Of a stretch of DNA of 64,000 nucleotides, positions 1-64,000 are shown piece after piece. This stretch comes from Methanocaldococcus sp. 28A (lineage in GTDB: Archaea; AGJL01; Methanococci; Methanococcales; Methanocaldococcaceae). Location of the stretch: assembly GCA_049852185.1 (NCBI GenBank), contig CP187540.1; one strand, 5' to 3'. The position numbers and the translations under genes are program-made. The notes beneath the pieces were generated by a model. That model ran no database searches. It had not been told where the DNA came from and saw nothing but the letters and a program-made list of their open reading frames with translations. Numbering within the stretch: the first letter of the stretch is position 1; each line of letters opens with the position of its first letter.

Positions 1-1375
1 TTATTACATTCCTTGTCATTATTTCTTCAATTGTTTTCTTATTTTGAGCAAGAGCTTTAGCTATATCCCATGATGTAATAATTCCAACTAATCTTCCATA
101 TTCATCAACAATTGGTAGGTGGTTTATGTTATGCATTATTAGAATCTTAGCAGCTTCCATAATGGATATATTGCTTTGAGCAGTTATTGGGGGCTTGCTT
201 ATAATATCTTTGACTAATGTTATTGGTGATTTCATTGGCTTACATTCTGCTCTTCCTAAGGTATCAACTCTTTCTGTTAATAAGAACTTTCCATCTAAAA
301 TCCACTGTTTGAGTGTTTCAGCAACTTCTCTTGCCATTTTATAGCTTGAGACAGAACCAGTTTTTACAGTTTTTTCTATCTCTTTTCCATCTATATTAAC
401 TCTTAAAGTTATTTTTCCACTTCTTAATACTTTATAGTTTGTTTTTGCTATCAATGGTCTATCTCTTCTTGGAGTTCCATAGTCATAGATTGGAACTTCT
501 ATGTCTTCATCTCTAATAGCACATCTTTCGGCTATCTTTTCATTCAAAACTGGAATTGGAATCCCTAAACCAACATATAATGTGCTTCCATACTTTGGCA
601 TTGTAGCAGCTCTTATAAATTTAGGGTCCATCTGCTTTAAATCTCCTTTAACCATCAATGTTCCAAATGGTGGGTTGTGTTGTGTTCCCTCCCCAATAAC
701 ATAACCAATTCCTCCTCCTAAGAAAATTCTTGTCCCAATACCTATTGTGTTAAATGATTTTGTTTCTGGATTATAGTCGTTTTGTAAAGGGTTGAGTTGC
801 CCAGCTCCTGAGTAATGGACATTATTATATTCTGGAAGAAGGATTCCCATATAGGTATAGATTTTTTCATCTCTACTGTTTGTTGCAGCTGCGTAGGTTT
901 GATAACTGTTTCTTGGATTTACCATAATTGCCTGATTAACGTCATTCAATGTTATCTTAACATTAACATCTTTTCTTGGATAACAATCTGTTGTGTAACC
1001 TTCAGCATAAAGTTCAACTTCTTTCCCTCTAACTAAATCCTCTATAACATGAGCTCCTCCATAATCAATATCTACATCAGGGTCTTCATTTGGCTGTGTA
1101 GCCCCTATATATGCATCGACAGCTGCTAAACCACCATAAGCCTCAACATTGTTTAAATAAATCTTTAACATCTTTATTGGTGGGTCAGAATGTCCAAAGT
1201 TTATAAATACACCTGATGAACACATAGCTCCAAATGTTCCTGTAGTTACAACATCAACATAATCAGCTGCTCTCTTAGCTCCCTCTTCTTCAACAATTTT
1301 TATCATTTCTTCAGCAGTTACAACAACAGCTTCTCCTTTTTTAATCTTTTCATTAATTTCCTGAATTGTCTTCAT
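1..1375 (-). CDS. DUF39/CBS-domain homocysteine biosynthesis protein (aspartate-semialdehyde sulfurtransferase, MJ0100-like); 3' end runs off the window
   Basis: Absent from the ORF track because it has no stop in the window. Hand translation gives [24 protein letters not shown]...[15 protein letters not shown], with a C-terminal CBS repeat ([21 protein letters not shown]) and a GAGGT RBS upstream. Confidence 0.85.
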
Positions 1376-1580
1376 AATCATAACCTCTAGTTAATTTTTG
1401 GGTAATAATGAATAATATTAGGCTTTTGCGGGAATAATCATTAAAATGTTAAATATATAAAGTGCAAAAGCTCTAATATATAAAAAGACATATAAAAATT
1501 TTAAAGTTTTAAACTATTAAAAAATTAAAATTAAATCATCAATTATGATATATGATAATAGAAATAAAAAAGAAAATGTT

Positions 1581-2936
1581 TTAAGTATCTTTATACATTA
1601 ATTGTCTCAGTATTTGTCCTAACGGACCTCCAATTCTTAGCATTTTACCTTTTCTTAGCTTATCTATAGCATTTTTTGTAGTTTCATAGTATCTCAAAAC
1701 CTCTCTAACGTCATTTTCTGTAGTTCCAGAACCTCTTGCAATCCTCCTTATCCTTGAAGCTTTAATAATCTTTGGATTTTCTCTTTCTTCCTTAGTCATT
1801 GAGCTTATAATTACCTTATACTTCTTTATTTTTGCTTCAGTTAGATGAGAAAGTTCTTTAGGCATTGCTCCTCCAAAACCAGGAATCATACTTAAAATTT
1901 TTTTCATTGAACCCATGTTTTCAATAGCTTCTAATTGGGTCATCAATTCATTTAAGGTAAATTTTCCTCTCATTATTGCATCTATACTTTCCTCTGTTTT
2001 TTCATCAACCATATCTTCAGCTTTTTCTAATAAGCTATCCAAATCACCCATTCCTAACAATCTGGATATAAATTTTTTGGGGTCAAATGGTTCTAAATCA
2101 TCTATTCCTTCACCAATACCAATAAATTTTATAGGAGCTCCTGTTTCAGCAACTGCACTTAAAGCACCCCCTCCCTTAGCAGAACCATCTAACTTTGTAA
2201 CTATAATACTTCCAATCTCTCCAACAGCTTCTTTAAATGCTTTAGCTTGAATTCCTGCTTGTTGTCCAATAGTTCCATCTATAACTAAAATAATTTCATC
2301 TGGATTTGTTATCTCTTTAATTTGCTTCATCTCCTCTAATAAGCCTTTTTCCTCTTTGTGTCTTCCAGCAGTATCTATAATTAAAACATCTGCTTTCTTA
2401 AATTTCTCCAATCCTTCTTTAACAATCTCTAATGGAGATTTTGTTCTTGTCTCATCACCATACAATGGCACATGAATTTTTTCAGCTAACTGTTTTAATT
2501 GTTCATAAGCCGCAGGTCTATAAGTGTCAGCAGCAATTAAAGCAGGTTTTAATCCTCTTTTTTGAATATATCTTGCTAATTTTGCTGCTGTTGTTGTTTT
2601 CCCACTACCTTGAATTCCAACTAATAAAATAATATTTTGTTTTTTTGGATTTAGCTCCAATTTTTTTGCTTCCTCTCCTAACAACTTAACCAATTCTTCA
2701 TAAACAATCTTTATAATATGTTCTTTCTTAGATAATCCTTTTGGGGTTTTCTCTTCTAAAGCTCTTCTTTCTATCTCTTTACTCATCTTTAAAACTAATT
2801 TTACATTAACATCAGCTTGTATCAAAGCCCTTTGAATGTCTTTTATAACTTCCTTTATTAATTTTTTATCAACAAATGCAGCAGCTTTTAATTTATTTAA
2901 TGCTTTGTTTAAGCCTTCTCCTAATTTATCGAGCAT
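1581..2936 (-). CDS. srp54: Signal recognition particle 54 kDa protein
   Basis: [14 protein letters not shown] and [11 protein letters not shown] GTPase motifs; M domain. Confidence 0.97.
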
Positions 2937-3031
2937 AATATCACCAAGTTAAACTCTATATATGGCATAATAAGAAATAAAGATAAAATATTTATTCTTG
3001 CAAAAGTTATAATTAAATTAAAATATGCTGT

Positions 3032-3586
3032 TTAATCAGCTCCCCATCTTTTAAATAGGTTGTTTTCTATTCCTAAGATGTCTAAAACCCTCCCAACAAC
3101 AAAATCTACGATATCATCAACAGTTTTTGGTTTGTGGTAGAAGGCAGGAATTGGTGGCATTATAACAGCTCCTAAATTTGATAATTTGAGCATATTTTCT
3201 AAATGTATGCTGTTTAATGGCATTTCTCTTGGCATAATAATTAATTTCCTTCTTTCTTTTAGAGCAATATCGCAAACTCTAACTATTAAATTAGCTGAAT
3301 ATCCGTTAGCAATAGCTGAAAGAGTTTTCATTGAACAAGGTATAACTATGACGGCATCAAATTTGTTTGAGCCAGATGCTATTGGAGAGAAAAAATCATT
3401 ATTTTCATAATAATTAGAAGCTAATTTTTTTAACTTTTCCCAATCTATATTTAACTCTTCTTTAATTATTTTCTTAGCTGAATTTGAGAGGATTAAAGTA
3501 ACTTCAGCATTATCTTTTAAAACCTCTAATAATCTTTTTGCGTAAATAACTCCACTTGCTCCAGTTATACAAACAATAATTTTCAT
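3032..3586 (-). CDS. ubiX: UbiX-family flavin prenyltransferase
   Basis: ITGASG, IASGS, PCSMKTL, PREMP, PAFY motifs; start moved to MKIIVC. Confidence 0.92.
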   Translation of the reverse strand: MKIIVCITGASGVIYAKRLLEVLKDNAEVTLILSNSAKKIIKEELNIDWEKLKKLASNYYENNDFFSPIASGSNKFDAVIVIPCSMKTLSAIANGYSANLIVRVCDIALKERRKLIIMPREMPLNSIHLENMLKLSNLGAVIMPPIPAFYHKPKTVDDIVDFVVGRVLDILGIENNLFKRWGAD

Positions 3587-3682
3587 TTTATCACAGAACC
3601 TTTTAATAATTTTTACCATATATCTAAATATATGGATACACACAATTAAAAATAAATATTATAGAAAACAATAATAAAAAAA

Positions 3683-3794
3683 TGGTGCCGAGGGAGGGAT
3701 TCGAACCCTCGACCTCCCGGTTTCCCAGGACCCAGGCAAAAAGCCTGGGATATCCGTATGAGCCGGGCGCTATAACCAGCTAAGCCACCTCGGC
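3683..3794 (-). tRNA. tRNA-Met(CAT), elongator type, with ~35-nt intron at 37/38
   Basis: Reverse complement GCCGAGG...CCCGGCT-CAT-A-[intron with CCCAGGC/GCCTGGG hairpin]-ACCGGG...GGTTCGAATCC-CTCCCTCGGC-ACCA. Confidence 0.93.
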
Positions 3795-3885
3795 ACGCAA
3801 CATCATTATAACTATAAACCCCTATATATACTTTTCGGCGTAAGATTTATATAGAGAGGTTTATAAATAACATTTGCCTATAAGA

Positions 3886-3973
3886 GCGGGGGTCGCCAAG
3901 CCAGGTCAAAGGCGCCAGATTGAGGGTCTGGTCCCGTAGGGGTTCGCGGGTTCAAATCCCGTCCCCCGCACCA
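3886..3973 (+). tRNA. tRNA-Leu(GAG)
   Basis: GCGGGGG acceptor, CCAGA-TT-GAG-GG-TCTGG anticodon arm, long variable arm, GGTTCAAATCC T-arm, encoded CCA; divergent from tRNA-Met. Confidence 0.96.
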
Positions 3974-3975
3974 TT

Positions 3976-4060
3976 TATAGTTGTGTGTAAAACTATCTTA
4001 ATTAAATAAGACATTCAAATTGTCCTTTTTAAAGTTTATTTCATTTTGCACACAACGATA
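3976..4060. mobile_element. MITE family A copy (internally deleted)
   Basis: TATAGTTGTGTGTAAAA...TTTTGCACACAAC terminal inverted repeats. Confidence 0.75.
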
Positions 4061-4190
4061 TTGAGCTATTTTTTAATGTCTTATTATAAAAGTTAAGATA
4101 TAACCAAATTTTAAATTTATATAACTTCCCAAAATTTTTGGAATTATTAACATTATTTTAATTAATGTAAATATTTAAATTTGTGGGATT

Positions 4191-5492
4191 ATGGTAACTT
4201 TAGATTTATCACAATATAGGATGATAACAGATGTTAAAAACAAAGATAATATGCTAATTCTCGAAATAAATAAAATTTATGAAGTTGAAGTAGAAATACC
4301 TTATGAAGAAGTTGAAATTGATGGCTCAATAATAAAAATTAATGCTCATCCAAAAAGGGCTGAAAATATAAAGGTTGGGATTTTAAACTTAATCTCTTAC
4401 AGCATAGCCAACAATTTAAAGAGCAAGATAACAAAAAGAAGAACTATATATATAAATGAGCCAATTCCTTTGATTGGGCATACAGCTTTTGGTTTAATTG
4501 AGAGAGGGAGAAACATTATACAAGTTAGAGGGCATTGCGGTTGTAATTTAAATTGCATATTCTGCTCAGTGGATGAAGGAGAGTTCTCTAAAACAAGAAA
4601 AAACGATTACTATGTTGATTTAGATTATTTAATTGAGAATTACAAAAAGATTGTAGATTTTAAAGAGAATAAGTTTATTGAGGCTCACTTAGATGGACAG
4701 GGAGAGCCAGCCCTTTATTATCCATTAGTTGATTTGGTTCAAGAATTAGCTGAGATAAATAAAAAAGGTAATGGTATTGTTTCTATGCAAAGTAATGGGA
4801 CAGTTTTAGATTATAAGTTAATTGATGAGCTTGAAGAAGCTGGATTACATAGAATAAATCTATCTATAAATGCTTTAGATGAAAGAATGGCTAAAATTCT
4901 CTCTGGTAGGAGAAATTATGATATTGAGAAGATTTTAGATATAGCAGAATATATAAAAAACTCTAAGATTCATCTGCTTGTAGCTCCTCTTTTATTACCA
5001 AACATAAATGATGAAGAATTTAAAAGAGTTATTGATTATACTATTAATTTAGAACAGAGAACTCCTCAAAATATTATAAACCCTATAACAGGAAAAAAGG
5101 ACCCTATTTTAGGATGTCAATTGTGTAGAGTTTATCAATTAGGTAGAAGACCCAAAAAAATGAAGATTTGGGATTTTGAGAAGTTTTATAATTTGTTGAG
5201 GAAATATGAGTTGGAATATAAGAAGAATGGCATTGAAGTTAAGCTTATTCTATCTCCAAAAGATTTTGGAACGCATAAAAGGAAAAGATTACCTTATCCA
5301 TTTAAAGTTGGTGAGATAACAAAGGTAAAAGTTGTTTTAGATGGAAGAGTTAAAGGAGAAGTTTTGGGAATAGCTAAAGATAGGGTTATCCAGATAATTA
5401 ACTGCAATAATGAACATAGTTTAATTGGAAAAACAGTTAAAGTAAGAATTTTGAGAAATAAAGACAATATAATTGTTGCTGAAAAGTTATAA
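4191..5492 (+). CDS. Radical SAM protein with C-terminal TRAM domain
   Basis: CGCNLNCIFC (CxxxCxxC) motif; beta-rich TRAM-like tail. Confidence 0.88.
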   Translation: MVTLDLSQYRMITDVKNKDNMLILEINKIYEVEVEIPYEEVEIDGSIIKINAHPKRAENIKVGILNLISYSIANNLKSKITKRRTIYINEPIPLIGHTAFGLIERGRNIIQVRGHCGCNLNCIFCSVDEGEFSKTRKNDYYVDLDYLIENYKKIVDFKENKFIEAHLDGQGEPALYYPLVDLVQELAEINKKGNGIVSMQSNGTVLDYKLIDELEEAGLHRINLSINALDERMAKILSGRRNYDIEKILDIAEYIKNSKIHLLVAPLLLPNINDEEFKRVIDYTINLEQRTPQNIINPITGKKDPILGCQLCRVYQLGRRPKKMKIWDFEKFYNLLRKYELEYKKNGIEVKLILSPKDFGTHKRKRLPYPFKVGEITKVKVVLDGRVKGEVLGIAKDRVIQIINCNNEHSLIGKTVKVRILRNKDNIIVAEKL

Positions 5493-5501
5493 GGTGATAT
5501 T

Positions 5502-7454
5502 TTGAATTTAGTTGATTTATACGTGAAGAAATTTATGGATTTGATTGAGATTGAAAGAAGATGTGAGATGGACTTTCATAAAAATGAGATTATAAAGTTG
5601 GGAAAAAAGAGAGAAAATGTAGGTAGAGCAATTTTAAATTTAAAAGGAAAATTTTTAGGAGAGAGCTTAGGATGTACAATTGTCAGATTTGGAAGGAAAA
5701 AGCCATTTAAAACAGAAATATCTCCAGGAGATGTTGTTTTAGTCAGCAAAGAAAACCCATTGCAGAGTGATTTATATGCTAATGTGATTTATGTGGGAAA
5801 AAACTTTATAGATGTGGCGTTTGATGTTGATGTTCCAAGATGGGTTTATAAGGAGAGAGTTAGGATTGATTTGTATGTAAATGATATAACATTTAAAAGG
5901 ATGAAAGAAGCATTGAGGGAATTTGCAAGAAAAAAGGATAAATTAGCATACATTATTTTAGGAATTGAACATCCAGAAAAACCTTTGAGAGAAGATATTG
6001 AATTAGAATTTTATGATAAAAGTTTAAATGAATCTCAAAAATTAGCTGTTAAAAAAGCAGTTTTAAGTAAGGATTTGTATTTAATTCACGGACCTCCAGG
6101 AACTGGAAAAACAAGGACTATAACTGAGGTTATAGTTCAAGAGGTTAAATTTAATAAGCATAAAGTTTTAGCAACTGCTGATTCAAATATAGCAGCAGAT
6201 AACATCTTAGAATATCTAATTAAAAAATATCCTGATTTAAAAGTTGTTAGAGTAGGGCATCCAACAAGGATTTCAAAGGATTTGATACAACACTCTTTAC
6301 CATATTTAATTGAGAATCATGAAAAATATCAGGAAATTTTATCTTTAAGGGAAAAAATTAAAGAGATTAAGGAACAGAGAGATAAATTTTTAAAACCCTC
6401 TCCAAAATGGAGAAGAGGAATGAGTGATGAGCAAATTTTAAAAGTTGCTAAAAGAAAAAAATCTTATAGGGGAATCCCTAAAGAAAAAATTATCAGTATG
6501 GCAGAATGGATTATAAGAAATAAAAAGATTAAAAAAATCATTAGTAATTTAGATGAAATAATAGAAAAAATTATGAATGAAATTTTAAATGAGGCTGATG
6601 TAATTGTAGCAACAAATTCCATGGCTGGGTCAGAGATTTTAAAAGGGTGGGAGTTTGATGTTGTAGTAATAGATGAAGGAAGCCAGGCTATGGAACCATC
6701 ATGCTTAATCCCAATTGTTAAAGGAAAAAAACTAATTATGGCTGGAGACCACAAGCAATTGCCTCCAACAGTATTGAGTGAAAATGAAGAGCTAAAAAAG
6801 ACATTATTTGAGAGATTAATTAAAAAATATCCAGAATTTTCATCCATATTAGAAATTCAATATAGAATGAATGAAAGAATTATGGAATTTCCAAATAGAA
6901 TGTTTTATGACAATAAATTAAAAGCTGATAAGAGCGTTAAAAACATCACCTTATTAGATTTGGTTAAAGAGGAAGAGATTGATGAAGCCGATAGAGACAT
7001 TATAAACGAAATTCCAGTTCAGTTTATACATGTTGAAGGATTAGAAAGAAAAGATAAAGAATCACCATCTTATTATAATATAGAAGAGGCAGAGAAGGTT
7101 TTAGAGATAATTAAAAAACTTTTAAAGTATAAGATACCAACAAACGTCATAACTCCTTACGATGCTCAAGTTAGGTATTTAAGGAGGTTGTTTGAAGAGC
7201 ACAATATAGATGTGGAAGTTAATACAGTAGATGGATTTCAAGGTAGAGAAAATGAGGCAATAATTATTTCATTTGTAAGAACATTGAACTTTGGATTTTT
7301 AAAAGATTTGAGAAGATTGAATGTTGCTATAACAAGAGCTAAGAGGAAATTGATTTTAATAGGTAATGAGAATTTGTTAAAGCAGGATAAAGTTTATAAT
7401 GAGATGATAAAGTGGGCTAAATCAGTTGAATCGGAATATAAACAAAAAAGCTAA
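5502..7454 (+). CDS. Upf1/IGHMBP2 (DNA2/NAM7)-like superfamily 1 helicase
   Basis: HGPPGTGKT, DEGSQ, GDHKQLPP, QYRM, VDGFQGRE, RLNVAITRAK; TTG start after GGTGA. Confidence 0.93.
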   Translation: MNLVDLYVKKFMDLIEIERRCEMDFHKNEIIKLGKKRENVGRAILNLKGKFLGESLGCTIVRFGRKKPFKTEISPGDVVLVSKENPLQSDLYANVIYVGKNFIDVAFDVDVPRWVYKERVRIDLYVNDITFKRMKEALREFARKKDKLAYIILGIEHPEKPLREDIELEFYDKSLNESQKLAVKKAVLSKDLYLIHGPPGTGKTRTITEVIVQEVKFNKHKVLATADSNIAADNILEYLIKKYPDLKVVRVGHPTRISKDLIQHSLPYLIENHEKYQEILSLREKIKEIKEQRDKFLKPSPKWRRGMSDEQILKVAKRKKSYRGIPKEKIISMAEWIIRNKKIKKIISNLDEIIEKIMNEILNEADVIVATNSMAGSEILKGWEFDVVVIDEGSQAMEPSCLIPIVKGKKLIMAGDHKQLPPTVLSENEELKKTLFERLIKKYPEFSSILEIQYRMNERIMEFPNRMFYDNKLKADKSVKNITLLDLVKEEEIDEADRDIINEIPVQFIHVEGLERKDKESPSYYNIEEAEKVLEIIKKLLKYKIPTNVITPYDAQVRYLRRLFEEHNIDVEVNTVDGFQGRENEAIIISFVRTLNFGFLKDLRRLNVAITRAKRKLILIGNENLLKQDKVYNEMIKWAKSVESEYKQKS

Positions 7455-7467
7455 ATAAAATTTAAAA

Positions 7468-7812
7468 TTAATACATTCTGAATGTTATCTCTACATGAAT
7501 AGATTCAATTTTAACACATTTAGCAAATCCTAACATCTCCAGTTGAACTCTTCCAGCTATAATCTCTTTTTCTTCAAAGCCATTTATCATTTGAGGAACT
7601 AATGAGACTTTAATAACTCTTCCTAAAACTCCTTCTGTTCCTGTTCTTAAATCTTCTCTAAGTGTTGATGTTATAAAAACTAAATCTCCATCTTTTAAAT
7701 TTTTAACTGTCTCTAAGTTCAATGCATTAATTAAAGTGAAAGTTTTTACATGATTTTCAATAAAATCATTAATTGCATTTTCGCTAATCCCAAATAATCC
7801 ATATACTTTCAT
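7468..7812 (-). CDS. Conserved archaeal protein (DUF473-like)
   Basis: 114 aa ORF with GGTGA RBS; family from recollection. Confidence 0.65.
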   Translation of the reverse strand: MKVYGLFGISENAINDFIENHVKTFTLINALNLETVKNLKDGDLVFITSTLREDLRTGTEGVLGRVIKVSLVPQMINGFEEKEIIAGRVQLEMLGFAKCVKIESIHVEITFRMY

Positions 7813-7888
7813 AATTTCACCAATTAACTACAAATAGTGCCCTATTTTTAATATATAAACTGCGAAAGTCCTATTAAATACAAAGCTA

Positions 7889-7956
7889 AGAGGCACTGCC
7901 GAGCGAAGCGAGGCAGTGCATCCCGGGTATACCAATAGGGCAAAGCCCTATGGTTA
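7889..7956. repeat. Palindromic repeat family C (GAGGCACTGCCGAGCGAAGCGAGGCAGTGC...CCAATAGGGGCAAAGCCCTATGGTTA)
   Basis: Two GC-rich hairpins; related copies at 31815-31890, 46297-46316 and 54175-54343. Confidence 0.8.
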
Positions 7957-8658
7957 AATATACATTGGATATTCCCTTCTACTCTTTGACAACATCTTCA
8001 AATGTTGTTCTGCCAATTCTTTGAGTTTGTTTTCAATAGCTTCAGCCTCTTTGATAAGATTTTCAATACTTATGTTTAGGTTGAACATTTTATTCAAAAC
8101 TTCTAATAAGTTAGCTCCACCTCTTGGGTCTGGTCTAACTCCAACAGTCTCAGCTAACAAGCCAATAGCATTAAATCCATTATCTTGACATTTTATAAGT
8201 AAATTTCCACTAATTCCCCCCACAATTCCAAAATCAAATATTTCAACATAATTTTTTAAGTTCTCTATTAATTCTTCATTATTGGCAATTCCAAATACTT
8301 TTTCTGATTTTCCTGCCATTATTCCTCCAAGAGAAACAAATAACTTTGGATTTTTATTTGAGAAGGTTTTGGCTATAAACTCAGCCAATTCATTAATCTT
8401 AAGTGGAGGGATTATTACATCTGAAAATAAGACAATTAAATCATTTTTTGCATAAGCTCTCAGTGGAGGATAAGGAATGCCCTTCTCAACAGTTACAAGT
8501 GGAGGAATTCCCTCAATTTCAAAGTATCCAAAATATTTTAAGTTGAGCTCTTTTATTATTTGAAATGCAGCAATACTGCCAACTAATCCAGTGCCAGGAA
8601 ATGCTTCAATAATTATTGGCTGTTCAAACTCTATTTTTGCTTTTTCAATAAATTTCAT
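7954..8658 (-). CDS. PAC2-family proteasome assembly chaperone-like protein
   Basis: EAFPGTGLVGSIA, RPDPRG, C-terminal MYI (HbYX); start moved to MKFIEK because the ORF-track extension runs through a MITE. Confidence 0.85.
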   Translation of the reverse strand: MKFIEKAKIEFEQPIIIEAFPGTGLVGSIAAFQIIKELNLKYFGYFEIEGIPPLVTVEKGIPYPPLRAYAKNDLIVLFSDVIIPPLKINELAEFIAKTFSNKNPKLFVSLGGIMAGKSEKVFGIANNEELIENLKNYVEIFDFGIVGGISGNLLIKCQDNGFNAIGLLAETVGVRPDPRGGANLLEVLNKMFNLNISIENLIKEAEAIENKLKELAEQHLKMLSKSRREYPMYI

Positions 8659-8673
8659 ACTACCCACCAAATT

Positions 8674-8784
8674 TATAGTTGTGTGTAAAATAAAATAAAC
8701 TTCAAAAAGGAAATTTTGAATGCCTTCTTTATGGAAATCATTCATTAATACCTTATTTTTAAGATAGTTTTGCACACAACTATA
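8674..8784. mobile_element. MITE family A copy
   Basis: TATAGTTGTGTGTAAAA / TTTTGCACACAACTATA inverted ends, 111 bp. Confidence 0.85.
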
Positions 8785-8795
8785 GCTAAATATAA

Positions 8796-8874
8796 TAGGA
8801 GCAGGAATTTGTTAGATATATATACATAAATATGCCAAAGTTCTAAATTTAATATATAAACTGCGAAAGTCCTA
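8796..8874. mobile_element. MITE family B copy (degenerate left end)
   Basis: Ends in ATATATAAACTGCGAAAGTCCTA. Confidence 0.65.
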
Positions 8875-9008
8875 TTTAAAGAGCATTTAACTAATTATTT
8901 ATTGGTATTTTATTCGTGCAAAATTCCTATTATAAAATAATTTTATTAACGTTAATTACATTTATAGTTTTCATTTTCTATTGACTATGAAAGTTTATGA
9001 GGGAAATT

Positions 9009-10595
9009 ATGAAAATACTAATAATAACTGGAAAATTAGCTGAAAAGAAAGTTAAAAAAGCTGTAGAAAAATACGATTTTGTGGATGTTCATGTAGCAAA
9101 TATTTCAGTAGCGGCTTTTTTAACACCAAATTTAATAATTAAAGAAATTAAAAAATTAGAAAACAAATTTGGAAAAAAATTAAAGGATATTTACGATTTT
9201 GTTTTAGTAACTGGATTGATAAGGCATGATTTAAAGAAGGTTGAGGAAGAGACTGGAATAAAATGCTTTAAATCTACGAGAGAGGCTTCTGATATTCCAA
9301 TACTAATTGAAAATTTAGATAAAATAAAGCTATCCACTAAAGAATATGCTGATTTACAATTATTGGAGATTATTAGAGAGAGATGTGAAGAAGAGATTAA
9401 AAATGCAGAGGAACAGGAGTTAGGAGATGGTAATATAAAGATAGGTAATTTAAAGGTTGGTGATAAATTTCCTATGAGAGTTTTGGGAGAGATAGTTCAT
9501 GCTCCATGGCTAAAGGAGAAAGAGTTGGAGGAGAAAATAATATACTACTTAGAAAGTGGGGCAGATATGATTGATTTAGGGATGGTTAGTAACGAAAACA
9601 ATGCAGACAAAATTAAGGAAATGCTAAAAATAGCGAGAGATTTAACTGACAATCCAATTAGCGTAGATACTTTAAACACAAAAGAGTTGATTGAAGCAAT
9701 AAATTTAGGAGCAGATATGATTTTGAGCGTTGATGCTGGAAATATGGATGAGATAATTCCTTATTTGAAAGATTCAGATACAGCAGTTGTTGTTTTACCA
9801 ACAAATTATAAAATAAACTATATCCCAGAGACGATTGAAGGAAAGATTAAGTCTTTAGAGGAGAATATAAAAAAATTATTGGATACAGGAATTGAGAAAA
9901 TAGTTGCTGACCCAATATTAGAGCCAATAAACAACAGTGGTTGTAGTTTTATAGAAAGTGTTATTGCATGTAAAGAATTTAAAAAAAGAAATAAAATTCC
10001 ACTATTTTTTGGTGTTGGGAATGTTACTGAGCTTTTTGATGCTGATAGTAATGGAGTTAATGCTTTATTAGCAGCAATTGCTTCTGAGATTAATGCAAAC
10101 ATATTATTTACACCAGAAGCGAGTTCAAAATGTAAATTTTCAATAAAAGAGTTAAAGATTGCTTCAAAAATGATGTTTTTGGCTAAAAAAAGGAATTCTT
10201 TACCAAAAGATGTTGGTTATAATTTGATAAATTATAAGGATAAGAGATTTGATGAAGAAATAACATTTAAAAATTACAAAGTTCCAATAATTAAAGCTGA
10301 AGAAGATAAAAAACAAATATTGGATGAAGGAAGTTTTAAAATTGAAATTGACAGAAAAAATAAAGAAATTGTAGCAATATACTTTAATAAAAGAAGAGAA
10401 CCAGTTTTAATTATTAAAGGTAAGAAACCAAAAGAAATTTATGAAACCGCAATAAGATTAAATTTAATAAAAAAGATTGACCATGCCGCATATTTTGGGA
10501 GAGAATTGGCTAAGGCAGAAATTGCCTTAAAAATAGGTAAAAAATATAATCAAGACTTTGATTTATTTTATAATGAATTTTGGTGGAGATTATGA
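9009..10595 (+). CDS. Dihydropteroate synthase-like pterin-binding protein with C-terminal DUF4346-like domain
   Basis: GADMIDLG, ISVDT, ADPIL, HAAYFGREL motifs. Confidence 0.82.
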   Translation: MKILIITGKLAEKKVKKAVEKYDFVDVHVANISVAAFLTPNLIIKEIKKLENKFGKKLKDIYDFVLVTGLIRHDLKKVEEETGIKCFKSTREASDIPILIENLDKIKLSTKEYADLQLLEIIRERCEEEIKNAEEQELGDGNIKIGNLKVGDKFPMRVLGEIVHAPWLKEKELEEKIIYYLESGADMIDLGMVSNENNADKIKEMLKIARDLTDNPISVDTLNTKELIEAINLGADMILSVDAGNMDEIIPYLKDSDTAVVVLPTNYKINYIPETIEGKIKSLEENIKKLLDTGIEKIVADPILEPINNSGCSFIESVIACKEFKKRNKIPLFFGVGNVTELFDADSNGVNALLAAIASEINANILFTPEASSKCKFSIKELKIASKMMFLAKKRNSLPKDVGYNLINYKDKRFDEEITFKNYKVPIIKAEEDKKQILDEGSFKIEIDRKNKEIVAIYFNKRREPVLIIKGKKPKEIYETAIRLNLIKKIDHAAYFGRELAKAEIALKIGKKYNQDFDLFYNEFWWRL

Positions 10596-11932
10596 GAAAA
10601 ACTAAAATTTTAGTTACTTTAGGACCTTCATTAGAAAATAAATTAGATAAAGCAGTAAATTTAATAGATGGAGTTAGGTTTAATATGTCTCATGCTACAA
10701 CAGATTATTGTGAAAAGTTTTTGAATATATTGGAAAAAAATAACATTGCCAAAGTTATGGATTTGAAAGGGATAAAAATTAGAGTAAAAAAAGTTAGATT
10801 AAAAGATAATATATTAAAAGAAGGGGAGAAAGTAGTTATTGGTAAAAATGGAGATATAGAGCTTAATTACAACATAGACACAATTGAAGAGGGTCATTAT
10901 ATTTTAATTAACGATGGAAAAATTAAGCTAAAAGTTTTAGAAAAAAATGATGATAAAATTATCGCTATTGTAGAAGTTGGTGGTGAAATTAGAGAAGGAA
11001 TGGGAGTAAATCTTCCAGATACAAAAATTGAATTGCCAATAATTGATGAAATTGATTTAAAAAATATAAAATTTGCTATAGAAAAGGACTTTGAATATAT
11101 TGCCTTATCATTTGTTAGAAATAAAGAAGATATTAAGGAATTAAAAGATATTATAGCAGAATATAAAGGAGATTGTGAGGTAATATCAAAAATAGAGACA
11201 AAAGAGGGGCTAAAGAATATAAAAGAGATAGCAAGAGAAAGTGATGGAGTGATGGTAGCAAGGGGAGATTTGGGTGTAGAGATTCCTATAGAAAATATTC
11301 CAATTGAACAAAAGAACATATTGAGAATAGCTAATAAATATGGGATTCTGTCAATAACTGCCACACAAATTTTGGATTCTATGGTATATAACCCATTTCC
11401 AACGAGAGCTGAAGTTACAGACATAGCTAACGCCATATACGATGGAACTGACTGTTTAATGCTGTCCAACGAAACAACTATTGGAAAATATCCAATAGAG
11501 GCAATAGAAGTATTAAATAAAGTTGCTGAAATGGCTGATAAACATTATGAGGAGTTTGGAGATATTGTTTGTTTAGAGGTTGAGAGTATTGATGAGGGTT
11601 TAGTATATGCTGTTTATGAACTCTATAAAAAGCTAAATAGTAAGTTAGTTATCACTCCCACATATTCTGGAAGGTCTGCAAAATTAATATCTAAATTAAG
11701 GATAAATAGTAAAATAATAGCACCTACACCAAATTTAAAAACTTTAAAAAAGTTGAGGTTAGTTTGGGGTGTTGAAAGCTGTTTGATGAAAGAATTTGAC
11801 AATGTAGAGAGTATAATTAACACCTGTAGGGAAATTGCTAAAAAAGAAATTAATAAGGGGATTTATTTAATAACATTAGGACATCCAATAGGCAAAAAGA
11901 AAACAAATACTATAAAAGTTGAGAGTATCTAA
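10592..11932 (+). CDS. pyk: Pyruvate kinase
   Basis: TKILVTLGP, RFNMSH, SKIET, MVARGDLGVE, PTRAEVTD. Confidence 0.97.
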   Translation: MRKTKILVTLGPSLENKLDKAVNLIDGVRFNMSHATTDYCEKFLNILEKNNIAKVMDLKGIKIRVKKVRLKDNILKEGEKVVIGKNGDIELNYNIDTIEEGHYILINDGKIKLKVLEKNDDKIIAIVEVGGEIREGMGVNLPDTKIELPIIDEIDLKNIKFAIEKDFEYIALSFVRNKEDIKELKDIIAEYKGDCEVISKIETKEGLKNIKEIARESDGVMVARGDLGVEIPIENIPIEQKNILRIANKYGILSITATQILDSMVYNPFPTRAEVTDIANAIYDGTDCLMLSNETTIGKYPIEAIEVLNKVAEMADKHYEEFGDIVCLEVESIDEGLVYAVYELYKKLNSKLVITPTYSGRSAKLISKLRINSKIIAPTPNLKTLKKLRLVWGVESCLMKEFDNVESIINTCREIAKKEINKGIYLITLGHPIGKKKTNTIKVESI

Positions 11933-12027
11933 ATATGACTTTCACAGGAATAAAATTTTTTAAAGAATTTTTGATACCAAAATCATTATATTTTCATTGA
12001 CTAAATAGTATAACTGCGAAAGTTATA

Positions 12028-12786
12028 TTATAAAATGTCTAAAATTATATATAACATTTCTTTACTGTTTGCTACAATAATATTTAATCTATCTATTGCA
12101 TTTAGCTCAAATTTCAGCTCATTTCCATTCTCATCAGTTACTAAAGCTCCAGCTTCTTTGCATATTATATATGATGAAGCAATATCCACAGCTCTAACTT
12201 TAGGGCGGATATCAAAAACAGCATCTAAAGTGCCTTTAGCTACATAGCACATTTCTAAGCCAAAGGCTCCAAATATTCTAACTCTTTTAATTTTTTCTCT
12301 TAATTTTTCTAAATTTACTTTTTTATTTGGATAATAACTTATAGTTATGTCATTAGGATTAAATTCTTTAACCTTAATTTTTTCTCCATTTAAATATGCT
12401 CCTTTTTTATAATAAGCTTCATAAAAGTTTTTAGTTAAAAATTCATAAGTTAAGCCATAATATGGTTTGTTATTTTTAAATACTCCAAAGCAGAATGCAA
12501 AAAATGGAATTCCGTTTATAAAATTAAATGAGCCATCTATTGGGTCTATAACTACAGTCCATTCACTTTCATTATCTATAACTCCAATTTCTTCACTTAC
12601 AATATTTACATTTAAAGGTTGTAGATAATTTAAAGCAATATTTTCACTTAGTTTATCAAAAATTTCAGTTTTGTCTCCACTTGGCGACCTTCCAACAACA
12701 TAGGATTTATCTTTTCTACCAAAATAACTCAATATATTTTTTTCAATTTCTTTTACTATATTTCTCCCAATTTCATCCCATTTCAT
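12028..12786 (-). CDS. suhB: Bifunctional inositol monophosphatase / fructose-1,6-bisphosphatase
   Basis: SEE, VIDPIDGSFNF, VDIA motifs. Confidence 0.92.
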   Translation of the reverse strand: MKWDEIGRNIVKEIEKNILSYFGRKDKSYVVGRSPSGDKTEIFDKLSENIALNYLQPLNVNIVSEEIGVIDNESEWTVVIDPIDGSFNFINGIPFFAFCFGVFKNNKPYYGLTYEFLTKNFYEAYYKKGAYLNGEKIKVKEFNPNDITISYYPNKKVNLEKLREKIKRVRIFGAFGLEMCYVAKGTLDAVFDIRPKVRAVDIASSYIICKEAGALVTDENGNELKFELNAIDRLNIIVANSKEMLYIILDIL

Positions 12787-12907
12787 TTTTTCATCTCATC
12801 TTTTATTTTTAAGATAGTTTAGTTTATTTTGCACACAAATCTATAATGGTCATTGATTGCTCAGTTATTGGTATCGCAAGCATAGAACATATTTTTATAT
12901 CAATCTA

Positions 12908-13177
12908 CTAAGATTTCTTCAATTCATCCTTTATTTTTAAGTAAGTTATTGGTATCCAAAACATTAAAGACAAAATGTTAAATACTATTATAGGGTAATC
13001 TCTCTTTAATATTCCATACACCAACCAGAGAGTTAATCCCGTAGTGAATGTTATAACAAAAGCTAATGAGATATTACTCATATCTCTCTCCTTCAACGAC
13101 TTTATTAATTGAGGGAGAGATGCAAAGGTTGTTAAAGTTCCTGCAATATATCCAATAATAGTTACATCAAAATCCAT
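12908..13177 (-). CDS. SemiSWEET (PQ-loop) transporter
   Basis: LPQLIKS PQ motif, three TM helices, WLVYG. Confidence 0.88.
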   Translation of the reverse strand: MDFDVTIIGYIAGTLTTFASLPQLIKSLKERDMSNISLAFVITFTTGLTLWLVYGILKRDYPIIVFNILSLMFWIPITYLKIKDELKKS

Positions 13178-13258
13178 ATTTAATCACCAATTGTAAATTT
13201 TATAAGAAATTTTTAGAATTTTTTGACACATATTTATAATAGATATTAGGTGAGATAA

Positions 13259-14449
13259 ATGGATATTCCAAAGCTGTTAAAAGATAAAAAGATACTAATT
13301 TTGATTATATCTCTCATCATATCAATATCTTTATTAATATTTAAAGGACTTGAGTTTGGAATTGATTTAAGCGGAGGAACAGTTATTGTTTTAAAGGCAG
13401 AGAGACCAATGACTGATAAAGAGATACAATTAACAGTAGATATTATTGAGAAAAGATTAAATGCAAATGGTTTGAGTGATATAACTGTTTATCCAAGAGG
13501 TAATGATGAAATTGTTGTTATTATTCCAAAGAGTTCAGACACGGATAGAATAATTAAAATTTTAAAACATCAAGGGGTTTTTGTAGCAAAGATTGATAAT
13601 ATAACTGTCTACACAGGAAAAGATGTTAAGCTTGTTGAACCTCCAACAAAGATTCCAGAGGGTAATAGATGGGTTTATGGAGTTCCTTTTGAGTTAACAT
13701 TAGAAGGAGCCAAAAAATTTGCAGAAGTTGCTAAAGGTAAGGCATATCACAAAGTTGAGCTATATATGGACGGTAAGCTTATATCAGCCCCAGTCTTATC
13801 TCCAGATTTAGCAGATGGAAGGCCACATCCACAGCAAGTTATTACTGTTGGTAGCTACCCTCCCACTAAAGATGAGATTGATGAGGCAATGGCTATATAT
13901 TCAGCTTTAAAATCTGGGGCATTACCTGTAAAATTAGATGTTGAATATACCTATGTAGTTTCACCAGAGTTTGGTAAAGAGTTTTTAAAAGGAACAGCTA
14001 TTGCCTTACTATTAGCATTTATAGCTGTAGGAATAATTGTTAGTATAAGATACAAACAACCAAAAATAGCTATCCCAATTCTAATGACATGTTTATCAGA
14101 AATTATTATAATATTAGGATTTGCTTCTTTAATAAATTGGAAATTAGATTTACCTTCAATAGCTGGTATCATAGCGGCTGTGGGAACAGGGGTTGATAAC
14201 CAAATTGTTATAACAGATGAGGCTTTGAAAAGAGGAGCTGGAAAAATAAGAGCAAGCATTAAAAGAGCCTTCTTTATAATATTTGCTTCAGCCTCTACAT
14301 CTATAGCAGCTATGTTACCTTTATTTGTATTTGGGGTAGGAATGTTAAAAGGGTTTGCAATAACTACAATAGCAGGAGTTTTGATAGGTATATTTATAAC
14401 AAGACCTGCATTTGCAAGAATTATAGAAGAAATGTTTAAGAAATACTAA
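13259..14449 (+). CDS. secD: Protein-export membrane protein SecD
   Basis: GIDLSGG, LKSGALP, GTGVDNQIVI, GFAITT. Confidence 0.94.
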   Translation: MDIPKLLKDKKILILIISLIISISLLIFKGLEFGIDLSGGTVIVLKAERPMTDKEIQLTVDIIEKRLNANGLSDITVYPRGNDEIVVIIPKSSDTDRIIKILKHQGVFVAKIDNITVYTGKDVKLVEPPTKIPEGNRWVYGVPFELTLEGAKKFAEVAKGKAYHKVELYMDGKLISAPVLSPDLADGRPHPQQVITVGSYPPTKDEIDEAMAIYSALKSGALPVKLDVEYTYVVSPEFGKEFLKGTAIALLLAFIAVGIIVSIRYKQPKIAIPILMTCLSEIIIILGFASLINWKLDLPSIAGIIAAVGTGVDNQIVITDEALKRGAGKIRASIKRAFFIIFASASTSIAAMLPLFVFGVGMLKGFAITTIAGVLIGIFITRPAFARIIEEMFKKY

Positions 14450-14537
14450 TGTCACCTTTTTTTATTTTTAATTTAAAAGAGAATTGAAAAATCTTTTTTA
14501 TAAACAAATTTATAATCAAATTTAGATTATGATGAAA

Positions 14538-15594
14538 GTTTCCATACCGAATCGGTCTTATTTTAATGCAACAGATTGGAACAGGGGCATTATTAACAAC
14601 ACTGTTTTCATACCGAATCGGTCTTATTTTAATGCAAGTCAGAAATGAATACTGCAGGAGATGTGGAAAATGTATAATAGTTTCCATACCGAACCGGTCT
14701 TATTTTAATTTATGTTCAAATTTGGTTGATAGATTATAGTAGAAAGAGTTTCCATACCGAACCGGTCTTATTTTAATTTTTTATGTTGTAAAAACCATAA
14801 AAATAAAAATAAAGTTTCCATACCGAACCGGTCTTATTTTAATTTTTTATGTTGTAAAAACCATAAAAATAAAAATAAAGTTTCCATACCGAACCGGTCT
14901 TATTTTAATCTTACGAACATAAGCAATTAATATTAAATATTACAAGTTTCCATACCGAACCGGTCTTATTTTAATGTAGGAAAGAATATTATAGAATATG
15001 AAAGCTCATGGTTATGGTTTTCATACCGAACCGGTCTTATTTTAATTTTTGAGAATTGAATAGCTCTGGTAGATATGTAATAAGGTTTTCATACCGAACC
15101 GGTCTTATTTTAATAAAAGCGTTATAATATAAAAGTTTTTAAGATAAAAAAAGTTTTCATACCGAACCGGTCTTATTTTAATCAAAAGATACCGAAAACA
15201 ATAAAGAATATAAATATAGTTTCAGGTTTTCATACCGAACCGGTCTTATTTTAATATAGATAATGATGAGGGGGTTAGGGAATTATTATTGTTTTCATAC
15301 CGAACCGGTCTTATTTTAATCAAATTTATTAACTTTATTACTTCAACAGATTTCCGGTTTTCATACCGAACCGGTCTTATTTTAATAATATTAACGGGTT
15401 GATTGCCTTATATGTGGCATACGAAATAAGTTTTCATACCGAACCGGTCTTATTTTAATGAGGTGATAGGGCATGAAGACTGTAAACTATATATACGAGT
15501 TTTCATACCGAACCGGTCTTATTTTAATGATAAAATGAGTGATGAGGTTAAACAGATTAAAGAAGTTTTCATACCGAACCGGTCTTATTTTAAT
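14538..15594 (-). CRISPR. CRISPR array 1: 16 repeats (30 bp) and 15 spacers (35-46 bp)
   Basis: Repeat GTTT(C/T)CATACCGAA(C/T)CGGTCTTATTTTAAT. The leader is on the right, so the transcribed repeat is ATTAAAATAAGACCG(G/A)TTCGGTATG(A/G)AAAC. No cas genes in the window. Confidence 0.98.
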
Positions 15595-15957
15595 AGGAGG
15601 CATTTTTTGAATTAAACGAAATTAAGCATTTTTAAATCTTTATTTTATAGGGGTTATATTACAACCCCCCAATTACCTGATTTCTTTATATACCCTAACT
15701 AATATAAATACTTTACGGTATTGTATTAATTAGAACAATAAAACCCCTAAATCTAAAAAATCAAATTATCTATCGGGGAAATCTAAACATAAAAATAATT
15801 ATCTAAAATCTCCTAAAAATCTTACTAATTTAATACATCTAAATAAGTAAAATATTAAAAATAAACTACCCTTAGAAATTAGCTAAAAATCCTCAAAATA
15901 AAAAAATATTCCTTTAAAAATTTCTAAATTAAAAATAAAAAACTTTTAGCGTGATAA
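15595..15957 (-). promoter_or_regulatory. CRISPR leader / long repeat, copy 1
   Basis: 363 bp AT-rich segment nearly identical to 36142-36504; TATA-like TTTATA on the minus strand. Confidence 0.9.
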
Positions 15958-15972
15958 ATATCACTTAAATAT

Positions 15973-17262
15973 TTAATAGAATCTTAAATACTTAAACCCA
16001 TCTCCATTATCAAAGCTGTAATGTATCTCGGAATATTCTTTAGCAAATTCTATAACATCTTCTTTAACTTTTTCTGGTTTTTCTTTATCAATGGCTATTC
16101 TTTTCATAAACTCAGCTATTTCTTCCATTTCTTTTTCTTTCATTCCTAATCTTGTACATTCTTGCGTTCCTAATCTAATACCACTTGGATTATCTGAATT
16201 GTTGACATCATCCCATGGCAATAAGTTTTTATTTAAAATTATGTTTGCCTCTTCATACAGTTTAGCTAAATCACTTGCTGAAAATTCAATGTCTGGAGAG
16301 CTTTCTATATCAATAATTACTTGGTGGCTTTCTGTAAAGTCCTTATGCTCACATAAAACATTAAATCCTCTTTCATACAACGCCTGAGCTAATGCTTTTG
16401 CATTTTTAATTACTTGTTTAGCATAATCCTCTCCAAACTCTAACATTTCAGCTAAGGCAATAGCTAAACCTGCCTTATGATGCAAGTGATGATTACTAAC
16501 AACCCCAGGGAATACGTGAGTGTCTATCTTATTAGCATTCTCTTTTGTAGTTAAGATAACTCCTCCCTGAGGTCCAAAGAATGTTTTGTGAGTACTACCC
16601 ATTAAATACTCAGCTCCTTCTCTTAATGGGTCTTGGAATTGTTTTCCAGCAATTAAACCAAGGACGTGAGCTCCATCATAAGCAATTTTAGCTCCAACTT
16701 CTTGAGCAGCTTCATAAGCATCAGCTACTGGATGAGGAAATGGGAATAAAGAACCTCCAAATAATATTAGCTTTGGTTTCTCTTCTAAGATTTTCCTAAC
16801 CATTGCATCAGCATCAATGTTCATCTCTTCTGGGTCAAATGGATGGTTTATAACTTTTAATCCTCTAATTCCGGCAGCACTAACTTTCCAGTGGCTTATA
16901 TGCCCTCCATCTGGAACACTTAAAGCCATTAACTTATTTCCTGGCTTTGTTTCAGCAAAGAAAACAGCTAAATTAGCAACAACTCCACTTGTTGGCTGAA
17001 CATTAGCATGTTCAGCTTTAAACAACTCTTTAGCTAATTCTATGCAGAGTGTTTCAACTTCATCTATATATTTACATCCTTGATATAATCTCTTTCCTGG
17101 CAATCCTTCAGCGTATCTATGCATAAAGTCAGTTGCACATGCCTCTCTAACAGCTAAACTTGTTATATTTTCACTTGCAATTAATTTTATACACTCTCTC
17201 ATCCACTCGTGCTGTTTCATAGAAATTTCTCTAATAAATTTTGGAACATCTGAATATTTCAT
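15973..17262 (-). CDS. glyA: Serine hydroxymethyltransferase (H4MPT-dependent)
   Basis: [33 protein letters not shown]. Confidence 0.96.
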
Positions 17263-17371
17263 TATTATCCCTCCTGGTTATTTTTTAATGTTGATGAGTT
17301 ATACTTTTATAGTATTTAAATATAATAAAGAACTTATTAGGATTTTATATCATACCTTTTAAAGTGAAATT

Positions 17372-17483
17372 TATAGTTGTGTGCAAAATAAAATAAACTT
17401 TAAAAAGGAAAGTTTGAATGCCTTCCTTATGGAGTATTCATTATTACCTTATTTTAATTAAGATAGTTTTGCACACAACTATA
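17372..17483. mobile_element. MITE family A copy
   Basis: Perfect 17-bp inverted ends TATAGTTGTGTGCAAAA. Confidence 0.88.
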
Positions 17484-17538
17484 TTTGATGGTTGACTATA
17501 AAAATATCTTCAAGGTATAAAAGTTTTTGGTGCTCTCT

Positions 17539-18585
17539 ATGATTAAAGTGTGTGTCATAGAAGGAGATGGGATAGGAAAAGAAGTAATTCCAATAGCTGT
17601 GAAAATATTAAATGAGCTTGGAGATTTTGAAATAATTAAAGGAGAGGCAGGATTAGAATGTTTAAAAAAATATAACACAGCTTTACCAGAAGAAACTGTA
17701 GAGAAAGCTAAAGAAGCGGATGTTATTTTATTTGGTGCTATAACATCTCCAAAACCAGGTGAAGTTAAAAATTATAAAAGTCCAATAATAACATTAAGAA
17801 AGTTATTTGATTTATATGCCAATGTAAGGCCAATTAACAACTTTGGGATTGGGCAGTTAATTGGGAGGATTGCGGATTATGAATTCTTAAATGTTAGAAA
17901 TATTGATATAGTTATTATTAGAGAAAATACAGAAGATTTATATGTTGGAAGAGAAAAGTTGGAAAATGGGATAGCAGTAGCCGAAAGGGTTATAACAAAA
18001 AAGGGTTGTGAAAGAATAATAAAATTTGCATTTGAATATGCAATAAAAAATAATAGGAAGAAAGTATCTTGCATACATAAAGCAAATGTTTTAAGAATCA
18101 CTGATGGGTTATTCTTAGAAGTTTTTAATGAAATAAAAAAATATTATGAAATAGAGGCAGATGATTATTTAGTAGATTCAACAGCCATGAATTTAATAAA
18201 AAATCCTGAAAAGTTTGATGTTATTGTTACAACAAATATGTTTGGAGATATTTTATCAGATGAAGCTTCTGCATTGATTGGAGGTTTAGGATTAGCACCA
18301 TCAGCAAATATTGGAGAAGATAAAGCATTATTTGAGCCAGTGCATGGTTCAGCTCCAGATATAGCTGGAAAAGGCATAGCAAATCCAATGGCATCTATCC
18401 TGAGTGTAGCTATGCTATTTGATTATATTGGAGAGAAAGAAAAAGGAGATTTAGTTAGAGAAGCAGTTAAATACTGCCTAATAAATAAAAAAGTTACACC
18501 TGATTTAGGAGGAAATTTAAAGACAAAAGATGTAGGAGATGAAATTCTAAATTACATTAGAAATAAATTAAAGGGATATGAATGA
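17539..18585 (+). CDS. aksF: Homoisocitrate dehydrogenase (isocitrate/isopropylmalate dehydrogenase family; coenzyme B pathway)
   Basis: GDGIGKEV, RENTEDLY, NMFGDILSD, EPVHGSAPDIAG; gene context next to glyA. Confidence 0.8.
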   Translation: MIKVCVIEGDGIGKEVIPIAVKILNELGDFEIIKGEAGLECLKKYNTALPEETVEKAKEADVILFGAITSPKPGEVKNYKSPIITLRKLFDLYANVRPINNFGIGQLIGRIADYEFLNVRNIDIVIIRENTEDLYVGREKLENGIAVAERVITKKGCERIIKFAFEYAIKNNRKKVSCIHKANVLRITDGLFLEVFNEIKKYYEIEADDYLVDSTAMNLIKNPEKFDVIVTTNMFGDILSDEASALIGGLGLAPSANIGEDKALFEPVHGSAPDIAGKGIANPMASILSVAMLFDYIGEKEKGDLVREAVKYCLINKKVTPDLGGNLKTKDVGDEILNYIRNKLKGYE

Positions 18586-19586
18586 AAATAAAAATTACTA
18601 AATCTTCCATTCTTTTTATTCTTAGCATTGCTTTTATATTAATTTTAATGGCATACATTGGCATATATAAAATATTTCAAATATTAATTAGTGCAAATCC
18701 AATCTATATAATATTGGCAATTATTCTGCAAATAGTTATTTCAATATTATTGGCTTTAAGATGGAGATATATAACAAATATTTTAGGATACAAAGCATCT
18801 ATGAAAAACCTATTTTTACTTGTTTTAATGGGGATGTTTATTAATAATATCACCCCATCCATGAGAGGAGGAGGAGAGGCGTTTAGAGCTTACTATTTAT
18901 CAAAACTTGAAAAGATTCCAAAAGGTTTAGCATTTTCTACAGTGGTGGTTGAGAGAGTTTTAGACACCTCTATATTTTTATTTTTCACATTATTTGTGAT
19001 TGGATACTTTGTAGTTACAGGATTTAAGTATCTTGAATATCTCATTCTTTCATGGATTTTTTTGTTTTCTCTAACTGCAGTAGTTATTTATTTAATAGCA
19101 AATAAAAAACTTCTAATTAAGACAGTTACAAAAATATCAAAGTTTATTTGCAAATACAGTTCATACAATTATGAGGAAGATAAAATACTAAAATCTATTG
19201 ATGATTTCTACAATAGCATGAGATTTTTTAAAAATAAAAGAGGTAGAGATGTTTATATTGCTATAACTTTATCTGTAGGGTGGTATGTCCTTGATATCCT
19301 AAAGTTGTGGTTGTTATTCATATCCTTATCTTATATCGTCTCTATTGTGAGTGTAGCCGCGGTATATTTGATAACGCTTTTGTTTGGGATTTTATCCATA
19401 ACTCCAAGTGGTTTTGGTACTGCTGATACGGTAATGATTCTTTCTTTTTCTGCATTTAAAATACCTCTCTCAGTATCTGCAGCAGTTACATTATTAGATA
19501 GATTTGTATCCTATGTATTCCCAACACTTCTTGGTTATATTGCTATGTTGATTATAAAAAAAGAGCTTGATAAGAAAAGAGTATAA
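18582..19586 (+). CDS. UPF0104 / flippase-like membrane protein
   Basis: RW...NNITPSMRGGGEAFR, ERVLD, TPSGFG motifs; multi-TM. Confidence 0.85.
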   Translation: MKIKITKSSILFILSIAFILILMAYIGIYKIFQILISANPIYIILAIILQIVISILLALRWRYITNILGYKASMKNLFLLVLMGMFINNITPSMRGGGEAFRAYYLSKLEKIPKGLAFSTVVVERVLDTSIFLFFTLFVIGYFVVTGFKYLEYLILSWIFLFSLTAVVIYLIANKKLLIKTVTKISKFICKYSSYNYEEDKILKSIDDFYNSMRFFKNKRGRDVYIAITLSVGWYVLDILKLWLLFISLSYIVSIVSVAAVYLITLLFGILSITPSGFGTADTVMILSFSAFKIPLSVSAAVTLLDRFVSYVFPTLLGYIAMLIIKKELDKKRV

Positions 19587-19637
19587 TGACTATTTAATTT
19601 TTATTTCAACCTGTAATCCTTTAAAAAGTTATTCTTG

Positions 19638-20273
19638 CTATTTAATATACTTTAAAATCTCTCTTAAGTCCCTCTTCTCTATACAAATATCTGCCTTCTC
19701 TTTTAAAATTGGCTTAGCACAAAAAGCAATTTTTAAGCCAGCTTTTTTAAACATACTTATGTCATTAGCTCCATCTCCTACAGCAACAGTATCTTCTAAT
19801 TTTATTCCTTCAATTTTAGCAATTTTTTCTAAAATTTCTCCTTTAGCATCTTCTTTTAAAACTTCTCCTTCAACTTCTCCGGTTAGTTTTCCATCTTTAA
19901 CAATTAACCTATTTGCAAAAGCATAATCTAACCCCAATTTTTCTTTAATTTTATTAACCGCAATATCAAAACCTCCACTAACAACAGCAACAACATAACC
20001 TCTATTTTTTAGCTCTTTTATAGTTTCTTCAGCTCCTTCAGTTGGTGTTATTCTTTCAATAGCTCTTTCAACCTTTTCAATTGGAAGGTCTTTTAATAAA
20101 CTAACTCTTTTTTTTAATGATTGTTCAAAATTTAATTTCCCTTCCATCGCTTCTTTTGTTATCCTCTTAACCTCTTCCTCAACTCCAGCCTCTCTTGCAA
20201 TCTCATCAATTGTCTCATTATTAACCAATGTGCTATCAAAATCAAATAAAATAAGCTTTTTTTTCTTCTCCAT
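19638..20273 (-). CDS. serB: Phosphoserine phosphatase
   Basis: FDFDSTL, SGGF, GDGAND HAD motifs. Confidence 0.96.
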   Translation of the reverse strand: MEKKKKLILFDFDSTLVNNETIDEIAREAGVEEEVKRITKEAMEGKLNFEQSLKKRVSLLKDLPIEKVERAIERITPTEGAEETIKELKNRGYVVAVVSGGFDIAVNKIKEKLGLDYAFANRLIVKDGKLTGEVEGEVLKEDAKGEILEKIAKIEGIKLEDTVAVGDGANDISMFKKAGLKIAFCAKPILKEKADICIEKRDLREILKYIK

Positions 20274-20340
20274 TCAATCACCAACTTTAAAAATTTTAAA
20301 ATTAAGTAAATTTTAATAAAAAAGTTTAAAATAAAATTAA

Positions 20341-20592
20341 TTATTCAATTTTCTCAACTTTTATCTCATAATCATGGATTACAGGGTTTGCTAAGAGCTT
20401 TTTACACATCTCTTCAACTTCTTCTTTAACTTTTTCTTCATTTTCTCCTTCCATTATTATATCTATCATCTTGTATGTTTGAACTTCTTTGACATTACTA
20501 AACCCTAAAAAGTTTAATGCCCTCTGTATTGTCCTACCTTCTGGGTTTAAAACTCCTTTTTTTAGTTTTATTATAACTGTTGCTTTAAACAT
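20341..20592 (-). CDS. purS: FGAM synthase subunit PurS
   Basis: LKKGVLNPEG, LLANPVI. Confidence 0.95.
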   Translation of the reverse strand: MFKATVIIKLKKGVLNPEGRTIQRALNFLGFSNVKEVQTYKMIDIIMEGENEEKVKEEVEEMCKKLLANPVIHDYEIKVEKIE

Positions 20593-20613
20593 AATATTTC
20601 ACCATTTTAAATA

Positions 20614-21342
20614 TTATAATAAACCTAACCTCTCAGCGACAATTCTATATTTAGCGATAACATCTCCTAAATCTTTCCTAAATACATCCTTATCTAACAC
20701 ATCTCTTGTTTCTTTGTCCCACAATCTCATAGTATCTGGGCTTATTTCATCAGCAACTAATAAATTGCCATCTTTATCTCTACCAATTTCAATTTTGAAA
20801 TCAACTAATATTATGCCTTTCTTGTCAAATAATTCCTTTAAAACCTCATTAACTTTTAGAGCAATTTCTTTAATCTTGTCTAATTCCTCTCTTGTAGCTA
20901 AACCTAAAGCTACGGCAATGTCTTCATTTAACATTGGGTCTCCATACTCATCATTTTTGTAATCAAATTGAACAATTGGAAATGGTAGTTCTTTTCCTTC
21001 TTCAAAAGGATATCTTCTGCATAAGCTTCCTGCAGCTATATTTCTAACTATAACTTCTATTGGTATAATCTCAACTTTTTTGGCTACCATATATCTTGGT
21101 TCTATATACTTTATATAATGTGTTTTTATCCCATTATCTTCCAAAACTTCAAATAATTTTGATGAAATTAGGGCGTTTAAATACCCCTTATTCTCTTTAA
21201 CATCATGCTTAGCTCCATTTCCAGCAGTTATATCATCTCTAAACTCAATTAAAACTTTATCATCATCAATCTCATAGATAGACTTTGCTTTTCCACTGTA
21301 TAGTGGCTGCTTTTTTAATATTTCTTCCAATTTTATCTCCAT
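20614..21342 (-). CDS. purC: SAICAR synthase
   Basis: GKAK, IPIEVIVRN, LVDFKIE, ADEISPDTMRLWD. Confidence 0.97.
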   Translation of the reverse strand: MEIKLEEILKKQPLYSGKAKSIYEIDDDKVLIEFRDDITAGNGAKHDVKENKGYLNALISSKLFEVLEDNGIKTHYIKYIEPRYMVAKKVEIIPIEVIVRNIAAGSLCRRYPFEEGKELPFPIVQFDYKNDEYGDPMLNEDIAVALGLATREELDKIKEIALKVNEVLKELFDKKGIILVDFKIEIGRDKDGNLLVADEISPDTMRLWDKETRDVLDKDVFRKDLGDVIAKYRIVAERLGLL

Positions 21343-21450
21343 ACTTTCCCACCTAAGGAAGTTTATTGAGTTATAATCTTAAATTTAATTACTTTTATGG
21401 AAAAATAGTTTAACTTAATGTAATATAAATGTAATATAAAAATTTTAGCT

Positions 21451-21556
21451 TATAGTTGTGTGCAAAATAAAATAAACTTTAAAAAGGAAATTTTGAAAGC
21501 CTTCCTTAAAGAGGGCATTCATTAATACCTTATTTATTATAAACACTTTTGCACAA
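21451..21556. mobile_element. MITE family A copy
   Basis: TATAGTTGTGTGCAAAA left end, degenerate right end. Confidence 0.8.
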
Positions 21557-21586
21557 TAATAGGAACAAAAAAGATATTAAAGATTT

Positions 21587-21622
21587 TCGATGTGCCTCCC
21601 TTAAACGGGTTCGGCACATCGA
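21587..21622 (-). promoter_or_regulatory. Archaeal SECIS element in the selD 3' UTR
   Basis: mRNA UCGAUGUGCC-GAA-CCC-GUUUAA-GGG-A-GGCACAUCGA: 10-bp stem, GAA/A internal loop and three C-G pairs, matching the Methanococcales SECIS consensus. Confidence 0.93.
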
Positions 21623-21659
21623 CTAAAGACGTTTTTACATAGAATCTTTAATAGATATG

Positions 21660-21681
21660 AACTGCCCAGCACCGAGTTAGA
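21660..21681 (-). other. 22-nt antisense box at the selD stop codon, complementary to 22641-22662
   Basis: Plus strand AACTGCCCAGCACCGAGTTAGA is the exact reverse complement of TCTAACTCGGTGCTGGGCAGTT at 22641-22662. Confidence 0.95.
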
Positions 21682-22726
21682 CTTCAACTATTTCAACATC
21701 TTTACTTAATATCGCTTTTCCTTCACCTTTTTTCTTTACTTTTCCAACTTCAAAAGCATAACATTTAGCTTTTTCTAATTCATTAATTAAATCATCTTTA
21801 TATTCTTTTTTTGCAGATATTAGTAATCCTCCCGCAGTTTCTGCTCCATATCCTTCCAATAATGCATGGCCAAATAATTTACTCAACTCAGGAGTCTTTT
21901 TTATGCATGGTAAAGTATGGATTTCTATTAAAACATTGCTGTTCTTAGCCATTTCATTTGAATGTCCCAATATTCCAAATCCAGTAATATCAGTTAAGGC
22001 ATTTGCTATTTTATCTCCAACTCTTTCTTCTGCTTTTCTTAAAGCCATTAATCCATATCTATTTGATGTTGTCATTATTTCTATTGCTTTATCTATAATG
22101 TACTTTTTTTCCTCATCAGTAATGTTGATTAAATCTTTAAATTCCTCGGGAATCCTTGATAATGCCATCGCTGTTTGAGTTCCTAAGGGTTTTGTTAATA
22201 TTAAAATATCTCCCTCCTTAGCTCCACTTTTTGTTAGAACTTCTTCTTCTCTTCCAACGCCAGTAACTGCTCCTCCAATCAAAGGCCATGGGTTTAGTAT
22301 AGTATGCCCACCAACAATTGAGGTCTTATTTTCTCTACAAAAGTCTTGAAATCCTTTTAACATCTCCCTAACTATTTGTATTGGAAGTTTTTCAGGAATT
22401 CCAACAATTGCTAAAACACCTACTATATCTAATAATCCCATAGCGTAGATATCGCTTGTTGAATTACAGGCAGCTATCTTTCCTTGTATATATGGATTAT
22501 CTACAATCGGAGTGAAAACATCTACAGTCTTTGCAATGACTAATCCATTTCTTTTAATTACTGATGCATCATCACCTAATCCAACCAAAATATTTTTGTC
22601 TGATAAATCCTCTTCATTAACTATTCCTTTAACTAAAGACTCTAACTCGGTGCTGGGCAGTTTACAAGCTCATCCATGTAATTTAACCAATTCAGTTAAT
22701 TTTATTTTTTCATCTACTTTTTCCAT
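21677..22726 (-). CDS. selD: Selenophosphate synthetase, selenoprotein (UGA = Sec19), 349 aa
   Basis: Reading through TGA at 22672-22670 gives MEKVDEKIKLTELVKLHG-U-ACKLPSTELE with a GGTGA RBS; GDDA, TVDVFTP, GGHT, DITGFG motifs; the ORF track misses the N-terminus. Confidence 0.96.
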
Positions 22727-23239
22727 ATTTTCACCAGTGAAAGTTATAAATTTATAAACCTAACCAATAACTAATTCTATTAATAAATTTGATGAGCTAT
22801 AAAATACTACCAATTAGACTTTCTAATAACCTTTGAGTTATTAAAGTTTTATATTCTTCAAAATACCATAAAGATGTTAAGAAATAGCTCACAATTGCAT
22901 TTGCCCAAGCTTATATATTTTGGAATCTTATTATCATGGTATTTTATGTTTAGATATAGGGGATTTTAAACCAAATTTTAACTTATTTAAACGCTTAGAG
23001 TGCTATGATAATGAGATTGTAAATTATTTGTTTGAATGCAAAATATTTATGAATTGGATTTATTATTGGATGAGAGTTATAAAAACTCCAATATAAGAAA
23101 TGAGCTATCAAAAACTATAAAAATTAGAGCAATTGAGCTTTATAAAAGGATATATTAATTGAATATAGACACCTAATGGTGTCAAAGTTCTAAATTTAAT
23201 ATGTAATCTGCGAAAGTCCTATTTTAAGGATGTGAGAGA

Positions 23240-24367
23240 ATGATAAGCAATAGATGTAAGAATATAAAACCATCAGCAATTAGAGAAGTATTTAATTTAG
23301 CAACCTCTGACTGTATAAATTTGGGAATTGGTGAGCCAGATTTTGATACTCCAAAACATATTATTGAGGAAGCAAAAAAAGCATTAGATGAAGGAAAAAC
23401 TCACTACTCTCCAAATAATGGAATTCCAGAGCTTAGAGAAGAGATAAGTAACAAATTAAAGAAAGATTATAATTTAGATATTAATAAGGACAATATTATT
23501 GTAACCTGTGGAGCTTCAGAGGCGTTAATGCTTTCCATTATGACTTTGGTTGATAGAGGGGATGAGGTTTTAATCCCTAATCCATCTTTTGTGTCTTACT
23601 TTTCATTAACAGAGTTCGCTGAAGGGAAGATTAAGAGTATAAATTTAGATGATAATTTTGATATTGATTTAGAGCAAGTTAAGGAATCAATAACCAAAAA
23701 AACAAAATTAATAATCTTTAACTCTCCAGCAAACCCTACTGGAAAAGTTTATGATAAAGAAACTATTAAAGGATTGGCTGAGATAGCTGAAGATTACAAT
23801 TTAATTATTGTTTCAGATGAAGTTTATGATAAAATTATTTATGAGAAAAAACATTTCTCACCAATGCAATTTACTGATAGATGTATATTAATTAATGGAT
23901 TTTCTAAAACCTATGCTATGACTGGCTGGAGAATTGGTTATTTGGCTGTTTCTGATTCACTAAATAAGGAGTTGGATTTAATCAACAATATGATAAAAAT
24001 ACACCAATACAGCTTTGCCTGTGCTACAACTTTTGCTCAATATGGTGCTTTATCTGCCTTAAGAGGTAGTCAAAGATGTGTTGAAGAGATGGTTAATGAT
24101 TTTAGAAAAAGGAGAGATTTAATTTATAAGGGGTTGAAGGATATTTTTAAAGTTAATAAACCTGATGGAGCTTTCTACATATTCCCAAATGTGTCTGAGT
24201 ATGGTGATGGAGTAGAGGTTGCTAAAAAGTTAATTGAAAATAAAGTTCTATGTGTTCCAGGAATTGCGTTTGGTGAAAATGGAGCTAACTACATTAGGTT
24301 TAGTTATGCTACAAAATATGATGATATCGAAAAAGCTATTGAGATAATAAAAAAGATTTTTATTTAA
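23240..24367 (+). CDS. Aspartate aminotransferase (class I PLP enzyme)
   Basis: NLGIGEPDF, NSPANPTG, SDEVY, GFSKTYAMTGWRIG. Confidence 0.92.
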   Translation: MISNRCKNIKPSAIREVFNLATSDCINLGIGEPDFDTPKHIIEEAKKALDEGKTHYSPNNGIPELREEISNKLKKDYNLDINKDNIIVTCGASEALMLSIMTLVDRGDEVLIPNPSFVSYFSLTEFAEGKIKSINLDDNFDIDLEQVKESITKKTKLIIFNSPANPTGKVYDKETIKGLAEIAEDYNLIIVSDEVYDKIIYEKKHFSPMQFTDRCILINGFSKTYAMTGWRIGYLAVSDSLNKELDLINNMIKIHQYSFACATTFAQYGALSALRGSQRCVEEMVNDFRKRRDLIYKGLKDIFKVNKPDGAFYIFPNVSEYGDGVEVAKKLIENKVLCVPGIAFGENGANYIRFSYATKYDDIEKAIEIIKKIFI

Positions 24368-24411
24368 ATCTGAATAAGATTAAGATTTTTAGCATAATAC
24401 TTTACATGAAT

Positions 24412-25884
24412 TTATGCTGTTTGATGTTTCTCTTTCCACTCCTTTAATATCCTATCCCAGTTTTTCCTTAAGAAATCTCCAACTTGAGAAGAATCTCTTG
24501 TTCCAATAATACAAGTCCATCCAGTTTTATCCTCAATATCTCCTCTTGTTGATGCTGCTAATGCTGGTAAAATTATTATTCTGTGGCTAACTTTATCAGC
24601 AATTCCTGTCTCTTCAATTAGTTTCTTAGCGTTCTCTCCATTATATTGCCCTCCTGCAACTGAAACATCAACAGCCTTTCCTCCAGTATCCATTACTAAT
24701 AACCAACAAGTGACATTGTCTTTTTCAAAATCTCCTGTAACTGTGTAGAATGTTAATGAGAAGTTTGTTGTTAATATAACTGGGCTATTTTCATCTGGAT
24801 TGCCAATTGGATATAAGCCAGGTTCAACTGCCTGTGGTTTTCTTGGGTCTGTGTAAATACATTGTCTCAATGTTAATACTGGCATTAATTCCCAAATATC
24901 CATTCCATGCATAATTAAGGCATCAGCATATCTATTCATTAATGTAGCTGCAATAGTAGCTTCAAACATCTTAGCAACAACCTCTTTATCATCAAAGAAT
25001 CCAGACATTGGGCAGTCATTATTTAAAGCGTAATAGTAGGCGTTAATTGGTAAATTCAATATTGGAAATCCTAAGTATTTATCTTCTTTCTCAATAGCAC
25101 TTCTTCTAATCATTACATTTAAATCTAATGTTTCAGCAATATTTTCAGGATATGTATGAGGCTCCAAAACCAAATCCTCAATACCATTAGCTAAGCACTT
25201 TGCAGCCATGTTTTTTAAATCTTTAACGTTATTTGATGATAAAACCAAAACTATATCCTTTTCTTTTTTAAGCTCTTTAATAACTTTTATAAAATCATTC
25301 AGAGTATCTTTTGTTGCAGCATAAATCATAGGTTTTGATTTAACTACCTTTAAAGCTTCTTTTATAACCTCTGGATTTAATGAGGCAATACAAATAGGCA
25401 TTTTTGTTTCTTTTTCCACAATCTCTATAGCTTTTTTGAATTTCTCAACATCTCCAGATGCATTTCTTATAACAATAAAGTCTAATTTTAATTGTTCTCC
25501 AGTTCTTTCAAATACAAAATTCTCTATTTCCTTAGCTTTATTCTTAATTTCCTCTTCACTTAACTCATCACTAATATCAATACCAATTGGTGTAGGGTTG
25601 AAGAATGACAATTGATATCTATACATTACTTCATCTCCACCCATAACAGCTTTTTTCTCATTATTTCCAAACCACACTTCCTTTACAGGTGGAGATATAA
25701 GCTCTATAATCTTTTTTCTATTTTTTTCAAACTTTGGAGTATTTAGAATAGGACATTGGTCAACACTTGCCTCTTTTTCTAACAATTTTGTAGCAAATGC
25801 CATACATGATGGTTGCCCACATTTTTTACAGTTTGTTTTTGGTAATAATTTATAAATATCCATTGCACTAACTTTTTTTGGCAT
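24412..25884 (-). CDS. cdhE: Acetyl-CoA decarbonylase/synthase gamma subunit
   Basis: LPKTNCKKCG..SCMAFA Fe-S motif, YTDPRKPQ, TTNFSLT. Confidence 0.95.
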   Translation of the reverse strand: MPKKVSAMDIYKLLPKTNCKKCGQPSCMAFATKLLEKEASVDQCPILNTPKFEKNRKKIIELISPPVKEVWFGNNEKKAVMGGDEVMYRYQLSFFNPTPIGIDISDELSEEEIKNKAKEIENFVFERTGEQLKLDFIVIRNASGDVEKFKKAIEIVEKETKMPICIASLNPEVIKEALKVVKSKPMIYAATKDTLNDFIKVIKELKKEKDIVLVLSSNNVKDLKNMAAKCLANGIEDLVLEPHTYPENIAETLDLNVMIRRSAIEKEDKYLGFPILNLPINAYYYALNNDCPMSGFFDDKEVVAKMFEATIAATLMNRYADALIMHGMDIWELMPVLTLRQCIYTDPRKPQAVEPGLYPIGNPDENSPVILTTNFSLTFYTVTGDFEKDNVTCWLLVMDTGGKAVDVSVAGGQYNGENAKKLIEETGIADKVSHRIIILPALAASTRGDIEDKTGWTCIIGTRDSSQVGDFLRKNWDRILKEWKEKHQTA

Positions 25885-25922
25885 TTAATCACCTCAGAAT
25901 TAAATATTTTAAAATTACAATT

Positions 25923-27113
25923 TTATGATTTTGCTGTAATCCACTCATAATTGTTGGTATTTAATTTAACCTCTCCCGGCTTAGTAATTAGTGTTTTTCC
26001 AATCTCTTTTAATGTTTTTACAGCAATTGGGTTAAGCATCATGAATAAATCAACTCCACACATCATCATTGTGATTCCAGTAGTTATTTCCCATAATGGC
26101 AATCTATACTCTCTTGGTCCCCACTCTTTGTTAGCCATCCATGCTTCTCTTGCTCCATTAGCGTTTGTTGTTCCAGAGGACATTGGCATATTAACTAACT
26201 CATCCCCTTTTAACCCATTCAATCTTAGTCTTGTCATTGCATTGATTGAGAACTCAATTCCATATCCTAAAGCACATGTTGTAGGGTCCATAACTATTCT
26301 ATTTGGGTCTAAGCCAGCTTCAATTAACTTTCTGTTTAAATCTCTCGCCATGTTTGGGTCCATAATACTCCATGCCAATACATTATGGTCATATTTCATA
26401 GCCGCATCAACTATCTTTTTATAATCCAATTCTAAGTTTGCTGAAGCTAATAAACATCTATCTCCTTCTGTAACTTCAGCACACGCTTCTAAAACTAACG
26501 GGTCTTTTTGAGGGTTTCCACTACCTCCAATAACAAATGGAACATCAACAGCTTGTAATAAATCTTCCATTAATTTTGCTGCCTCTTTAGGACTTTTATC
26601 TTTAATTTTTGGGTCTGTTGAGATATGGTGGATTGTTATCATATCTGCTCCAAATTCTTTAACACACTTCTTTGCCCATTCGCAAGGGTCTTCCATAACA
26701 TCTTGGAAAAATTCTCTAATTGGTTTTGGCAATCCAGGCATTGGTATATCAAAAATATCAAATGTAACAACTGGTGGATTTGGTTGTGGTTCTTCAAATC
26801 TATATAAAGCTTTTTGCCCACCAATTTTTACAACAACACCTCTCCCTCCTTCTGATTTTGGTTTTCCAAATTGAACTTCTCTAATATAACCAGGGTATCT
26901 TTCAACTGGTGGTTGCCAATCTAATTCTGGGACATCTTTAATTTCGATTATTCCCTCATCAGCTAATTTTTCTTTTATTGATGGTGTTTGAGGAATAACT
27001 ACTGGAGGGGCCGATGGAATGTTTATTATTAGCTCGTCGGTAGTAATTATTATATTTTCAATCTCTATCTTTCCAACTTTTTCAATAATTTTTATCAAAG
27101 TATTTAAATCCAT
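25923..27113 (-). CDS. cdhD: Acetyl-CoA decarbonylase/synthase delta subunit
   Basis: IGGSGNPQKDP, MDPTTCALGYG, GAREAW; start moved to MDLNT after GGTGA. Confidence 0.93.
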   Translation of the reverse strand: MDLNTLIKIIEKVGKIEIENIIITTDELIINIPSAPPVVIPQTPSIKEKLADEGIIEIKDVPELDWQPPVERYPGYIREVQFGKPKSEGGRGVVVKIGGQKALYRFEEPQPNPPVVTFDIFDIPMPGLPKPIREFFQDVMEDPCEWAKKCVKEFGADMITIHHISTDPKIKDKSPKEAAKLMEDLLQAVDVPFVIGGSGNPQKDPLVLEACAEVTEGDRCLLASANLELDYKKIVDAAMKYDHNVLAWSIMDPNMARDLNRKLIEAGLDPNRIVMDPTTCALGYGIEFSINAMTRLRLNGLKGDELVNMPMSSGTTNANGAREAWMANKEWGPREYRLPLWEITTGITMMMCGVDLFMMLNPIAVKTLKEIGKTLITKPGEVKLNTNNYEWITAKS

Positions 27114-27300
27114 ATAATCACCTAATCTGTCATTATAAATCATTATAGATTAGATTGATACTCTATTAAATTTAATATATAAACGTTATTATTTCAGTTT
27201 TTTAAAGGAAAATTTTAAAAAAATACAAGAATATTTTACTTTCTTTAGCTATTAATTTAGTTAATATGTATATCATATCTTTACGTGAATAACCTTTAAA

Positions 27301-27388
27301 TAGGACTTTTGCAGTTATAAATAATAACAATGAACTTTGAAGCCTTTGGTATCAATATTTTCCTTGATTGAATCTTCAAAATGCCTAT
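27301..27388. mobile_element. MITE family B copy directly upstream of tRNA-Sec
   Basis: TAGGACTTTTGCAG left end, degenerate AAAATGCCTA right end. Confidence 0.7.
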
Positions 27389-27394
27389 TAATGT

Positions 27395-27486
27395 GGCGCG
27401 GGGTACCGGGCTTGGTAGCCCGGGGCGGACTTCAGATCCGTCGAGGGCGAATGCCCTCGGGGTTCGATTCCCCCCCTGCGCCGCCA
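27395..27486 (+). tRNA. selC: tRNA-Sec(TCA)
   Basis: 9-bp acceptor GGCGCGGGG/CCCTGCGCC, long D stem CCGGGCT/AGCCCGG, anticodon arm GCGGA-CT-TCA-GA-TCCGT, long variable arm, 4-bp T stem, GCCA end. Confidence 0.95.
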
Positions 27487-27505
27487 ATACTTTTTTTGTG
27501 AGATT

Positions 27506-28414
27506 ATGGAAAAAGTATATTCAAAATTTGGGAGAGTTGATGATTTAAAAGAAATTATTTCTGGATTAGCTAATTTTACAGGAATTATTAGAATAGATAA
27601 CGCCCTCTTATATTATATAAACTCAAAGCTAATCTCATCAAAGCTAAATGGTAGAGAAAAAAGTTTAGAAGAGATATTTTCACAAATTCCTGATGAATTT
27701 TTAATAGAGATTTATGTTGGAGACGAGAAGGAAATAAAATATGCTTTAAAAAATTTTAAACCAGATGAATCTATTGTAGAGGTTTCAAAATTAAGTTTGG
27801 TTTTTGATAACTCATTTATTCTAAATTCTTATAATGATATATATAAATATATAACTTCTATTGATAAAGTTGTTTTTATACCAAAAAGATTTAAAAACGA
27901 AAAAGCAGTAGTTATTTATAAAAATAAAAGAGAGATTTTTGCAGTATATTTTGGAAAGAAAATATTGTTTGGAAAAAAAGCTATTAGTAAATTAAAAACT
28001 ACATTTGCTGTTAGTGAGATGATTGCAAAAATTGAAAAAATCTCTAACGAAGAATTGAACTCGTTAAAGAGGAAATATCCTGAAGGTGTTTTGTTATTTG
28101 GAGAATCTCTTAATGATGTGATTAAAAAAATAACGTCATCAAAAGAGGCAATTATTTTAGAAAATACATCATTAATGGATGCCTTATCTAATGGAACATG
28201 TTTAATTAGAATTGAGGGTAGTGAAGAAGGATATATAATTGCTAAAGAAGGAAAGCCAACATATGCATTTTTAAAAGATTTTGATGGAGAAAAAAGTTAT
28301 AGATTACTAAAAAGTATGTGTATAGTTGAGGATGTTAAATATTATATTTATAAGTTATCAAAAGAAGAATATGATATGTTTAAAGCATTTCAAGAAAATA
28401 GGATTACATTTTAA
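27506..28414 (+). CDS. Methanococcales hypothetical protein (DUF2226-like repeats)
   Basis: 302 aa ORF with typical codon usage. Confidence 0.7.
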
Positions 28415-28878
28415 TCTTTGTCTATCATCTTTATAGCCATTTCATAAGCTTTCTTTAAATCTCCAGTTTCTAAGATACATTTTTCAGCAATGTCTTTTGG
28501 AATACCTTTTTTTACAAAAACATCTACTGCCTCTTTAAAGAACTGACTATTTTTTATAATTTCATTGGCAAGCTCTTTTTTTAGTTCCATATATTCATCT
28601 GGGGTTATATTATTTTTAGCAAGTTCATAATCTCTATAAGGACAGGGCTTTGTTATTTTGCAACACCACACTAAACTACCAAAGCAGGTATTTTTCCCTA
28701 ATCCAAGCTTTGTTCTTTTTCCAAACTCTTCTTTTATTTTTATAAACTCTTCTGGAGTCATTTTTAATATAGCCAATGCTTTATGAATAGGACAGTATTT
28801 TATTGGGGGACAGCAAAAAGCTAATCCTCTCAAATCTCCTCCTCTACAAATATGAGATGGAGCATTATTCCAACCCAT
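28411..28878 (-). CDS. Methanogenesis marker 9 domain protein
   Basis: [34 protein letters not shown]. Confidence 0.88.
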
Positions 28879-28945
28879 AATTTCACCATAAGATTTTGTT
28901 TAATTCTTTAAAAAAGTTTCTGTAATAATTTTTGAGTAGATACTT

Positions 28946-29039
28946 TAGGACTTTTACAATTTTTTATATTTTATTATTGGTATCAATAATGCTAAAAGCT
29001 TCAAAGTTCATTGTTATATATATCTCTGCGAAAGTCCTA
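28946..29039. mobile_element. MITE family B copy
   Basis: TAGGACTTTTACA...CTGCGAAAGTCCTA, 94 bp. Confidence 0.8.
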
Positions 29040-29067
29040 TTAAAACAAAAAAAGATTGTATAAGATA

Positions 29068-30153
29068 TTATGAGATAATCTTGTCAATCATATCCAACTG
29101 CAAAGCCATTTTTATCTCTCTTGCTATTCTCTGCCCCATACTCAATGGCTCTCCATTGTATAAGAAAGAGTATGGGCTACCATTCATAAAGCTGTTTGTT
29201 CCTCCATCAGTTCTTGCACTCATCTCAAAGACAACTAATTCAAGATTTTCATTGCACAAGCTTTGTAAGCAGAATGGTCCAATCATTCCTGGTGGGACAA
29301 GCTCTTTAGCCTTAGCAACTAACTTATCTCCCATTTCAAAAACTTGTGGTAATAAACTCTCTCTAATAACAACTGGAATATTTCCAGTAATAACATAACT
29401 TGGATTTATTTCCATTTCTAATTGGTCTTTTGCTGGAATTCTAACTAAACCATCTATATTACTTTCATATCTCTTATCCATTCCTAATAACTCAACTTCA
29501 TCTTTTAGTGGAGAGTAGAAGTAATGAATGCAAAAGTTAGTTCCTACAACATACTCTTCTATATGTGCATTTGCAATATCTTCATCAGTTAATATTCCCC
29601 TCTTTTTTAATTCTTCAGCCTTTTTGTAAAATTCTTCTGTTGATGAAGCTATAAAGTAACCTCTCCCACCTCTTGCTCCTGGGAATTTAACTATAACAGT
29701 TCCATCAATATCTTCTGGACTTTCATACTTTTTAGGAACTCTTATTCCTGCTTCTCTTAACAATTTTCCTTCTAAGCTTCTCTCTGATTCCCATCTTAAT
29801 ATTCTTCTGTTTCCAAACATTGGAACTAAAAAATTATTTTCTACATTGTTTAAACCACAGTAAGCTATAAAAGAGCCGTGAGGAACAACTATAGCGTTTA
29901 ACTCTCTTAACTTCTCCTGAATCTCTTCATTTTTTATATCAGAGAAATTATCGACATATATAAATTTATCAGCAACTTTAAACCTCTTGTATGGAACATC
30001 TCTTCCTTTCATAGTTATACATACAGTAGAAAAGCCCTCTAACTTAGCTCCTTTTAAAATATGCAAAGAGGTATGGCTTCCTAATGTTGCAATTGTTATC
30101 TCATCTTTGTTGTATTTATCAAAAATCTCTAAAATCTCATCCTTTGAAATCAT
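29068..30153 (-). CDS. purP: FAICAR synthetase (formate-dependent, ATP-grasp)
   Basis: ATLGSHTSL, GARGGRGYF, GPFCLQ, RTDGGTN. Confidence 0.94.
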   Translation of the reverse strand: MISKDEILEIFDKYNKDEITIATLGSHTSLHILKGAKLEGFSTVCITMKGRDVPYKRFKVADKFIYVDNFSDIKNEEIQEKLRELNAIVVPHGSFIAYCGLNNVENNFLVPMFGNRRILRWESERSLEGKLLREAGIRVPKKYESPEDIDGTVIVKFPGARGGRGYFIASSTEEFYKKAEELKKRGILTDEDIANAHIEEYVVGTNFCIHYFYSPLKDEVELLGMDKRYESNIDGLVRIPAKDQLEMEINPSYVITGNIPVVIRESLLPQVFEMGDKLVAKAKELVPPGMIGPFCLQSLCNENLELVVFEMSARTDGGTNSFMNGSPYSFLYNGEPLSMGQRIAREIKMALQLDMIDKIIS

Positions 30154-30277
30154 TTATTTCACCTAAATATAAGGTTTTTTGTAGTATCTTTAATATTTAA
30201 AATATAAAATGCTTACTGCTTAAACCAAGTAGAAATTAATAAATAAATATAAACTTATGAGGAGTTGAGGGATAATT

Positions 30278-30970
30278 ATGATTATTATTGGTATTGATGA
30301 AGCTGGAAGAGGACCTGTTTTGGGTCCAATGGTTGTTTGTGCTTATGCTATTAAAAAAGATAAAGAAGAGGAGTTAAAAAAATTGGGAGTTAAAGATAGT
30401 AAGGAGCTAACTAAAAATAAAAGAGCTTATTTAAAAAAATTGCTTGAAAATTTGGGATGTGTGGAGAAATTAATTTTAGAGGCAGAGAAAATAAATGAGC
30501 TAATGAACTCTATCAACTTAAACGAGATTGAAATTAATGCTTTTTCTGAAGTTGCTAAAAATATAATAGAAAAGTTAGATATAAAAGATGAAGAAGTTGA
30601 GATTTATTTAGATGCATGTAGCACAAATGCTAAAAAATTTGAAGATAAATTTAAAGAAAAAATAGGAGATATAATTAAAGAAAGAAATTTAAAAGTAAAA
30701 ATTATAGCTGAACATAAGGCAGATGCTAAATATCTTGTAGTTTCAGCCGCTTCAATAATAGCAAAGGCAGAGAGAGATGAGATAATAGATAACTACAAAA
30801 AAATTTATGGAGATATAGGAAGTGGCTACCCCTCAGACCCAAAGACCATAAAATTCCTCGAAGATTACTTTAAAAAACATAAAAAACTTCCTGATATTGC
30901 AAGAACTCATTGGAAAACCTGTCAAAGAATTTTAAACAAATTAAAACAGACAAAATTAGTAATAGAGTGA
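30278..30970 (+). CDS. rnhB: Ribonuclease HII
   Basis: GIDEAGRGPVLGP, VKDSK, EHKAD, GSGYPSDP. Confidence 0.97.
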   Translation: MIIIGIDEAGRGPVLGPMVVCAYAIKKDKEEELKKLGVKDSKELTKNKRAYLKKLLENLGCVEKLILEAEKINELMNSINLNEIEINAFSEVAKNIIEKLDIKDEEVEIYLDACSTNAKKFEDKFKEKIGDIIKERNLKVKIIAEHKADAKYLVVSAASIIAKAERDEIIDNYKKIYGDIGSGYPSDPKTIKFLEDYFKKHKKLPDIARTHWKTCQRILNKLKQTKLVIE

Positions 30971-30975
30971 TTATC

Positions 30976-31812
30976 ATGTTTGCTTATAAATTATTGGTGG
31001 ATGAAAGAGGAAAGAGATATTTATTAAAAAAGAATGTTGAGAAGTTTGGAACAGATTTAGGAATTGTAGATATGAAAGGAGTTGAGGAAGGTGTTGAATT
31101 AAAATCTCATAAAGGGTATAGATTTTATTTAGTAGAGCCAACAATGTTTGATATCTTAAAGAGAATGAAGAGGACAGTAACTACTTTATTACCAAAAGAT
31201 ATTGGGTTCATTATAGCAAGAGCTGGAATTAGAGAGGGAGAAACAGTCGTTGAGGCAGGAACTGGTTCGGGAGCTTTAACTATGTATCTATCAAATGCTG
31301 TTGGTAAAACAGGAAAAGTTATTACTTATGATATAAGACCAGAATTTGCCAAAGTTGCAAGAAAGAATTTGTTGCGAGTAGGAGCCATTAGAAAAGGGCA
31401 AAAAATTATAGGTTTAGATGAAGAGTTTGATGATGAAGATGAAATTGATGTTGAAGAAGGACTTTTCAATGTTATCCAAAAAATTGGTGATGTTAGAGAG
31501 AAGATAGATGAGAAAGATGTAGATGTAATTGTTTTAGATTTGCCAGACCCTTGGAATGTTGTAGAGAATGCAAAAAAGGCATTGAATAAAAAAAGAGGAA
31601 GGATAGTTACTTATCTTCCATATATAGAGCAGGTTAAAAAGACAGTAGAGAAGCTCAAAGAGGAAGGATTTTGGGATATATACACTTATGAAATAATTGA
31701 GAGAGAAATTGAGATTTCTGAAAAAGGTGTTAGACCTTCAACAAGGATGATTGGACATACAGGTTATATAACTGTTGCGAGAGTTCCTCCTAAATTAGTT
31801 GATGAAGAATAA
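30976..31812 (+). CDS. trmI: tRNA (adenine-57/58-N1)-methyltransferase
   Basis: EAGTGSGALT, LDLPDPW, RMIGHTGY; start moved to MFAYK. Confidence 0.93.
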   Translation: MFAYKLLVDERGKRYLLKKNVEKFGTDLGIVDMKGVEEGVELKSHKGYRFYLVEPTMFDILKRMKRTVTTLLPKDIGFIIARAGIREGETVVEAGTGSGALTMYLSNAVGKTGKVITYDIRPEFAKVARKNLLRVGAIRKGQKIIGLDEEFDDEDEIDVEEGLFNVIQKIGDVREKIDEKDVDVIVLDLPDPWNVVENAKKALNKKRGRIVTYLPYIEQVKKTVEKLKEEGFWDIYTYEIIEREIEISEKGVRPSTRMIGHTGYITVARVPPKLVDEE

Positions 31813-31814
31813 AA

Positions 31815-31890
31815 GAGACACTACCGAGCATAAACGAGGTAGTGCATCGGGTATCCTAAACCATAGCTCTAGCACCTTATTGGTATATCC
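31815..31890. repeat. Degenerate family C palindromic repeat
   Basis: GAGACACTACCGAGCATAAACGAGGTAGTGCATC...CCATAG, resembling 7889-7956. Confidence 0.65.
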
Positions 31891-31899
31891 AAAATTTAC

Positions 31900-32088
31900 C
31901 ATTTATTGTCGCTAAGAAAGCACCGCCCTTTAGGGCGGTGATAAATTCAGATGAAATCTTTCAGATTTCATTACTCTCCTTGCGAAGCAAGGAGATAGGG
32001 GAGGTGGGTGAGACAAACATAACTTTTATATACTCGAATTAATAAACTAACTTATGTCCCCGGTCCAAGTTATTAATGGGTGGGGTTA
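31900..32088 (+). mobile_element. Non-autonomous IS200/IS605-type element, left half only
   Basis: Follows TTAC; AAAG then CACCGCCCTTTAGGGCGGTG hairpin; near-identical inverted copy at 46468-46657. Confidence 0.85.
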
Positions 32089-32611
32089 AACCTAAACTAT
32101 CGATAAGTTTTAAGTTATCTTTACTTGAATACCAACTATCGAAACAGATATATCTAATATTTAATCCTTTATCCACTAAAGACTTTATTATCTCCCTACA
32201 TAAATTATTTTTCGTCTTTCCATCTCTTGGTCTGTCATATACTCTAAAATCGATTGGAATAATATGTTTTCCATTTGTAATTATGCAATCAACAATATGT
32301 ATGCCTTTAATTACTCGTTTATGTAGATTACTCCAACAATAATAAGCAAATTCAGTCGATTTAGAGTAAATTTTATCTATAACAAAGTCATCTATAACGA
32401 CAATATTATAATCAGGAGTGATAAAATCTTTAACGAAATTAAAAAGCTTTTCTTGTGGGAAGATTCCTTCTTCCCAAAGTATTCTATTTATTGTATCGTG
32501 AGATATGTCGATTCCGAAAATACGCAACGTTTTCGATAACTCTACACACGAATTAATCTCTGAAAGTAATATAAAAAGCATATAAACGATAGTCCTCGAC
32601 ATTTTTAGCAT
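32089..32611 (-). pseudogene. Truncated IS701-like DDE transposase
   Basis: SHDTINR, VIDDFVIDK, IDFRVYD, KTKN, CFDSWYSS motifs; C-terminus cut off by the IS605-type remnant; left end TAGGACTTTTGCAAG at 32717-32703 (minus). Confidence 0.82.
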
Positions 32612-32729
32612 ATTTTCCCCAAAATAAACTTTTGTTTCGAAAAATTATAATATCTGATAAAAATAGATTATCATGAAATATTATAATAAATATTTAAATA
32701 TGCTTGCAAAAGTCCTAGAAGTAATTTAG

Positions 32730-32870
32730 TTTTTATGGCTCGAATAGTATTATAAACTATGACTTTACAGTATATTTCGTTTAATATTGCGTTGTAATTT
32801 TTACATGACTACGTATATTACCTCGATTTTGACTCTAAATCGATAAATATTCTTAGGATTTTCACACCAT
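32730..32870 (-). pseudogene. C-terminal remnant of an IS5-like transposase
   Basis: Frameshifted pieces YRFRVKIE... and NEIYCKVIVYNTIRA resemble the YxxRxxIE / YN region. Confidence 0.45.
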
Positions 32871-33334
32871 ATATATTCCATAAAAAATATTATTTCTACA
32901 TTCAAACAGTTATACCTTTTAATATTTATTTCTGAGAAAGTCCTACACTGTGAATCTCATTTCTTTTCCTATATATAGTTGATTTCAATGACATGTCGTT
33001 GGATTTCAAATATCTTATATATGCTCTATCTGTAAGATTTAAATATCTTTAATATAATTAATAAATATAATTAATATATAATTTAATATAATTAATACTG
33101 CTATTGCTCTTGGATTACAACATAGTCTCCTAGTCTTATTGTTCTTTAATCTATATAGAAGCTCTCCATGACTTCGTATTCGTTATAATAGTTCTCTTTC
33201 AATTTTTTTTTGCTTCATATTCATTTATCTCTTCCTTATTTTTGTTATTTATCATTTATACTCTTTTTGTCCAAACTCTAGATAATTTTAAATTTTATAT
33301 ATTTCCATTAGCATTATAAGGTTGAGTTTCAAAA

Positions 33335-33496
33335 TAGGACTTTTGCACCTTATATATTTAATGCGGAAATAATATTTTTATGAAATATATGAAGCCATTG
33401 GCTTCAAAACTACATAAATATATATAAAAAGTGCATTCAAACCGTTATACCTTTTAATATTTATCCCTGCGAAATAATATCTACCTTAAAAGTTCT
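33335..33496. mobile_element. Composite/degenerate MITE family B copy
   Basis: TAGGACTTTTGCAC left end, GAAGCCATTGGCTTC internal hairpin, CTGCGAAA near the right end. Confidence 0.6.
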
Positions 33497-33525
33497 ATTT
33501 GAAAACTAACTTTAGTGGTGATAAA

Positions 33526-35499
33526 ATGAGTGAAACTCTATTTAAAGAATTTAAAGAACATTCAGTAGCTGAATTTTTTAGAAAAAATAAACACATGCTT
33601 GGATACAGTGGAAAGATTAAGAGTTTAACAACTATAATTCATGAATTGGTTACAAACAGCTTAGATGCTTGTGAAGAAGCAGGTATTTTACCAGATATAA
33701 AAGTTGAGATTGAGAAGTTGGGAGCTGACCACTATAAAGTGGCGGTTGAAGATAACGGTCCAGGAATACCTTTAGAATTTATTCCAAAGGTATTTGGGAA
33801 GATGTTAGCTGGTTCTAAGATGCATAGGTTTATTCAATCAAGAGGACAACAAGGAATTGGAGCTGCGGGAGTTTTGTTATTCTCTCAAATAACTACTGGA
33901 AAGCCATTGAAAATAATAACATCAACTGGAGATGGCAATATTTATGAAGTTGAAGTAAAAATGAATGTAGAGAAAAATGAAGGAGAAATTGTTTCAAAAA
34001 AAGTTAAAAAAGGAAAGTGGAGAGGAACAAGAGTAGAGGGTGAGTTTAAAGAAGTTAGCTACAATAGAGGAGAGTCTGGACCTTTTGAATATTTGAGGAG
34101 AATAAGTTTAGCTACACCACATGCAAAAATTATATTAAAAGACCCTTATGGAGAGGTTGTATTTGACAGGGTTGTTAATGAATTACCAAAAAAACCAGAG
34201 GAAATGAAACCCCATCCTTACGGTTTAACTACTGATGAACTTTTATACATTGCAAGAAAGACAAAATCAAAGAAAGTTTCTTCAATGCTTGTCTCTGAGC
34301 TTTCAAGGGTTACAACAAAAAGAATTAAGGAGCTTTCTACTTATATGCTTAGAGATTTGATATTAAAGAAATTTAAAGACAGTATATTTTGGAGCATGGT
34401 AGTTTCCTGTTATTTAGATATTGATATTGAGGGATATTTAAGTAAATTTAAAGATTATATTAGTAATGATGAGATAGATACAGTTAAAATGTTAATTAAA
34501 AATCTTCCAGAGAGCTTAGATGAGTTAAAGAGATATGCTTTAAAATATGTAACTATGGAGTATTTATTTAATAAGCTAAGTGAAGAAGAAATTAATAAAA
34601 TAAAGAATCAGTTTAAAAAAATTCCAGAGAACTTTATGGAATGGGCTGAAAAGAACTATTTATCAGCTACAGTTGTTGATGAATTAAACAAAAAAGTTAA
34701 AAACATTGTAAAACCTCCAGAAAATTTTATTGCTGAAATAAAAAATAAAGGGTTAATATCAGATGAAGAACTAAGAAAATTTGAAGAAGAGGTTAAAAAA
34801 ATTTTAAATAAAAATCCTAAGGAATTAACATGGGATGAGGCAGAGATGATTGTTAATTGCCTACAGAGTATGGAGTTCATGGCTCCACCAACAGCTGGCT
34901 TAAGACCAATAGGAGCAGAGAATATAGAAAAATCATTAAAAGAACTTTTACAGCCAGATTTTGTTAAGGCAATTACAAGAAATCCAAAAACCTATAAAGG
35001 AGGAATACCATTTGCTGTTGAAGTAGCAATAGCTTATGGTGGTAATGCAGGAAGGCAGAGTGATGAAGGAAGAAGAATGGAGATTATGAGATTTGCCAAC
35101 CATGTTCCTTTGCTATATGATGCTTCTGCTTGTGGATTAACTAAAGCTGTGAAAAGCATAAACTGGAAGAGGTATGGGTTGAGGGGAGAAGATGCTCCAA
35201 TAACAGTTTTTGTTAATTTAATATCCACCTTTATACCATATACTTCTGCAGGAAAGCAGGCAGTTGCTTGCAGTGAAAATGAAAATGAAGAGATTTATAA
35301 TGAAATTAGACATGCATTAATGATTTGTGGTAGAGAATTAGAGAAATATTTATCAAGAATTAGAAGAGAAGCTGAAGAAGAGAAGAAAAGAAAGTATGTT
35401 ATGAAGTATGCAAAAATATTTGCTGAGGCATTGGCTAATATACTAAATAAACCAGTTGATGAGATTGAGGAAAAAGTTGTTAAGTTGTTAGAATCTTAA
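33526..35499 (+). CDS. top6B: DNA topoisomerase VI subunit B
   Basis: [40 protein letters not shown]; start moved to MSETL after GGTGA. Confidence 0.96.
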
Positions 35500-35593
35500 A
35501 ATAGATTTTTTCTTAATTTTATTTTTTATGTAAAAAATTGTAATAATTGGTTAATATCTGATTTTTATCTGATTTTAAAAAAGTTTAAGTATT

Positions 35594-36141
35594 GTTTTCA
35601 AACTCCGTATCAGTCTTATTTTAACCAAAATTCAAATTATTTCATACATGATTTTTTAAGTGAATGTTTCCATACCGAATCGGTCTTATTTTAATAATAC
35701 TTGCGAATGAGATTAACAAGCTAAATGAGATACATACAGAACTCGTTTCCATACCGAATCGGTCTTATTTTAATTTGAGATATTAGCAACAAGAATTAGT
35801 TTTTTTTCGAGAATTTTACGAGGTTTCCATACCGAATCGGTCTTATTTTAATGGACTAATAATTGGTATAGATTACGATAGCGATATAGACGTTTCCATA
35901 CCGAATCGGTCTTATTTTAATGAGGTGGATTTTAATATAGATTTAGATAACAAAATGATTAGAATGTTTCCATACCGAATCGGTCTTATTTTAATCAAAG
36001 GAAGAATATGAAGTCCTCAATGGATTGTTTAGTTTCCATACCGAATCGGTCTTATTTTAATTAAAATAAAAGAATTTTCGATTTTAAAAACAAATAATTA
36101 TTTCATATTATGTTTCCATACCGAATCGGTCTTATTTTAAT
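35594..36141 (-). CRISPR. CRISPR array 2: 7 identical repeats plus 1 degenerate distal repeat, 7 spacers (36-50 bp)
   Basis: Repeat GTTTCCATACCGAATCGGTCTTATTTTAAT; degenerate copy at 35594; leader on the right. Confidence 0.97.
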
Positions 36142-36504
36142 AGGAGGCATTTTTTGAATTAAACGAAATTAAGCATTTTTAAATCTTTATTTTATAGGGG
36201 TTATATTACAACCCCCCAATTACCTGATTTCTTTATATACCCTAACTAATATAAATACTTTACGGTATTGTATTAATTAGAACAATAAAACCCCTAAATC
36301 TAAAAAATCAAATTATCTATCGGGGAAATCTAAATATAAAAATAATTATCTAAAATCTCCTAAAAATCTTACTAATTTAATACATCTAAATAAGTAAAAT
36401 GTTAAAAATAAACTACCCTTAGAAATTAGCTAAAAATCCTCAAAATAAAAAAATATTCCTTTAAAAATTTCTAAATTAAAAATAAAAAACTTTTAGCGTG
36501 ATAA
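36142..36504 (-). promoter_or_regulatory. CRISPR leader / long repeat, copy 2
   Basis: 363 bp; two substitutions seen versus 15595-15957. Confidence 0.9.
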
Positions 36505-36580
36505 CATTATACACTAAAAGTAATATAAATAAATCCATATAATTTATTTTACTTTAAGAAAATTTAAAGAGTGAAAATTT

Positions 36581-37405
36581 ATGTTTAAACATAAAAAAAG
36601 ATTGGGGCAATGTTTTTTAATAGATAAAAATTATGTGAATAAAGCAGTTAAGGCGGCAAATTTAACAAAGGATGACATAGTTTTAGAGATTGGATTAGGA
36701 AAAGGTATTTTAACAGAAGAGTTATCTAAAAATGCTAAAAAGGTCTATGTTATTGAGATTGATAAAAATTTGGAGCCTTATGCTAATAAATTAAAAGAAA
36801 ATTATGATAATATTGAAATTATATGGGCAGATGCAGTAAAAGTTGATTTAAATAAGCTAAATTTTAATAAAGTTGTTGCAAATCTTCCTTATCAGATTTC
36901 ATCACCAATAACATTTAAATTATTAAAAAGAGGTTTTGATTTAGCTGTTTTGATGTATCAGTATGAATTTGCCAAAAGGATGGTAGCAAAGGAAGGTACA
37001 AAAGATTACGGAAGGTTGAGTGTAGCAGTTCAAGCAAGAGCAGATGTTGAGATAATAGCTAAAATTCCTCCAAATGCCTTTTATCCAAAACCAAAGGTTT
37101 ATTCAGCGATAGTTAAAATAAAGCCTAATAAAAATAAATATCATATAGAGAATGAGAATTTCTTTGATAATTTTTTGAGGGCGATATTTCAACACAGAAA
37201 TAAATCTGTTAGGAAAGCTTTAATTGATTCATCTAAGGAATTAAACTACAGCAAAGATGAGATGAAAAAGATATTAGAAGAATTTTCCAATACTAACTTA
37301 GAACTAAAAAATTTAATAAATAAAAAGGTCTTTAAACTTTCAGTAGGAAGTATCGTTAAGCTTTCAAATGAATTTTATAAATTTTTGCAGAAAAGATTGG
37401 GTTAG
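36581..37405 (+). CDS. rsmA: 16S rRNA dimethyladenosine transferase (KsgA/Dim1)
   Basis: [29 protein letters not shown]. Confidence 0.96.
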
Positions 37406-37411
37406 ATAGTT

Positions 37412-37852
37412 ATGAAGGTTGTAGTTGGAGGAACATTTGATATTCTACATAAAGGTCATAAAGAACTTTTAAAATATGCAGCTTCTTTAGGAAAATTGAC
37501 TGTAGGAATAACAAGTGATGAGTTTGCCAAAAAATATAAAACACATGAAATAAATGACTTAAAAACAAGAATAGAAAATTTGAAAGATTTTTTAGATAGC
37601 ATAGGGGCTGATTATGAAATTAAGGTTATAGATGACGCTTATGGGGATGCAATAACTGAAGATTATGACGCTATAGTTGTTACTCAAGAAACATTAAAAA
37701 ATGCTGAGAAAATAAATGAAATTAGAAAACTTAGGGGATTAAAACCATTAAAAATTATTGTTTTTAAGCATATAATAGCTGAGGATGGAAAACCAATATC
37801 TACAACAAGGATTAGGAAGGGAGAGATAGATGAAGATGGAAGGTTAAAGTGA
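37412..37852 (+). CDS. coaD: Phosphopantetheine adenylyltransferase (archaeal type)
   Basis: [18 protein letters not shown]. Confidence 0.9.
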
Positions 37853-37856
37853 TATT

Positions 37857-38771
37857 ATGGATGTCGTTCTAATTGTTTTAATTTTAGTTTTAGTAGGATA
37901 TTTTTCAAAGGTATTTGAAATTTTAAGAGAAGAGCATGCAAAAATTTTAAACAATATAGTTATCTATATAGCTATGCCCTCAACGATATTTTTAACTATA
38001 TTAAAAAATGTCTCTTCTTCTCAAATATTGGAGTTTTTAAAACTTCCAGTGGTTATTTTTCTATCTTGCTTATTTATTGGAATTTTAGCTTATTTTCTTG
38101 GAAAACATATTTTTAAACTAAAAGATGAAAAGCTTGGTGGGTTAATATTAGTTTCAATGCTTGGAAATACTGGATTTTTAGGATATCCTGTAACTTTGGG
38201 AATGTTTGGTGAAAGTGGTTTAGCAAGAGCAATATTTTGCGATTTGGGTGGAGTTTTTGCTACAATGCTATTGGGAACTTATGTTGGAATAAAGTTTGGA
38301 AAGAGTAAAAATAAAAATATTTTAAAAGAGATGGCTAAATTCCCTCCTTTAATAACTGGGATTTTTACAATATTATTAGTATTTTTTGGTTTTAGATTGG
38401 AATATATTCCTAATTTTCTCTTAAAATCTTTAAATTATCTGTCTTCAGCAACAGTTCCATTGATTATGATGTCTTTAGGTTTATCTCTCTCACCAAAAGC
38501 TTTAAAGTTTGGGGTTTTTTGGGGTATTGTAGCTTCTATATTTAGGTTTATTGTATCCCCAGCAACTGCCTTTACATTATCTGAACTAATCAATATAAAG
38601 GGATTAGATAAAAATGTTTTATTAGTTGAGAGTTCTATGCCTTCAGCAATGATGTGCCTTGTTTTAGGAACGTTGTATGAGTTAGATGTTAAGTTGATAG
38701 CTTCATCTATATTTATTACAACAACTTTATCTTTATTAGTAATTGCTATCTGGGGAGTGATATATGGATAG
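37857..38771 (+). CDS. AEC (auxin efflux carrier) family transporter
   Basis: GNTGFLGYP, SMPSA; multi-TM. Confidence 0.88.
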   Translation: MDVVLIVLILVLVGYFSKVFEILREEHAKILNNIVIYIAMPSTIFLTILKNVSSSQILEFLKLPVVIFLSCLFIGILAYFLGKHIFKLKDEKLGGLILVSMLGNTGFLGYPVTLGMFGESGLARAIFCDLGGVFATMLLGTYVGIKFGKSKNKNILKEMAKFPPLITGIFTILLVFFGFRLEYIPNFLLKSLNYLSSATVPLIMMSLGLSLSPKALKFGVFWGIVASIFRFIVSPATAFTLSELINIKGLDKNVLLVESSMPSAMMCLVLGTLYELDVKLIASSIFITTTLSLLVIAIWGVIYG

Positions 38772-38976
38772 ATTTAAGTTATATATAAAAAATCTAATTG
38801 CTTATTGTTTATATTGTGTGCAAACTATCTGCCCTTATAAAGGTTTATTTTATTTTGAAAACAACTATAGTTTGTTTATTAGTAGTTTTATAGTAATAAT
38901 TGCTTAACTGAATTTCCATTGTTTATTAGTTGTTTATATTCTCAAAGTCTTTATTTGCTTGGTAGAGGGAGTAGAA

Positions 38977-40038
38977 ATGCCAGAAGAAAAAGTAAAAAAT
39001 TATCTTGTTCTTGTTGTTGATATTGATGACGATATTGGGAGAAAAGCTGGCTTAAATACACCAATTTTGGGAAGAGAAGAGAATATAAAGGCATTGATAA
39101 AATTGGGTTTGGCAGACCCTGGAGATAGTGATGTTAATGCAATTCTTGGGGGTGTTAAGATTTACGATGAGTTAAAAGCCAGTGGAAAAGATGTAGAAAT
39201 AGCTATAATTTCAGGATATGTTGATGTTGAATCAGAGAAGTGTGCTTTAAGATTAAAGGAGCAAATAGACTTTCTACTATATTTGTATAATCCAGATTTT
39301 ATTTATTTGGTATCTGATGGAAAAGAGGATGAAATGATTTTAAAATACTTAGAATCAAAAAATGTTTTTGTTTGGAAAAAGAGAGTTGTTGTTAAACAGA
39401 GTGAAACCTTAGAATCCACCTACTATTTGATTCAGGAATTTATAAAAAAGACTATGGAAGAATACATCCCTTTAATTTTAACATTTATAGGTTTTTCTTT
39501 GATACTGTATGCAATATTTGCAGATATTGGATGGAGGATTGTTGTTGGAATTATTGGATTGTATATATTATCAGAGGGTGTTGGTGTTAGAAAGTTATTA
39601 GTTGAGAAAATTAAAAATAAAGAAGAGTTTTCTGTGGGAAGAGTTTTCCCAATATCAGCAACTATATCTCTATTTATATTAATTATTGGATTTACATACT
39701 CAATAAGCTCAACGCATCAATTAACAACACTAAATGAGTTTATAGGAAAATTTTTACTACATTTCGTGGATTTTATGGTTTTAGCTTTGCTAATTTTAAT
39801 GGTTGGGAAGTTTGTAGATAATGTTATACATTCTGAAGAAGAACTATTAAATATATTTAAAAAATATTTTTTCTATCTAATAGGTATATTCATTACAAGA
39901 GAACTAATCATTAATGGCGGAAACTATTTGTTGGGAAAAATTGGATTTATATCATTTGTTATATGTATTATACTCTACATCTCTATTACAATTATCCTTT
40001 CCGTCATATTATTTACTAAAAGTTCAAACAAGGATTAA
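38977..40038 (+). CDS. DUF373 family membrane protein
   Basis: VDIDDDIG, DPGDSDVN, VSDGKEDE, RVVVKQS. Confidence 0.85.
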   Translation: MPEEKVKNYLVLVVDIDDDIGRKAGLNTPILGREENIKALIKLGLADPGDSDVNAILGGVKIYDELKASGKDVEIAIISGYVDVESEKCALRLKEQIDFLLYLYNPDFIYLVSDGKEDEMILKYLESKNVFVWKKRVVVKQSETLESTYYLIQEFIKKTMEEYIPLILTFIGFSLILYAIFADIGWRIVVGIIGLYILSEGVGVRKLLVEKIKNKEEFSVGRVFPISATISLFILIIGFTYSISSTHQLTTLNEFIGKFLLHFVDFMVLALLILMVGKFVDNVIHSEEELLNIFKKYFFYLIGIFITRELIINGGNYLLGKIGFISFVICIILYISITIILSVILFTKSSNKD

Positions 40039-40066
40039 ATTTAATTAAACATTACAAAGGGCTAAC

Positions 40067-41020
40067 ATGATTACAGTAATTGCTATAACTAAGGATGGTA
40101 GTATTGTTGAGCCAAAATTTGATGATATTAATTTTGAAGATTATAAACTTATTTGGATTGATAGTTATGACCCAAAAGATGAAGAGCTATATAAGCTCTC
40201 TAAAAAAATTGGCATTCCAGTTTCTGATTTACAAATTGGTTTAGATGAACAGGAAATTCCAAGGGTAGAGGAAGATGAGGATTTTTATTTAATTATTTAT
40301 AAAGCTCCATTATTTGAGGAAGATATTACTACCACATCTCTTGGAATCTATATCAAAGATAACGTATTGCTAACAATTCACACAGATAAAATAAAGGCAA
40401 TTGGAAGATTACATAAATTGATATTATCAAAAAAACCAAGGATTATGTTTGAGAGAGGGATAGGCTTTTTGTTATATCATATACTAAATGAGATTACAAG
40501 AAGTTATTCAAGAATTTTAATTGGTTTAGAGGATGAATTAGAGGAGTTGGAGGATAAATTATTGATTGGATATGATAGAATAGTTATGGAAAATATATTA
40601 AGTTTAAGAAAAACTTTAGTTTATTTTCACAAATCTTTGATAGCTAATAGAGATGTTTTAGTTTTGTTAAAGAGGAAATATCTTCCAATAACTACAAGAG
40701 AAGATAGAGAAAACTTTGAAGACCTATACTATGACACTTTACAGTTGATTGATATGTCAGCAACTTATAGAGAGGTTTTGACATCAATGATGGATATAAC
40801 TCTCTCATTAGAAAATATAAAAATGAACCAAATTATGAAAATTTTAACTATGGTTACTACGATTTTCGCTATTCCTATGTGGATTACAGGGATATATGGG
40901 ATGAATTTCACTTATTTACCTTTAGCAAACAATCCTCAGGGTTTCTGGATTATACTGGCTTTTATGATAATTATTATCCTATCATTTGTCTATATATTCA
41001 GAAAGTCAGGATGGATTTAG
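40067..41020 (+). CDS. corA: Magnesium/cobalt transporter CorA
   Basis: MNQIMKILT and YGMNF signature. Confidence 0.96.
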   Translation: MITVIAITKDGSIVEPKFDDINFEDYKLIWIDSYDPKDEELYKLSKKIGIPVSDLQIGLDEQEIPRVEEDEDFYLIIYKAPLFEEDITTTSLGIYIKDNVLLTIHTDKIKAIGRLHKLILSKKPRIMFERGIGFLLYHILNEITRSYSRILIGLEDELEELEDKLLIGYDRIVMENILSLRKTLVYFHKSLIANRDVLVLLKRKYLPITTREDRENFEDLYYDTLQLIDMSATYREVLTSMMDITLSLENIKMNQIMKILTMVTTIFAIPMWITGIYGMNFTYLPLANNPQGFWIILAFMIIIILSFVYIFRKSGWI

Positions 41021-41029
41021 AGGGAGATA

Positions 41030-41302
41030 ATGATTATTTGGCCAGCATACATTGACAAAAATAAAAGTAGGAAAGAGGGTAGAAGAGTTCCAGAAGATTT
41101 AGCTATAGAAAATCCAAAATTGGAAGATATTGAGAAAGCATTAAAAAAACTTGGGTTAGAACCAATGATTCATAGAGAAAAGAGATATCCAAGACAACAT
41201 TGGGAGATATGTGGATGTGTGGAAGTTGATTATAAAGAAAATAAACTGCAACTGTTAAAAGAGATTTGCAAAATCATAAAATCCTCAAGAAAAAATAGAT
41301 AA
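41030..41302 (+). CDS. srp19: Signal recognition particle 19 kDa protein
   Basis: IIWPAYID, SRKEGRRVP, YPR. Confidence 0.95.
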   Translation: MIIWPAYIDKNKSRKEGRRVPEDLAIENPKLEDIEKALKKLGLEPMIHREKRYPRQHWEICGCVEVDYKENKLQLLKEICKIIKSSRKNR

Positions 41303-41316
41303 ATAAGAAATATTTT

Positions 41317-42150
41317 TTATTGTGGTTTCTCCATCAATGCTTTTTTACTTAATCTTTTTCCATCTCTACTGTGTGGTTTTCTGCTAACTGCATCCATTGC
41401 TTTCTCCAATTCTCTTGCTTCATCTACCAATTTGGCAGCATATCTAATCATTTCATGAGCAGAGGCAACAATTGGAATATATTTCTCTGCCTCTTTTGTC
41501 ATAAAGCATCCTTTAACATCAACATCTCCAACTTTTTCAGCAATAACAAATGCCGCCATTGCCTTTGCCTTTGCGTAAGGGTTGGTAAATTCCATTGCCT
41601 CTACTGCTTTTTCTTCATTGATTACAATTCTTGGAAGCTCTGGCTCTTTACCTTCTTTAATTGCATCAATAACCTTATCTATAGCCTCCTGGACAATTCT
41701 TAAAGCTCCAGTACCTGCTACAACTCTTATAACATCTGCATTAAACATCGCCATTTCAACAGGGTCTAAAAACTCTCTTCTTGCACCTATCATTGGGTCA
41801 CATTTTACAATTATATATCCTAATCCCTGCTGTTCCATCTCATCTTTAACTCTCAAACCTGGAGCATCACCAATAATTATTGTAGGAATTCCTGATTTAC
41901 TTAAAATTTCTCTTGCCTTTTTTGGACCAGGTGCAGCTGGATTTGGGCCAATATATATAATAAAATCAGGTTTAATGTCTTCAACCATCTTTTTAGTAAC
42001 TTCTTCAACTGACTCTGGGTCCATTTTAGCTCCACTACCTAAAACTCTAACTGCTATATCTTTCCTATCAGCTCTCTCATCTAATGCCAAATCAATAACT
42101 GGAGAGACACCTATGTTACCACATTTTATTATTCCTATTTTTACTACCAA
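41317..42150 (-). CDS. mtd: F420-dependent methylene-H4MPT dehydrogenase
   Basis: KCGNIG, LDERADR, GSGAKM, MIGARREFLDP; TTG start after GGTGA. Confidence 0.96.
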   Translation of the reverse strand: MVVKIGIIKCGNIGVSPVIDLALDERADRKDIAVRVLGSGAKMDPESVEEVTKKMVEDIKPDFIIYIGPNPAAPGPKKAREILSKSGIPTIIIGDAPGLRVKDEMEQQGLGYIIVKCDPMIGARREFLDPVEMAMFNADVIRVVAGTGALRIVQEAIDKVIDAIKEGKEPELPRIVINEEKAVEAMEFTNPYAKAKAMAAFVIAEKVGDVDVKGCFMTKEAEKYIPIVASAHEMIRYAAKLVDEARELEKAMDAVSRKPHSRDGKRLSKKALMEKPQ

Positions 42151-42520
42151 AATATCACCTCTTTTAATAAAATTATGTATATTAGTATTATTAATACAAA
42201 GTCCAATAAATATTTTTTTATTTATGATATAAATATTTATTGAAGAATTATTATTAGAAATTATATATTAGTTTAATAAATATATGACATTAGAAAGTTT
42301 AATGTAGCAGATTAAAATAAAAATCTCTATAAGTTTTATATCACTTATTTACCAGCATTTATTACAATCTTAAGATTTTTATTGCTATGTATATTAGATA
42401 AATTTTAGCATATTTGCTCTGTATCTAAGGTTGTCGAAAAATTGAATTTGGTTGGATAATTAGAAAGAGTTTTAAAAATGCACTAAACAAAAACTATCTA
42501 AAATAGAAATAGGAGGACTT

Positions 42521-42604
42521 TATAGTTGTGTGCAAAATGCAATAAACTTTTATAATTATAAATACCTTATTATTTTATTTAAAATAGTTTTGCACACAAC
42601 TATA
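42521..42604. mobile_element. MITE family A copy (internally deleted)
   Basis: Perfect TATAGTTGTGTGCAAAA inverted ends. Confidence 0.85.
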
Positions 42605-42673
42605 ATTTTTTACATACTTTTTTATATAAACAAACCAAAAAATAAAAATACGTTGGGCTTTTACATTTTTAAA

Positions 42674-42765
42674 TAGGACTTTCGCACTTTAATATACTTA
42701 ATAAGGAAAATATGATACCAAAAACATTAGACCTACCTTTAATATTTATTTCTGCGAAAGTTCTA
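42674..42765. mobile_element. MITE family B copy upstream of smc
   Basis: TAGGACTTTCGCA...TGCGAAAGTTCTA. Confidence 0.8.
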
Positions 42766-42786
42766 TTTAGTTAGCTGGTGGTTGTA

Positions 42787-45700
42787 ATGGTTACTTTGGA
42801 AAAGATAGAATTAAAAAATTTCAAATCATTTAAAAAATTATCATTGGATATTCCAACGGGATTTACAGCTATAGTAGGGCCAAATGGTAGTGGGAAATCT
42901 AACATAGTTGATGCCATCTTATTTGTGCTTGGAAAAACTTCTGCTAAAAAGTTAAGAGCTAATAGGTTTAGTGGATTAATAACATATCATAATGGAAAGA
43001 GAGCAGATTTTGCTGAGGTTTGTTTATATTTCTCAAATGAAAATAATGTTTTCAATATTAACGCTGAGAGAGTAGGAATTTTAAGAAGGATAAAAAGTAG
43101 TGGAGAGACGGATTATTATTTAGTTTGGAAAGAAAATAATAAAGAAAAGAGAAAAAAGATGACTAAGCATGAAATTATTGATTTATTTAGAAGATTGGAA
43201 CTTTTAGGAGATAATGTAATTTCACAAGGGGATTTATTGAAAATTATTAATATCTCACCTATTGAAAGAAGAAAGATTATTGATGAAATTAGTGGGATAG
43301 CAGAGTTTGATGAAAAAAAGAAGAAGGCAGAGGAAGAGTTAAAAAAAGCGAGAGAGTTAATTGAAATGATTGATATAAGAATTAGTGAGGTTGAGAACAA
43401 TTTAAAGAAGCTTAAAAAAGAGAAAGAAGATGCAGAAAAATATATTAAATTAAATGAAGAGCTAAAATCAGCAAAATACGCTTTAATATTAAAGAAGGTT
43501 AATTATCTAAATATGCTCTTAGAAAATCTCCAAAATGACATTAAAAACTTAGAAAACCTTAAAAATGAATTTTTAGGAAAAGTTAAAGAAATAGATGGTG
43601 AAATAGGTAGTTTAAAATTGAGATTAAATAACATTATAAATGAACTCAATGAAAAAGGTAATGAAGAAGTTTTAGAGCTTCATAAATCAATTAAAGAGCT
43701 TGAAATTGAAATTGAAAACGATAAGAAGGTTTTGGAAAGCTCAATAAATGAATTAAATAAAATTGAGATTGAGATTGAAAATAAAAAGAATGAAATTGAA
43801 GAAACTCAGAAGAAGATTATTGAGAATAGAGATAGAATTATTGAAAAGGAAAATAAGATTAAAGAAATAGAGGAAAAAATTAAGGACTTAAATTATGAGA
43901 AAGAGAGATTAAAAGAGGTAATTTCTGAAAGTGAAAATATTATCAAAAATTTAAAAAAATCTGAAATGGAAATTGTAGATGAAATAGCTAAAAATCAAAA
44001 TGAGCTTTACAAATTAAAAAAAGAATTAAATGAGTTAGAAAATCTAATAAACAGAAAGAATTTTGAAATTGAGAAGAATAACGAGATTATTAAAAAATTA
44101 AAAGAGGAGCTTGAATCTTTTGAAGATGTTGATACTAAATCATTGTATTTAGAGCTTGAAAACTTAAATGTTGAAATTGAGTTTTCAAAGAGAAAAATTA
44201 AAGAGCTTGAAGAAAAAAAGAAAAAATTGCAAGTTAAATTAGATGAGTTACATTCTGAATATGTTAAAGAAAACACGAGAATTAAAGCATTAAAAGAGAT
44301 GGAAGAGCTATCTATGGATAGGGCTATCAAAGAAATCTTAAATGCTAACTTACCAGGAGTTATTGATATTGTTGGAAATTTAGGAAAAACAAAGATTGAA
44401 TATAAAACAGCCGTTGAAGTAGCGGCTGGGAATAGGTTGAATCATATCGTGGTTAAGAGAATGGATGATGCTGTTAGAGCTATAAAGTATCTAAAAGAGA
44501 GAAAGCTTGGGAGAGCTACATTTTTGCCACTGGATAGGATTGAAGGTAAAGAGGCAGAATATATAGATGAGGAGGGAGTTATTGGGAGAGCTATTGATTT
44601 GGTGGAATTTGACACAAAATACAAAAAGATTTTTGAGTATGTGTTTGGAAATACTGTAGTTGTTGAAAATATAGATATAGCAAAAGAATTGGCCAAAAAA
44701 TATAGAAAAGTAAGGTTTGTAACCTTGGATGGGGAGGTTATAGAGCCGAGTGGGGCAATGATTGGAGGAACTTTTAAGAGCAGAGCAAAGATAAAGGTCG
44801 ATATTGATTTAAGTAAGCTAAATAGAATAGCAGATGAAATTATAGACATTGAGAGTGAGTTGAGGAATATAAAAGATGAGATTGAGAGATTAAATGAGAT
44901 AATAAAGAAGAGCTCTGCCAAAAAAATGGAGATTGAAAATACCTTGGAAATAATTAAAAAGAATGAGATGAGAAGAAGAGAAATAGCTGAAAAGAACACT
45001 ATGAAAATAAAAGAGTTAGAGCTAAAAAATAAAAAGATTTTAGATGAGTTGGAAGAGCTAAACCTTAAAAAAGAGGAAATTTTAGATAGAATTAATGGGA
45101 TTGAGAATAAAATAAATGAGTTAATTGAAAGAAGGGAGAAGATAATTAATGAGCTGAAGGAATATGAAAGTGACGAAAACTTAAAGAGAATGAATGAAAT
45201 TGAAGATGAATTAAAAATTTTAGAAAAAGAAAAAGCTAAATTAAAAAATGAAATTGACAAAGGATTAACTTTAGTTAAAGAGATATTAATCCCAAAGATT
45301 GAAGAATTAAATAAAAAGGTCTATGAGTTGATAAATAAAAAAGCCATATTAGAAAAGAATATCTCATTCTATAAAGAGAGTATTGAAAAAAATTTATCCA
45401 TATTGGAGGAGAAGAGAAAAAAATATAATGAGTTAACTAAAAACCTAAAAGAACTTACTACAAAAAAAGAAGAACTTGAGAAAGAAATAGAAAGTTTAGA
45501 AAGAGAAAGAAAGGATTTATTAAGAAAAATTAGAGATATTGAAAATAAAATAAATGAACTCATGGTTGAAAAGGCAAAGTATGAGAGTAAGTTGGAGGAA
45601 GAGGAGAGAAAACTCTACCTATGTGAGAAAGTAGATATAAGTGAAGAACTTGAGAAAAAAGATATTGAAGAGCTTGAGATATACATAGGAGAGCTTGAAA

Positions 45701-46296
45701 ATGAAATAAAAAAATTAGAACCAGTTAATATGAGGGCTATTGAAGATTATAATTATGTTGCTGAGAGATATAATGAGCTTATAGAAAAAAGAGAAGAATA
45801 TGAGAGAGATGAGAAAAAATATATCCAATTGATGGAAGAACTTGAAAATAAAAAGAAAGAAGTATTTATGGAAGTTTTTAATAAGATAGCTAAGAACTTT
45901 GAGGAAGTGTATAAAGAGATTGGAGGAATTGGAAAACTAAGCTTAGAAAATGAGAAAAATCCATTTGAGGGAGGTATTTTAATAGATGCTTCTCCAAGAG
46001 GTAAAAAGCTTTTAAGTTTAGATGCTATGAGTGGAGGAGAAAAGAGTTTAACTGCCTTAGCATTTTTATTTGCCATTCAAAGGTTGAATCCTTCACCATT
46101 TTATGTATTGGATGAAGTTGATGCTGCCTTAGATGTAAAAAACGTCTCTTTAATTGCAGAAATGATTAAAAACGCCTCTAAGGACAGCCAATTTATAGTT
46201 ATAAGTCATAGAGAGCAGATGGTTAGTAAGGCAGATGTTGTTTATGGAGTTTATATGGAAAATGGATTGAGTAAGGTTGTAGGTATTAGAATATAA
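42787..46296 (+). CDS. smc: Chromosome partition protein Smc
   Basis: GPNGSGKSN, hinge GRATFLPL, MSGGEK, LDEVDAALD; long coiled coils. Confidence 0.97.
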   Translation: MVTLEKIELKNFKSFKKLSLDIPTGFTAIVGPNGSGKSNIVDAILFVLGKTSAKKLRANRFSGLITYHNGKRADFAEVCLYFSNENNVFNINAERVGILRRIKSSGETDYYLVWKENNKEKRKKMTKHEIIDLFRRLELLGDNVISQGDLLKIINISPIERRKIIDEISGIAEFDEKKKKAEEELKKARELIEMIDIRISEVENNLKKLKKEKEDAEKYIKLNEELKSAKYALILKKVNYLNMLLENLQNDIKNLENLKNEFLGKVKEIDGEIGSLKLRLNNIINELNEKGNEEVLELHKSIKELEIEIENDKKVLESSINELNKIEIEIENKKNEIEETQKKIIENRDRIIEKENKIKEIEEKIKDLNYEKERLKEVISESENIIKNLKKSEMEIVDEIAKNQNELYKLKKELNELENLINRKNFEIEKNNEIIKKLKEELESFEDVDTKSLYLELENLNVEIEFSKRKIKELEEKKKKLQVKLDELHSEYVKENTRIKALKEMEELSMDRAIKEILNANLPGVIDIVGNLGKTKIEYKTAVEVAAGNRLNHIVVKRMDDAVRAIKYLKERKLGRATFLPLDRIEGKEAEYIDEEGVIGRAIDLVEFDTKYKKIFEYVFGNTVVVENIDIAKELAKKYRKVRFVTLDGEVIEPSGAMIGGTFKSRAKIKVDIDLSKLNRIADEIIDIESELRNIKDEIERLNEIIKKSSAKKMEIENTLEIIKKNEMRRREIAEKNTMKIKELELKNKKILDELEELNLKKEEILDRINGIENKINELIERREKIINELKEYESDENLKRMNEIEDELKILEKEKAKLKNEIDKGLTLVKEILIPKIEELNKKVYELINKKAILEKNISFYKESIEKNLSILEEKRKKYNELTKNLKELTTKKEELEKEIESLERERKDLLRKIRDIENKINELMVEKAKYESKLEEEERKLYLCEKVDISEELEKKDIEELEIYIGELENEIKKLEPVNMRAIEDYNYVAERYNELIEKREEYERDEKKYIQLMEELENKKKEVFMEVFNKIAKNFEEVYKEIGGIGKLSLENEKNPFEGGILIDASPRGKKLLSLDAMSGGEKSLTALAFLFAIQRLNPSPFYVLDEVDAALDVKNVSLIAEMIKNASKDSQFIVISHREQMVSKADVVYGVYMENGLSKVVGIRI

Positions 46297-46318
46297 TTAA
46301 CTATAGGGCTTCGCTTTT

Positions 46319-46657
46319 ATGACGGCTCTCCGCCCTAAAGGGCGGAGTTTCGAGAGAGCGAGCCTAAGCTCGCCCTCTCCGGCCCCGCCAAAGCCACTAT
46401 CCCTATCCCATTTGGGATTCGGGGCTACGCTTTAACCATTTCTATGTCCCCAGCGGTGGAGTTTTCGATAACCCCACCCATTAATAACTTGGACTGGGGA
46501 CATAAGTTAGTTTATTAATTCGAGTATATAAAAGTTATGTTTGTCCCACCCACCTCCCCTATCTCCTTGCTTCGCAAGGAGAGTAATGAAATCTGAAAAA
46601 TTTCATCTGAATTCATCACCGCCCTAAAGGGCGGTGCTTTCTTAGCGACAATAAATG
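46319..46657 (-). mobile_element. Complete 339-bp non-autonomous IS200/IS605-type element with no tnpA or tnpB
   Basis: Minus strand: TTAC then left end with AAAG + CCGCCCTTTAGGGCGG hairpin; right end GAAA + CTCCGCCCTTTAGGGCGGAG...TCAT. Confidence 0.87.
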
Positions 46658-46685
46658 GTAAAATCTCAGTGTTCATATAAGAACC

Positions 46686-46961
46686 GCCCATGGGTAAATC
46701 AAGAATTGATTTTAAAACACTTTTTCCTGGAAATTGATATCTTGATAATGCATATCCAATTGGTATTGATGACAAGAAACGTTGAGATTGAAGAGGTTAC
46801 AATTGATAGCTTTAAAGAATAAATCATTTCTTCAGTTTTTAATGAACTAATAACTTCTGAAGGATTAGGAATTAGAAACAATGATGCAATCGCTAAAAAT
46901 AATAAAAAAGCAAATAAAAATGATAATAAGATGCAAAAACCCTGAAAATAATATATTTCAT
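46686..46961 (-). pseudogene. Molybdate/tungstate ABC permease (ModB-like), frameshifted and 3'-truncated
   Basis: Pieces SLKLSIVTSSIST and IPIGYALSRYQFPGKSVLKSILDLPM lie in different frames. Confidence 0.82.
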
Positions 46962-46981
46962 TAACATCACCTTAAAACAAT

Positions 46982-47567
46982 TTATTGATTACATGGGATA
47001 AAACCCCATTTTCTCCAAATTTCTTTTGGTTCATCACTTGAAATATAATTATTAAATGCCTCAGCAACCTCTAAGTTATTGTCTTTTTTGGCATAGATTG
47101 TTACAGCTGTTGGAATTGTTTTTATAATGTTTTTATCTTTTGGAATTCTAATAACATCAATTTTTCCTTTACCTTCTGCCCAAGTAACCATATTCTCCCA
47201 TATAATTGACGCATCTGCTTGATTTGTTACTAAATAGATAAGAAGCTGATTAACTGTTGGTGTTTTAACAATAATATTTTTGCTAACAGTATGCTCCCGG
47301 AATGAAAACATCTCCTCCTGTTGTTGTTAAGATTCCAAACAATTCCGCACTACCTCCATAATGAACTTCCACTTTAGCCCCTGTTTTATTTTCAAAGTTC
47401 TGTATGAGTTCATTCATTGGCTTCATTAATCCAGCTCCACATAAAACAGTTATTGTCTTTCCTTCATAAGGTTTGTTTGTTGAAATTAGTTTATTTTCAT
47501 TCAAACAACCACATAAAACTCCAAATATGAGCATTAAAGAAACAAAAAGGTAAATTTTACCATTCAT
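46982..47567 (-). pseudogene. Molybdate/tungstate-binding lipoprotein (ModA-like) with internal deletion and frameshift
   Basis: Lipobox LCGC, CGAGLMKPM, YGGS, DVFIPG; frame breaks near 47290 into PTVNQLL...ADASIIW...KWGF. Confidence 0.85.
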
Positions 47568-47711
47568 ATTTTCACATCCCCTAAGCCTTCTATTAATTAT
47601 ATATGGTTATTATTTATCCCCCATGTTAATTAAAATAGATTAACAAAAGATAATGATTTATACACTATAAAAATAAAATAAAAAGGATAGGTTGTATGAG
47701 GAAGAGATATT

Positions 47712-48518
47712 ATGTTAATATTTGGCACTGCTGGAGTTCCAATATCTGCAGAGGACGAATTTAAAGGAGTAGATGTTTTAAGAAAGTTAAATTTGGGAGC
47801 TATGGAATTAGAATTTGTTAAAGGAGTTTATATGAAAGAGGATTATGCTAAAAAGTTGAAAGAGTATGGAAAAGATATTATTTTTTCTGCTCATGCACCC
47901 CATTTTATAAATCTTAATGCAAATGAAAATGAAAAAATAGAGAATAGTATAAGGAGAATTATCAAAACAGCTAAGGTTTTAAACAATTGTGGTAGAAATT
48001 TAGTTTTTCATCCTGGATATTATTTGAAAAGAAGTAAGGAAGTAACTTACAATAGAATAAAGTCAAATATTCAGAGAATTTTGGATAAATTAGAGATTTT
48101 AAATTTAAATATTATGTTAAGACCTGAAACTACTGGAAAAACTTCACAATTTGGTGATATTGACGAGATATTAAAACTTTGTTTTGAATTGGATATTTTG
48201 CCATGTATTGATTTTCCCCATATTTATGCAAGAAGTAGAGGGGCTATAAATGATTATAACTCTTTTTATAAAGTTCTTGAAAAGATTGAAAATACCTTAG
48301 GAAAAAATGCTATAAAGGATATGCACATTCATTTATCAGGAATAGAGTATGGAAAGGGAGGGGAAAGGAGGCATTTACCTTTAAATGAATCTAATTTTAA
48401 TTATAAAGATGTTTTAAAAGTTTTAAGAGATTTTGAAGCCTCTGGAACTGTAATATGTGAGAGTCCAAGGTTGGAGTATGATGCTGTTTTGTTGATGAAA
48501 TGCTATAATGACTTATAA
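47712..48518 (+). CDS. Endonuclease IV-like TIM-barrel protein
   Basis: SAHAPHFINL, VFHPG, RPETTGK, CIDFPH, HIHLSG, ICESP. Confidence 0.85.
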   Translation: MLIFGTAGVPISAEDEFKGVDVLRKLNLGAMELEFVKGVYMKEDYAKKLKEYGKDIIFSAHAPHFINLNANENEKIENSIRRIIKTAKVLNNCGRNLVFHPGYYLKRSKEVTYNRIKSNIQRILDKLEILNLNIMLRPETTGKTSQFGDIDEILKLCFELDILPCIDFPHIYARSRGAINDYNSFYKVLEKIENTLGKNAIKDMHIHLSGIEYGKGGERRHLPLNESNFNYKDVLKVLRDFEASGTVICESPRLEYDAVLLMKCYNDL

Positions 48519-48606
48519 AATCCTAAATTGATTATTTTATATAAAATGAAACAAAAATTAATTAAATTAATTATTAGTAAAATTGGTGTTTAAGATGATA
48601 GGTGAA

Positions 48607-49518
48607 ATGGACATTATAAAAGAAACTTATGAAAAAATCAAAAATATGGAAATTAGAGGAGCTGGAAGGATAGGGAGGGCTGCAGCTAAGGCATTGAAGG
48701 AATATGCTCTAAAAATTTTTCATTTAAGTGAAGAAGAATTCAAAAATAAAATGAGAGAAGCTGGAGATTTATTGATATCTGCAAGACCTACAGCTGTTTC
48801 TCTACCAAATGCTGTAAAGTATGTATTAAAAGGATTAAATGAAGAAAATCCAAAAGAGAGGATTATAGAAAGGGCTGATGAATTTATAAGCTCTTCATTA
48901 AAGGCAATTGAAAATATAGGAAAGTTTGGGGCTAATAGAATAAGGAATGGAGACACTATATTAACTCACTGTAATTCTGAAGCTGCTATAAGTGTTATAA
49001 AAACTGCTTATGATAAAGGAAAAGATATTAAAGTTTTTTGCACAGAAACAAGACCAAGAAACCAAGGTTACATAACAGCAAAAACTCTCTATGACTACGG
49101 AATTGATGTAACTTTAATAGTTGATTCTGCAGTAAGATACTTTATAAAAGATGTTGATATTGTCATTGTGGGAGCTGATGCCATAACAGCAAATGGATGT
49201 CTTGTAAATAAAATAGGAACTTCTCAAATTGCTTTAATAGCTAATGAGAGTAGAGTTCCTTTTTTAACAGCCGCTGAAACTTATAAATTCCATCCAAAAA
49301 CTATAGTTGGAGAACTAATTGAAATAGAAGAAAGAGACCCAGAAGAAGTTACAACATTTGAAGATAAATATAAAGGTATAAAGATAAGAAATCCAGCATT
49401 TGATGTAACTCCTGCTAAGTATATAGATGCCATAATAACAGAGATTGGATTAATTTCTCCACAAGTAGCGTGGTATATTATAGAAAAGTTCTTTGGTTGG
49501 GGCCGTTTCCTTAAATAG
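48607..49518 (+). CDS. Ribose-1,5-bisphosphate isomerase (eIF2B-like)
   Basis: IRGAG, RPTAVSL, THCNS, ETRP, GADA, NKIGT, NPAFDVTP; start moved to MDIIK after GGTGA. Confidence 0.9.
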   Translation: MDIIKETYEKIKNMEIRGAGRIGRAAAKALKEYALKIFHLSEEEFKNKMREAGDLLISARPTAVSLPNAVKYVLKGLNEENPKERIIERADEFISSSLKAIENIGKFGANRIRNGDTILTHCNSEAAISVIKTAYDKGKDIKVFCTETRPRNQGYITAKTLYDYGIDVTLIVDSAVRYFIKDVDIVIVGADAITANGCLVNKIGTSQIALIANESRVPFLTAAETYKFHPKTIVGELIEIEERDPEEVTTFEDKYKGIKIRNPAFDVTPAKYIDAIITEIGLISPQVAWYIIEKFFGWGRFLK

Positions 49519-49601
49519 AACATACAAAACAAATCTATACTTTTGTTTTTATAAAATACCATCCAAAATTTTAAATAATAATTTTAACGATATATTATAA
49601 C

Positions 49602-49760
49602 GTGGCAGTCCCGATATGTAGGGGAAACTAAGCCCAATGGGACTGCTATTAAGTCGAAGATGTGGGGAGTTCTTGTTCCCCCGATTGCCAGCCGATGAAG
49701 TTGGGAGGCTGGACTACGATTCGTTCGATATGTTCCATTTGTAGCGGAGAACCAGAACGG
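49602..49760 (+). ncRNA. GC-rich structured RNA resembling a tnpB 3'-end (omegaRNA / Hgc-type) scaffold
   Basis: Hairpins TGGCAGTCCC/GGGACTGCTA, GGGGAG/TTCCCC, CCAGCC/GGCTGG; ends CAGAACGG; no credible ORF. Confidence 0.6.
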
Positions 49761-49980
49761 GTCTGTCCAATATGGACAAACATCCATATTGGACTTGGGC
49801 GTCATCAACCCTCTGGGTTCATTGGCTTAGGTCTCTGCCCCTGTCATGGACATAAAAACCTTACGGTTTTTAAGTTCTCGTCGCTTCGCTTTGAGAGACT
49901 ACCTACCCCTCTCATTGGTTAAATTGATAATAACTGCCCTTCTTGACCCCTCATTTTCTCCCACATCTGGGGCAGTTATA
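49761..49980 (-). ncRNA. Second, convergent GC-rich structured RNA with a tnpB-like zinc-finger relic
   Basis: ATAACTGCCC/GGGCAGTTAT and GTCCAATATGGA/TCCATATTGGAC hairpins; minus strand reads YNCPRCGRK. Confidence 0.5.
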
Positions 49981-50224
49981 TTTTAGTAATGAAAATCTAT
50001 AAATGTCTATATTTGCCTATGAAAAATTAAACAGTTTAAACGGCAGAATATACAACAGTTACATAGGAATTCCTAAAAATGATAAAACATAAGAAACAGA
50101 TATGATATAAAACACCGTAATAAATTGTGTAGTTATTAAGTTCTCTTCATCTTTAATGTTAATAACAACCTCATTAGTATCTCTATATTTCTCTACCTCA
50201 ATATATTATTTTTTGGTGTAAACA

Positions 50225-51418
50225 ATGCTAAATCTTCCATATTTAATTTTAGGCATAATATGTGGTACTATTACAGGTTTATTTCCAGGAATTCATCCAA
50301 ATAATATAGTAGCTTTGTCATTATTAATTTTGCCATATTTTGGAATAGATAATTACGTTCTATTTTTAATTGGTTTAGTTATAACACATTATTTTATAAA
50401 TTTTATTCCTTCAGCTTTTTTAGGTGTGCCAGATGATGAAACTGCAACATCAGTTTTACCAATGCATAGATTAACATTAAATGGAAAAGGTTATGAAGCT
50501 GTTGTATTGGCTGGATTTGGAAGCTATTTAGGTGTTATTTTTTCAATAATTATTACTTTATTTTTAATTTTTATATTAAATATAGATATTAACTCTTTTT
50601 ATTATTCAGCAAAGCCTTTTATTCCTTTTATTTTAATTACTTTAGTTCTATATCAAATTTTAACATCAAAATCAATCTGGGAAATTTTGGTCATATTTTT
50701 ATCAGGAATTTTTGGAATAGCAGTTTTATATTGCAATGATGCTTACAATATAACATTAACAGCAATATTTACTGGAATGTTTGGAATTCCTTTACTTATA
50801 AATAATTTAAAAACCTACAAAATAAAAAGTCAAATAATAACGTTCCCTGATTTTGATATAAAGTTTTTAAAATCGTCTTTTTTTGCTTCTATTGTAGGAT
50901 TTTTTAGAATATTTTTGCCAGGTATGAGTGGAGCTCAATTAAACTATATTTTGAGTAAAATTTTAAATGAAAAGGATTTGAAGAATTTTATTATTTCTCA
51001 GGGAAGTATTATTTTGTCTAATGAAGTTTTTTCTTTACTCTCTATAATATTTATAGGAATTGGTAGAAGTGGAGTTGCAAGAGCGATACAACATTTGCAT
51101 GCAAATATTAATTTGAATATAGCAATATTTTCTATTCTAATTTCTTCTACAATTGCATTAGTTATTCTAATAAATTTATCCAAATACATCCTTCTTTTTA
51201 TTAGAAAAGTTAATTTTAAATATCTATCTCTATTTTTTATAATGTTTTGTTCCTTTATTATAGTTATCGGAAGCTATAACACATATTTAAGTTATCATAT
51301 TATTGTATATTTAACATCAATTTGTATAGGGCTTTTAGCATTAAAAAGTCAATCAAAGCTATCAAATATGATGAACGTCTTAATATTCCCAACGATATTG
51401 TATTTCTTATGGGGATAA
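50225..51418 (+). CDS. TctA-like (DUF112) membrane protein
   Basis: TGLFPGIHPN, FIPSAFLGVPD, LPMH. Confidence 0.85.
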   Translation: MLNLPYLILGIICGTITGLFPGIHPNNIVALSLLILPYFGIDNYVLFLIGLVITHYFINFIPSAFLGVPDDETATSVLPMHRLTLNGKGYEAVVLAGFGSYLGVIFSIIITLFLIFILNIDINSFYYSAKPFIPFILITLVLYQILTSKSIWEILVIFLSGIFGIAVLYCNDAYNITLTAIFTGMFGIPLLINNLKTYKIKSQIITFPDFDIKFLKSSFFASIVGFFRIFLPGMSGAQLNYILSKILNEKDLKNFIISQGSIILSNEVFSLLSIIFIGIGRSGVARAIQHLHANINLNIAIFSILISSTIALVILINLSKYILLFIRKVNFKYLSLFFIMFCSFIIVIGSYNTYLSYHIIVYLTSICIGLLALKSQSKLSNMMNVLIFPTILYFLWG

Positions 51419-51419
51419 T

Positions 51420-52376
51420 ATGGATTTAAAACGTCATATTTTTAATAAAAGGACGATACTTTCTTTTATAATATCTTTGGGAATAGTTCTATATATCTTT
51501 TCAAAGATAGATTTGGATAAATTAATATTAATTTTAAAACATACAAAAATTATTTATTATTTTTTTGCAATAGCAATGTTCTATATTTCAATATTAATTA
51601 GAAGCTATCGTTGGAGAATTTTCTTAAAAAATGTGAATATTATTTTAAAGTTAAAAGATGCTTTTATATTGTATTATCTTTCAATGTTTGTAAATTCATT
51701 AGTTCCTGCTAAGTTAGGAGATATTTATAGAGGATACTTATTAAAAAAGAAAACTAATAAGTCAATATCATTGGGATTTGGAACTGTTTTTATTGAAAGG
51801 GTTTTTGACTTGATAGCGATGATTAGTTTATTATTTATCTCTGCTTACTTATCATTTAAATCAGATATTCCAAAGGAAATTCTTTATTCAATAAAATGGG
51901 GAGCTATTATAATTCTATTTTTGATTTTTCTAATTTTTGGTTTTTTAGTGGTTAATAATAAGTTAAATTTAAAAAATAAAAAATTAGAGGCAATATTGAT
52001 TAACTTTGAGAAAGGATTAAAAGCCGTAAAACTAAATACTTTCCCTTTATTGATTATTTTATCATTTATTGGGTGGTTTATTGAGGGATTAACTATTTAT
52101 TTTATATTTTTAGCATTAAATCTAAATTTAGAAATATCATTTGGAGTATTTTCTGATTTAGCGTCTTCTTTATTAACTGCAATTCCTATAACACCATCAG
52201 GATTGGGTATTGTAGAGTATGCATTAATTTATATATTAAAACTAAAAAGTATAGATGAAAATAAGGCCTTTGCTGTTCTTATTTTATATCGTTTAATATC
52301 ATATTTTTCAGTTGTTTTGTTTGGGGCGATAATGTTTTATATCGTTGAGGGAAATATTCTAAAAGAATCTAAATAG
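51420..52376 (+). CDS. UPF0104 / flippase-like membrane protein
   Basis: RSYRW, PAKLGDIYR, ERVFD, TPSGLGIVE; the stop TAG is the start of a family B terminal repeat. Confidence 0.85.
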   Translation: MDLKRHIFNKRTILSFIISLGIVLYIFSKIDLDKLILILKHTKIIYYFFAIAMFYISILIRSYRWRIFLKNVNIILKLKDAFILYYLSMFVNSLVPAKLGDIYRGYLLKKKTNKSISLGFGTVFIERVFDLIAMISLLFISAYLSFKSDIPKEILYSIKWGAIIILFLIFLIFGFLVVNNKLNLKNKKLEAILINFEKGLKAVKLNTFPLLIILSFIGWFIEGLTIYFIFLALNLNLEISFGVFSDLASSLLTAIPITPSGLGIVEYALIYILKLKSIDENKAFAVLILYRLISYFSVVLFGAIMFYIVEGNILKESK

Positions 52377-52410
52377 GACTTTTCTATATATATCATTCAA
52401 TGAATAATAA

Positions 52411-52504
52411 TAGGACTTTTGCAGTTTAATATAATTAAATTTAGAACATTGACACCTTTAGGTGTCTATATTTAATTAAAAAATTTATTCCTGCGAAAGT
52501 CCTA
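52411..52504. mobile_element. MITE family B copy upstream of serS
   Basis: TAGGACTTTTGCAG...CTGCGAAAGTCCTA with GACACC/GGTGTC internal hairpin. Confidence 0.85.
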
Positions 52505-52560
52505 TTTCAAAAATTTATCTTACCTTTTCAAAAACAATAAAATGTTATTGGTGATACAAA

Positions 52561-54126
52561 ATGAAACTTACATTTGACTTAGATGGGAAAATAATATTTG
52601 GCAAGGAGTTAAGTGAGGATGCTAAAAAAGCAGTCGAAGAGATTTTAAAAAATGCTGACCAAATATTTTTAAGAGGAGTTCCAAAGGGTAAAGAAAATGA
52701 GGCTTCAAAAATAATAAGCTATGAGTTTGAAGGAAATACATTAAAATTAAAAATTGTATCTGGAACTTATACAAGAGCTCATGAAGGTTTAATGAGATTA
52801 AGAAAGCCGTTAGCTGAAAAATTAGGAAGAAACTTTAGAATTGGAGTTAGAGGAATTGAAATAGATAATTATGTAATAACTATTGAAACAGAAGATGATA
52901 AAGCTAAAAAATTAGAGGGCATTAAAGTTCCAGAGTGCGAAGCAAAAGTTGAAGGGAATAAAATTATATTAACATTTAAAGACATTGGAGAGAGTGAATT
53001 AAAGAGAAATATTATTGATAGAGCAATAAAGTTTGTAAAAACAGAGTTAGAGAAAGAAGAAGAGGATTTGACATTTAAAGTTTGTAAGATTCCACCAGGG
53101 ACAATAGTTAGTAAATATAAAACTAAAAGGAAGATAACATTTGACAAAGACCCAACAGATGTTGCTGAAAAATTAGGATGGGTTAAAAAATTCCCTGGAA
53201 GAGGGCAGTGGTTCTATGCTCCACCAATAACCGCATTGTTTAGAGCTTTAGAGGAGTTGATAGTTGAAGAAGTCGTTAAAAAAATAGGCTTTGAAGAATG
53301 TTTATTCCCAAAACTCATTCCATTGGAAATTATGTATAAGATGAGATATTTAGAGGGTTTGCCAGAAGGAATGTATTATGTATGCCCACCTAAAAGAGAG
53401 CCTGAACTTTTCAAAGAGTTTGTAAATGAAATGATGATTAAAAAGGAGATTCCAATTGAAAAATTAAAAACTCTACTTAGAGACCCTGGCTATGTATTAG
53501 CTCCAGCTCAATGTGAGCCATTCTATCAATTCTTTGAAGGGGAGGTTATAGATGTTGATAAACCAATAATGTTCTTTGATAGAAGTGGATGGACATATAG
53601 ATGGGAAGGAGGAGGAGCGAGAGGTTTAGATAGGGTTAATGAATTCTTGAGAATTGAGTGTGTTTGGATTGGAAGTCCAGAGTTTGTTGAAGAAACAAGA
53701 GATAAAACATTAAAATATGCTGAAAAATTAGCAGAAAAACTTGATTTAGAATATTGGGTTGAGGTTGGAGATGATCCATTCTATTTAGAAGGTAGAAAAA
53801 AAGAGGATAGAGGAATCGAATTCCCAGACGTGCCAAAGTATGAGATGAGGTTAGCTCTTCCATATATAAAAGATGAGAGAAAAGGAGTAGCTGTAACATC
53901 AGCAAATGTTCATGGAACACACTTTGTTGAGGGCTTTAGAATTAAGGATTACAAAGGTAGAAAAGTTTGGACAGGTTGTACTGGATATGGAATAACAAGA
54001 TGGGTTGTTGGATATTTAGCCCAATATGGGTTTGATTTTGATGATTGGCATCCTATTATAAAGAAAAAGATAAAAAAATTGCCTGAAGTTCCACAATTAA
54101 TAACGTGGCCTAAAAAAGATGAATAA
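52561..54126 (+). CDS. serS: Methanogen-type seryl-tRNA synthetase
   Basis: [27 protein letters not shown]; methanogen-specific N-terminal domain. Confidence 0.95.
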
Positions 54127-54174
54127 ACTTTTTTTACATTTTTTTAACTGTTTGGTGATAAAATGGAATTCTAC

Positions 54175-54343
54175 TAACCATAGGGCTTCGCCCTATTGGG
54201 ATACCCGGGATGCATTATCTCGCTTCGCTCGATAATGCCTCTTCTTTATCAAGAAATAAAAAATATAAAACTTCAGGGGTATACCAATAGGGGGCTCTGC
54301 CCCCTATGGATGTATTGCCTCGCTTCGCTCGGCAATGCCTCTT
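54175..54343. repeat. Two tandem family C palindromic repeats
   Basis: CCATAGGGCTTCGCCCTATTGG...GCATTATCTCGCTTCGCTCGATAATGC and CCAATAGGGGGCTCTGCCCCCTATGG...ATTGCCTCGCTTCGCTCGGCAAT. Confidence 0.85.
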
Positions 54344-54363
54344 AATATGTAAAAGGTGAAACT

Positions 54364-55428
54364 ATGAGATTTTTCGATAGAGAAAAAGAACTCAACTATC
54401 TAAAAACCTACTGTCAATTAGAGCCGAACTCCATATTATTCGTTTATGGACCAAAATCATCAGGTAAAACTAGAGTAATGCTCAAAGTTATAGAGGAGTT
54501 AAATAAAAGAGACAATATAGTATTTTTCTATTATGACTTAAGAAGGTATGCAACACCTACAAAGGAAGAGTTTTTAAAAATATTTTTTAAAAAAGGAGAT
54601 AAGAAATATATTTTAAATAAATTTGAAATAAATTTAAAAATCTTTAGATTTGGTATAGAAGAGAATTTTGACTTTAATAATTTATCTTTAAATGATGTTT
54701 TTGACAAAATCTATGAAAGTATTGAAGCAGTTATAAAAGAAGGTAAAAAACCAGTTTTAATTATTGATGAGTTGCAGAAATTGAAAAATATCTATTTTAA
54801 CACTGAAAATCAAAGATTTTCAGCGTCTCCTTCGCTTCGCTTCGGAGATGGAGGTAAATCCTTATTAAATGAGCTATTTAATTTATTTGTTCATTTAACA
54901 AAGGTAAGGCATTTATGTCATGTTATCTGCTTAACCTCTGATACTTTATTTATTGAAGAGATTTATAGGAATTCTACATTAGAAAATGCTGCAAAATATT
55001 ATTTGATTGATTGGTTGGAGAAAAATAGCATTAGAGAGATTTTAAAAGAAGATGGTTTTAGTGAGGAGGAAATTAATTATTGCTTAAAATATCTTTCTTT
55101 GCCTTATGAAATAGTTGATTTGATTGAGAATAAAAAATTAGGAATTTCCGTTGAAGAAACTATAAGGCAGTGGATTAATATAGATGCGGATAAGATAAAA
55201 TATTTAATAGATACTTCCGATTTAAATGAAGAAGAGATTTATAAAGTTCTTTCTAAGTTTAAGGATAAAATAAAAATTAACTATAAAACAGATGTAAAAA
55301 AAGAGGAAACGAAATATATAAAATTTTTAATTGAGAATGAGATTTTGTTTTATGATGTTGTTAATGGGATAATTAAACCGACATCAATAAAAAAATGGTA
55401 TGCCATAAAAGAAATTTTAGAAAAATAG
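54364..55428 (+). CDS. Archaeal (MJ-type) P-loop ATPase with a 16-aa repeat-derived insertion
   Basis: [33 protein letters not shown]. Confidence 0.88.
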
Positions 55429-55436
55429 GTGATTTA

Positions 55437-56876
55437 ATGATAATTAAAAAAATAAAAATGGATATCTCTCCATTAGATGTTTATGAGCAAATTAGAGGAG
55501 AGAATACATTTTTGTTGGAATCAGCTGAAGGAGTTCCAAAGGTTGCGAGATATTCAATATTAGGAAAAGCTGAAGGAAAAGTAATATTTAAAAATAATAG
55601 GTTAAAAGTTGAAAGCTTTACAGAATTTGGAGATAAAGTTAAAGATTTAGAAGGTAAATATGATTGCCCATTAGAAGCTTTAAGGGATGTTAGAAATAAA
55701 TATCTCAAATATATAAATATAGAGAACATTGAGCCAATACCAAGATTTAAGGGAGGTTTGGTTGGGTATTTAAGCTATGACATTATCAGATATTGGATTG
55801 ATTTATCTAATATTAATCTAAAGCCAATTAATGATTTAAAATTCCCAGATGCAGAGTTTTTTATTGTTAAAGACTTTATTTCATTTGATTTAAAAGAAAA
55901 AGTAATCAATTTAATAGCAGAAAATAGAGAAGGAATTAAAGAACTTGAAAAAATTATTGAGAATGCAAAAATCAATAATAACGAGAAGAAAAAAGAAAAA
56001 ACTGAAGAAAAAGAAAATAAAGAATTAAAAATAAAATCTAATATGAGTAAGGAAAAATTTATTGAAGCCGTTAAAAAAGCTAAGGAGTATATTTTTGCAG
56101 GAGATATATTCCAGGTAGTTTTATCAAGAAGAATAGAGATAGATTTAGACAACTTAGATTATTTAGAAATATATAAAAAAGTTAGAGTGATAAATCCCTC
56201 TCCATATATGTATTACTTAGATTTTGGTGATAGGAAGATTATTGGTTCATCTCCAGAGATTTTGGTAAGAACAGATTACAAAGATGGAAAAAGATTAGTT
56301 ATAACAAGACCTATAGCTGGGACAATCAAAAGGGGAAGAACAGAAGAAGAAGATAAAGAGTTAGAGAAAAAGCTATTAGGAGATGAGAAAGAAAGAGCTG
56401 AGCACGTTATGCTTGTAGATTTGGCAAGGAATGATATTGGAAAGATATCAAAATTTGGAACTGTCAAAGTAACTGATTTCATGGTAATAGAGAAATATTC
56501 TCATGTTCAGCATATTGTAAGTAATGTTGTTGGAGAGTTAAAAGATAATTATGACTCTTTCTTAGCTGTAAAAGCTACTTTCCCAGCGGGAACTTTGAGT
56601 GGAGCTCCAAAAGTTAGGGCTATGGAGATAATTGAAGAACTTGAAAAAACATATAGAGGACCTTATGGAGGAGGAGTAGGCTATTTTGGATGGGATGATT
56701 TAATGGACTTAGCAATAACAATCAGAACCTTTGTAATCTCAAAAAATAAAGGCTATATTCAAGTAGGAGCAGGAATTGTAGCTGATTCAATCCCAGAAAA
56801 TGAATGGGAAGAGACAGAGAGAAAGGGAATGGCTAATGTTAAAACCATTGAGAGTTTAATTAGAGAAAAAACATAA
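55437..56876 (+). CDS. trpE: Anthranilate synthase component I
   Basis: [43 protein letters not shown]; start moved to MIIKK after GGTGA. Confidence 0.95.
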
Positions 56877-56924
56877 GATTTAATTAAAATTAAAAATTAA
56901 ACATAAATACCTTTGGTGAATAAA

Positions 56925-58019
56925 ATGAAATTTTTTAACAGAGAAAAAGAGATAAAAGAAATTTTGTCCATTATAGAGGGGGAACCTAATTTTATTTATT
57001 TTATTTTTGGTCCTATAAACAGTGGAAAATCGACATTGATAAGAGAGATAGTAACAAATAGATTAAATAAATCCAAATACATTCCATTTTTTATTGATTT
57101 TAGGACGAGAAATATAGTAAATGTCGATAACTTTATTGAATGTTTATTTGAAGTGGATGAGAAATCGAAGATAGATGATTTTAGAGAGTATGCAAAAAGT
57201 TTGGCAGAGATGTTAGCTAAAGGTTCGGAAGAGATTAGTAAGTATTATTTAGGTATGCCAATAATGATTCCTAAATCATTTTTTGATAAGATATTTAATA
57301 AGAATGGTAAATCAGGAGACGTTTATCAATATATAGAATACTTATTTGCTAAATTAAATGAAAAAGGTAAAAAACCTATATTAATTTTTGATGAACTCCA
57401 AATGATTAAAGAAATTACATTAAACGGTAATAGATTATTGTTATGGAGTCTATTCCAATTCTTAGTAGCATTAACTAAAGTCCAACATCTCTGTCATGTT
57501 TTTTGTATAAGCTCTGATAGTTTATTTATTGAATATGTTTATAACGCTGGGGAATTAGAAGAGAGGGCAGATTATATATTAGTAGATGATTTTAATAAAG
57601 AAACGGCCTTTAGTTTTATGGACTTTTTAGCTAATGAGATATTAAATAAAAGTCTCTCTAATGAAGAAAAAGAATTAATTTACTCTTACGTTGGTGGGAA
57701 ACCAGTATCAATTTATAAAATTATTGACAAAATGAGGTATAAAAAATTAAATAAAATCCTAAATGAAATGTTAAAAATAGAAACTTCAAAATTGAAATAC
57801 TTTTTAGAAGAGGTTAAAGAGGATGACAATGAATTATATAATGAAGTAGTTAAGGCATTGTCTCTATTTAAGGAAAGTTATATAATTGAGTGTGATAAAA
57901 TACCTAAAAAAATTAGGGAGTTCCTAATTAAAAGAAATATTTTATTTTTAAATCCAATAGAAGATACTCTAAAACCTCAATCTTTCTTAGTTTGGAATGC
58001 TATAAAAAAAGTCTTATAA
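56925..58019 (+). CDS. Archaeal (MJ-type) P-loop ATPase
   Basis: [34 protein letters not shown]. Confidence 0.88.
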
Positions 58020-58067
58020 ATTATTATTGTTATATTTATAAACTTAATATAAAAGGAGGGGATAAAC

Positions 58068-58961
58068 ATAATTAAAAAACTAATTGAAAGTTTAAAACAA
58101 GCGCAAGAGGAAGATTTTAAAATATTAAAAATTATAGAACTGTCAATGAGATATCATGAGTGGGTGCCATTAGATGAGATTGTTAGAAAAGCAAAGATGC
58201 CAGAAAAGGATGTGTTATATAGATTAAAAAGATTAAATAAATTTGGATTTGTTGTTAGAAGCACTTATGGTTATGCAGTCTCAATGGGAGGTTATGATGC
58301 CTTAGCTGTAAATGCATTTTTTAAAAAAGGTATCTTAAAAGCTATAGGCAATAAGTTGGGAGTTGGTAAGGAGGGGGATGTTTATAACGTATTGTTAGAG
58401 GATGGTAGAGAGGCGGTTTTAAAATTCCATAAACATGGTAGGACGTGCTTTACAAGAGGAAAAAGATATAGGGGATATTTAGCTGATAAACATCATATAA
58501 GCTGGCTCTATGTTTCAAGATTAACAGCTCAACAAGAATTTGAGATATTAAATGAGCTCTTTCCAACAGTTAAAGTTCCTGAGCCAATAGAATGGAATAG
58601 GCATGCTATAATTATGGGAAAAGTTGTTGGTGAAGAGCTAAAGAGATTAGATTTATCAGAATTTATGAGTAAAGAGGAAATTAAAGATATATTCTGGAAG
58701 ATTATTGAAGAGGTTAAAAAAGCTTATAAAATTGGCTATATACATGGTGATTTGAGTGAATTCAATATCTTATTAGATGAGAGTGGAGATTTTGTTATTA
58801 TAGATTGGCCTCAAGCAATACCTACATATCATCCAGATGCTGAATTCTACTTAAAGAGAGACATTTGGAATGTTATAAGATACTTCAAAAAGTATAAGAT
58901 TGATAAAGAGGATGAGAGAATTGATGTTGATAAAATTTTTAAATATATAACTGAAAAATAA
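58068..58961 (+). CDS. rio2: RIO2-type Ser/Thr kinase with a probable non-AUG start
   Basis: GVGKEGDVY, LKFH, IHGDLSEFNI, IDWPQ; the winged-helix segment EDFKILKIIELS lies upstream of the first ATG (58146). Confidence 0.85.
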   Translation: MIKKLIESLKQAQEEDFKILKIIELSMRYHEWVPLDEIVRKAKMPEKDVLYRLKRLNKFGFVVRSTYGYAVSMGGYDALAVNAFFKKGILKAIGNKLGVGKEGDVYNVLLEDGREAVLKFHKHGRTCFTRGKRYRGYLADKHHISWLYVSRLTAQQEFEILNELFPTVKVPEPIEWNRHAIIMGKVVGEELKRLDLSEFMSKEEIKDIFWKIIEEVKKAYKIGYIHGDLSEFNILLDESGDFVIIDWPQAIPTYHPDAEFYLKRDIWNVIRYFKKYKIDKEDERIDVDKIFKYITEK

Positions 58962-59012
58962 AGTATTAAAAAAGAGTGATTTCTATGAATGTTAGAGAAA
59001 TTAAAATAAAAA

Positions 59013-59126
59013 TTATTCCATTTTATTAAAGCATAGAGTTAAGAGGGCATCTTCAAAAGACCAAACAGGTTCATAACCTAAATATTTTTTAGCGTTATTT
59101 AAATCTGCCTGTGTAAAGTCTTGATA
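59013..59126 (-). pseudogene. 3' remnant of an NAD-dependent epimerase/dehydratase gene
   Basis: Reads YQDFTQADLNNAKKYLGYEPVWSFEDA, typical of extended-SDR C-termini; cut exactly at an IS end. Confidence 0.6.
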
Positions 59127-60312
59127 CAGTATCTACGAATATGCATAGGTATACACAACCAAGTATTACGCATAACCATGATTGAATAATCAAACTCATC
59201 TAATAACTTAGTAATTTCGACGATGGAGAATTTTAAAGAAATACATTCTTTTTTATTACGAATTTTAATCCATAAGTTATGAATAACGCATTTAAGCATA
59301 AAAAGGAACAACCTAACTTTTAAAGAGGTTGATTTCGTTTTTATAACTGCATCTTTAAGCATTCTAAATTGTGTTTCAATATTCCATCGTTTTTTATACA
59401 TTTTTATGTAAGATTCTTGATTTTCAAAGTTGATATTAGTTAAAAAGGTATATTATACCTTTTTTCTTTCGTTGTTTGTAATTATTTCGTCCTCAGCAAT
59501 AACTAATTTAGGAATAGTATTTTTATCAATAACATAATCAAATTTCCATTTTTCTTCTTTTTTATATTCATCCTCAAGATAGTATTTAACTTTATCATTT
59601 TTCGGAATAAAGCTTATGTAATTACATCCGTATTTTTCAAAAATTTTTATTATTTCAAAATTTTTAAACTCTCTATCGGTAAGTACTACAATATTAGATG
59701 GATTTATTTCTAAATCGTTAATAGTAAAGTCCATAAATTCCTTCACATGATTAAGCAACGAATATTCCTTAAAAAGAATATCACAATAGATTATTAACGA
59801 AAAATCTTCTGTATGTAAAGTAGCAGCTATATATTTATACGAACCAGTACTGCCCCTCTCTTTTCTATATTCGTGAATTAATTCTAAATCTAAATTATTA
59901 CCATAATAATGCGTATCTATCGATAGGCAAAAATTTCTATTATTTTTTTTAAATCATTGAATATATTTTTAACAAAAGATTTATAAATTTCTTTAAACAT
60001 AGAATTACCTGCCTTATTTATATATCGATAGTAAAAGTCTGCCGATGGATAATTTAGCTTGCTAATGGTCTCTAAATATGTATTATATTATTCGACATCG
60101 CCTCTATAAATCCTCTTGTATAATCTTCAACTCGATAAATCCTTGGACAAATTTGAAGAACATTGTTTATGAATTCGTTAAATTCATTAAATGATTTTAT
60201 AGCCAACAATCTTATGTCGTTCATTGTTCTACATCCTCCTATTTTTTTAATAACTATTCGATATTATGAAATATTAACTTTTTTATTTATTTTATGATGT
60301 TCGGAGATACTG
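59127..60312 (-). mobile_element. Decayed ISH3-like (IS4-superfamily DDE) insertion sequence
   Basis: Terminal inverted repeats CAGTATCT(A/C)CGAA(T/C)AT; transposase pieces LSIDTH, VLTDREF, YKKRWNIETQFR; GGAGG RBS and ATG at 60224; multiple frameshifts. Confidence 0.82.
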
Positions 60313-60344
60313 TAAATAATTGAATAATCGAGCTCATCTAATAA

Positions 60345-60435
60345 TAGGACTTTCGCACTTTATGTATTAGTTTGGAATTTAGACACCTTTAAGGTGTCCA
60401 TGTTCAATAAAAAATTTATTCTTACGAAAGTCCTA
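60345..60435. mobile_element. MITE family B copy
   Basis: TAGGACTTTCGCA...TACGAAAGTCCTA with GACACCTT/AAGGTGTC hairpin. Confidence 0.85.
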
Positions 60436-60564
60436 TAAAAAAGAATGTATTTCTTTAAAATTCTTCATCGTCGAAATATGTAAGTTATTAAATGAGTTCG
60501 ATTATTCAATCATGGTTATGCGTAATACTCCGTTGTGTATACCTATGCATATTCGTAGATACTG
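60436..60564 (+). repeat. Inverted second copy of the ISH3-like right end
   Basis: ~128 bp reverse complement of 59127-59254 with a few substitutions. Confidence 0.88.
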
Positions 60565-60585
60565 TTTTATGTTCTAAGGGATAAT

Positions 60586-61305
60586 ATGAAGATAGTTTGG
60601 TGCATATCTGGAGCGGGACATTTATTAAGAGAGAGCTTTCAAGTAATGAAAAAATTGAAAGAAAATATTGAGGGCTTAAAAGTTACTACTCTAATCTCAA
60701 GGGCTGGAGAGGAAGTTGTAAAAATGTATGGTTTATTTGAAGAATTAAAATATATCTCTAATGGAAATTATTATGAAGAGTTAATTTTAGAGAGAGAGCA
60801 TCCTTATTCATCTCCAATTACTGGTAGGTTAAGTTTAGGGAAATATGATTATTTAATATCCTCTCCAACATCTGGAAATACTGTTGCTAAAGTAGTTAAT
60901 GGCATAGCCGACAGTTTAGTAACAAATGCTATAGCTCAGGCTGGAAAAGGTTTTGTTAAATCAATAATTGTTCCGGTTGATTACAAAGAGGGAATTGTTA
61001 TTACTAAACTTCCATACTCAATAGATAGGGAAAAATGCAAACTATGTTTAAAATGCATAAAAGTTTGTCCTAATGGAGCTATAATTAAAAGAGATAACTT
61101 TGTTGAAATCTACTTATCAAAATGTGTTGGCTGTGGAAAATGTAAAGAAATTTGCCAATATAATGCAATAATTGAAGGAAAAGAGATTAAAATGAGAGTT
61201 AGAAAAATAGATGCTGAAAATACTAAAAAATTAAAAGAATTAGAAGATGTCATTGTGTTAAAACATCCTTATGAGATTTTAGACTTTTTTGGAATTTATA
61301 AGTGA
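60586..61305 (+). CDS. dmrX: Dihydromethanopterin reductase (flavoprotein with two [4Fe-4S] clusters)
   Basis: WCISGAGH, PTSGNTVAK flavoprotein motifs plus CKLCLKC..CP and CVGCGKC..CQ. Confidence 0.82.
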   Translation: MKIVWCISGAGHLLRESFQVMKKLKENIEGLKVTTLISRAGEEVVKMYGLFEELKYISNGNYYEELILEREHPYSSPITGRLSLGKYDYLISSPTSGNTVAKVVNGIADSLVTNAIAQAGKGFVKSIIVPVDYKEGIVITKLPYSIDREKCKLCLKCIKVCPNGAIIKRDNFVEIYLSKCVGCGKCKEICQYNAIIEGKEIKMRVRKIDAENTKKLKELEDVIVLKHPYEILDFFGIYK

Positions 61306-61309
61306 AAAA

Positions 61310-61771
61310 TTATTGCTTTTTCTTTAATTTAATAATACAAGTTTCAGCAGGTTTTAGATTTATTTGATATCCTAAATTATACTTTAAAGTTTCATTTATA
61401 AATCCTATCAACAACCCTCCCCAGGGGCATGCAGTCCCTTCAAATTCATAGCCACAAATCCTTTTTGGGCAGATATTGCATTTTAATATCTTCACAATAA
61501 TCTCATCACCCTCTTCATTTATTTCAATATTTGCAAAATCTAACATGTTAAAATATCTTTCAACATCATTAATATCTTTAAATTCATGGCCATTATTCAT
61601 TGCATAAATTGCCAATTCCTTTCCAGCATAAGATCCTGCTATGTTACTTAAGCTTTGAGCTCCAGATCCAGTAATTAATTTTAACCCCACTGAATATCCT
61701 ATAATTATGGCAGAGGCTATAGAAGGGCATGGAGTATTTTTTGTTCTTATAATCTTATGTAGATCCATCAT
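61310..61771 (-). CDS. V4R-like / methanogen output domain protein
   Basis: CNICP...ACPWGG...C metal ligands; GTGA RBS. Confidence 0.65.
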   Translation of the reverse strand: MMDLHKIIRTKNTPCPSIASAIIIGYSVGLKLITGSGAQSLSNIAGSYAGKELAIYAMNNGHEFKDINDVERYFNMLDFANIEINEEGDEIIVKILKCNICPKRICGYEFEGTACPWGGLLIGFINETLKYNLGYQINLKPAETCIIKLKKKQ

Positions 61772-61782
61772 ATCACTTTATT

Positions 61783-61896
61783 TATAGTTGTGTGCAAAAC
61801 TATCTTAAATAAAATAAGGAATTAGTGAATGCCTTCCTTATGGAAGGCTTTCAAATTGTCCTTATAAAAGTTTATTTTATTTTGCACACAACTATA
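61783..61896. mobile_element. MITE family A copy
   Basis: Perfect TATAGTTGTGTGCAAAA inverted ends; internal GCCTTCC/GGAAGGC hairpin. Confidence 0.88.
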
Positions 61897-62002
61897 ATAT
61901 TTATAAACATTATATTAATTATTTTCTATTACATATTTTTTTGAACAATATAAAGAATTTTAAAATATTTTATTTATAAAATTAGATTATTGAGGGATTT
62001 TC

Positions 62003-62410
62003 ATGGAAATTGTTATCAAAGCTAAGGGACATAAAAATGTCTCAGCAACTCATAAAACAACCTTAGAGATTACAAAAGAAAACTATCTAACTCCTACTGG
62101 ACATTGCATTATAGGAATAGGGGCAGATAAATCTATGGCTGATTTTAGTGAAGAATTTAAAGAAAAACTTAGAAATGCTAAAAAAATAATTGTAGAGATT
62201 GAAGTTGAAAGAATAAAAGAGGTTATAGTTGGAGAAGGACATAAAGATTTAATTTTAAACCATCCAACAGACATTGTTATTAGAAAGAGTAATTATATAT
62301 GTCCAAGAACGTTAATGATTAATGCAAATAAATCAGCAAAAGATATTAATAAAGAGATAGTAAAAAAATTAAAAAAAGGGAAAGAGTTAATTTTTAAAAT
62401 AATTGTATAA
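62003..62410 (+). CDS. DUF371 family protein
   Basis: GHKNVSATHKTTLEIT, CIIG, VIRKS. Confidence 0.85.
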   Translation: MEIVIKAKGHKNVSATHKTTLEITKENYLTPTGHCIIGIGADKSMADFSEEFKEKLRNAKKIIVEIEVERIKEVIVGEGHKDLILNHPTDIVIRKSNYICPRTLMINANKSAKDINKEIVKKLKKGKELIFKIIV

Positions 62411-62419
62411 GGTGAAAAG

Positions 62420-63466
62420 ATGAAAATAAACGTTGGTGTCTTAGGAGCTACTGGAAGCGTGGGGCAGAGATTCGTTCAATTATTGGCAGAGCATCCAATG
62501 TTTGAATTAACTGCCTTAGCTGCATCAGAGAGAAGTGCTGGAAAAAAGTATAAAGACGCATGCTACTGGTTCCAAGATAGAGATATTCCTGAAAATGTAA
62601 AAGATATGGTTGTTATTCCAACAGACCCTAAGCATGAAGCATTTGAAGATGTTGATATTGTCTTCTCAGCTTTACCATCAGATTTAGCTAAAAAGTTTGA
62701 ACCAGAATTTGCTAAAGAAGGAAAGTTAGTTTTCTCTAACGCATCAGCTTACAGAATGGAAGAAGATGTTCCTCTTGTTATCCCAGAAGTTAATGCAGAC
62801 CATCTTGCTTTAATAGAAATTCAGAGAGAAAAGAGAGGATGGGATGGAGCTATAATAACAAACCCTAACTGTTCAACTATCTGTGCTGTCATAACATTAA
62901 AACCAATAATGGATAAATTTGGTTTAGATTCAGTAATTATAACAACATTGCAGGCAGTTAGTGGAGCAGGTTATAATGGCGTTCCTTCAATGGCAATCTT
63001 AGATAATTTAATTCCATTTATTAAAAATGAAGAAGAAAAAATGCAAACAGAGAGTTTAAAGTTATTAGGAACTTTAAAAGATGGAAAAGTTGAATTTGCT
63101 AACTTTAAGTTAAGTGCTTCATGTAACAGAGTGCCAGTTATTGATGGACATACTGAAAGCATATTTGTCAAAACAATTGAAGGAGCTGAGCCAGAGGAAA
63201 TAAAAGAGGCTATGGATAAATTTGACCCTTTAAAAGATTTAAACCTCCCAACTTATGCTAAACCAATTGTTATTAGGGAAGAGATAGATAGACCTCAACC
63301 AAGATTAGATAGAAATGAAGGTAATGGAATGAGTATTGTTGTAGGTAGAATCAGAAAAGACCCAATATTTGATGTAAAATATACCGCATTAGAGCATAAC
63401 ACAATTAGAGGAGCTGCTGGAGCGAGTATATTAAATGCTGAATACTTCGTTAAAAAGTATTTATAA
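62420..63466 (+). CDS. asd: Aspartate-semialdehyde dehydrogenase
   Basis: [29 protein letters not shown]. Confidence 0.97.
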
Positions 63467-63471
63467 TGTGT

Positions 63472-64000
63472 TTATTCTCTTTCCAATATCTTTTCAAAAT
63501 TAATTTCTGTTGGATATTTTCCAGTTACACAAGCTAAACACAAATCTTTTCTACCTATTGCTTTAATCAATCCTTTCAATGATAAATATCCAATAGAATC
63601 TACTCCAATAGCCTTTTTAATCTCTTTTTCTGTTTTGTTTGAAGCAATAAGCTCCTTTTTAGTGGCCATATCTATACCATAATAGCAAGGAGATATAATT
63701 TTAGGACTACCTATTCTTAAATGCACTTTTTTAGCTCCTGCTTTTCTAACAATATTTACAATTCTTCTTGAAGTAGTTCCTCTAACAATACTATCATCAA
63801 CTAAAACTACTCTCTTTCCTTCTAAAACACTTTTTACTGGGCTTAATTTTAATCTAACAGCTAATTCCCTCTCATTTTGAGAAGGTAAAATAAAAGTTCT
63901 TCCTACATATCTATTTTTTATTAAACCTTCATAATAAGGAATTCCTGATTCCTCAGAAAACCCTAAAGCAAATGCAACTCCTGAATCTGGGATTGGGGAT
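63472..64000 (-). CDS. purF: Amidophosphoribosyltransferase, 3' part
   Basis: [36 protein letters not shown]; continues beyond the window. Confidence 0.95.

Follow-up and report, generated by a model that had tools for sequence, protein, structure and literature searches.

The window, by which we mean the whole 64,000-nt stretch of Methanocaldococcus sp. 28A DNA analysed here, carries the gene selD on its minus strand, and the mRNA of this gene combines a selenocysteine codon close to its start, a SECIS hairpin beyond its stop codon and two complementary segments, one beside each. In mRNA order, these features are:

21677..22726, minus strand: coding sequence (CDS) of selD (selenophosphate synthetase), 349 amino acids, an open reading frame read with TGA as U; its single in-frame TGA is Sec19
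22670..22672, minus strand: the UGA(Sec) codon of selD, in the context LHG-U-ACKLP
22641..22662, minus strand: helix arm 1, AACTGCCCAGCACCGAGTTAGA, which starts 10 nt past the U of the UGA (7-nt spacer)
21660..21681, minus strand: helix arm 2, the exact reverse complement of arm 1
21623..21659, minus strand: A/U-rich linker between arm 2 and the SECIS, 37 nt (36 with one extra basal pair counted)
21587..21622, minus strand: archaeal GAA/A SECIS hairpin in the selD 3′ UTR, from our own pattern scans and folding
21567..21572, minus strand: T6 tract, 15 nt past the SECIS, as read in the sequence

The two arms are perfectly complementary over 22 bp and are separated by 959 nt. Arm 1 codes for K-L-P-S-T-E-L-E with rare codons that end in G or C, and arm 2 covers the stop codon TAA (21679-21677) together with the first 17 nt of the 3′ UTR. 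When the sequence was re-read, every coordinate and count of the initial annotation proved correct, namely the UGA, the arms, the stop codon, the SECIS, the 37-nt linker and the 12/22 GC content of the arm, as did its topology, in which the SECIS leaves from the same end of the helix as the UGA. The SECIS (gtcgatgtgcc-GAA-ccc-GTTTAA-ggg-A-ggcacatcgaa) consists of a 10-bp basal stem, a GAA bulge, a CCC/GGG apical stem, a 6-nt loop and an opposite A; it is thus a UTR hairpin with a 5′ GAA bulge, the opposite A and G-C clamps on both sides, as in the euryarchaeal GAA_A type, and this architecture is common to 29/29 selD loci scanned. An Rfam scan of positions 20000-24000 returned no family at gathering score and only sub-threshold chance matches, a result of no help in naming the SECIS. 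The T6 tract is a possible archaeal transcription stop.

Would such a helix form in the intact message? When the 1182-nt selD mRNA is folded with ViennaRNA, the MFE structure holds 22, 22 and 21 of the 22 pairs at 37, 65 and 85 °C, the mean pair probability of the helix is 0.98, 0.96 and 0.89 at the same three temperatures, and the SECIS hairpin is kept in the full-length fold from 37 to 85 °C. At 85 °C the MFE of the whole mRNA is −26.3 kcal/mol, and that of the arm-arm duplex alone is −15.7 kcal/mol. According to this model, at the temperatures at which the genus Methanocaldococcus grows, the helix and the SECIS would be nearly the sole stable structures of the selD mRNA. One small vent metatranscriptome holds five contigs that are about 90% identical, and hence come from a relative; they cover only pieces of the CDS (21791-22712) and so make no statement on the 3′ UTR, transcript ends or cleavage.

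The complementarity stands apart within its gene and its genome. The post-UGA window of this selD forms its 22-bp helix with the stop/3′-UTR region, while 40 other windows of the CDS reach a maximum of 14 bp and a mean of 11.2 bp. Arm 1 has 12 G/C in 22 bases in a genome of 1.556 Mb with 29.7% GC, and its codons are uncommon members of their synonymous sets: measured against 579 long ORFs of the genome (GC3 0.207), CTG makes up 1.4% of Leu codons, CCC 3.2% of Pro, ACC 7.8% of Thr, AGC 10% of Ser and GAG 34% of Glu, and the product of relative usages over the arm is about 1e-6. Genome-wide there are 16 perfect inverted pairs of at least 22 nt with a spacing of at most 3 kb. On our own reading of the unannotated list, the pairs other than that of selD appear to belong to a dispersed family of repeats or to be inverted duplications in clusters. 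The selD 22-mer occurs at just two genomic sites, which are the two arms. A copy of the dispersed repeat sits just downstream of selD.

Is the helix conserved? A SelD search found the gene in 39/40 genomes of the class, with exactly one TGA in 38/38 matches that cover the site. Thirty selD loci were delivered and 29 parsed, L011 being dropped because it ends before the stop codon, and the hits in genomes G034 and G029 were left out because the 3′ flank or the 5′ part is missing. We denote the genus of the window g1, its sister genus g5 and three other genera g2-g4. All 18 complete selD loci of g1 and g5 have a helix of 17-22 bp, and in all 18 the post-UGA window gives the longest helix of the CDS, the maxima of the other windows being 10-16 bp. 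Arm 1 starts at +9 to +13 across these loci, which leaves a spacer of 6-10 nt to the UGA, and the linker between arm 2 and the SECIS is 11-36 nt in 15/18 orthologues and 65-94 nt in 3/18. Among records named for the Methanocaldococcus lineage, the helix is present at 19-22 bp in 6/6 complete selD loci; the records returned include Methanocaldococcus sp. 16A (97% identity), M. indicus SL43 and several MAGs.

The initial annotation had called for a search for compensatory changes in aligned Methanococcales selD genes and their 3′ UTRs, and such changes are plentiful. In a MAFFT alignment of the 18 selD mRNAs, for which 21 helix pairs were scored, 94.7% of cells are paired and 7/21 pairs have changed on both sides (25 cells). 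None of 500 shuffles reaches these values, and slid registers give 21-43.5% paired cells with at most one pair changed on both sides. Parsimony on a tree built from the remainder of the gene requires at least 13 independent double substitutions, and wherever a column is paired throughout, its 5′ and 3′ sides have changed equally often and on the same branches. Of the seven covarying columns, five are third and two are first codon positions (one of the latter changes the residue), and so the UTR arm tracks the mostly synonymous drift of the coding arm. The one-sided variants in the helix are G-T in the sense of the mRNA, that is, a G.U pair on the mRNA and a C.A mismatch on the opposite strand. 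Arm 2 starts within −2 to +2 of the first base of the stop codon in 15/18 loci and at +7, +8 and +23 in the other three; since its place with respect to the stop has shifted, it is the pairing that is conserved and not a link to the stop codon.

The presence in the genome of other perfect inverted pairs of at least 22 nt, and of the repeat copy just downstream of selD, might suggest that the arms are a product of chance or a feature of the DNA, for example a recombination or inversion site, the relic of a mobile element or inverted duplication, or a pair of repeats subject to gene conversion. Yet the 22-mer is unique to the two arm sites, the 3′-UTR flanks have diverged freely while the pairing was kept through at least 13 double substitutions, the mRNA strand alone tolerates G.U, the position of arm 2 with respect to the stop codon has changed, and three other genes with unrelated sequences show the same topology (see below). 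The conservation, the covariation, the strand bias of G.U pairs and the mobile arm 2 together exclude chance and a DNA-level origin, and we regard the probability of either as negligible. Judged from these comparisons of sequence, the duplex is a selected RNA helix on the sense transcript; the earlier suggestion of selection at the RNA level, which had been drawn from the arm's codons, is now borne out by the covariation and the G.U asymmetry in addition to codon rarity.

The selD helix is clade-restricted. It is found in none of 18 selD loci of g2-g4 (11 loci and 7 fetched later, two of them with a short 3′ flank); these retain the UGA and the SECIS and give only background helices, 8-13 bp long and scattered in position. 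In AT-rich sequence such as this, length alone does not set a helix of up to 13 bp apart from background. In most of the g2-g4 loci the SECIS starts within about 15 nt of the stop codon. Likewise, the helix is present in 0/4 Methanothermococcus-named records with adequate flank, and we found none in the M. maripaludis species group. As regards a possible increase of helix length with growth temperature, the contrast in selD is that between the Methanocaldococcus-named records, which have the helix, and the Methanothermococcus-named ones, which lack it. Asgard selD genes with a UGA give background helices of 10-12 bp in all 11 parsed of 13 loci. Because selD in g2-g4 keeps its UGA and SECIS and lacks the helix in 18 of 18 loci, the helix can be an enhancer at most, and the proposal that base pairing replaces a bridging protein is not supported.

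How a 3′-UTR SECIS communicates with a distant UGA in archaea, which have no known SBP2, is a stated open question (PMC11881835, PMC13188914). The initial annotation knew of no description of an arrangement such as that in selD, but an analogous one, in a 5′ UTR, was published in 2025: the SECIS of fdhA1 in M. maripaludis has complementarity to the ORF on both sides, over 7 and 10 nt. This pairing would put the SECIS 43 nt 3′ of the UGA; it is conserved in Methanococcales, and the thermophilic genera seem to have a longer version of it (Peiter et al. 2025, RNA Biol, PMC11881835). In both the selD and the fdhA arrangement, sequence beside the SECIS can pair with the ORF a short way 3′ of the UGA; the two are also alike in the role proposed, which is to bring the SECIS near the UGA, and in the conservation of the pairing among related Methanococcales, in 18/18 loci of g1 and g5 for selD (PMC11881835 for fdhA). 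They differ in that the fdhA SECIS lies in the 5′ UTR with short flanks on both sides whereas that of selD lies in the 3′ UTR with one arm of 17-22 bp on its 5′ side; in that the loop in selD would be made up of about 960 nt of CDS that follow the UGA; and in that covariation statistics are given for selD, whereas none appear in the accessible portion of the fdhA article (PMC11881835). Since the selD element does not have two flanks in a 5′ UTR, we file it as a variant and not as the same element as that of fdhA: the selD helix is a 3′-UTR variant, and a generalization, of the kind first reported in 2025. In the accessible portion of the same article, selD is named only as 'sps', whose SECIS is the strongest in M. 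maripaludis, and fwuB is mentioned solely on account of its AAA variant (PMC11881835). The available text of a 2026 review does not mention the flanks (PMC13188914), and that of a survey of SPS genes describes local stem-loops past the UGA in bacteria and eukaryotes and no archaeal long-range helix (Mariotti et al. 2015, PMC4561486). Full-text literature searches, with supplements and older subscription papers outside their scope, returned nothing on docking of 3′-UTR SECIS elements or on helices in selD, fwuB or hdrA.

Is selD a singular case? It had been predicted that other archaeal selenoprotein mRNAs would show complementarity between the codons past the UGA and the flank of the SECIS, and the hdrA-vhuD-vhuG-vhuA-vhuU-vhuB-fwuB cluster of the genome (L031) was used to test this prediction. 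Such complementarity is present in fwuB, hdrA and vhuD. In fwuB, where the UGA lies 945 nt from the stop codon, a helix of 9-26 bp that starts at +24 to +34 and has its arm 2 in the 3′ UTR occurs in 24/29 loci when anchored on the common core, and two further loci have a shifted helix of 9-10 bp; the remaining three (L047, L049 and L056) have neither a helix nor a scannable SECIS within 420 nt, and L048 was dropped from the set because it matched a Cys-type paralogue. The end of arm 2 lies 8-19 nt upstream of the SECIS. The post-UGA window of fwuB wins the rank test in 18/29 loci; across the rank tests in this AT-rich sequence, the maxima of other windows are 10-20 bp and the means about 10 bp. 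The helix is 11 bp long in g2 and 18-26 bp in most of g1, g3 and g5; the length of the g2 helix is not significant by itself, and what supports it is that it lies at the homologous position and 17-19 nt away from the SECIS. In hdrA, with 1386 nt from UGA to stop codon, a helix of 15-29 bp that starts at +28 to +53 is present in 16/30 loci and the end of arm 2 lies 15-19 nt upstream of the SECIS; the hdrA of the present genome has lost the helix and retained the UGA. Because the fwuB and hdrA helices were located by maximal complementarity, which biases their paired fraction, only changes on both sides are informative, and these amount to five compensatory columns in fwuB and nine in hdrA, the latter all at third codon positions. 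Finally, vhuD has a helix of 15-16 bp between +48 of UGA2 and the end of the CDS in 15/15 loci parsed from the L062-L078 set, and the loci that follow this set have none. As controls, the Cys-type fwdB and hdrA paralogues of this genome, in which there is no UGA, do not rise above background.

With the helix in place, the effective path from UGA to SECIS would be made up of the stretch between the UGA and arm 1 and the linker that follows arm 2. By our own arithmetic, this sum comes to 20-47 nt for 15/18 selD loci and 78-104 nt for the other three, to about 32-51 nt for fwuB and to about 43-58 nt for most hdrA loci. These values lie near the 43 nt reported for fdhA (PMC11881835).

What, then, does the helix do? 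We propose that in selD it docks the SECIS near the UGA, a reading that we consider the probable one on the strength of the sequences compared here. A conserved long-range helix of 17-22 bp would loop out about 960 nt of CDS, so that the SECIS, with any factor and Sec-tRNA delivery complex that it recruits, would be held a few tens of nucleotides, and not 1 kb, from a ribosome with the UGA in its A site. The docked geometry would be akin to the bacterial one, with the SECIS at the mRNA entrance, and during decoding of the UGA the footprint of the ribosome would stop short of the helix or just touch it; the ribosome would then melt the helix, which would re-form between passages. We infer that such a helix makes Sec insertion more efficient and is most important at high temperatures, which leave the mRNA with little other structure. 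It would probably be an efficiency device, most useful at high temperature, and not a substitute for a protein bridge. We prefer docking because of position: in four unrelated sequences arm 1 lies within about 50 nt 3′ of the UGA and arm 2 lies just 5′ of the SECIS. The published fdhA analogue, with its longer flanks in thermophiles, also counts in favor of docking (PMC11881835). Several observations count against it. In g2-g4 selD is decoded with Sec and has the helix in 0/18 loci, and the hdrA of the present genome has a UGA without a helix, which speaks against a strict requirement. The selD linker, at 11-94 nt, is looser than those of fwuB and hdrA. Each translating ribosome has to melt the helix, and arm 2 overlaps the stop codon in most species. 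In the one published test of pairing of this kind, a reporter with fdhA-style flanks showed no significant change in activity (PMC11881835), and apparent efficiency was similar at UGA-SECIS distances of 520-679 nt without engineered pairing, a result directed against strict distance limits (Peiter and Rother 2022, PMC9622424).

The position of arm 1 admits other readings. The helix could act as a pure roadblock that slows the ribosome at the UGA, so that the Sec-tRNA beats the release factor and the position of the SECIS is irrelevant. Known recoding stimulators have spacers in the range of 6-10 nt, the selD spacer is likewise 6-10 nt, and the codons of arm 1 are rare, all of which would suit a roadblock. 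However, the helix starts 24-53 nt past the UGA in fwuB, hdrA and vhuD, too far to stall a ribosome that has the UGA in its A site, and a local hairpin would suffice for this purpose, with no need for the flank of the SECIS as the partner. The published fdhA helix, 43 nt past the UGA, is likewise too far away (PMC11881835). We therefore think it quite improbable that the helix works in this manner. For the same reason, the suggestion that the duplex pauses the ribosome at the UGA stands for the spacing of selD (+9 to +13), which fits it, and not for those of fwuB (+24 to +34) and hdrA (+28 to +53).

The helix might instead report on translation or govern the turnover of the mRNA. As a sensor of translation status, it would persist when ribosomes fail at the UGA for want of selenium and would mark the mRNA for a double-strand-specific RNase, arm 1, just past the UGA, being the first segment cleared of ribosomes on termination; in the alternative version, the helix would protect the mRNA. 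That arm 1 directly follows the UGA in four genes is as compatible with a read-through sensor as with docking. Moreover, a Bla reporter given fdhA-style flanks in M. maripaludis showed no significant change in activity and about 3-fold less mRNA, so that it was only activity per mRNA that increased, by 2-fold, and double-strand-specific RNases were raised as a possibility by the authors (PMC11881835). A sensor leaves unexplained, however, why arm 2 is always found immediately before the SECIS, within a small range of distances (8-19 nt in fwuB and 15-19 nt in hdrA), and not at some other place on the mRNA, and we consider this reading unlikely as the principal function, although from the sequences a role in sensing or decay may coexist with docking.

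Docking of the SECIS invites comparison with three other systems. The bacterial SECIS, to which SelB binds, is a hairpin that follows the UGA directly, within the CDS; to our knowledge, archaeal SelB is not known to bind the archaeal SECIS. In both cases a structured SECIS would sit at the mRNA entrance of the ribosome, a short way 3′ of the UGA, but in selD proximity would come from long-range pairing of arm 1 with arm 2, 959 nt away, in the full-length fold, and not from a local hairpin, and the selD SECIS is of the archaeal GAA/A type and lies in the 3′ UTR. In bacteria, 16-37 nt separate the UGA from the apical loop (as quoted in PMC13188914). Eukaryotic Sec redefinition elements (SREs) occur in SPS2 and other genes (Howard et al. 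2005, as cited in PMC4561486). Like the selD helix, an SRE is an RNA structure directly 3′ of a SelD/SPS UGA that operates beside a 3′-UTR SECIS, and the spacing is similar (7-nt spacer in selD); unlike it, an SRE is a local stem-loop in the CDS without pairing to the flank of the SECIS, whereas the partner strand in selD is distal, and no homology is implied. In plant viruses, long-distance RNA pairing stimulates readthrough of a stop codon by near-cognate tRNA. There, too, the sequence that immediately follows the recoded stop is paired with an element about 1 kb away toward the 3′ end, but the outcome in selD is SECIS-dependent Sec insertion in a cellular mRNA.

We tentatively extend docking to a rule for Methanococcales, one that we think has a real prospect of being right and that we hold without conviction. 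Selenoprotein mRNAs in which the UGA is far from the SECIS (selD, fwuB, hdrA, vhuD and fdhA) may each have evolved a covarying docking helix of their own, which would set the effective path at a few tens of nucleotides and make decoding geometrically similar to that of bacteria; RNA pairing would do the bridging job of SBP2, and the length of the helix would scale with growth temperature. A covarying helix between the flank of the SECIS and the post-UGA segment in four unrelated genes offers a concrete, cis-acting answer to the question of how SECIS and UGA communicate in archaea, one that is testable by mutation, and it extends a single published hint, from the 5′ UTR of fdhA, to ordinary 3′-UTR SECIS elements. 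It accounts for the very rare codons right past the selD UGA, provides a search criterion for archaeal selenoprotein genes and suggests design rules for Sec reporters in thermophiles. Should the helix prove to be without effect on recoding, its strong covariation would still demand another function, for example in mRNA surveillance.

Finally, we note that strict SECIS scans of the genome returned four elements, those of vhuD, vhuU, fwuB and selD; two further matches were rejected as rRNA false positives. The element of hdrA, which escaped these scans, reads UAA and not GAA in this genome.

Is a docking helix, in which a segment following the UGA(Sec) codon pairs with a segment just 5' of the SECIS, found in mRNAs other than that of selD? 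The window's own genome carries an hdrA-vhuD-vhuG-vhuA-vhuU-vhuB-fwuB cluster (locus L031, G000:C1:921000-936000), and the fwuB mRNA of this cluster forms a separate docking helix of 13 bp, which ends 17 nt upstream of the SECIS and can be as long as 26 bp in relatives. Across the class, 24 of the 29 loci conserve the fwuB helix, and compensatory changes occur in it.

Features of the cluster and of related sites (L031 coordinates unless C1, the contig, is named)
12026: fwuB UGA
12059-12071: fwuB helix, arm 1
13053-13065: fwuB helix, arm 2
13085-13120: fwuB SECIS
7625: second vhuD UGA
7673-7688: vhuD helix, arm 1
about 7813-7828: vhuD helix, arm 2, 10 nt before the stop
7838-7840: vhuD stop
7274-7318: hdrA 3' UTR
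C1:1087855-1089798: Cys paralogue of hdrA

In loci L047, L049, and L056, from three genomes that branch deeply within the window's genus, no docking helix was seen in fwuB, and a scan up to 420 nt from the stop found no SECIS with the GAA/A core. The fwuB UGA is retained in each; thus, the SECIS in these loci must be located elsewhere or be atypical in form.

The vhuD helix lies inside the coding sequence. It consists of 16 bp, including two U.G pairs, and joins a segment 48 nt past the second UGA to the end of the coding sequence, just before the vhuD SECIS. Every one of the 15 loci parsed from the L062-L078 set has this helix, and they vary too little for a covariation test; the helix is absent from every later locus.

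In most relatives (L063-L091), hdrA positions +28 to +66 pair with the 3' UTR over up to 29 bp, and the UTR arm lies 15-19 nt 5' of the SECIS. In the window's genome this arm has decayed and the hdrA SECIS, which can be folded as a perfect 12-bp hairpin, contains UAA in place of GAA; the hdrA UGA is nevertheless still kept. A motif similar to a C/D box or kink-turn, AGAUGA ... CUGAU, brackets the hdrA SECIS in most loci (3' UTRs, L063-L089). In six loci (L067, L068, L073, and L076-L078) a bracketed mini-hairpin is all that remains, the GAA/A core being absent, yet the hdrA UGA is again kept. Possibly the downstream vhuD SECIS serves hdrA and vhuD alike, or the hdrA bracket is a protein-binding kink-turn.

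Finally, we note inverted repeats of other kinds. Inverted copies of TTATAGTTGTGTGCAAAA, usually ~98 nt apart, form a dispersed family; one copy (window 21443-21467 and 21547-21571) sits immediately 3' of the selD SECIS and T tract, and at least 17 further sites occur in the genome. The window also contains, at about 59126-60570 (C1:1435126-1436570), three inverted pairs in nested register, each perfect over at least 22 nt and with 1.2-1.4 kb between its copies; this suggests an inverted duplication, or else an inverted pair of near-identical genes or an element.
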